DNA of 63,993 nucleotides, filler included, from Collodictyon triciliatum (Eukaryota): assembly GCA_043381765.1 (NCBI GenBank). It is 6 parts of 6 records of this genome, joined end to end, with 100 filler letters (N's around TTAATTAATTAA, not from the genome) between each part and the next. Parts side by side here need not be neighbours in the genome. Positions count along the whole stretch, not along the records: positions 23,982 to 35,863 come from JBHJMP010002290.1; 5 more parts are not named here. One strand, 5' to 3'. Of this stretch, positions 1-63,993 are shown one piece after another (the stretch's first letter is position 1; each line of letters opens with the position of its first letter). The notes under the pieces are model-generated. The model was not told the DNA's origin, searched no databases, and was given only the letters and a program-made list of their open reading frames with translations. The translations under genes were made by a program, and so were the position numbers.

Positions 1-102
<102 letters not shown>

Positions 103-135
103 AAACCTTTTTCTGCGTCCAAACCGCAGTACCAC

Positions 136-9028
<8,893 letters not shown>

Positions 9029-9698
9029 CCCGCCGAAACCTTTGTGCAACAGACGGTGCCGTTCTTTTGCTTTGTTGCTGTGTGAGGTCTTCGCCATCCA
9101 TCTGACAAAACCTACTTTACATCCGCAGCATGTAGAGTATGTCCCATCGATGCATAAAGAACGGCACCTCGCTACAACACGAACAAGAAGGAAAGGAGAA
9201 GAAAAAAGAAAAGAAAAGAAAAGAAAAGGACAAGAAAAAGAAGGAAGGGGGTTTCGTGCATGCTTGAATTGGCATTCTCGCGATGATAATAAACTCTCTT
9301 TTCTCCATTTGCTGTGTTTGTTGTATGTTTGTTGTGTTCTTTATTTCGACTACAGGATATATTTCCCGTTTCTTCTTGTTATTATGAGCCTATTTCTTTC
9401 CCATTTTAATCTTCCATTTTTATTATTATTTTTTTTTTGTCGCTTCTACTTTCCTCCACGGTGGCTGTCTGTGCGGAGGCCACTTTTCTTGTTTTCCCGA
9501 AAACCCCTCTCTTTTCTCTTTTCATAGCGCCGATGGTTCCTTGTCTGCCATTCTCCTGGCTGTATCGCGACTTTAGATCATTTCATTTTTCTTTACGAGT
9601 GCCTCCTTCAGATCTTGTAAAATCCCGGTCAAAAACACTCCAGCCGATAAGGCAGACGTGACATTGACCAGACTTCGCTTCTCTAGCTGAGGAACAGA

Positions 9699-11205
9699 AT
9701 GTCAAACAACTGGGGCTCTGTGTTGGACTTCTTGTGTTCTTCCACCGGTGGTCAAATCTTGTGGCGTATGTCCTCTTGCGCATATTTTAAACACGATAAA
9801 TCACTCTTTTCTTTTATTTTCCAAAAAAAAAAAAATTGTTGCTATTTATTCAGGTCTGTTTTTTTTATTATATCTTTGTTTATCTATTTATTTATTTATT
9901 TATTATTTATTTATTATTTATTTATTATTTATTTATTATTTATTTATTATTTATTTATTATTTATTTATTTATTATTTATTTATTGCATACATTTCGATA
10001 TCAAAAATATCCATCTGTAGAAAGGGATGGGAGAAAGAACAAGACGCAGACCAAACATTTTAAAACTACTGTTCTGCTTAGATGCTTTGGCAGCACTCTC
10101 TCTTATTTCATACCCAAAAGCTTGTTCGATAATCCAAAGGACTGGACAGGAAGACTTCTTGGAGTATTTTATTCAGCCTTTATGCAAATCATACATACAT
10201 ACATACATACATACATACATACATACATACATACATACANNNNNNNNNNNNNNNNNNNNNNNNNNNNNNNNNNNNNNNNNNNNNNNNNNNNNNNNNNNNN
10301 NNNNNNNNNNNNNNNNNNNNNNNNNNNNNNNNNNNNNNNNNNNNNNNNNNNNNNNNNNNNNNNNNNNNNNNNNNNNNCCAGGCAGAACTTGACTCGGAAG
10401 AGTCTGAGGTACTTTGACTTCTAGAATGGCTCCCTCCTTCTTTCTTTTTATATGCGTCGGACTGTGGATGGGGAATAAACAAACGTGGATAAATGAGTGC
10501 GAATTCGTATATATTTACTTCAAAGTTACACTCAAGTATTCACAATAATTTAATTCCGTAATATTCTGCTACTGATATCTTAAATTAATGTACTTTATAC
10601 CATAAGACGCGCATCTATCCCCATTAAGATTGGTGGATTATGTTGAATCTTGAGATTTCGTTGACTTCGTAGCAGACTGACTGACGAATGGAATGAATGC
10701 TCTGATACCTGATGTATAATACATACTTGTTAATTAGTTTCTGGAAGAAAAATAGTTTTTTTTTATCAACAACATAGAGCATTACCGTGGAGTGAGTATC
10801 ATGCTCTCTTGGCTGTCTTGATATAGTTGACAGGCGACTGATAAATAATTCAATTAAGTATTTTCCAATATACAAATTCATACTATTCTATTGTGTATTC
10901 ATGTTCATTTCTTTTTTCAAAAAAGAAAAGAAAAAGAAATGGAAACCTTGCATTTCTGCTGCGATTCTCAAATATAAATACGGTTTGCTGTTGCCTCTTT
11001 TTCGGGGTAAATGAGAGCCCTAGGTCGGACATGAAAAAGTCGCGTGGTAAGACGAGTAAATATCTCAAGAAAATAAGAAAATACAGTCACACTTGCCTGT
11101 TGGAGGAGACAGAATAGCTCCGACAATATTCAAGGCAGCTCCAATCAAGAACAGCAGCAGTTCCAAAATCGACTTTTCTTTGTATTCCCCGAAATAAATC
11201 CCTGA
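9699..11205 (+). CDS. Hypothetical protein with a PH-domain-like N-terminus, interrupted by an assembly gap
   Basis: ATG 9699 exon MSNNWGSVLDFLCSSTGGQILW splices in frame to 10021-10163 (QRDGRKNKTQTKHFKTTVLLRCFGSTLSYFIPK...RLLG), which resembles PH strands beta1-beta4. Gap at 10240-10377; downstream exons and 3' end are uncertain. Confidence 0.4.
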
Positions 11206-11897
11206 AGCAAAATATTTGATTTATATAATAAGAAAAACTAAACAAAACCCAAGAACCAAAACGCAGAAGAAAAAAAAAGCAAAGGAAGGCGTGGAAATAA
11301 ACCAACACCTAGTTCAGATTTTATTATGATTATTTACTTACATCCAGATGCTATACCAAAAAATATACATGAGCTCTGGGTAAATGGGTGGATCAATGAT
11401 GGATGGAAGGTCTTATTCGCGTATCGATACAAGAGACACTGCAATTATATGACAGATTAATTCAAAGCATAACCAAATTCTTACATTACAAAGAGTCATT
11501 AAATTAGACGGTGGTAAAATGTTCTGTGATAATTAAACAATCCAATTTTTTTTTAAAAAGATTCTTCAATTTGAATCATACCAGAATAATAAGGAACAAA
11601 ACAAAGATACCAGCAAGCGAATACGTGATAGGATGATTCAGATCAATATCAGAATCTATGCTCTTCCGAATTATCAATGCTCTATATATAAACAAATAAT
11701 AATATAATTACAATTTCAATATTATGTAAATACTTTTTTTCGAAATAAAATATCAAATTAAGTTTTATAGAAACAAAAATGAAGCTATAATCCATAAAAG
11801 AGAAAAAAGAGAAAAAAGAGAAAAAAGAGAAAAAAGAGAAAAAAGAGAAAAAAGAGAAAAAAGAGAAGAAAAGAGAAGAAAAGAGAAGAAAAGAGAA

Positions 11898-11997
11898 NNN
11901 NNNNNNNNNNNNNNNNNNNNNNNNNNNNNNNNNNNNNNNNNTTAATTAATTAANNNNNNNNNNNNNNNNNNNNNNNNNNNNNNNNNNNNNNNNNNNN
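11898..11997. other. Artificial scaffold spacer (44N + TTAATTAATTAA + 44N)
   Basis: Six-frame stop linker at 11942-11953; the same 100-nt structure recurs about every 11.98 kb. Confidence 0.97.
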
Positions 11998-12065
11998 TGT
12001 TTTGTTTTGTTTTGTTTTGTTTTGTTTTGTTTTGTTTTGTTTTGTTTTGTTTTGTTTTGTTTTGT

Positions 12066-12096
<31 letters not shown>

Positions 12097-12136
12097 AACC
12101 CATACCGATTCACCATGCTGAAAACCAATATTTTAG

Positions 12137-18775
<6,639 letters not shown>

Positions 18776-19421
18776 AACCCCCCTTGGTTGGAGAAATACA
18801 CAAAGGAAAGAGTAGAGACTGACATGAGAGGAAATCCAGAACGCAACCCCGTAGAGTTTCGATCTCATGAATGTAAACCGATGGCGGCATTCTTGCAATT
18901 TGGCTCTGTGTCAAACGAGAATGCACTTGTGTGGATGAAATACACACACAATAATTACACCTTAGGCGAAGCACAGATGATTAATTTCCGTCCTTCCTCT
19001 TTCCCTTTCCCTTTTTCTATTTTTTTTCCTCTCGTTTCCTTGTTTCCTGGCTTTATACTCCTACGTTTAGTCTTCAACTCTGCGTCGATCGACCGGCTCA
19101 TCATGCCGCATTGTCCACCTTCTGATTTTCATTCCCGAGAAAAAAAAATGATGGGGAAAGTAAACATACGAAAGCACCAAAAGTGAATGCGGCTTCGAGA
19201 TAACAACAACAATAACAACAACTGTGTGACAACGCCCAAATATGCAAATTGCCACCAGAATTCCACAAACCAAATCCTGCCTGCTTATCGGCCGTCTTAA
19301 CTATCACGCACTCCGTTTTATTGCAGAGGAAAGAGTAAAGAGGAAAGAGTAAAGAGGAAATGAGAGAGAAAGAAAGAAGAAAAACATGGTAGAAAAATGG
19401 TTTATCCGCACGCTGTGGCCG

Positions 19422-22400
19422 TCACTGCAACTCGTAGAAGAGGACGTATGCCTGGGACTGCAGCACTTGGTCGAGGGAGGTCTCTGCCGGATGCTGATCA
19501 TCAAAGCGAATCCACGTGTCGTGATGCGGGTACTTGACGGCGCTGGTATAGTGTCCGCTGGCGAGGTCTCTCCCGTGGTGGCTGACCACTGAGCGATATG
19601 ATGTGGTGTGATGTATGTGATGCATGTGATGCATGTGATGTGAGTGATGTGATGTGATGTGATGTATGTGATGTATGTGATGTATGTGCTGTATGTGCTG
19701 TATGCGATGTGTGTGATGTGGTGTGATGTATGTGATGTTGGCAGAACCTGCAATCAGCGAATAACGCTGCTCCGGTGACCGAAACGTTGGGCAGTTGAAG
19801 TGTCGCGGAAGGAGCTGCTCCTGGACGGATTGGACAACATGGGTTGAGCAGTGGAACTAAAGGCGGATTCAGTGAGGATTAATTGGGTATTGAAAGGCGA
19901 GCACTAACTGGGAACGGAATGTGCGCCATAATTTTCCTCTGCGAGGATTCCGTCCAGGTGAATCGCTTGAGAAGCAGAATCAGCACTTTTGGAAGGCGTT
20001 CGATTTGGATTTGCTTTCGGCCGGTGAGCTATGAAACGTGAAGAGATGGGGCAGGTTTTGTGAATCATACGATGGCGCTAGTGGCTCCATTCTATTTTGT
20101 TCCTGGGTCTTTATCTGCATTTTTATTGGTACTAAAAACTTTTCTTCTTCTTCTTTTTCTTTTTTGATTCTATGTTTACCATTACCGAGTCATCTTCGTC
20201 GTCAAGTCTCTCCTCAGATATAAAATACTTGATGGAGGCCTCCAGGGTAAGCGGTCCATTTTTCTGAGGATAATGATACAAGAATAAGTGCATGTGATAG
20301 AAACTTGATGGAAAATTATTTATATATATTTTACACACAATATAAGTAACATGATAGTGAATGAGATGAAGGACATCAAACAGATAATATGTTATTGTTT
20401 TTGATTGCGATAGACTTAATCGAAAATAGAATGATAATTAGGAAGAGCATAGACATGGAAGCGCATTCCCTTTATTGGTTGCGAACAGTATTTTAAATAT
20501 TTCGAAGAAACATCATGGAATTAATCAATTATATCAACCAAATGAACTCAATACCGGGACTTCGAGAGGGATTGTTAAAAATGGCTCGAAGCTAGACGAA
20601 GCCTATGGACAAAAGAGCAACAAATTGAGACCTTTCCTATGTCTTCTTTCTTTCTTTCTTTTTTTGTTTTTTTTTTTTGTTTTTTGTTTTTTGTTTTTTA
20701 TGTAATGCACTTAGCAAGCATGATGTGATAAATTTCGAAAATCATGGCGAATAATGAAAATTTTACTTTAGTCCCAGTCTTCTTAAAGGTGCTTTTGAAA
20801 ACTCCGCCAAACAAGTCAGTGATTGGAGAAGATGGAAATTCAGTCTTTGAATTCGAGAGGAAAGACGCGTAATTTCAATCACCAATTAGTTAACATGTTA
20901 CAATTATTTTATCACACTTTTGTTTGATTTATAATGGGTTAAAATATACAAACCGCTGTAATAATCACAGATGTTTTTTTCCGAGGCCCTGCCTGAATCC
21001 ATTCTTGCTCTGCGTCTGTTGCTGTCTCGGTTTTCTTGGTTGGCATGACTGCAAGAAAAAAAAAAGAAATTCAGTAATAATGTGCTTTTCTTTTTACGAT
21101 AATTTAAAATAATTCTTGCTTTGCAACTGTTTTAATGGGTGTTAGAGGTCAAGTGCACTAATATCGCGTTTGAAAAGAAAATAACCTTTTAAGAAGTCCT
21201 CGTGCAAACCATTCAGTAGGAACATTAGAAATTCTTGCGCGTCTTGTTGGCATTTCATCCCAAGCTGTATGTGAAAGAAAATTTCACCAGGCTTAAAACT
21301 CATGAGATTTCGTATTCTTCAAAGAAAAAAGTGTATATTTAGTCTTATCGCAATCAATCTTGTGATTAGCTCAAAGATAATTGCTTCTTCTTTTTTTTAT
21401 AGTCATATAATGTCATTTTAAAATGAATATTTCCATGTTGTCATGAAAAACAAACAAATGTCGAAAATAATCCTTTTCCGGGGAGATAGTAGGAATACGG
21501 GTTAATGGCTGCGTCATAACGAATGGCTGCAGGAGATTTCTGATGCAAAGTGGACTTTGTAGATGATTTCGAAAGGGCGTCGAATGTGCGGAAATCGGCA
21601 AATAAATTAACGCTGTAGATATGAAAAAGTACATTAATGACTAACTTTGAAAGGAAAATCAAGCTGTCAAGAAATAAACATCAGCAAAGATAAATCCCCT
21701 TTATGGGGAAATTTAATGAAATATTGAAAATGTTGCATTAATAACTCTTACGTATCTTCTATGTAAGGAAGATTTTTCATCTCTGGGTCCGCCAGGAACC
21801 CTACCAATTTTTTCATGAGAAAGCCAAATCCGGATGTTCCAACCAGGCATTGGAGAATCTTTTCGAATCATAAAATCAATCGATGATTGAAACGTATCAA
21901 AGAATAGTAGTGATTTTGATATCAAATGTTTAACAATCTCCATAGCAAGCTAAAGGCAATAATTTACGAGATGTGATAGGATAAGGTATTATTTAGCTCG
22001 GGATAATAGGCGATGAAGCGTAGATAAAGAAAAAATTAAAAATTAAGCGTTGACTACTTTGTAGAATTCGAGAAAAATTACAGAGTTTGCATAACAGTTA
22101 TTGTGAGGGTTAAGAAATGGGCGGGGATAGAAGCGAATCGGCATTTTTGTCAGAAACTCTGGCTTGTAGTCTACATTTACGTTTAATATGCCCCATTAAA
22201 AAATAGTTTGACAAAGTTCATGATGAAGGAATAATCCGAAAATCCGAGATTGAAGTTTTTTTTTAATATATACTTAAGTTCAACTGATATCTATTTCTTT
22301 CTTTTTTAACTGATGTCTGATAAAATATATAAATAAAAACCTTGCATAAATTTAATGATGGATGGTGTCGCAACCACTATTTGGGAATTCAGAGTGGAGA

Positions 22401-23132
22401 CAAAAAAAAATGACAATATTACATAAATAATTGGCTGATTAGTGGTATAGTTTACCTGACAGAGCATCATGTCTTCATTGTTTTGGCTTTTGACGATTTA
22501 GTATTATCATTTTTTTTATAATTTTTACATCTAAATTAATGTTTATGTTTATGTTTGTGTTTCTGTTTACGTTTATATTTATGTTTATGTTTCTATTTAT
22601 ATTTATGTTAAAACAACAGAGCCCAACCCCGATTAATTAATCTCCCATCTGGTGTTTTGGACGTTAGACTCGACGGACGCTCTGCTCCAGTCCATGCTTT
22701 TTTCTTCTCAGGCTCCTTTTTTTCCTTTGTATCTTCTGCTTCGTGCTCAGCTGAGGATGGCGCAGAGCCCCCCGATGTGGCAGAGTCCGGCAGCACTTCC
22801 TTTGTCTTTGCGGCAACTGCCTGAGTTTCCCTTTGCGATTCTTTCGCTTCTGCTTCTGCTTTCTTCGGCTGCGATTGTGCTTCCGTTGTTGGAGGGTTTG
22901 GTAGGGATGAAGCGTTTGGCTTCAGTGTTGCAAGTGGGTCGATCTGTTTTTGCCTTTGTTTCTCTTTCGGCTTTGTTTTCGCCTTTGCCGTGGGGTTGCC
23001 TTCTATTGATGCATGTGACGCATCCACAGTGTTTGGCTCATGTTGTGAAGTCGGGCTTTGTTTCGCGACACTGTCTGGCTCTTTGTGCGTTGGTGGAGCA
23101 GCCTTTGCCTCAAAGCTCCCGAACTTGAACAT
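19422..23132 (-). CDS. Ubiquitin-specific protease, USP10/Ubp3/UBP24-like
   Basis: Low-complexity N-terminal exon starting MFKFGSFE; Cys box PRPFLNPHNNCYANS-ILQCL (~22085-22130, 21860); QQDAQEFLMFLLNGLHED; SPITDLFGG; FEPFLTIPL; LPKVLILLLKRF; His box VVSHHGRDLASGHYTS...WIRFDD...AYVLFYELQ*. Confidence 0.88.
19598..19737. repeat. Degenerate (GTGAT/GTATGTGAT)n repeat in the last USP intron
   Basis: Direct reading of the sequence. Confidence 0.85.
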
Positions 23133-23147
23133 AGCTGGGTTGACTGC

Positions 23148-23382
23148 GTTTTTGTGTTTATTTTTTGTGTATTTTGTGTGTGTATTTTTTTGTGTGTGTT
23201 TCTGAGTATTTTGTGAGTATTTTGTGTATTTTGTGCTTTGGTGTGTTTTGGTGTGTTTTGGTGAATTTTTGTGTATTTTGTGTATTTTTGTGTATTTTGT
23301 GTATTTTGTGTATTTTGTGTATTTTGTGTATTTTGTGTATTTTGTGTATTTTGGTGTGTTTTGTGTATTTTTGTGTGTTTTG
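23148..23382. repeat. (TTTTGTGTA)n minisatellite upstream of the USP start
   Basis: Direct reading of the sequence. Confidence 0.9.
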
Positions 23383-23881
23383 GGTGAAAAAAAAAGAAAA
23401 AGAAAATAGAAATGAGAGGAAGTATTCTCACACCCAGTCTATTCTACCCGAAGTAATTCAGCCCCAACGCGATTTCTGGTTGTACTCGAGACTGACAGAA
23501 GAGCGGATAAAGTTGTCGGGTCGATGAAAGTACACACATGGCAGTTACTTTTTTTTTTATTCTAAAAGTCTTAGCTGTTGAGCCCGTCTCAACAATCTTT
23601 CATTCAACCACCAGGCAAGTAGTTCCAAAGTAGGTGGGGATGTGTGGGAGATAGAAAAGAAAAAATAGGGATAAAGGGTAAAAAAAAGAAAAAAGGAAAA
23701 GAGAGGTCCTTGAGGCTTGATAAGAGACGCATGGATTTCTTTTGGGGACGCGTGATAGTGTCCCACGAGCATGAGAGAAAAAGGACGGGTGATATTGATT
23801 GGATGGAGGAGGGGGAATACTGCTTTGATGGCGCAAGGTGTCGAAAAGGATGGTGAAAAGAGAAGTGAGGTTCGTTTGATA

Positions 23882-23981
23882 NNNNNNNNNNNNNNNNNNN
23901 NNNNNNNNNNNNNNNNNNNNNNNNNTTAATTAATTAANNNNNNNNNNNNNNNNNNNNNNNNNNNNNNNNNNNNNNNNNNNN
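23882..23981. other. Artificial scaffold spacer
   Basis: 44N + TTAATTAATTAA (23926-23937) + 44N. Confidence 0.97.
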
Positions 23982-24781
23982 AAGTATCAAAAAGAACAAG
24001 AGAAATTACCTTCGATGGCTTATAATCGATCGTTGTTGAGTTTTTTTTTTTTTTTTACTTACCATGGTTGTGATTATAAATATGACATGAACGAGTTTGC
24101 ATGTATTATTGAGGCATGTTGAACTCAATCTAGGTTAACAATCAGAGTAAAGGAAAAAAACTTGACAAAGAGGGTTGGTAAAGATCGTCGTTTCTCCTGA
24201 TACAGAGACCATACGCACTTATTTCCTATTTACCTCAGAGCTCAGTGGCGTTGGTTGGGAAGACACCTCCATAGTGTAGGTAGACACTTTTTATGGTCTA
24301 TTCCTTTTTCTCCTTCTTTGACTAATACACAAATATATTCAGTTAACTGCGTTTTTTCTTTCTCCCAAAGAATCACACTTCTCTCTGTAGAGGTGAATAG
24401 TTCATTTTGTTTGAGGATCAGAGAAGAGAAAAAGAAATAACCTAGACAAAGTAAGGAATATCGGATGGCTTAACGCGATGACCTTTGTTTTATGTCCAGA
24501 GTTAAACATTGGTTTTTGCCCAGCGTGTTTCTTTTTGTTTGTCTCTGTCTTTGTGAGCGGCAGATTTTGCGTGAATGTGCGCGATCAAGCGGGTGTATTT
24601 GTCAACCGAGATGCAGTTTTTTTTCTGGATTTTCGTAGAAATAATACTATTCTGGAAATTACGACAGCCCTAGATTTTCTCTTTCCCTGCCTTTTCATTC
24701 CCCAAAAATAATAATTTTTTTCTATGCTATTTTCTCTAATGGAAAAGATTTTATTTCAATGTTGAGTATGTACATGGTGAT

Positions 24782-27700
24782 TTAACGAGGTTGTATACTT
24801 ATTCCAGCGATGAGAGACTCGTCATGTGAATTTAACTTTTGCCTAGCCTCTGCAGCAATGACTCGAGATTTTTCGTAGTCGGTGGCCAGTGTAGAAAGTG
24901 CTTTGTCGTAATCCCATAATAACTGGTGGAGGGAATGCAAACGAGAGGACAAGGCTATATACTGAATTTTCGGGATGAAGAGGATGTCTTGACCAGATAC
25001 CAGTTTGATCCCATTCATACTCGATGGAGTGTTATGGATTCGTTGTGACAGGGAGGTGCAGTCGTCTTCAAGGAGCTTTAAGCGTCGCATTATATGAGCG
25101 GGGAAAGTTGTTTGGGTTTGGGGTTGTGCCGTATTTCCCTGCGAGACGTTCCAATCTTGCATTCCGTCGTTTATTTTTTGCTTCTCTGTTATAAACTTGG
25201 AAACAGTGGATTTGTATGTCTCAGCAAGGGTCATGCTCTCCTTAGCTGCGTGTTTCCAGTATTCTTCCAGTCTTATGATTTCATATATTTCGATTCTGGA
25301 TTGATTCAACTCAATCAAGAGCGATGATTTCTCTTCATGGAGAGAGTTCACTCGTTTCTGAATTTCTTCAAACATTTTCTCACGTAATACATTTTCAGAG
25401 CCCAGTCCTTGAATTGTCATGTTTAAACTCTCGATTTGCTTGGAGTGCTCGAAACTGCTGTTGTGCATATGTGAATTTCTCTCTTGTGTGTCGATCATTT
25501 GTCTAATAGACTCTCGCAGGCTCTCAGATTCTTGCAAAGATGAGCCATATAATAATTTCAAAGATTCGTGCTGTTTTGAAAGCTCTTGGAATGCCTCGCG
25601 CGTTTTGTCCAATGTCGAAGCTGTTTGCTGTAAGATGCTTTCTATGTGGGTGTATTGTCGCTGTGATTCTGATACCCGAGTGCAAAAGGCGTCACGCTCA
25701 TCGTGTAATCTTTTGTTTTCGACTCGTACTTCCTTCAACTCTTTTGCCAATAGTAGGAAGTGATCCAAATCTTCGTTCTCGGGGTCTATACATGTATAAA
25801 TAGATATCAGTGCATTTCTTTAATCATTTACGATGTGTATGTGTGTCTGTTTGATAGAAGTGTGGGTATGTGTAGGCACGGGTGCTTTTTTTTTTTGTTT
25901 TTTTTTGCTTTGTTTTTGACACAAAAGATGGAAGAAGAAAAAAAAAAGAAGCTACTACTTCACATACAACAGAATTAAAGAAAATCCTTGAAACTTATGT
26001 GATACATAAATGCGTTATTTTGAAAAGCCTGGACCTAACCTTTTGGTTGTTCTTCAACAGGGTATTCTATGGCCTCAGGATTGAAAGACATATGCCCCAT
26101 TCCATTATCAAAGGCTATGCATTTGTTTATAAAGTCGCCACCGTCATTCATTATATGATTTAATGACTTCAATTGAGAAGAGTGCTGGAATTCGGAGACA
26201 ATAAACATTTTCAACCGTTCAATGTGTTGCTTATATTTTGATAACTGAATATGGGAATTGCTCTGGGATATTTCGTTCGAGGATAAAGTGGCTGAGAGTA
26301 TCTCGACCTGTTCATGAATATCTCTGTTCAACAAGCTACATTTTTCCAGCTCTGACTCCTTGTCAAGTAATTTATCTTCGTATTTCTTCTTCGTCTGCTC
26401 TAGTTCGTTTAGAACCATGGAAAGACCCTCGATCTTTTTTGAAAGCATTAGATTTTTACTTTGAAGCTCCTTCATATTTATCAAAGACTGACTCAGTTCT
26501 TGGACCACTTCTTCCTTCTCCCTTTCAGACTCATTTAATCGTTCAAAGATATCTTGTGATTCTTTTCGAAGTTTTGCAATATTTTCTGCATGGCTATTTT
26601 CCAAATGTATCATCTCGGAGGAATGATCTTCTTTTGTCTGGCGTATCTGAGAAACCAACTCGGATATTTTCTGTTTCAATGAATTCAAGAGTTCTAGTTG
26701 GACGCCATCACGTTGCTTATAGTTTTCTTCCGCTTGACTTAATTGAGCCTTTGTCTCATCCAATATACTGTTGAATCCTATGTAGAGGGATTCAACAATC
26801 TTTTCGTGATGTGACTTTTGAAGCGTAAATTCTTCTTCCATCTCATACACCCTTTTCTTGTATAAATCAAGAATAGCAGCCTGAGATTGGTAATTTTCAA
26901 GCTCTTTCAAATATCTATCTCGCTCATCTATGACACCATAGAGAGAAGAATGGAGTTCTTCAATTTTCCTTCTACGAGATGTTTGAATCAAGAATATTAA
27001 AAGAAATAATGATTGCATATGCTTATTCTCTTGCAAAGAGTAAAAATTAAATTGAAAATGAAATTAATTAGGAATAATCACGATAATAAATTATAATTGT
27101 AAATCATTAACAAGAATTGCAATAATAATAACAAAATTAATTGTCCTGTGTTATTTAATTTTTATCAGAATTAATTAATATGACGAAGATAAGAGTATAG
27201 AAACTTTATTATGGAATATTTACATCAGCTCTCTATGAAGATTAGCTCCGATCTGTTGGTGCGCATTACTAGATGCTCCTTTGTTTGTCGTCCATTGGGA
27301 GCTAGAGAAATTCAACGTAGATGACGAACCAGTCTCAGCCGAGGACATTTCATCTCCCAATTGGCTATACAATCTTTTATTCTCTATTTCTAAATTCCTG
27401 ATTCTACATAGATAAAAATATCAGCTTGGATTGGTGTTGAAGTCCGTAACTTTCTGGTTCTTGATTACAATATAAAAGAAACATCTTTGAATCGAATAAA
27501 GGAAAAATATATAATAAACATAACATAGTATTGAAGGTAGGGTTCATCTTTGATATTAAATTGTTATTTAAAAAAAAATAACCTGGATTTATACTGTTGA
27601 ACTTCGTCACTTAAAGACTCGATAGTTGTTTTTTGCCTTACGTCCAATGATTTTTGATCTGTTATTTCTCTCTGTAGCGACCTAACAGTAAGCTCACAAG

Positions 27701-29173
27701 ATGCCAGTTTCTCTTGTGATATATTAGATTCCTTCTTAATTCGTTCGATTGCCGATTGGTTTGATTCTATCATGCGCACAATTTGAATAGGGATTGATGT
27801 TTCATAGTCAAATAGGATTTGCTGCTGCTTATGAATTTTCTGGGATATTGCCTCTCTGAGCTGCGCGTTTTCTTCTGATAAATGATTGATTCGCATATTC
27901 AACTCATCATAATTAGTACTGTTCTGCTCCTTATGTATTTGGTGTGAAAATCCATGGGCAGACTTTGTATGAGACAATATATTTCCATTATCTATGATAT
28001 GATTGGTTCTATGGCTGACTTTACCCTAAAATCAATAACGGCGTATTAAGCGGTGGTTGAATTTGCAGAGTGAGTAGCCGGATTCGTTTGTTTGATTATT
28101 TATTTTAGATTTTGAATATATCACCACCGTATATGAAGAATGGTTTCCTGTAGAAGCTCGTTGGTGGTTGTGATTCACTCTTTGAATAATAGGAGTATAT
28201 ACTCTCGTGTCGTTATCTGATGAGCTACGGTGTTGACTTGAATTGAATTGAATTGAATTAAAATTATCAATGCTTGGAAGATTGCAACAAGGCATCTGGT
28301 AAATTAATATATGTTTTTTATGTGCATATGAGTATCACATATCATACTTCTTTTTAAGAAAATACGCGCTAAAAGAAAAAGAGAAAATAATAAATAATTA
28401 TGATTTGGTACGTTAATTTTTTCCATTTTTATAAGAGCAAACAGAAAAATAATAAAAAGGGAGTAGTAAATGGAATTTAGATACCTGGAGGTGGGAATGT
28501 TCTGCGTTTCGTTTTGTACAATATCCTTTGTTTGGTCGTGAGAAACTTGATGATGCAAGCTTATAGAGAGATGACTTTCTCCAGAGCTTTTTCGTATAAC
28601 CAGCGGTTGTGACTTTAATGGTGTGGTAAATACTAATTTGTGCCAGAATGAGAAAGTGGAGAGAGAAGGAAAAAAAAGTAAAACTCAAGCATCAATTTAA
28701 GAAGGGAGACACCAATTACATGCATTATGAATGATTGTTGAGTTTAAAGTGATGAATAAATATAGAAAATAAACAAAATAATAATAAAACATAGTAAAAA
28801 AAAAGAAAGTAAGCAACGAAGACGCCAAGTACCCTTTCTCGACTCTTCCTCGATGGTTTCACTTGAAATGAATGATAATTGGGCCTGTGCCTTTGACAGC
28901 AGTAAGCGATACTCTTGCGTATTGAAGTTCTCTGATAAAAAAAAAAAAGTAAAACTATTTTAAAATCATTCATTTGCTCATCTAAAAATGAATAGAACTA
29001 GTTGACATGAAAAAAAAACCTCTTTTCTTAGACGACAACTCGGGCGTTTTGGGTGTCACAAAACTCTGGGGACTGCCTACAACCCGGTTCACGGAGTTGG
29101 GTGTGGCTGGACGAGCGCCCATAGACATGGAAAAGCTAATTGGAGAACTTGAGGGATTTTCGTATTTGCTCAT
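24782..29173 (-). CDS. Large multi-exon coiled-coil protein of unknown function with an S/P-rich N-terminus (3' end uncertain)
   Basis: ATG 29173 (MSKYENPSSSPISF...TPKTPE). Long heptad-rich exons at ~27590-28030, ~26040-26975 and ~24800-25790. Further exons toward 24000-24700 could not be resolved. Confidence 0.7.
27469..27521 (+). mobile_element. Micro-insertion copy 3 with 16-bp direct repeats (2 mismatches)
   Basis: AATATAAAAGAAACAT / AATATATAATAAACAT flank CTTTGAATCGAATAAAGGAAA; antisense in an intron. Confidence 0.6.
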
Positions 29174-30418
29174 GAGAACTTTGGGGAATGAACCTCTATT
29201 TACTAGCGAAATCTTGTACAGTTGAACCGTAAGAAACAAAATAAGATAGAATGACAGAAAGACTAGATCTGGCAGGGGACGCAGGGTTAGGGTTTTGGAA
29301 GGGTCAGTTAGGTTAGGACTCTGCAGATCGACTTGAAAGGGTGAGTCTTAATTGCAGCTGCAGCTGAGTGTGTCATAGGTCCAAGATTCCCGATGGGCCT
29401 GCGTTGTGAATAACAAGATGGCACGCTTTGGGTTTGTCTGGACTTTGTCAGATGTGAAGCGATGGAGTTGCCGGGTGGTGGGTTTCGTGGTTCAATAGAC
29501 AACAACGCAACGATCACAAAGTTTTTGCAAATCCGGAAAATATATTATATACATTTATAAAAAAAAATATGATGAATTATTTTCACATATTAACATTACA
29601 CCTGTCTATAAAATGTAAATTTAAATATATATATAGATTGAAGAATGGTTTCGTACGAGCTTTGGAGCGATGGTAACGCATCCATTTGTTCTCTTCATCA
29701 GTCGTAAGTAACTTTCGCATACATGACTTACAAATATATTATAATTTATGTATTTTCATTTATATATGATTAATTATGAAAAGTTTGACTAAATATTATA
29801 TGATACCTATAAATTACACATATGGTGTACAGATTGATTTGGTTTTGATTTTTGTTTGGGAGATAATTCCAAAACAGGTAGGCAACGAGACAGGCTTCAG
29901 CGGCAAGGGAGCGCCGACAACGCAATGCCTCTGGGAAACCAAGAATTCCCTCAGAATATTTCCATAATTAGTGCGCACCCTTTTCTGCAACGCGAATCAG
30001 ATCCATGTTCAAAAAAACCGGTCGCGCAGCCAGTACGTGGCCGGGCTACTTAATCGATCCTCCGGGGTTGGAACTATCACCAAGACACCACAATACAAGC
30101 GTCAGGAATCGGTGAGGAACCTGCACCGGGGCTTGCGGACGAAAGTAACCAAGAAAACACCAAACAAACAACGACAATTCCTCAGCGGTTCCAATGCACG
30201 GCAGAGCCACCCACCTACTTATTCTCTGAGCACAGCCTCCGCATTTCCCACCACCATCCAAGTCACAGCCCTCCACGCCGCTGCACCTGCAAAGTCTCCT
30301 CTGAATCAACCAACCAACCAACTGACCAAGGCGCTCCTTCGTTAAATCCACCCTTCCTTCCTTCCCTCCAAGCTAGGAACACAGCGACAGAAGCGAACAA
30401 ACACACGGCCTTATCCGC

Positions 30419-33400
30419 ATGTCCCGCCCAGCCATCTATGCGGGATACCAGGCGCAGCCACGCACTGTTGTTCTCGGCCCTTCCGCCAGCCCACCAAACC
30501 CGCGCTTTCTGTCGCCCCGCTCCCTCCCTTTGGCGACCCTGCGTGTGCCCGAGTACGCCCCTGCTGCCCACGCCCCGCAGCCGGCCTCTCTGCACCTGTC
30601 CATCCCGGCACCACAGCCGCAGCTGCAGCCGCAGCCACAGCACGTGCCCATCACACAGCCACAGCCCCAGCCACAGCACGTATCCTTCATACAGCCCCAG
30701 CCCCAGCCACAGCCACAGCCACAGCATGTATCCGTCATACAGCCCCAGCCACAGGAGCCCCAACCACAGGAGCCCCAACCACAAGAGCCCCAACCACAAG
30801 AGCCCCAGCCCCAGCCACAGCCACAGCCACAGGGGCTTGTCCTCGCAGAGCCCGTGCACGAGATCCCCAAGGGGCTGCCCGACCTCGACCGGCAACTGAT
30901 CGGGTCGCTCAACTCGACAACGCCGTGCTTTGTGCTGTCCGACCCGCACCAGGCCGACAACCCGGTGGTGGCTGCGTCCCAGGAGTTCTTTGAGACGACG
31001 GGCTACAACACCTTCGAGGTTGTGGGCCACAACTGCCGCTTCCTCCAGGGCCCCATGACCGACAGCGAGGCCATTCGGTGCGTTCATGCTCTATTTTGCT
31101 CCTTCTGCTCCTTCTGCTCCTTCTTATCTTGTCTCCTATGTCTGCACGCGCTGCTCCGTCCCTGACGCTAACGCCACCCGCCACCCGCCTCCGCCTCCGT
31201 GCTGCGCAAACAGCACCCTGTCCAGGTCCCTGCGCGGCGGCGAAAAGTCGACAAATGTGCTGCTCAACTACAAGAAGGACGGTTCGCCGTACTGGAACTA
31301 TCTCCGCATCCACCCGCTCGTCGACTCCCANNNNNNNNNNNNNNNNNNNNNNNNNNNNNNNNNNNNNNNNNNNNNNNNNNNNNNNNNNNNNNNNNNNNNN
31401 NNNNNNNNNNNNNNNNNNNNNNNNNNNNNNNNNNNNNNNNNNNNNNNNNNNNNNNNNNNNNNNNNNNNNNNNNNNNNNNNNNNNNNNNNNNNNNNNNNNN
31501 NNNNNNNNNNNNNNNNNNNNNNNNNNNNNNNNNNNNNNNNNNNNNNNNNNNNNNNNNNNNNNNNNNNNNNNNNNNNNNNNNNNNNNNNNNNNNNNNNNNN
31601 NNNNNNNNNNNNNNNNNNNNNNNNNNNNNNNNNNNNNNNNNNNNNNNNNNNNNNNNNNNNNNNNNNNNNNNNNNNNNNNNNNNNNNNNNNNNNNNCTGCC
31701 GCCGCCAGCGTGGCCCGGCTCTTTGCCTCAGACACCGCCACAGACGCCGCCACAGCCACAAACCCCGCCACGAGCGCACCGCCACGCACAAAGAAGGTGC
31801 TGCACAGCGTCAGCGGGTCGGCCATCCCCGGGCAGGTCACGGCAATCATGGGCCCGTCCGGCTCCGGCAAGACCACGCTGCTCAGCATCCTAGGCAACCG
31901 CGTCAAGACTGGCGTCCTCTCCGGCGACGTCCTGTACAACGGCCGCCCTAAGACCAAGCAGATCAAGCGCTTTGTCGGCTTCGTGCTGCAGGTCGGCCCT
32001 CTTTGCCCCTATCCCTAATCCCAATCCCTATCCCTATCCCTATCTGAATCCACACACAGATTGGCAGTCTATTTCCCCTTCCTGGGCCAAATCTCATCGA
32101 CCCGCTGACACTGCGTTTCGCAGGACGACATCCTCTTCGGGGAGCTGACGGTGCGGGAGACGCTGACGATCACGGCACTCCTGCGATTGCCCAACACAAT
32201 GACGCGGGAGCAGAAGCTGCTGCGCGTGGAAGAGGTGATTGGGACGCTGGGGCTGGCAAAGTGTGCCGGGTCGCTGATTGGCAGTGCATTCCAGCGCGGG
32301 GTGTCTGGCGGGGAGCGCAAGCGCGTGAACGTGGGCAACGAGCTGATCACCGACCCGAGCGTGCTGATGCTGGACGAACCGACATCCGGGCTGGACTCGT
32401 CCACGGCATATCTGCTGCTGGTCACGCTCAAGCGGCTTGCGGCGCAGGGCAAGACCATCATCCTATCCATCCACCAACCCTCCAGCCAGATGTTTGCCAT
32501 GCTCGACCAACTCATCCTGCTGGCCGACGGGCACGTGGCTTACCAGGGCCCCGGCGCAAAGACCCTGGCCTACTTTGCGCATCTGGGCTTCGACTGCCCG
32601 CCCGGCTTCAACATGGCCGACTATCTCATGGACATCCTGACCGACCAGGACCTGCAGACCGCCGATGCCGCATCCGCATCTGCGCCGGGGTCCCCATCCA
32701 GCCAGCCTGCCAAGACCCGCCCCGAGTCCTCCAAGAAGAAACTGATCGACGCCTACCGCAAGAGCGTCAAACCCGCCGTCGTGGCCGCCATCGAGGCCTA
32801 TGTCGACACTCAGAGGCTCGGCTCTCAGTCCATCGTGCCACCTGGTGCTAAGTCCGACCCGGCCCTCTCCGTCACACAGGCAGAGACTGCCACTGTCAAC
32901 ACCGCTGCCGACACGCAGATCCCCGGCCAGGACCAAGCGCAGGTCCAGAAGGAGGACACGGTGTGGCCCACCACGCTGTGGCAGCAGTACACCGTGCTCT
33001 GCTCGCGTGCTTTCAAGCTCAAGCGCGGCCAGACCCTCAAGTCCCTCCTGTTCTGGCAGTACATCGCCATGTCCGCCATCGTCGGCGCCATCTGGTTCCA
33101 GGTCGGCACGGACGAGGAGAATCTGCGCAATCGTGTCGGCGTCATCTTCTTCCTCACAATATACTGGTCCTTCCAGTCCCTCTTCAGCGCACTCAGCACT
33201 TTCCCAGGAGAGCGAGGCATTCTCCTCAAGGAAAGGGCCTCCGGCTCTTACAGGCTACTCGCCTATTACCTGGCAAAATCCACAGCCGAGTTGCCCTTTG
33301 AACTTCTGTGGCCCTCTTTCTCTCTTCTGATTGTCTACTGGGTCGCCGGCTTGAATCCCGACCCAGGTCACTTTTTCTTGTTCTGGTTCTGCTTGCTCCT

Positions 33401-33827
33401 CAATTGCTTCACCGCGCAGTCCCTGGGCCTGACCATCAGCGCAAGCGTCACAGACTTTCAGAAGGCCATCGTCATCGCCGCTACCAGCATGCTTGCTTCC
33501 ATGCTTATTAGTGGATTCTATGCCAAAATCGAGACAATCCCAGAGGGAATCCGCGAGCTGAGATACGCCACGTTCATCTTATATGCCTTTAATGTCCTGC
33601 TCAAGGTGGATGTGTCTGGTGACATCAAGTTCCGCTGCTCAAAAGACCCAGGATACTTTTCCACCTATGAGGCCTGCCCAGATGCAGAGTTTATTCCACA
33701 CGAACAAATTCTCGAGGAGTACCGAGCTGACCTTTCTCCTGGTCAGTACATTGCCATCATGTTCCTCTTTACCATAGTTATGCGCTTCATCGCATACAAA
33801 GCATTACAATACTCCAGTAAGGCCTAG
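30419..33827 (+). CDS. Putative LOV-domain / ABCG half-transporter fusion (P/Q-rich N-terminus, LOV, NBD, ABC2 membrane domain)
   Basis: Exon 30419-31077; intron 31078-31213; exon from 31214 through gap 31331-31695 to 31991; intron 31992-32123; exon 32124-33827 (TAG). LOV: FVLSDPHQADNPVVAASQEFFETTGY..EVVGHNCRFLQGPMTD...LLNYKKDGSPYWNYLRIHP. ABCG: GPSGSGKT, VSGGERKRV, LMLDEPTSGLD, SIHQP, then hydrophobic TM helices with ER..LLKERASGSY. Each domain is high confidence; the single-gene call depends on the gap. Confidence 0.75.
30610..30831 (+). repeat. Coding tandem repeats encoding (QP)n and (QEPQP)n upstream of the LOV domain
   Basis: CAGCCA/CAGCCC units and 15-nt CARGAGCCCCARCC-like units, in frame. 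Confidence 0.85.
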
Positions 33828-34571
33828 AAACGGCATACTCGTGGCCCCAACTCTAGTGTTGTCTTTTTTTTCTTCTTCTTCTCTTTATTATTGTTTTTTG
33901 CCCTCCCTTCCAATCCCTTTCCTTTGGATTNNNNNNNNNNNNNNNNNNNNNNNNNNNNNNNNNNNNNNNNNNNNNNNNNNNNNNNNNNNNNNNNNNNNNN
34001 NNNNNNNNNNNNNNNNNNNNNNNNNNNNNNNNNNNNNNNNNNNNNNNNNNNNNNNNNNNNNNNNNNNNNNNNNNNNNNNNNNNNNNNNNNNNNNNNNNNN
34101 NNNNNNNNNNNNNNNNNNNNNNNNNNNNNNNNNNNNNNNNNNNNNNNNNNNNNNNNNNNNNNNNNNNNNNNNNNNNNNNNNNNNNNNNNNNNNNNNNNNN
34201 NNNNNNNNNNNNNNNNNNNNNNNNNNNNNNNNNNNNNNNNNNNNNNNNNNNNNNNNNNNNNNNNNNNNNNNNNNNNNNNNNNNNNNNNNNNNNNNNNNNN
34301 NNNNNNNNNNNNNNNNNNNNNNNNNNNNNNNNNNNNNNNNNNNNNNNNNNNNNNNNNNNNNNNNNNNNNNNNNNNNNNNNNNNNNNNNNNNNNNNNNNNN
34401 NNNNNNNNNNNNNNNNNNNNNNNNNNNNNNNNNNNNNNNNNNNNNNNNNNNNNNNNNNNNNNNNNNNNNNNNNNNNNNNNNNNNNNNNNNNNNNNNNNNN
34501 NNNNNNNNNNNNNNNNNNNNNNNNNNNNNNNNNNNNNNNNNNNNNNNNNNNNNNNNNNNNNNNNNNNNNNN

Positions 34572-35700
34572 CGAAATTATTCCGATGACCCGTCTCGATT
34601 TCGAATCAAGGCTGAAAGAGAAAGAGTCTGTCGCTCCGTGGACAAAATCCCCCACAATCACACCAGTTTCTACACCTGCACCAAATGTAAGTACGGGAAC
34701 CACACGAAGCTTTTTGTGACAGCATAAAAACCTGTTGTATATTTGTGTGCCAACGAGTTGTAATCCAATCTTTGCCGTTCACTTTGGGTGTATATTATAT
34801 ACTAGGTCAAATCTATGCAAGAGATTTTATTCGAAGAACAGAAGAAAAAAGCAGAGTCTTCGAATCCCAAGGAAAAGTATGTTTTCATCACATCTCATTT
34901 TTGTTTTCTATTCGCATTTATTCACTCACCGTTTAGAATTTATTAAAAGTATTGCCTTTTCTTTTTTGCATCACTTACCTTTCATTCAAAGACCTCAGCA
35001 GAGCGTTTGGTACAAACCTGTAAGTTATTATTAATAGGTTTATAACTGATTATTTTTTACCACGAGAATGTAATTTATTTCATGCACCCCCCTGATGGAT
35101 ACATTTACTGCAAAACTTGATTCAACCTGAAATAGGATGCAGAGAAGCAAAAGAGCTTGTCGGACATATTCTCTGAGGAGAAGAAAAAGAAACAAGAGGA
35201 GGAAATGATGCAGGACATTCTTCGCCAAATAGAGGAGATGGAGGAAAACGACAGAAAACGAAAGGAAGCGTAAGTGCACTCCAGTTAGAACCCGATGTTG
35301 ATTTCTGCAAGACGAAGAAAAATATTACCGGTTTATTTTTCCATTCATATTGGAGACGACTTCTGATACTTTTGTTCGCTCGTTCCTGAAAAAGGAGAAA
35401 TGCATATACTCTTCTGACAATAAGACAAAATTGCCAGGGAGGAACGTGAGAGACAGAGACTTCAGAATCAAAAACAAAACAGCAGCAGAAATCGTCGCTC
35501 GGACGGAGGAAACCGCGTAAAAAAAAAAAAAATCAATTGCTTTATAATATTTGCACAGTGATGTCTCTAAAATAAATAATCGTGGAGAAATGACCTCTTG
35601 ATGTTTGATAGCAAAATAAATTGAGTTTATGCTTCTCTTTTACGTGCAGGAAAATGGTAGAGATAGACACTCACAATCGCAACCGCCAGGTGAAGCAAAT
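34572..35700 (+). CDS. Internal or C-terminal fragment of a charged protein with repeated W...S[LM].[ED]I..EE motifs (reminiscent of IBTK/GYF-protein tails)
   Basis: In-frame exons: ...APWTKSPTITPVSTPAPN / VKSMQEILFEEQKKK / PQQSVWYKP / DAEKQKSLSDIFSEEKKKKQEEEMMQDILRQIEEMEE. The 5' end lies in gap 33931-34571. The family resemblance is weak. Confidence 0.5.
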
Positions 35701-35863
35701 GAAATCATCCAATTTTTCTTTTGCTTTGTTATCTTATTATCCCCTTCTTTTTTCTTTATTTTGCATTTTGTCTTTTGTCTTTTGTCTTTTGTCTTTTGTC
35801 TTTTGTCTTTTGTCTTTTGTCTTTTGTCTTTTGTCTTTTGTCTTTTGTCTTTTGTCTTTTGTC

Positions 35864-35963
35864 NNNNNNNNNNNNNNNNNNNNNNNNNNNNNNNNNNNNN
35901 NNNNNNNTTAATTAATTAANNNNNNNNNNNNNNNNNNNNNNNNNNNNNNNNNNNNNNNNNNNN
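35864..35963. other. Artificial scaffold spacer
   Basis: 44N + TTAATTAATTAA (35908-35919) + 44N. Confidence 0.97.
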
Positions 35964-35996
35964 GAGGACGCTTCAAAAAAAAAAAAACAAGGAAAA

Positions 35997-36034
<38 letters not shown>

Positions 36035-37852
36035 AAAAATACATACAAGTCATCTCTTCATGACCATTAACAGCATGTGACAGAGCCATATTGCCTTGGG
36101 GTGAGATATGCGTGGAGTTGTGCATGATTCAATTTTCTGTCGTTTCATTTCCCCCGTTGTTGGGCTTGGTATCTATGCAGCGCTTTGGCCCTTGCAGGCA
36201 TTTTCAGCTTTTCCACATATGTCACAATAACATTAGTTAATTTAGTATAGATAACTGAATCATCAGACTCAGCTTATTACGACCGTACTGTGGGTTGATG
36301 TCAAATAATCACTACTGGAAATTACGGGTGATGACAAAGTTCTTTAGAGAGTTGTTGGACTTGTAAAGGGCTATTTTTTACAAATGAAAAAATCTATTTG
36401 CATCTCAATTCACTGAATATTTTAGTGGTGTGTCATCCAATTGAAAAATTTGTTCCCAATACGGACGCGGTGAGACTAGATTTTCCAATTTCGTTAGCTA
36501 AAGAAGGATATAAGGTAGTGTGTGGCTATTTTGCGTTATGATATGTGCAGAAAGCATGAGAAAGAGAAGCAAAGCAAGAATTACATGAAAAAAGTATATA
36601 GCAGATTCGGGTTCTTGCCATGACGTTGTGGTTGGTGGTTGTTCGCACATTAACAAATTCACTATATTTTGCCGATTTTTCCGATTTCAAATTGGACGTA
36701 ATTTTTCGGAAAGCATATTGGCACAACCGATTCGACTTTGCCGTTTCTCTGCGGGCGTGGATTGTGTCACGGGTTGTCCTTTGTTCTTTAGTCACCAGAG
36801 CTCGATTAGCCTGGTGGTTGTGGGGTGGTAGGGAAAACAGCAAGCTGAACCTAGAAAAAAATAATAGGGAATGAAGGCTGTCCAAATCCCACAACACCAC
36901 AAGGAGGCGCAACAGGGAATTGGACCGACAACTACTGCCATACGACCGGCCGTGAAGGCGCAAGAAGCGGGGCGAGATGAGAGACCGAGTGGGTGGATAA
37001 ATACTGCGACTGGATGGGTGCGCACTACCCTATGTAACTCGCAGAGCAAATTGAAAGTTTTGACGGTCCAGCAAACATAATCGAAGCAATCTGAAGGTGT
37101 TTGAGAATCCATTATTCCGATTGGTGGTTTGGGTGGGCTTCTCATAGACTGCGTTATATAGAGGAAAGCACAGCGCCTGACTTTGATGTGTTGCTCTGGC
37201 TGGGGCACAGGAATGCTGTCCGATTCAGCAGCAATCAGAGCGTATCGGAAAAGAAGGCGAGGATGCACATGAGTGATGGTGACTCTATTTAAGCCAAAGA
37301 CTATGCAGCCCGAAACAAAATTCGGAATGGGTTTGAAGCGAAGCGCAAGGGGAAGAGCGACGTCTGTATTGGATACGCTGTTTCTGGTCTGAATTGGTTT
37401 CTTTTATTTTCCTTTGCGGTTGGTCGGGAAAACACCACAATATAAAAGCAGAAGGAGGCAGCATTGTGCATTTTGCCAGCAGACATTTGGAAAGACCCAC
37501 CCACCACGATTCTACGAGAGATCGAGCGCCTCGCTCAGCCCCTACACTCGGTGGGCTTAAGCGCGAGTGCATCAGAGCCTTTGATGGACCTCTCTCGGAT
37601 ACACTTACATCGACTTTGAACCAGCCTAAACACAAACACAACACAACACAAACACAACACAACACAAACACAACACATACACGCACACACATACACACAC
37701 CGATCACTAGTCATTCCAACACATCGCCTTCCTCGATCTATTTTTTTTTTTTTTTTTTGCGTCCTGTCTCTGAATAGTTCCAACCGAAAGCACGAAGCAG
37801 AGACTGCAAACCCTTGCCCAAAGGGCGAAAAGACCAGAACAGCACCAGACCA

Positions 37853-38409
37853 ATGGCTGAGACTATTCCGTCCATCCACACGTTGTTTGCCCTCTGCGAG
37901 ACAGCGCGACTCATCGCATCCTCAGAAACAGCCAACCAACACAATGTTTGCTGATACCACTCTTGCTTATTCCTTCATCCCTCCACTGTTTTTCATCGTT
38001 CACACCATGGTTCCCATGACATAGAAACACACGGGGATTGCAGATCCCCGCGCAGCTTCATCCCCGGCATCCTCGTCTTCTTCCTCGTCCTCCTCGCGTC
38101 TCTGCCTTACGCGCCCAGTCACTCTCCACCCCAGCACATCCACGTCCACCTCCACGTCTGCCCAACTCACTTCAGAGGTACTTTCCTCTGCCTCGAGTTC
38201 GTTTTCCTTTATCTTTGTTACGCGCTGCCATTCTTCGTTTCATTCACACAATATAATTCCTGCAGGACTCATGGAGATTCCCTGCCCATGCATTGCGCCC
38301 TCACAAAGCTACACAAAAGGTTCGTTCCAGCCACGAGCATTGATGAGCAATGAAAAAAAAAAGATAAGAATAATAGTAAACGACAAAATAGTCATCTAAT
38401 CATGAAAAT

Positions 38410-38504
<95 letters not shown>

Positions 38505-39344
38505 AAAAAGAAGGTTTATGACACAGATCGAACTCGACACTGCCATCGTTGCTTAAAAGTATGCACTTTTTTTAAACACCACGATAGGTATCAACTCCTG
38601 ATGCGTGCGACCCTTATGACCAGAAGGCCGACTACAAACCAAGGGATGACGATACCCGACATAAAGATGAGGCTACGCTTTCAATCGACGACGCATTGGA
38701 TGAAAAGTGCGAAGATGATGCTATTGACCCAGAGTCTCGCAGGTTAGTCCGTGCACGGTTTCCTTACCCTCCTACGACCCATTCCTGGTATTCACAGACT
38801 TGTTGGGCACATGCGCAGGATGAGGGAGGTTGTTTTTCAACAGCCCCTCCAGTTTGGACTGCCGATCAACAGACGAAACCCAACCATAGGCCACATCGTC
38901 GCACAGTATGTCAGTCAGCTGGAAAGGCGAAACTCCTACTGGGACAAAAAGGTGTGTCTATTTTTTTCATTTCTTTGGCATAACTTTATTATTAGAGAAT
39001 GCAGTATACTCCATAAAACAGGCGCATGATGCGCGATTGGGAGTGGACTGGAATAAAAGCTTGCTCATTCTCACACAAGGACATCAACCCTGTTTCATAC
39101 AGAGCACCTGTGTTAAGAGGCGGAAGAGAACCGTCGTGCATTCTCCAGATGAGATTGAGTCCAAGATTCGCACGGGCAAGAAATGCAAGGCTCGTGTCCC
39201 AGGTAGAAACTCTATAACTTTATATTATATCTATGTGAATTGGGCTGTGAATTTGTTCTCTGTTTCCATGTGCACCGTAGCGCCCCTTACCAACCCCCTC
39301 TTTTGCTGGCCATTCTAGTTGCTTCGACGACAGCCGATTCGTAG
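37853..39344 (+). CDS. Hypothetical 7-exon protein, Ser-rich, with a basic NLS-like patch and an ELM2-start-like C-terminal motif
   Basis: MAETIPSIHTLFALCETARLIAS... continues through frame-consistent GT-AG exons to ...KRRKRTVVHSPDEIESKIRTGKKCKARVPVASTTADS* (TAG 39342-39344). Confidence 0.55.
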
Positions 39345-40054
39345 CAGTCAAACAAACTGTGATTACGCCCCTGGTGAAATTGGACATGACGGCGCGATAG
39401 CTTCTTCATTAATACATCCCCAGGCTTGTGTCTCGGCTCCATTATCTTCTTCATGGGACTCTATATGCGTTCCTCCTTCTCCAACACACAGCACACAAAT
39501 ATTATGTACTCCTCCGACCCATCTTCGCTTGCAATTGCCAGACACCACATCACCCAGCTCTATCTTACCATCCCTCTCTCCAGACCTCCTCTTTTCTTAA
39601 TAATAAAAAAAAAACTCCGATAAAGCAAAAGGAAGGTGACACAACTTGGCTGGGGTTAACAGCGGTTCTCATAGCACAACATATATTTCAAGAGCTCCGC
39701 ACGCCCAACCTCAAGTATCGCTCCTTCCTTTTCCCCTGTTTTCTTTCCCTCCTTCTCATGGCCTCATATTTGTAAACAAAGAATCAGCTCCGAAAGTGTG
39801 GGTGTTTGTGTTTGTGTGAAAAGAAAAGAAAATAAAGGAGAAAGAGCGAGAGAGCACCGCTGCGTGAGACAGCCATCCGATGTGGTAGTGGCGAACCATC
39901 CCAAGCACACGTCGCAGCGAAGACACTACAAGCACCTACTTCCGTACAGCCTGAAAAAAAAAGTAAAGATACAAAGCATCCACACCACGCGCCACACAAT
40001 AGACCGGTGAGAGCAGGAGCCAAGGGTCCGCAGAAGAACGAGCAGTAGAAGACT

Positions 40055-43158
<3,104 letters not shown>

Positions 43159-43816
43159 ACAGCTTACGAATAAATCTGGATAAATCTAAGGAATGATTTG
43201 TTGAAATATGGAGAAAATATCTATTTTCAAATTATTATACGACATTGACTGTGAGAAAAGCTCGGTTTGTAAATTGATCTGCACAGATGTTCTCCAGTAA
43301 TGGCATGTGAATTTTCCTTTTAGGTATGTAGTGTGGGGCACCACAATTGCGCAACACTGAGTAAGATACAGGTGTTACCATTTTAGATGTGAAATGATAT
43401 ATAGTTGGTAAATCTGAAGCGTGTTCGCTATTCATGAGCACTCGATTCTAATTTTAGAGCTGCACGAAACGTTATTATAAACGCATTCCGCTCTATTTTC
43501 CAATTCGTCGTAATGGATTCCTTCCCAGCCCAAAAAAAAAAAATAGAAAAAGAAAAAGAAAAAGGAAGAAAAAGAAAAGGAAAACCCAATAAACCCACAC
43601 GCAGAGGGCAGCAAAAGGCCATTTGATTGGTGAACCCCTCCACCGATTTTTTATTTTTCGCAGCATTTTGTGTGGGGACATATAGATCACCCAAGCAGCA
43701 CCACCACTTAGCAAGTGTTGTTTACCCAGCTCGTTCTTTCTGCGAGGAACTAGTTGTGATCGACGAATGATCACTAATTATTTTTCTATCAGCGAATATA
43801 AGCAGCGGAAACGATC

Positions 43817-43864
43817 GATCACACGATCACACGATCACACGATCACACGATCACACGATCACAC
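43817..43864 (+). repeat. (GATCACAC)6 tandem array upstream of the homeobox gene
   Basis: Six perfect 8-nt units, just after a TATAAG element at ~43797. Confidence 0.9.
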
Positions 43865-44117
43865 ACTATCCCTTGACTATTCCTAACCCTCTCGAGAGCA
43901 AAACCCGCAACCCTCTCGCCAGCCTCGCACCAAGAAACGCGTGTGCTACGCCTTTGTATTTTTATGCAAACAAAAAAAAAAAAGAAGAAAAACAACCAAG
44001 ACGAGAGTCCTCGCTGGCCAATTCCAGACAGAGTGGCCGGGACAACCGGGACAAAGCCACTAACGCCAGCACGCAAACGGCAGAGCGTGATCGAGAACGA
44101 GAAGGAGAGGCCGAGCG

Positions 44118-45500
44118 ATGCCCCGGAACCCGCCGAACGCGCTGCTGCTGCCTGTGTCCACGACGGCGATCGGCCGGCCGGACTGCACCCACGCGGGGCT
44201 GCCGTTCTTCCCGCTGGGCGACGCAGGGTGCGCCTTCCCGGGGGTGCTGTCGAGCTCTGCGCCGGCCTTCGGGGTGTATGGCGGGGGCTTTGCTGTTGCA
44301 CCTGCGGACGAGGCCTACAGCGACGATGCGGATGCGGATGCGGATGCGGATGCGGATGTGGATGCGGATGTCTACACAGAGGCCGACGCAGATCCTGATG
44401 CGGATGGCGATGGCGATGGCGATGCGGATGGCGACGGCGACGACACGCGCAAGAAAAAGAAGCGGGGGAACCTGCCGAAGGCGGCCACGGATGTGCTGCG
44501 CGGGTGGCTGGTGCAGCACGTGTCGGAGCCGTACCCGTCGGAGGAGCTCAAGGCCGAGCTGTGCGCTGGGACGGGCCTGACCATGTCGCAGGTCAACAAC
44601 TGGTTCATCAACGCCCGCCGCCGCCTCCTCCCCGCCCTGCGCGCACAGGCCGCCGGGCCCTTCGCCTCCGCAGCCTCCACGCCCGCCCCCACCCGCACCA
44701 AGCCGAGGGCGACCCCGGCGCGCAGCCACAGCCACAACCACGAACATAGCCACAGCCACAGCCACAGCCACAGCCACGACCCCAGCAGCGACCAGCAGCC
44801 CCGCCGCCCCAGCGTGCGCGCACAGCCCAGCCCGTACCAGCCGACGCGGCGGCTCAGCATCCCGCGCAGGGCGGCGCCTGTCTCGTCGTCGTCGTCGTCG
44901 CCGCTGGGATCCCCCGCCGCAAAGGCCCACGCGCTGCGCCTCCCCGCCACGCCCGCGTCTGCCGCGCTCAGCCCCCCGACCGGCGCCCTGGCCCTGGCCT
45001 TCTCCCACTTCCACATGCAGCCGCAGCCACAGCCGCAGCCGCAATCCCATCTGCACGCAGAGATCCCCGCCCCCGCGCAGCCGCACACGGCGCCCCACTC
45101 CCACCCCCACCCCCACCCCCACCCCGACATCGACGTCGACACCCCCGCGCACACGCTGCACGACTGCTCGGACCTCTTCGACGACGCCTCGGCCACCGCC
45201 GCCGCTGCCGCGCTGTCGCTGCCGCCCTCGCCCTACTCCTCCCCTGCAACCGCCACGGCAGCCGCATTCGCCTCCCTCCACGCCTACGCCGCCACCCGCT
45301 CGCTCTTTGCCCTGCGCAGCGACGACAGCAGCAGCAGCCACAGCGGCCACAGCGACCCCCGCCCCGCCCCCGGCCTCTTCGACCCCTCCCTCCTCTGCTT
45401 CCGCGACACCCTCAACGCCATCGACTCCCAGTTCTCGGGCGTGTTCCCCCACCCCTTCGACGACCCTGCAGACCTCTTCCCCACAGGCCACGCCGACTAG
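44118..45500 (+). CDS. TALE-class homeodomain transcription factor (TGIF/MEIS/PKNOX-like), intronless and GC-rich
   Basis: Homeodomain [57 protein letters not shown] with the PYP loop and WFIN helix 3; acidic DA/DG repeats before it and HS/HP/QP repeats after it. Confidence 0.92.
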
Positions 45501-45524
45501 TCGTTTTCTTTTTCCTTTTTCGTT

Positions 45525-45625
45525 TTCTCTTTTTCTTTTTCTTTTTCTTTTTCTTTTTCTTTTTCTTTTTCTTTTTCTTTTTCTTTTTCTTTTTCTTTTT
45601 CTTTTTCTTTTTCTTTTTCTTTTCT
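45525..45625. repeat. (TTTTTC)n just after the homeobox stop codon
   Basis: Direct reading of the sequence. Confidence 0.95.
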
Positions 45626-47415
45626 CTTCCTTTGTCATGTCTCCCGGTCCATTCGTCCATCCTTCCAGTGTGCGCTCCGCTTCCTCTCCGTGGAGCATGC
45701 GTGCAATGGGATGGTCAACAGGTTAACTGGGGGCAGACAAAAAGGGTGGCGCTCTTTCATCCATTCGCTTGTCAAGTAACTTCTCTCTCGCACGCCTATC
45801 CCTGTTTTTCCAATCTCCCTTCTTTTTTTCCTTCTTCAATGAGCTCTTTCTCTTTCCCTCGTTCCTCGTTCCAAATCGTCCATCCTTCTAGTTTGTCAAC
45901 TACACCATAACTTCCCTCTGTCGCTTTTTTGTTGTTGTTTTTTTTTTCGAGAAAAGAACAGAAAAACACAAAAAAAATATTTTTTCTTCTTTTACTACTT
46001 CCAGCAAAACTCACCAAACACCCTGTCGATTCAACCAAAAACCACACACCCAGTCTCGACAAATAATGGGTATACACAACACCAAAAAAGAATTATAAAT
46101 CAGTTAAGAAACAGTACAGATGCAAAGACACCCCCTTTGCTGGCGACCACCATGGCACTCTCATCGCCTCTGTACCAGTCGATACACCCGCATTGTCGGG
46201 GTGGCGTTTGTTTGGTATGCGCTCCCTTCGCACTGTACCCTCGGGTGCCTTCCTTGTTGTTTGCCCAACCCACCGAGCTATATAAACCTAGTTCGGCATC
46301 ACTGCGCGGCTTTCGAGCGGCACACACCCTCTTATGGACTATGCGCGCCAGTGTCGAGCTGCAGATGTTAAAAAAAAAAAAACTCATGAATGTGGAAATT
46401 TCTCCAACAATTTGCGAATTGGGAGGAGCTCGTGATACCTTTGTAATTCTCAATACTTTGCAGTAATGCGAATATTCTGTGTACATTATTATATGATATC
46501 TAATGTTTGCTGCCACAATTTAGCGTACAAAAGTTAATCATAGTATAATCCACATTTAGATATCCGTTACTCAGCCCATTGAATTCGGTTCTGTTTGAAT
46601 CTGTCTGTCTGTGCCGATTCTCCTGCTCAACGGAAGAGCTTTGAAGCAGGCTTTGCATTGATTCCTTTCGTTCCTTTCACCTGTTCGACTTTCATATAGG
46701 TTCATATATTTCCGTACGTCCTTAACGCAATACGAAAGAGGCACGCTCTCGATCAGCACCATCAAACTCTTGGCTCACTGAACGAACCAAGTTGCGCTTT
46801 GTTTCTTGCGAAATAGAATCATCTATACCTTCAAAAAAAAAAAAAAAACATCTGCAGAAGCGTGAATGATGTCCTTTATGTTTTCCTCCTATTTCCTTTC
46901 TCTCTAGTTTTCTCTCTTCACAAGCATGAAAGTTGCGAAAGAAGTACGAAACTAATTGCTTTACATAGGTACTCGTTGTTCGCCTTTTATTGATCGTCAA
47001 GGAAATTCTTCTCCTTTCAAGTTTCTAGTGTTTAGGCTCAAAATTGTCCTTCCGTAAAACCAGTGACCGGGTTTCTCCGAAGCCGCTGCAATCTCTCTTC
47101 TTTATTTTATCCAGTCCGTTCTTGCTAAACCATCAAAGTCGGGACTATCTCCAGCATTAGGTTTGCTGATCATTTCAATGATCTTCACCCAAAGCCTTTT
47201 GTAAAGAACGCCAGTCACCTATGCCACTTCATTTCATTCCTTCTTCCTTCTTCCTTCTTCCTTCTTCCTCCTTCCTCTATGTGGTCTTTCGCACGCCACT
47301 TTTTTTTCTGCATTAAAAGATCAAAGTGCTTTGAGGATCGGTTGGAGTGCGACTAAATCTCATTATCTATCCTCTTTTTCAACTTCGACTCATATCCAAA
47401 CAGGATAGGAAAACC

Positions 47416-47602
47416 ATGGAAATCACTTATGTTTATACCAAGGCTCGCTCAAGATTCGGAGGCCCAACGTCCTTCCGAGATAAAAATGCAGAGCTGATCA
47501 TCGATATTCAACCCAGCAGAGATATAGCAGAACAATTTATCGAAAGAAATCCCAACTTTGTGGAGGTTCAAGCGGTACCAGATATGTCTGAACATGAGGC
47601 AA
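47416..47602 (+). CDS. DNAI2: Axonemal outer-arm dynein intermediate chain 2 (IC2/ODA6), first exon only
   Basis: MEITYVYTKARSRFGGPTSFRDKNAELIIDIQPSRDIAEQFIERNP..VEVQAVPDMSEHEA matches the conserved DNAI2 N-terminus as I recall it; the scaffold ends in a (TTA)n array. Confidence 0.85.
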
Positions 47603-47748
47603 GTTTACATCCTCCATTTCTTCTTTTTAAAATATAAACTAACAAACAAACAAATGAGCGCGAACTTCGTATTTTATAATATGATTTTGAAGAACCATTA
47701 TACAAGATACCATCATAATTTTGCATCTCCTCACATTCAATACGCCCC

Positions 47749-47787
<39 letters not shown>

Positions 47788-47813
47788 CAATTTTTTCAGA
47801 TGACCCCGAAGGG

Positions 47814-47849
<36 letters not shown>

Positions 47850-47949
47850 NNNNNNNNNNNNNNNNNNNNNNNNNNNNNNNNNNNNNNNNNNNNTTAATTA
47901 ATTAANNNNNNNNNNNNNNNNNNNNNNNNNNNNNNNNNNNNNNNNNNNN
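47850..47949. other. Artificial scaffold spacer
   Basis: 44N + TTAATTAATTAA (47894-47905) + 44N. Confidence 0.97.
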
Positions 47950-49090
47950 CCGGCGACAACACATCTGCTGGAGAGAAAATATCATACGTAAAAAAAAAAA
48001 AAGGAGAGAAAAAGCGATGCATTTTCAGCCCGAAAGACGTGAGCGTTACGGGAAAACCAATGAAAAAGAAAGAGGGAGAGAACCATAAAGAAAGAATACC
48101 TTCCAGAGAAGCAGGCGTCTTCTCAGAAGCGGCTCCACAGACACTTGACTTAACTTCATCATCAGTCTTTGAAAAATCTACCGCAAAAAAAAAAAGAATA
48201 AAAGAGAAGATAAAATGTATAAGAAAGAAAAAGAAAAAAAGGAGAAATTAGATTAGAAAGAGAAAACACCTCATCATAGCCAAAAAAAAAAAAGCCAAAT
48301 AAGAAAAAAACCCCCGCATACACGCGAAAGAAGAAACCGCCGCCGAGCACCGCGCAAACACTGTGCACTTGACAGGCACAAACACTGCCTGGTCCAAACG
48401 CTTCAACGACGCCGAATCCCGAGGCGACCCGGTCGCATCCCACGAGACTCGGGCGAGTTGATCACACGAGACATCACGAACACCATCACGAACACCATCA
48501 TCACCGTCATCATCGCGATTACAAGGCTCTTCACGACCGAGCGACGGATGGCGAACGCAGACAGCCTTTGCGCGCAGGAAGGCGGCGGTCTCTGCCGGGA
48601 TGGAGAGGAGCGGATTGCGGGCGAGATTGAGAAGCCGCAGAGCCGTGAGCGGCTGCAGCAGCGGCAGCGGGACGGAGCGCAGGCGATTGCGGGCGAGATC
48701 GATCTGCGTGAGGGACGGCGGGAGGAGGCCGGCGCGCGGGTCGGGCAGGTGGGCGAGTCGGTTGCCGTCGAGGCGGAGCTCCACCAGCAAAGGCAGCTGC
48801 GCAACAGCGGGCGGGACGCCTGTGAAGAGGTTGTCGGAGAGGCGCAGTCTGCGTGTGCGGTGGACCGCCGAGAAGGCGCCCGGCAGCGCGCTGAGGCGGT
48901 TTCCGGCCAGATCGATCTCGAGCAGATGCGGCCAGCGAGTCAGCGGCAGGTCGGCCGGCAGCTCGGGAAGGCCGAAGCCGCGCAGGATCAGGCTAGTTGC
49001 GTGCGTGAGGCCCGGGCTGAGGGAGGGGCGCACAACCTCGTCGTAGAGCTGCTCGCCGCTTTTGCGCGGGCGCGTAGGGGGAGTGGCCAT
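47950..49090 (-). CDS. Leucine-rich repeat protein (about six LRRs), 3' end truncated at scaffold edge
   Basis: LxxLxLxxNxL repeats: LLEIDLAGNRL, TRRLRLSDNLF, LVELRLDGNRL, LTQIDLARNRL, LRLLNLARNPL; further small exons near 48100-48178 and 47950-47966. Confidence 0.85.
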
Positions 49091-49400
49091 CGAGCTTCCT
49101 TCCTGGTTTTAAAGGTTGTTGTTGTTGTTGTTGTTATTGTTGGTTTTGTTGTTGTTGTTGTTGGTTTATTCATCAAAGCCTGCTTCAGAGCGCCTGTCAA
49201 AAAGAGGAGGCTTTCTGCGCAGCTGCCTCTGATTTACGCTCTGTGGCGGATTGATTGTGATTTTGTACAGGATTATTTTCTTTTTTCTTTCCTTTTTTTT
49301 CTTCAGACCATTCTATTTTTTTGATTATTTCCTTTTTCTTTCCTTCTTTTTTCTGATTATTTTCTTTTTCTTCTCCTGTTTTCGGGGCTGCTTCGTTGAA

Positions 49401-51699
<2,299 letters not shown>

Positions 51700-52684
51700 G
51701 TCAATCGCTTTCCAACCGGCAGTCTGATGGCGTCTTCCTCTTTCTTTCTGTCTTTCTTTCTTTCTTTCTTTCTTCCTCTCTTCCTTTTCTGTTGTTGGCG
51801 ATCTGCTTCGATGATTCAAAGGAACTACAAACTTCATATCCGATCGCTGGAAGAAAAAATCAGTAAGAATCGCCTAAATTAGAATATATTTTTGACTAAA
51901 GAAATCATTACTTTACTAAACTGTGTATTACATATATGGTATCATTAGTCATTTTCTTTTTATTTCTTTTTGCTCGTTTCTCTCAATACTTTCAAATCCA
52001 AGCCACATGCACACATCAAAGATATCACATTAGAATACAACAGCCTCGTTTTGACTTCATCCTTGTCGTTTGTATTAACGCTCTGCATTTTTGCTTTTGG
52101 ATGACGCATGTGGCACAGAAAGGCTTCTATCAATGCTCCATAATACATTATCCTGAGACCGAAGCCCCATGACTTTGTTGCAACAAACATCATTCAGTAT
52201 TCTGATGGACACGCATATCGAAATAAACATCTTTCTCCTGGAATACGGTCTCTTTACCTTGTTCAATTATGCGTCTTATTTGAACAGCTGCCACCGAACA
52301 TTCCTCACGCTGAAAAATACCTCAAATTATTGTCTCCATAAATCGTTGTTTTTCTGACTGCCACAACTGCCATAACGTCCGGACCCGTTCCCAGTCATGC
52401 CACAAGTAGTTTCCGTGGTGTTCTTCATGGTATGTGGTGATAATGGTCATAGAGCTGCCTCTGAACTTTTCTTCCTCCAGTCTCACACAAGTCATAAAGG
52501 TGCCCTTCGCAGAAGTCTATTGGACAAACCTTGTTATCCTTTCTTTGCTTCTATCCGACCTCCTGTATCGTTCACACTCACATTTCCGAACACATTTCCT
52601 ATCGCGAGCTCTATCTTTTTTAAAGGAAAGCCTTGTATGATTATGATTCGAATGTCAATCCTATAATATTATAATCATGGAAAT

Positions 52685-54977
52685 TCATCTCATGCAATAC
52701 GACTGATTATGAAATCTGTTTAAAAAAAAAATGCCCAATCCATGAGCGAGGGAGCTTTGTATACTTCTTCCAGCATTAAGAGATTCAAGAACATGTTTTC
52801 CATGAATGAGGCGTGGCTCACTTAATGAATCAATCATGGTCTGAGAAAAGAAAAGGATCATACAAAAGATGGTTTGTTTTAAATAGCTTTCCTTTGAGTC
52901 ATACCTAGACTGGTTTAGACGCTGAACAAGAAAGGAAGAAAAATAAACGAGTATTTTTTGGAAATAAATGGGAGATTGAAAAATCAAATTAACGAGCCGC
53001 TTTTATTTATGACGTGATGTTTGACATTCTTCGATCAAGGATAAGCATTTCTCCTTCCAAACCGATACTCGATAATGCATCTCTTATGTCGAGGTAGAGC
53101 TTAATCGGAAGTACCTGCCCCGCATCCATTCCAATCTGCAGTAATAAGTTTTGTTGTTTCTTGTAAATGCAATCATAAATCCAACGTCCATTCGGAAAGA
53201 ATATATAACCTCAAAGAAAGTATAAGGAGGTTGATTTAAACCTCAAAAGCATGTATGCAAACAGACAACCGAAACGGAACGGAAGCCATGTGTAAAATGA
53301 AATGAAGCGCTACCAAGAAAAACTTGAATGCATCTCGAACGTTTCCGGCCTGGATGGCAGCGGAGGATATTCCTTCATAGAAGCCTGGTCGGATAGGCTG
53401 CTGCTGTTGCGAAAAATGCTCGTGCAAATCATGTGCCTGCTTAGAAAGCGATTGGGAGCACAAACCCTGGTGATGAAATCGTTGTGATTTATCGTCAAGT
53501 TAGCGTTGTGGACCACTCGCATATTTTAATTTGGAGATGAGACAAGATAATTTCGATTTCCGTGGAGGTTTGGAAGAAAACACATACCTGCAATACAAAT
53601 TTGTAAGATAGTTGTGTCATGTCAACAAAGATAGACACTTTGGAGGCTTCAGTCGGGAAAAGTGTAAACATTTCCTTGATAGTGTTTGCTGCCTCTTCGT
53701 GCTGCATTTTAGATTATGGTTTAAATTGGCTGGGATTAATTACACTGTAGCATGCTAAGCAACATGCCTAAGCAAGTAAACATCGTTCTCTTTCAAAAAG
53801 AAAAATTGACATTCATCGGAAAGATGGCGGACAATATGCCAGTTAAGTTGTGTGTGTGAGCTTTTCAGCTGCATTTACTTTGTGGACCCGAACAAAAGTA
53901 TGGACAGCGCGCAACAAAGTCCAGCATGTCGGAGTTAGGTTGTACTCCCTGACCCATTCCAAAGCTTTGCGAGCGCGCCTATCATCTGAAAATGGACATG
54001 TAGGGCATAATGATAAGTTATTTTCTCTAAGTTTGGCTATCAGAGCTGAGTTTTCTTGGCATGCTTGACTCACAAGAGCGGAAATATTAAGGCATTTTTA
54101 GATAGTAGGCAGATATCGAATGAAAATAATTTGTTCAAAAAAAGTATATGCTTAATCAAAACCTCTGGAGAGTGCGCACGCTTTAAGAAGTGTATTAACT
54201 GTAACGATAGTTGGAATAAACTTTCTTTTATCCATCAAATCTTTCAATATCTATGTTTAAATTCATAAACTTCAGTCTAGTTGAATGCATTAAGAGTAAA
54301 GTATGAATGTAACAAACAGAATTATATGCAATCATTTGCGTCATTATTAATTTATATATAAAGAAAAGCGTGTAACCTTCATGCAAAGCTCACTGGCCTG
54401 TAAAGCATTTGCAAAGTCTGTGAGTGGAATACTCAGACCTGTATTGAAGCTTCTCTCTGATGGCTTTAGATTTTTCTCGCTCAGCAAGTTATTAAATTTC
54501 TCGATTGCAGCTTCTGTGTGACCGTTGTCACGGAGTGCCTGATGGTTGTATTTAAGTTTTGTAATTGGTTGAAGTGAGGGAATGACATTGAAGTTCCAAT
54601 ATATATGTTGTCTAATATTTGTACAAAAGCAACAAACCACAATCATCGCATTATATGTAAATACATTGGGTTTTATGTCCAACTCTCTCATCTCCTCCTG
54701 GAAATCATTTTTTTCATATGGTTATACATGAATAATCAAAAAAATCGCATGCTCAGGTAATTTGTAACTTGCGCATGGAATCGAAATCACCTCAATTTTA
54801 AGAATCTGCTCAATCGGTGCAGGTTGGCCTTTTGGTTTGAAATAAGATCTGAAAAGTGATGTAACAGTAAACTGGTCTGGTTTGTGGTTGCGGGCTTTCA
54901 TTTCAGAAAAAATCTTCCAACAAAAATGTGGCTTCGATTCCTATGAGAGTAGCCATTTCTGAGTACACGGATTTAAC

Positions 54978-55050
<73 letters not shown>

Positions 55051-58000
55051 ATTTACAGTGATTAATCAACAGAGTAAAAGATTAAAAAATAAAGAATAAC
55101 ACGAGTTCGAATAAAAAAAAAAGTGATATTGGTCATCTTTTGCAGATGTAAATGAACGAGTATCAACCATGGCATATCCGTTGATGATGATGTTCAATAC
55201 AGACAAGTCAGGAGTGACGCCTTCCTTTTCCATCTGCTTGATTAGCAATGTAGCCTAGAAGTCCGATTTACATAGCATAGTATGCTTACATAAGAAAAGT
55301 AGTGTTCATTTACAAAATCATTTCTTGAATGAATTGTGTGAGTAGATTAAAGGGACAGGATATTAAAACAATTCAAAAAGGAAAAAAAAATAGAGAAGGT
55401 ACCGAAAATCATCAGAGGAAGAAAAGGAATAGAGCATTTATTGAAAAGATTGATGAAGGATAAAGCGCAGTTTTTTTATGGTATTGTTATTTGTTGGATA
55501 ATCTCGTACTTGGTCTATTTTACCAGCTTTACAATACGAAGAAACCCGCGGTGAAAAAAGGAAAATGTCATCCTTGACGTTGTATTTCCTCTAGAAATAT
55601 GAGCAAACATATATGAGAGAAAATTAAAGTTGTTTTATAGAAAAAAAAAGCTAGGAAAATAGAGTGATAGATTAAATACGGAAAGTGTAAGCTGCATAAA
55701 AACCTTAAGTATATTGTAGTATTCTTCAACCACATTCACAACTTCATGTTTTTGGGCGTGTCTAAAGAGTGATGTAAGCACAGAAGAACATAACGCAGAT
55801 GGTGGCTGGAAAGACAGAGAAAGTCGCGGATCTGAAATCATTTCTGAAAATAGCTTTTCTGTAAGCTCTTTTCCGCACGCGATTTCTTGCTTGGGGTGCC
55901 TCGGGCTTGAAGACGCAGTCAGATGTCCGTCATCTAAGAATTGAGATAAAACAGGCTAACTGTCTCAGAGAGTGTAACGCAAAACTCAGCTATGAAGGCT
56001 GAAAGCTCTCGATGTATATAGCATAACAAAAGTCTGGCACGTTGAAATGGAATATTACAATAAGCATGTCTTATTTCATACCCGATTCTTCTATATAGAC
56101 AACGGATGCCAAGTCTTCATTGTCTGATTCCTTTAGTTAACAGTTGGTTTCATATAAAGATTTATAACATCACAATAGTTCATGCGCAAAAAAGAAAGAA
56201 AGAAAGAAAATTTAATTAGCTAGAGTATTTCTTGAGTAGCTGTGATCAGTGTATTTACTCTTTAGATTTTAAAAAGAGCGTGAGGTAAATGTTTTACCTT
56301 GCTTTCATTTCGAGGTTTTAAGATTGCACAGAATTGAAATAAATACATGTAACTCAATCCCAGTGTAACATCGTTTGCATCTCTAAGATTACGAATGGTG
56401 TAATGTGTCGCCAAAGCAAGGTCGAAGCGGTGGCACTATTAATACCCCAATTTTTGCATCATTTTGAGATTTACCCGACGAGGGAAAAAAATGTAGAAAA
56501 CTTCTAAAATTATAGTAAATATATGGAGTATTTTCAGTAAATTGCGTTAGAATGTATGAATTATAGGTCGATCAAATACTTTGGTATATGCTTCTACGAG
56601 AAAGGCGTGGCAGAATGCGGAGGGTTTCGGTGAGATTTCTTTAAGCATGTTCCAATACTTTACTACGCCTTCAAAGTCGCCAAAAGCACTTTCCATCTGA
56701 TGATGTCAAAATATGGTGTGATTTAGACCTCAACATCAGAAGCACGAAATAACGAATGTGCCATAAACTAGCTCTTGTCAGAGTAATAGAAGCATTTATA
56801 AAAACCGTCAAGTATGAAAATCCTGATAAAAGATCGTATAGAAAAATTAAGTGGGTCCAAAATAAATATATAACTCGGTGAAAAAGTGCGAATATGTGAG
56901 TTAAAAAATTAAGGCGGACAAACTCTTATCAAGGGGGTAATTGAAAATGGTGTGGGGCTGATATTAAGTTGCTTCATTTCTTCCAATATCCCAAGTGCTT
57001 CACTTCGCTTCATCTTTACAGCGTAGCCATTTAGCAATGTGTTCATCACGACGGAATTGGGGGGGATGTCGACCTGAATAGAACGTGCATTTTGCCATAA
57101 GATTAACCAAATTTCAAAGAGCGAAATGGTGTTGTGTAGAAACAGGCATATTGTTCCGTTTGTGAGGGAAACCGGATTTTGAAATCGAGATTAAACCTCT
57201 TTCATTTTGCTGAGGATTTTAGTTGCACCTTTCATGTCGCCTTTGTTAACGAAAGCCTAATATAATAAATTTCAGATGGAGCATTTTCATGCATTTCTAT
57301 GATGTTTATGCTGGAAAGAGAGCAATAGCAGATAAGAAATAATAAGGCTGTGATATTACCTTCATCAAACAACTGTAGGAATGAACATTTGGAGACATTT
57401 GATACTTTTCCATTTCGCGAAAAAGGTCCTCAGAGAAAGAAACATCACCTGACGTTGTGGAAGATAGTCCATTCAAAAAGAGACGAATTTCAATGTTATG
57501 ATGTGATTCATTTCATAAATGTTAAACCCTTGCAAAAAAAAATCAAGAGAAAAATGATAGACACAATAGGCGCCTCAAATATGACATCACGAACCTTTCT
57601 GCGAGGCTATATTCAATAACTGATTCATTATATGCAAATTTGGTTTTACGTTCTTTAGCTAATATTGATTTACATAAATCAGTCCTTCTTGTCATCATAC
57701 AATCGTTCAAATATTCAGTCAGAATGGTGCAATATTCATCATAGGCAAGACCTTCATATCTTTTAACACATCTTCCACTAAATCAAAGTTTCTGCTCTTT
57801 ATCAAGCCCTGGATTTGCTTGGAATATAATCGCTGTAGCAATACATTCTTTCCATCGTTTTCCTTGCCTTCTGCAGCATTCTCTGGAATATGTATGGCTT
57901 CAGAAACTGATGCTGCAGATTCTGTCGAATACAAACTGCAGAGAGAGAAAAAAAGGCAAAGTCAATCACAAAGACATATGTCAATATAGCTCTGCACACT

Positions 58001-58339
58001 TTCAAGCACAAACCATGAGCGATTTGATATGTTTTCCTAGTTTTTAAAAAAATGAACGAAAAGAGGGAATGAACAGAACTACCCAATAGACTGGATATGT
58101 AAAGAGAATACATCTTTGGCAATAACGAGCATAAGATTGCATATAAATAGGAACCGTCTCGAAAGGCAGAAGGCTGCGACTCCTTTGTGCGTCAGGGAAG
58201 TGTGCTTGATAAACAAGGCGGCCGAAACAAAACTCCGAAACGAAATGCGTCCTGCGGGCGAAAGTGCGGGAGACGAAGTCTGAAGCCTTGCAAGACTTTT
58301 GCGTATTCCCGGACTCCGCAGCGAGATCAAGCTAAGCAT
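52685..58339 (-). CDS. P-type pentatricopeptide repeat (PPR) protein with a mitochondrial-type presequence
   Basis: ATG 58339 MLSLISLRSPGIRKSLARL... (R/S-rich, no acidic residues); repeated 35-aa motifs such as MSPNVHSYSCLMK, IPPNSVVMNTLLNGYA...EALGILEEMK, GVTPDLSVLNIIINGYA, HKPDQFTVTSLF, DIKPNVFTYNAMI and LKPSERSFNT. 3' end approximate; no DYW domain recognised. Confidence 0.85.
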
Positions 58340-59548
58340 ACTTTCCTTGGCCGATTGAAAAGAAATTCGGAAAAGGTGGTGTATACTTAAGTTGTGAAAA
58401 AGTGAAAAAGTGAAAAAGTGAAAAAGTGAAAAAGTGAAAAAGTGAAAAAGTGAAAAAGAAAAAGAAAAAGAAAAAGAAAAAGAAAAAGAAAAAGAAAAAG
58501 AAAGGCCTTGAGACAGAGGAGAGCGCACAAGAGCGGACGCAGGTGCCTTAAAATATCACAAATGACGCTCCACATGAGAAGTCAAGCACAATGTTCACCC
58601 GGTGTGTGCGTTGTTTTCTGTGACTTTTGGACACTCCCTTTGAGTGGGTTTGCTTGTAGCAGAGGCGGCTTGACGCAAAAGCTCATTCGGTTTTTTTTTG
58701 CTGTAAGATACAAGATTATATATTCCGGAAATAAATAATATTTTTGTCCATTATTTTTTAGATAAAATAAATATACATACATGTTATTTCTGTTTGAATT
58801 CGGACACTTTTACTCCACTGCGTTCTGAAGGGAACAAGCTGGATGCTCACAGCTTCCATCTCGCAAACTAAAGGTGCTTGTGTTGCGTCCAGTAGCAAAC
58901 TTGCACCAAACACCCAAACATCCCGCAAGATATGATGATTAAATATTAAAGTCTTACACATAAAACCCTTCCTCATTCTGTGTGCGCAAGAGATAAATAT
59001 TTAACAGACAAAATCCTCTGAGTGTACCAGTCGCGCAGGGGTTTGGGATATCTTTGCCGAGGGCTGCGCATTTTTTGGGAGATGTGAAAACTTGCAAGTA
59101 GGGTTGCTGGATGGCAGATGGGCTTTGTAATCTCGTTCACATGCTTTTGTCTGCGGGCGTGCGCAAAGATATAATTGCAGATGATATTCAAATCCTGGTC
59201 GTAATCGGGGAAATGAGGTTCATGAGAAGATGGCCTTCGTTGCTCACCCTTTAACTCGGTTGATTCGATGAGGCTTGTGCAAGTAAGTTTCAGCGCTCTG
59301 CAATAAGGTCTCTGTTCGAGATAGACAGGCGTGTAACAAGCAGCAGAATCCTGACTCATTTTAAGTGTGCCTGTGAATATTTCCATTGATCCCACATCAA
59401 TGCGAAACACAGATAAGTTTCACGGCTTCGTGGTTTTTCTTCTTTGCTTTTGCTTTTGCTTTTGCTTTTGCTCTCAGGCTGGTACTAAACATATACTCCA
59501 TTTTACGAAGCCCCTCTTCCCAGCAACTTTGGCAAAAAAAAAAAATAG

Positions 59549-59632
59549 CCCAGCGATCTTTGCATGAATGCGCAACAACTCGCCGAAGGGCTTCTGGAGA
59601 AGGCCAAGTTGCGGGTCGTCGATGCACATGAG
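59549..59632 (+). CDS. Isolated exon of an unidentified gene running into the scaffold end
   Basis: TAG acceptor, PSDLCMNAQQLAEGLLEKAKLRVVDAHE, GT donor; upstream structure unresolved. Confidence 0.3.
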
Positions 59633-59715
59633 GTTATAATTGTGGCATTAGGCCCTTCTTTAATGCCTTTTGATTACCTATTCGTTCAAATTTTATTCTT
59701 GTTTTATTGGGTTTT

Positions 59716-59818
59716 GCTGGCTTTTTATTGGCTTTTTATTGGCTTTTTATTGGCTTTTTATTGGCTTTTTATTGGCTTTTTATTGGCTTTTTATTGGCTT
59801 TTTATTGGCTTTTTATTG
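59716..59818. repeat. (TTGGCTTTTTA)n at scaffold end
   Basis: Direct reading of the sequence. Confidence 0.95.
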
Positions 59819-59918
59819 NNNNNNNNNNNNNNNNNNNNNNNNNNNNNNNNNNNNNNNNNNNNTTAATTAATTAANNNNNNNNNNNNNNNNNNNNNNNNNN
59901 NNNNNNNNNNNNNNNNNN
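59819..59918. other. Artificial scaffold spacer
   Basis: 44N + TTAATTAATTAA (59863-59874) + 44N. Confidence 0.97.
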
Positions 59919-62900
59919 CCACCCACCCACCGAGTAGCGTCTATGCAAGGGAACTCCAGCGAACCAAAGCCAACATCCATCACCTCGCACAAATAGAAAG
60001 GTTTTTTTTTTCCCCCCCCCCCCCCCCCCCTCCTCACACACACTATTCTATAATGCGAGGCATTAAGTTTTTTTTTTTTTTTTGAAAATACAGAGTCTTC
60101 TGTATTGAGGAAGACTTACGTGTTCGAACAAAACGTTTCTTTCTTCGATATTCCCCTTTTTGAAGACAAATATCTACACATGTATTACAAAATAGAAAGT
60201 TAATTCAATTATCCATGAAGAGAGGATATTCTATAGGTTCTTTTTCTTATTCATTCACCAGGATTTGGTCTCACTCTACCTCATTAAGAAAATGAGAGGG
60301 AGAAAAAGAATCATACCTCTTGGTAAAAATCTAGGTTCTCTATGGATTGTTCGCGCATCAGATATTCCCTAAACTCACGCAAACCATCCCGCGACTGAAT
60401 CAAAGTGGCCAGAGAAGTAGACCACGACTCCACATCCTCGATGGCACATGGACCTTTGCTCCTCTCTTGACTGAGCAAGTTCGAATGTAAATAAATTCGT
60501 TGTTCAAAATATAACCAGGGATAAAGTGTGTGCTAGAATATAGAAAGAGGGTTAAAGTAAATGCAGAAGTGTGGTGATGATAAAAATAAAAAAAAAAAGA
60601 AGTAATTCGAGCGATTTGAAAGGAGAAGGGAAAAACAACAAAAATAGTAATTGCAAAAAATAATCATGGTTATCGTGTCTTAAAGAGTTGTTATCAAAAA
60701 GCTCTCCTTATCATCACCTGCTTTTTATTTCAGCAGGAACGGGCATCTGCTTGAGTACTGGTTGAGTTCGCTTTGAGAGCGATGACAGAGATACAGACAT
60801 TACAGACCTGAACATGAATAAATTAATTTTTTTCTCAACAGCATTAGATGAAAGATATATGAATTTTCCATGATTTTCATCAGTTTATACATGTTTTGTT
60901 TTACTCTTTTGAAAGGAAATATTTCATGCCTTTTTTTTTCTTTTAAAAAAATCAATAAATTGGTGGAGGTAATATTACATTCTTTGAGAATCGTATGATT
61001 CCATTTTTTGAATTCGAGGTGGTGGTTTAGGTGGTTGCGTCAGTTCTATCAGAATGAGAATATTTCAGAACAGTAATTTAAAAAAATCTGACTCTGAGTT
61101 CAATATATTAAGGAAAAAATTGTATTCTTGGCGACTTTTGGATCGAGCAGACTCCTGCTTTGACGGCCTCCTATTCAAAAAAAAAAAAAACTAAGATATG
61201 TGATAATTCTTTATCTAAAAAAATAATATTTAGCGAGAATAATCTGCAAGAAAAAGTGATTAAGAGAGAAAAAAACTTATATAGTAATTAAGTATTTCAA
61301 ACCAGTCTTTTCCGTGCATATTAACTCCAGCTTTGTAATATTTACTATCAAGGAATTTAGGGAAGAGCTCATCTCTGAAAATAGTCATGATCTAATGCAT
61401 TTAATCAAATATCGAATAAATTAGTTTGCTACTTTAAACATATACAGGCAGTGAGGTTTGTTGGCAAGTATAAAATCTCATATATAAGAAGCAATTTAGG
61501 AAAAGAAGGAAAAGAAGGAAAAGAAGGAAAAGAAGGAAAAGAAGGAAAAGAATGGAAAATGAATAGACTTCGCTCCTTGCAGGGGAGAAAAGCCAACGAA
61601 AATCGGGAGGAATCTCAGCCTTTGATATCGCTGCAATGTATTTTTGACTTGTTTGCTCTTTACAACTTTGAGAAAGTGGGATTGTATTTGCCGAGTCCCA
61701 AAGAATATATGTGTTCATAATCTTACCCGATAATATGATTGAAATAAAAAAAATTTAAAAAAGTATAAACATACAAGAGGGGTTGTGTATACGAGATTAA
61801 ATTTTGTGACAGGTTCTAAGGTCAGTTGTGTAAGGTATGAATCTTTACATGTTTTGCAGTTCTAAAGAAAACACTGTTTGCAACTTTCTCGTACTTCTGA
61901 ACCTGTATTGATTGAAGCGTTTCGTCTTTAGGGAGTTTTCTTTAAATCAAATAAAAGGATATTAAGACTTGAACTAGTTTTGGTCATGTGGCGAATATGA
62001 TGTAAGATAATAAGGGTTTATATCCTTGTTTATTCTCTAATGATAACTATCTTCACAATAAGTGTCTAATTTAATCTATTCTGGCAAACTTTTGACCTTT
62101 TGCATCACAACACATAGGAGACAATGGTATTGGAATATGGGAAATTATACTTCTTCAATAAAGTCAAGATAGGGTAGCTTTTGTTCTGATGAAAGAAAGA
62201 GCCGAAAGTAGTCAACCCCAGTCGGACATTCAAGCAGCTGTTCAAGAGATATGGACCATTGGCTGACAGAAGGAGCACGCATCAAAACTATGACACGAGT
62301 CATAATAAAATGAATATGTATATACGATTTTTTATATGTAAAATGGGTGGTACTTTTCAAAGTTCTACGTTATCCAGGGCAAGTAAATAATTGTTTGTTG
62401 TTTTTAAAAAAAATAATTAAAATTTGGAAAAAAAAGGACTCAAAAAAAAAGTCAAAATAGAACAAATATAAAAGCTAAGGCTATGAAATGCATGAGTGCC
62501 TGAGGTTGGGTCTTCGTGCAGTATGTTTCTCTCTCGCAACACAGAAGGAGATGGGCGGTGGGTCAACCAACTAAAGTCATCAAAAAAAGTAATAAGATAA
62601 ATAGATAATGGATATGAATTCGATTAAGAACGATATAAATGTCAATGAGGCGAAAATATTCATTAGTACCTGGACAGCTTCTCTTTCTTAACTTGTAGCG
62701 GCAAATCAGAAGCTTCAAGTAATTGGGAATCACCCAAGAAAGATGCAAACAGGTTTGTCTGACCAAATTTGTGTGAATATATCACCCACAGAAAAAAGAA
62801 ACTTTATTAAAGGAAGAGAAATTAATTTATATGAAAGCATGATACTTTTTTCTTCCTGGGTGTGCTAACAGGTGAATCATGTCCACTTGTATCCCTTCGT

Positions 62901-63489
62901 AATTTAATTTACACATAGAAATAATAATTAGTATGTGCATTTCTTTATACTTGAAGTGAGTAATAGTGGGCTTCATTATGACCGGTAGGTATAGAACGAA
63001 AGGCAAACGGTGTGAAGGCATGCATGCATGGCATCAATTTCTGCAATGAGTGCATATATTGGATCGATATAATTGCGATCATAAATAAATATGATGAATT
63101 CATACGCAGTCACGTTCGATAAAGAACCATCACGATTTGAACCACGGAAGCGGTCTTGCTATATCCATGACATAGAATCAGTTGAATTGTGTATAAATGC
63201 GTGTTTAGAAACCCCCGTGAATACACAGTAAGATTTATTCAAGGGCAAAGAAACTTGAGGGGCTAAAAGTATTTACTTTATGTTTTTTTTTCCTTATATG
63301 TTTTTCTTTTGAGTTATATTTTATTTACGCTCATCTATCGATTTTAACTTGATGTATGTGATATAGTTAAGCATATAAGGGTGGCGGTTCTCTTTCGGGT
63401 GCAAATGCTGAATAAATAAACAAATGATTATATGATTTCACAACCTGACCCGATCCGCGCGGTGAGTGAAGCAGGCTTGAGAGACTCAT
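59919..63489 (-). CDS. Protein with an RPEL-like motif and at least two RGS domains (3' end truncated; 5' end may extend further)
   Basis: MSLSSLLHSPRG... then KKEKLSSWLTHRPSPSVLRERNIL (RPEL-like). RGS1: WSISLEQLLECPTGVDYFRLFLSSEQKLPYLDFIEEVQKYE...IMNTYI...IFRDELFPKFLDSKYY. RGS2: WSTSLATLIQSRDGLREFREYLMREQSIENLDFYQE. Confidence 0.8.
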
Positions 63490-63993
63490 TTTTGCCTTTC
63501 CGGCACAGAGGTTTGATAAGATGAGTGCCCTGTCAAACTTCCTACTTTTTTATAAATATTATTTTATTTTATTTTATTATTTTCTTTAATTATACTCTTG
63601 TGTTATACTTCCTTCTCTTAAGTTTGCCACAAAACCAGCTTCTATGGCGTTCTCAAAGGCCTTTTTGTGGAGCCCACGATCGTTCGGATAGCATAAGTAA
63701 GCCGAAAGAGTCTATTGCGTAGAAACCGAGTGATCGGCTGATGTTGGAAAAAAAATAATCACCAGGAACGGCGGAGATTTCCTTGAAGAATGCGTTTGCC
63801 CGTGCGAGTGCGCGGCAATCGATGTGAAATTTCTCTACGTAAGGTTCCTTTTTTTTTTTTTTTCTCTCGTTCATTATTGTTGTATCTTCTCCTTTCATTT
63901 GTTCTTTTATTCTTTTTTTTTTTTTCTTCCTCCTTCAGACCCGCCTCTTTCGTTTTTCGCAGCCATCCTTCCAGCGTGCGTGCTTGTAGAGGG

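Follow-up and report, generated by a model that had tools for sequence, protein, structure and literature searches.

Do the LOV domain and the ABCG half-transporter that lie head to tail on either side of a scaffold gap in the genome of Collodictyon triciliatum belong to one gene? The question is raised by positions 30419-33827 of a window of 63,993 nucleotides (the whole stretch of DNA that was analysed, filler included; GenBank assembly GCA_043381765.1), for which an earlier note had proposed, from the sequence alone, a LOV photosensor fused to an ABC transporter. The answer reached here is that the interval probably holds a single LOV-ABCG fusion gene on the plus strand, with at least three exons and the junction inside the gap, continuity across which we infer. 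The locus is composed as follows:

30419-30835, plus strand: start codon and 139-residue Pro/Gln-rich low-complexity N-terminal region (translation; GC3 0.70)
30836-31077, plus strand: LOV exon 1 core, A'-alpha helix and A-beta to E-alpha, with GHNCRFLQ (PDB sequence search)
31078-31213, plus strand: intron 1, 136 nt, GT..AG (splice sites and spliced RNA contig)
31214-31330, plus strand: LOV exon 2, F-alpha to H-beta, with both flavin-binding Asn, open into the gap (PDB search)
31331-31695, no strand: scaffold gap of 365 N, splitting LOV exon 2 from ABCG exon A
31696-31991, plus strand: ABCG exon A, low-complexity pre-NBD loop, Walker A and, at its end, the Q-loop; no start codon (Pfam ABC_tran, E 2.8e-9)
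31851-31874, plus strand: Walker A, GPSGSGKT (motif)
End of exon A, plus strand: Q-loop, VLQ (motif)
31992-32123, plus strand: intron 2, 132 nt, GT..AG, phase 0 (predicted from splice sites)
32124-33827, plus strand: ABCG exon B, 567 codons and TAG, rest of the NBD and ABC2_membrane (Pfam, PDB, motifs, RNA)
32301-32315, plus strand: signature VSGGE (motif)
32361-32381, plus strand: Walker B, VLMLDEP (motif)
32466-32480, plus strand: H-loop, SIHQP (motif)
About 32982-33605, plus strand: ABC2_membrane (Pfam, E 1e-40, 1-208 of 211 positions)
33825-33827, plus strand: stop codon TAG (translation)

The reading frame of the LOV part starts with the ATG at 30419, which follows an in-frame stop 42 nt upstream and encodes the only Met ahead of the LOV core. 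The 219 residues of exon 1 match no Pfam family at E <= 0.01, bZIP included, and no RNA contig of four public runs (X1, X2, X3 and X5) lies over 30419-30835. Residues 140-219 resemble solved LOV domains of aureochromes and phototropins (E 3e-15, over chain residues 3-66 of 6i23) and contain GHNCRFLQ with the adduct-forming Cys (residues 203-210; Cys codon 31034-31036), and 30913-31076 is represented in RNA contigs of both X3 and X5 (99-100% identity). The removal of intron 1, by which the earlier note had obtained a LOV domain with GHNCRFLQ, LLNY and YWN, was reproduced and is seen in RNA, as one 188-nt contig of metatranscriptome X3 joins 31076 to 31213 ('cut +1') and skips exactly 136 nt. 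Exon 2 resembles phototropin and aureochrome LOV domains (E 6e-7 to 3e-6; chain residues 71-104 of 130), the matches of both exons fall on consecutive positions of the same LOV chains, and the flavin-binding Asn of G-beta and H-beta lie in LLNY and YWNY, aligned with NYKKDG..FWN of phototropin. Taken one by one, the LOV exons gave no Pfam match, the domain being divided between them, and PDB sequence searches settled the LOV identity; a structure-cluster look-up of the LOV piece returned generic PAS clusters only. GHNCRFLQ together with both flavin-binding Asn is the signature of photoactive LOV domains, and on fold homology, the Cys motif and both Asn this part is assigned as a canonical LOV domain. 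About 26 residues of the fold (the end of H-beta and I-beta) are absent from the sequenced part, in agreement with the earlier description of a domain that runs into the 365-N gap before its last strand; the I-beta strand with the signalling Gln would fall within the gap, and the sequenced fold would be partial.

On the other side of the gap, the ABCG reading frame opens at 31698, and its first in-frame ATG, at 31848, is inside Walker A. The LxFxNVxY strand of homologs has no match on the sequenced ABCG part, and by this comparison the first NBD beta-strand and the start codon of the ABCG frame must sit in the gap or upstream of it. The exon junction over intron 2 reads FVLQ followed by DDILF, the same as in homologs, and no RNA joint over this intron was seen in the four public runs; both X3 and X5 have RNA contigs that match exon B at 99-100% identity. 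The best solved relatives are AtABCG25 (E 1e-85) and human ABCG2 (E 6e-77), and judged by its domains and motifs this part is a half-transporter, NBD then TMD, with all catalytic motifs present, which bears out the earlier account of an ORF on the same strand without a start Met and with intact NBD motifs and a membrane domain. The closest ABCG relative among the matches listed is P0001 of Diphylleia rotans (66-69% identity), whose ORF begins inside Walker A and is hence silent on the N-terminus. Discarded as signals of the locus were RNA pieces piled at 31845-31884, which reflect Walker-A similarity from other organisms, X1 pieces at 32017-32051, which are a simple repeat within intron 2, and metagenome contigs matching exon A (80 among the matches listed), all at <=61% identity over short segments driven by MGPSGSGK and none a close relative.

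Both parts are transcribed, as metatranscriptomes X3 and X5 each contain RNA contigs of the LOV and of the ABCG part at 99-100% identity. An RNA link between 31214-31330 and 31696-31991, which had been put forward as a check, did not emerge from the four of 21 listed runs that were compared with the window: no contig bridges 31331-31695, none reaches 31330 or 31696, and contig and protein searches gave no read, contig or database protein that spans the gap. All that the earlier note had read from the sequence could be reproduced, and its account of the anatomy is correct.

The record that carries both parts is an unplaced scaffold of 11.9 kb, and the length of its gap is an estimate that is unreliable, because the window strings together unplaced scaffolds of ~11.9 kb (the linkers between them being 44N-TTAATTAATTAA-44N). 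Simple repeats are abundant at the contig ends of these scaffolds, an indication that the assembly was built from short reads and is fragmented. On either side of the gap the codons are at 0 mod 3, a frame match that the earlier note had taken as weak support (1 in 3 by chance); it was given no weight and discarded as fusion evidence, the gap length being estimated. The open frame after the gap was discarded too, since the openness of the 31 codons 3' of the gap has a chance of ~0.55 from base composition alone, i.e., is expected about half the time, and all three frames are open just 3' of the gap. A Rfam search of the window gave no match, and the exact 35-nt pattern of the left gap edge had 0 matches in genome contigs and viral contigs. 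GC3 is 0.87-0.89 on both sides, in line with the similar GC-rich codon use noticed before, as against 0.38-0.45 in two ORFs upstream on the same contig. By alignment to the fused homologs, the final ~26 residues of the LOV domain and the initial strand of the NBD must lie in the gap; the LOV frame is open into the gap and the ABCG frame opens out of it without an ATG before Walker A, so that, of two separate genes, one would need to end and the other to begin within a nominal 365 bases.

Seven fused homologs were found among the relatives of the ABCG part. An N-terminal PAS_9 is present in six of the 120 'near' ABCG homologs listed, and the seventh PAS/LOV-ABCG protein, P0029/P0399 (which includes a truncated entry), came from a local search of 363 collected proteins; the hosts are Cyanophora, Ancoracysta, Vermistella, Balamuthia, Chlorokybus and two unnamed transcripts. 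The photoactive Cys, in the motif G-R-N/S-CRFLQG, is found in three of the seven, namely P0002 (Cyanophora paradoxa EP00741_P007497, 816 aa), P0031 (TSA GECG01000057 ORF, 910 aa) and P0399 (Logan ORF, 922 aa), while P0046 (NLRVLHG), P0004, P0007 and P0060 are without it; the Cys-less PAS-ABCG forms are those of Vermistella antarctica, Ancoracysta twista, Balamuthia mandrillaris (KAL6042921.1) and Chlorokybus atmophyticus. Against a fusion, no PAS was found in the 120 'longer' ABCG matches listed, a list crowded by double-size ABCG/PDR proteins, and no ABC domain in the 34 LOV matches (77 candidates), the best of which has 59% identity.

The window and the fused homologs have a common order of N-terminal LOV/PAS, linker, ABCG NBD and ABC2_membrane, with 37-40% identity between the ABCG parts (BLASTP); the Pro/Gln-rich 139-residue tail of the window is extra relative to the homologs, which are predicted proteins known from sequence alone, and the window's junction lies in the gap. 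Between the Cys and Walker A there are 191 aa in P0002, 181 aa in P0031 and 169 aa in P0046; in the window, the sequenced part alone gives 104 aa, and counting the nominal gap gives 226 aa, or 181 aa if the gap also contains a ~135-nt intron similar to introns 1 and 2; this spacing is compatible with all three. By homolog spacing, the missing coding part would come to 65-87 codons and would fill most of the gap, which appears to be about the right size for this part and little else. The fused homologs lend the single-gene reading strong comparative support.

An unlikely alternative is that two neighbouring genes meet here, a short LOV protein ending in the gap and an ordinary ABCG gene whose promoter, 5' UTR and start also lie in it. 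Such an arrangement is favored by the estimated length of a gap in a small, unplaced scaffold, by the absence of a PAS domain from 113 of the 120 ABCG relatives listed, and by unfused ABCG homologs with ~40 residues ahead of Walker A (in P0246, residue 87 corresponds to query residue 1), by which a start just inside the gap would suffice. Neither tree links the window to the fused proteins: the ABCG tree (58 rows, the window and 57 hand-picked of the 363 collected proteins; quick method without a mixture model) is a deep polytomy that does not place the window's ABCG with any fused protein and on which the PAS-bearing proteins are dispersed (6 changes of the label over 7 rows, equaled by 127 of 500 shuffles), and the LOV tree (45 rows, several long branches) does not group the window with them and has no resolution. 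However, once the rest of the LOV domain (at least ~26 residues) and the first strand of the NBD are accommodated, ~230-270 nt remain at the nominal gap size for a stop, two UTRs, a promoter and a new start, a shortage of room that the earlier note had pointed out, whereas the LOV start is preceded on its contig by >1 kb of gene-free, AT-rich sequence (35% GC, 28000-29899). A genome has few genes of either kind, LOV or ABCG, hence their chance adjacency head to tail, in the order and strand of known fusions, is improbable and far less likely than a fusion of known kind.

It is quite unlikely that the gene is fused and its PAS/LOV module acts in vivo not as a light sensor but as a flavin, redox or ligand sensor, or as a dimerisation module. 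The four Cys-less fused homologs suggest that such a module can serve an ABCG transporter without photochemistry, yet the window has kept the full Cys motif, GHNCRFLQ, and both flavin-binding Asn, and P0002, P0031 and P0399 have likewise kept the motif and the Asn. A scaffolding artefact, in which read pairs misjoined a LOV contig and an ABCG contig that are not genomic neighbours, would suit unplaced ~11.9-kb scaffolds with repeat-rich contig ends in a fragmented short-read assembly, but is highly improbable, as a random join would have had to unite, in the right order and strand, the two domain types that are fused elsewhere in eukaryotes, each truncated at the joined end, with the same unusual GC3 on both sides and with both parts found in the same two metatranscriptomes (X3 and X5).

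Under the preferred reading of one fusion gene, the product would begin with the Pro/Gln-rich tail, continue with a LOV photosensor that binds flavin and then a flexible linker, and end with the ABCG half-transporter (NBD-TMD). It would belong to a PAS/LOV-ABCG architecture that is thinly spread over the eukaryotes; that the LOV domain binds flavin, that light gates transport and what the substrate is (photosensitisers and flavins were proposed) we infer. ABCG half-transporters act as dimers, and a homodimer would tether two cytosolic LOV domains beside the NBD dimer. Blue light would form a Cys-FMN adduct in the LOV domain, and the ensuing change of its surface or a LOV-LOV association may alter NBD closure and ATPase activity, partner binding or trafficking, so that export would be tuned by light or by the flavin/redox state. 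The earlier note had coupling run through a J-alpha linker, which is not likely: in the structure model of one full-length fused homolog, the LOV and the NBD are connected by ~55 disordered residues and no J-alpha helix. Because this tether is long and disordered in the modelled homolog, coupling by docking or dimerisation of the tethered LOV would be more likely than a rigid J-alpha lever; a complex prediction of the P0002 LOV (1-145) with the NBD (195-500) gave no answer (score 0.02) and bears neither way.

A more specific proposal, which we hold to be speculative and rather doubtful, is that a heterotrophic flagellate of fresh water, a relative of Diphylleia, has a natural ABC exporter gated by blue light within a single component. 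Diphylleia feeds on algae, and the LOV domain might activate a pump similar to ABCG2 in light alone, ridding the cell of flavins or of phototoxic products of pigment breakdown, such as catabolites of the chlorophyll of its prey; the PAS/LOV-ABCG proteins scattered among amoebae, glaucophytes and streptophyte algae would then be versions of one device. If this reading were true, direct control by light would be shown for an ABC transporter for the first time. Confirmation of the junction would add a member with an intact photoactive motif, and possibly a new eukaryotic lineage, to the little-noticed PAS/LOV-ABCG class of ABC efflux pumps that carry a light sensor. Should light alter ATPase or transport in any member, this would constitute a new mode of transporter regulation and a template for optogenetic efflux control, for which complete public homologs, e.g., the Cyanophora paradoxa protein, are better starting material than the gapped locus.

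The LOV-ABCG architecture is not unprecedented, and the earlier suggestion that such a transporter would be unique was too strong: it is present in public protein sets, and a 'LOV-ABC transporter' is named among 13 in-silico algal modular LOV proteins and proposed as a light-regulated transporter in the consulted sections of a 2025 preprint (Manisha, Singh and Kateriya, bioRxiv 10.1101/2025.06.20.660589). The window has the same domain combination as that protein, the two being likened by domain description, as the ABC subfamily is not given in the consulted text; sections 3.1 and 3.4 of the preprint report no experiments on it, and none on LOV-ABC transporters were found in the literature. 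Among solved LOV domains, those of aureochromes (PDB 6i23, 5a8b and 3ue6) match LOV exon 1 best, and the alignment takes in the A'-alpha helix and the Cys motif. In contrast to aureochromes, which have an N-terminal bZIP and a C-terminal LOV, the LOV of the window is followed by more coding sequence and no bZIP was found in exon 1 by Pfam, the N-terminus being Pro/Gln low-complexity, so that an aureochrome identity was rejected. AtABCG25 (8i38) and human ABCG2 (6eti) share with the window the NBD-TMD order, the catalytic motifs, ABC2_membrane and a Cys-containing last extracellular loop, a similarity from which, even at 1e-85, substrate specificity is not transferable; both are without a sensor domain, whereas in the window a LOV domain lies upstream.

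The LOV domain and the ABCG part of the candidate fusion lie on one scaffold, separated by an assembly gap, and every detail of this arrangement described in an earlier note, which was made from the sequence alone, was reproduced:

23982-35863: scaffold with the LOV and ABCG parts, two internal gaps
30419 (+): ATG, LOV start codon, in-frame stop 42 nt 5'
30419-30835 (+): N-terminal tail of the LOV gene, 139 Pro/Gln-rich residues; the first half of the LOV domain follows in the same exon
31078-31213 (+): LOV intron, GT..AG ends
31331-31695: gap 1, 365 N, between the LOV and ABCG parts
31698-31991 (+): open frame of ABCG exon A, low-complexity at its start, ending at the Q-loop
31851-31874 (+): Walker A, preceded by KKVLHSVSG
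after 31991 (+): predicted ABCG intron, 132 nt, GT..AG ends
up to TAG 33825-33827 (+): ABCG exon B, 567 codons, with VSGGE, Walker B, H-loop and a full ABC2_membrane domain
33931-34571: gap 2, 641 N, same scaffold

The spliced LOV translation contains GHNCRFLQ, LLNY and YWNY. Exon 1 matches solved aureochrome and phototropin LOV structures (E 3e-15, chain residues 3-66 of 6i23), exon 2 continues on these chains, which are 130 residues long, at residues 71-104, and the fold stops in H-beta at the gap edge, with ~26 residues missing. The proposed intron is borne out by a 188-nt contig of X3, a freshwater metatranscriptome run, which maps to 30993-31076 and 31213-31316; its joint omits 136 bases with GT..AG ends, so that the intron is spliced exactly at the proposed sites and the LOV part is transcribed. 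Among solved structures, AtABCG25 (1e-85) and human ABCG2 (6e-77) are the top relatives of the ABCG part. The earliest in-frame ATG 3' of the gap (31848) falls within Walker A, hence the ABCG part has no start codon of its own on the sequenced DNA. Imperfect repeats make up the Pro/Gln-rich tail (PQPQPQHV.., EPQPQ; CAGCCA-type at the DNA level), and the low-complexity coding sequence TATDAATATNPATSAPP 3' of the gap resembles it; a repetitive coding linker may have caused the assembly break.

Five identical linkers (44 N, TTAATTAATTAA, 44 N; 11898-11997, 23882-23981, 35864-35963, 47850-47949 and 59819-59918; spacing ~11.98 kb) join window pieces of ~11.9 kb, at the ends of which simple repeats are found. 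All-frame-stop linkers are established practice for chaining unplaced scaffolds. Rather than one chromosome stretch, the window is a series of unplaced scaffolds of similar size, and those that adjoin here are not neighbours in the genome. In such scaffolds the length of a gap is an estimate; the codon positions of 0 mod 3 on either side of gap 1, which had been offered as weak support for a fusion, therefore carry no weight. The open frame after the gap was likewise rejected as fusion evidence, since 31 open codons have a ~55% chance of occurring at this base composition and the region just 3' of the gap is open in all three frames.

Homologs were sought among 5.8 billion proteins. Pfam PAS_9 lies N-terminal to the ABCG domains in 6 of the 120 matches listed in the 'near' search with the ABCG exon, and P0029, which corresponds to P0399 (922 residues) with its N-terminus cut off, makes a seventh:

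P0002, Cyanophora paradoxa: photoactive Cys motif and I-beta Gln kept
P0004, Ancoracysta twista: photoactive Cys lost
P0007, Balamuthia mandrillaris: photoactive Cys lost
P0046, Vermistella antarctica: photoactive Cys lost
P0060, Chlorokybus atmophyticus: photoactive Cys lost
P0031, TSA ORF: photoactive Cys motif and I-beta Gln kept
P0029/P0399, Logan ORF: photoactive Cys motif kept (P0399)

The domain order of the window is thus a real, recurrent architecture. No PAS domain is present in eight other homologs with long N-termini, and the fusion appears in none of the 120 listed matches of the 'longer' ABCG search and in none of the 34 LOV matches.

In an alignment to the fused proteins, the three window fragments fall on the LOV core and the NBD, the absent middle being I-beta, the linker and the first NBD strand. 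The distance from the Cys position to Walker A is 169-191 aa in the three fused homologs in which that position can be fixed; in the window the sequenced part accounts for 104 aa, and counting the nominal gap gives 226 aa, or 181 aa if the gap also contains an intron sized like the two seen. The gap is therefore about as large as the absent coding sequence, with roughly 100-270 nt left for other elements. We consider a single LOV-ABCG gene the probable reading. GC3 is 0.89 and 0.87 in the LOV core, 0.87 in ABCG exon A and 0.85, 0.83 and 0.63 in successive thirds of exon B, and this shared composition weakly favours one transcription unit. Two neighbouring independent genes, LOV then ABCG, are unlikely, as the roughly 100-270 nt would have to accommodate a stop codon, both UTRs and a promoter. 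On the same contig, the AT-rich flank 5' of the LOV start extends for >1 kb and has no long ORF. That LOV and ABCG contigs were wrongly joined in scaffolding is more improbable still.

Contigs from 4 of the 21 listed runs, including X3 and X5, were mapped on the junction. Each of the freshwater metatranscriptomes X3 and X5 contains LOV contigs as well as ABCG contigs, at 99-100% identity; in the four mapped runs no contig touches either gap edge, and the proposed RNA link between 31214-31330 and 31696-31991 was not recovered there. Scanning metagenome contigs with exon A brought up Walker-A look-alikes only, and a 35-nt string taken from the gap edge had no exact match in two further sequence collections. 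Most runs that contain the sequence are metatranscriptomes from freshwater or lakes. In run X2, a second coded organism of the study that includes X1, the ABCG 3' half (32713-33853) occurs at ~95-96% identity and has small indels around 32829-32845, hence a close sister strain or species also has the gene.

The gene forms a sharp composition island (30001-33830; 61-64% GC vs 31-40% around), and GC3 declines along it, with 0.89 at its 5' end and 0.63 in the final third of the ABCG exon. Further features of the window are:

24782-25819 (-) and 26035-27063 (-): intron-free ORFs of 345 and 342 aa, same contig, upstream of LOV
44091-45500 (+): TALE-class homeodomain (Homeobox_KN, E 3e-19), other scaffold, 66-71% GC island
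48248-49108 (-): LRR ORF (LRR_8, E 2.6e-16), another GC-rich island
2848-5787 (+): 979-codon open frame, 45% GC, coiled-coil-like stretches

The 345- and 342-aa ORFs are coiled-coil-like and rich in Glu, Lys, Gln and Ser, with a GC3 of 0.38-0.45; no Pfam family was found for either, nor for the 979-codon frame. As other GC-rich islands contain real genes (TALE homeobox, LRR protein), high GC3 marks a gene class in the window. The strand opposite the homeodomain island carries a spurious 586-aa open frame.

The closest relative among the matches listed is P0001, with 66-69% identity over the whole 567-residue exon B, a 604-residue ORF of a transcript of Diphylleia rotans, which belongs to the collodictyonids (CRuMs group). 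The best match of this one gene, together with the mostly freshwater runs, hints at a freshwater relative of the Diphylleia lineage as the source. Since this ORF begins inside Walker A, it is uninformative on the N-terminus. It is the sole close ABCG relative among the matches listed (next best 40-47% identity), and the window's sole partner in a tree with 57 hand-picked half-size ABCGs. On that tree the PAS label requires 6 changes for 7 rows, and 127 of 500 shuffled labelings do as well; in the LOV-domain tree, the window LOV lies in a eukaryotic polytomy with phototropin, aureochromes and canonical LOV-ABCG domains. Phylogeny does not put the window gene within a fused clade, and these sequences suggest for the PAS/LOV-ABCG family either an old origin followed by many losses or assembly on several occasions.

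ABCG half-transporters function as dimers whose N-terminal NBDs are cytosolic; in a fused protein, the NBD pair would thus have two LOV domains next to it. The earlier note had proposed coupling through a J-alpha linker. An AlphaFold2 model of the complete Cyanophora homolog P0002 (7-sequence alignment, mean pLDDT 69) has a helix at the N-terminus, a LOV core predicted with confidence (pLDDT about 80-84 over residues 30-131), no secondary structure in residues 134-189 (pLDDT <50) and a first NBD strand beginning at residue 195, and the linkers of the fused proteins differ in length and sequence. The disordered model linker and the unlike linkers favour a tethered-domain mechanism over a rigid J-alpha lever, which we consider the less likely coupling. 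Light would lead to adduct formation in LOV and to an altered LOV surface or LOV-LOV pairing, which could in turn affect closure of the NBDs, binding of partners or trafficking. Such pairing is known from aureochrome and VVD-type domains. By analogy, ABCG2-like photosensitiser export would be attractive if the host is an algivorous Diphylleia relative.

A full-text literature search on LOV with ABC transporter or ABCG returned one relevant item and no experimental study of LOV-ABC transporters; the item is a preprint on 13 algal LOV fusions identified in silico, one of which it names 'LOV-ABC transporter' (bioRxiv 10.1101/2025.06.20.660589, 2025). The LOV-ABCG class is worth testing, and complete homologs with the photoactive Cys exist in public data, while the window instance is gapped. 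The window gene is thus at best a new member of the known, uncharacterised LOV-ABC kind.
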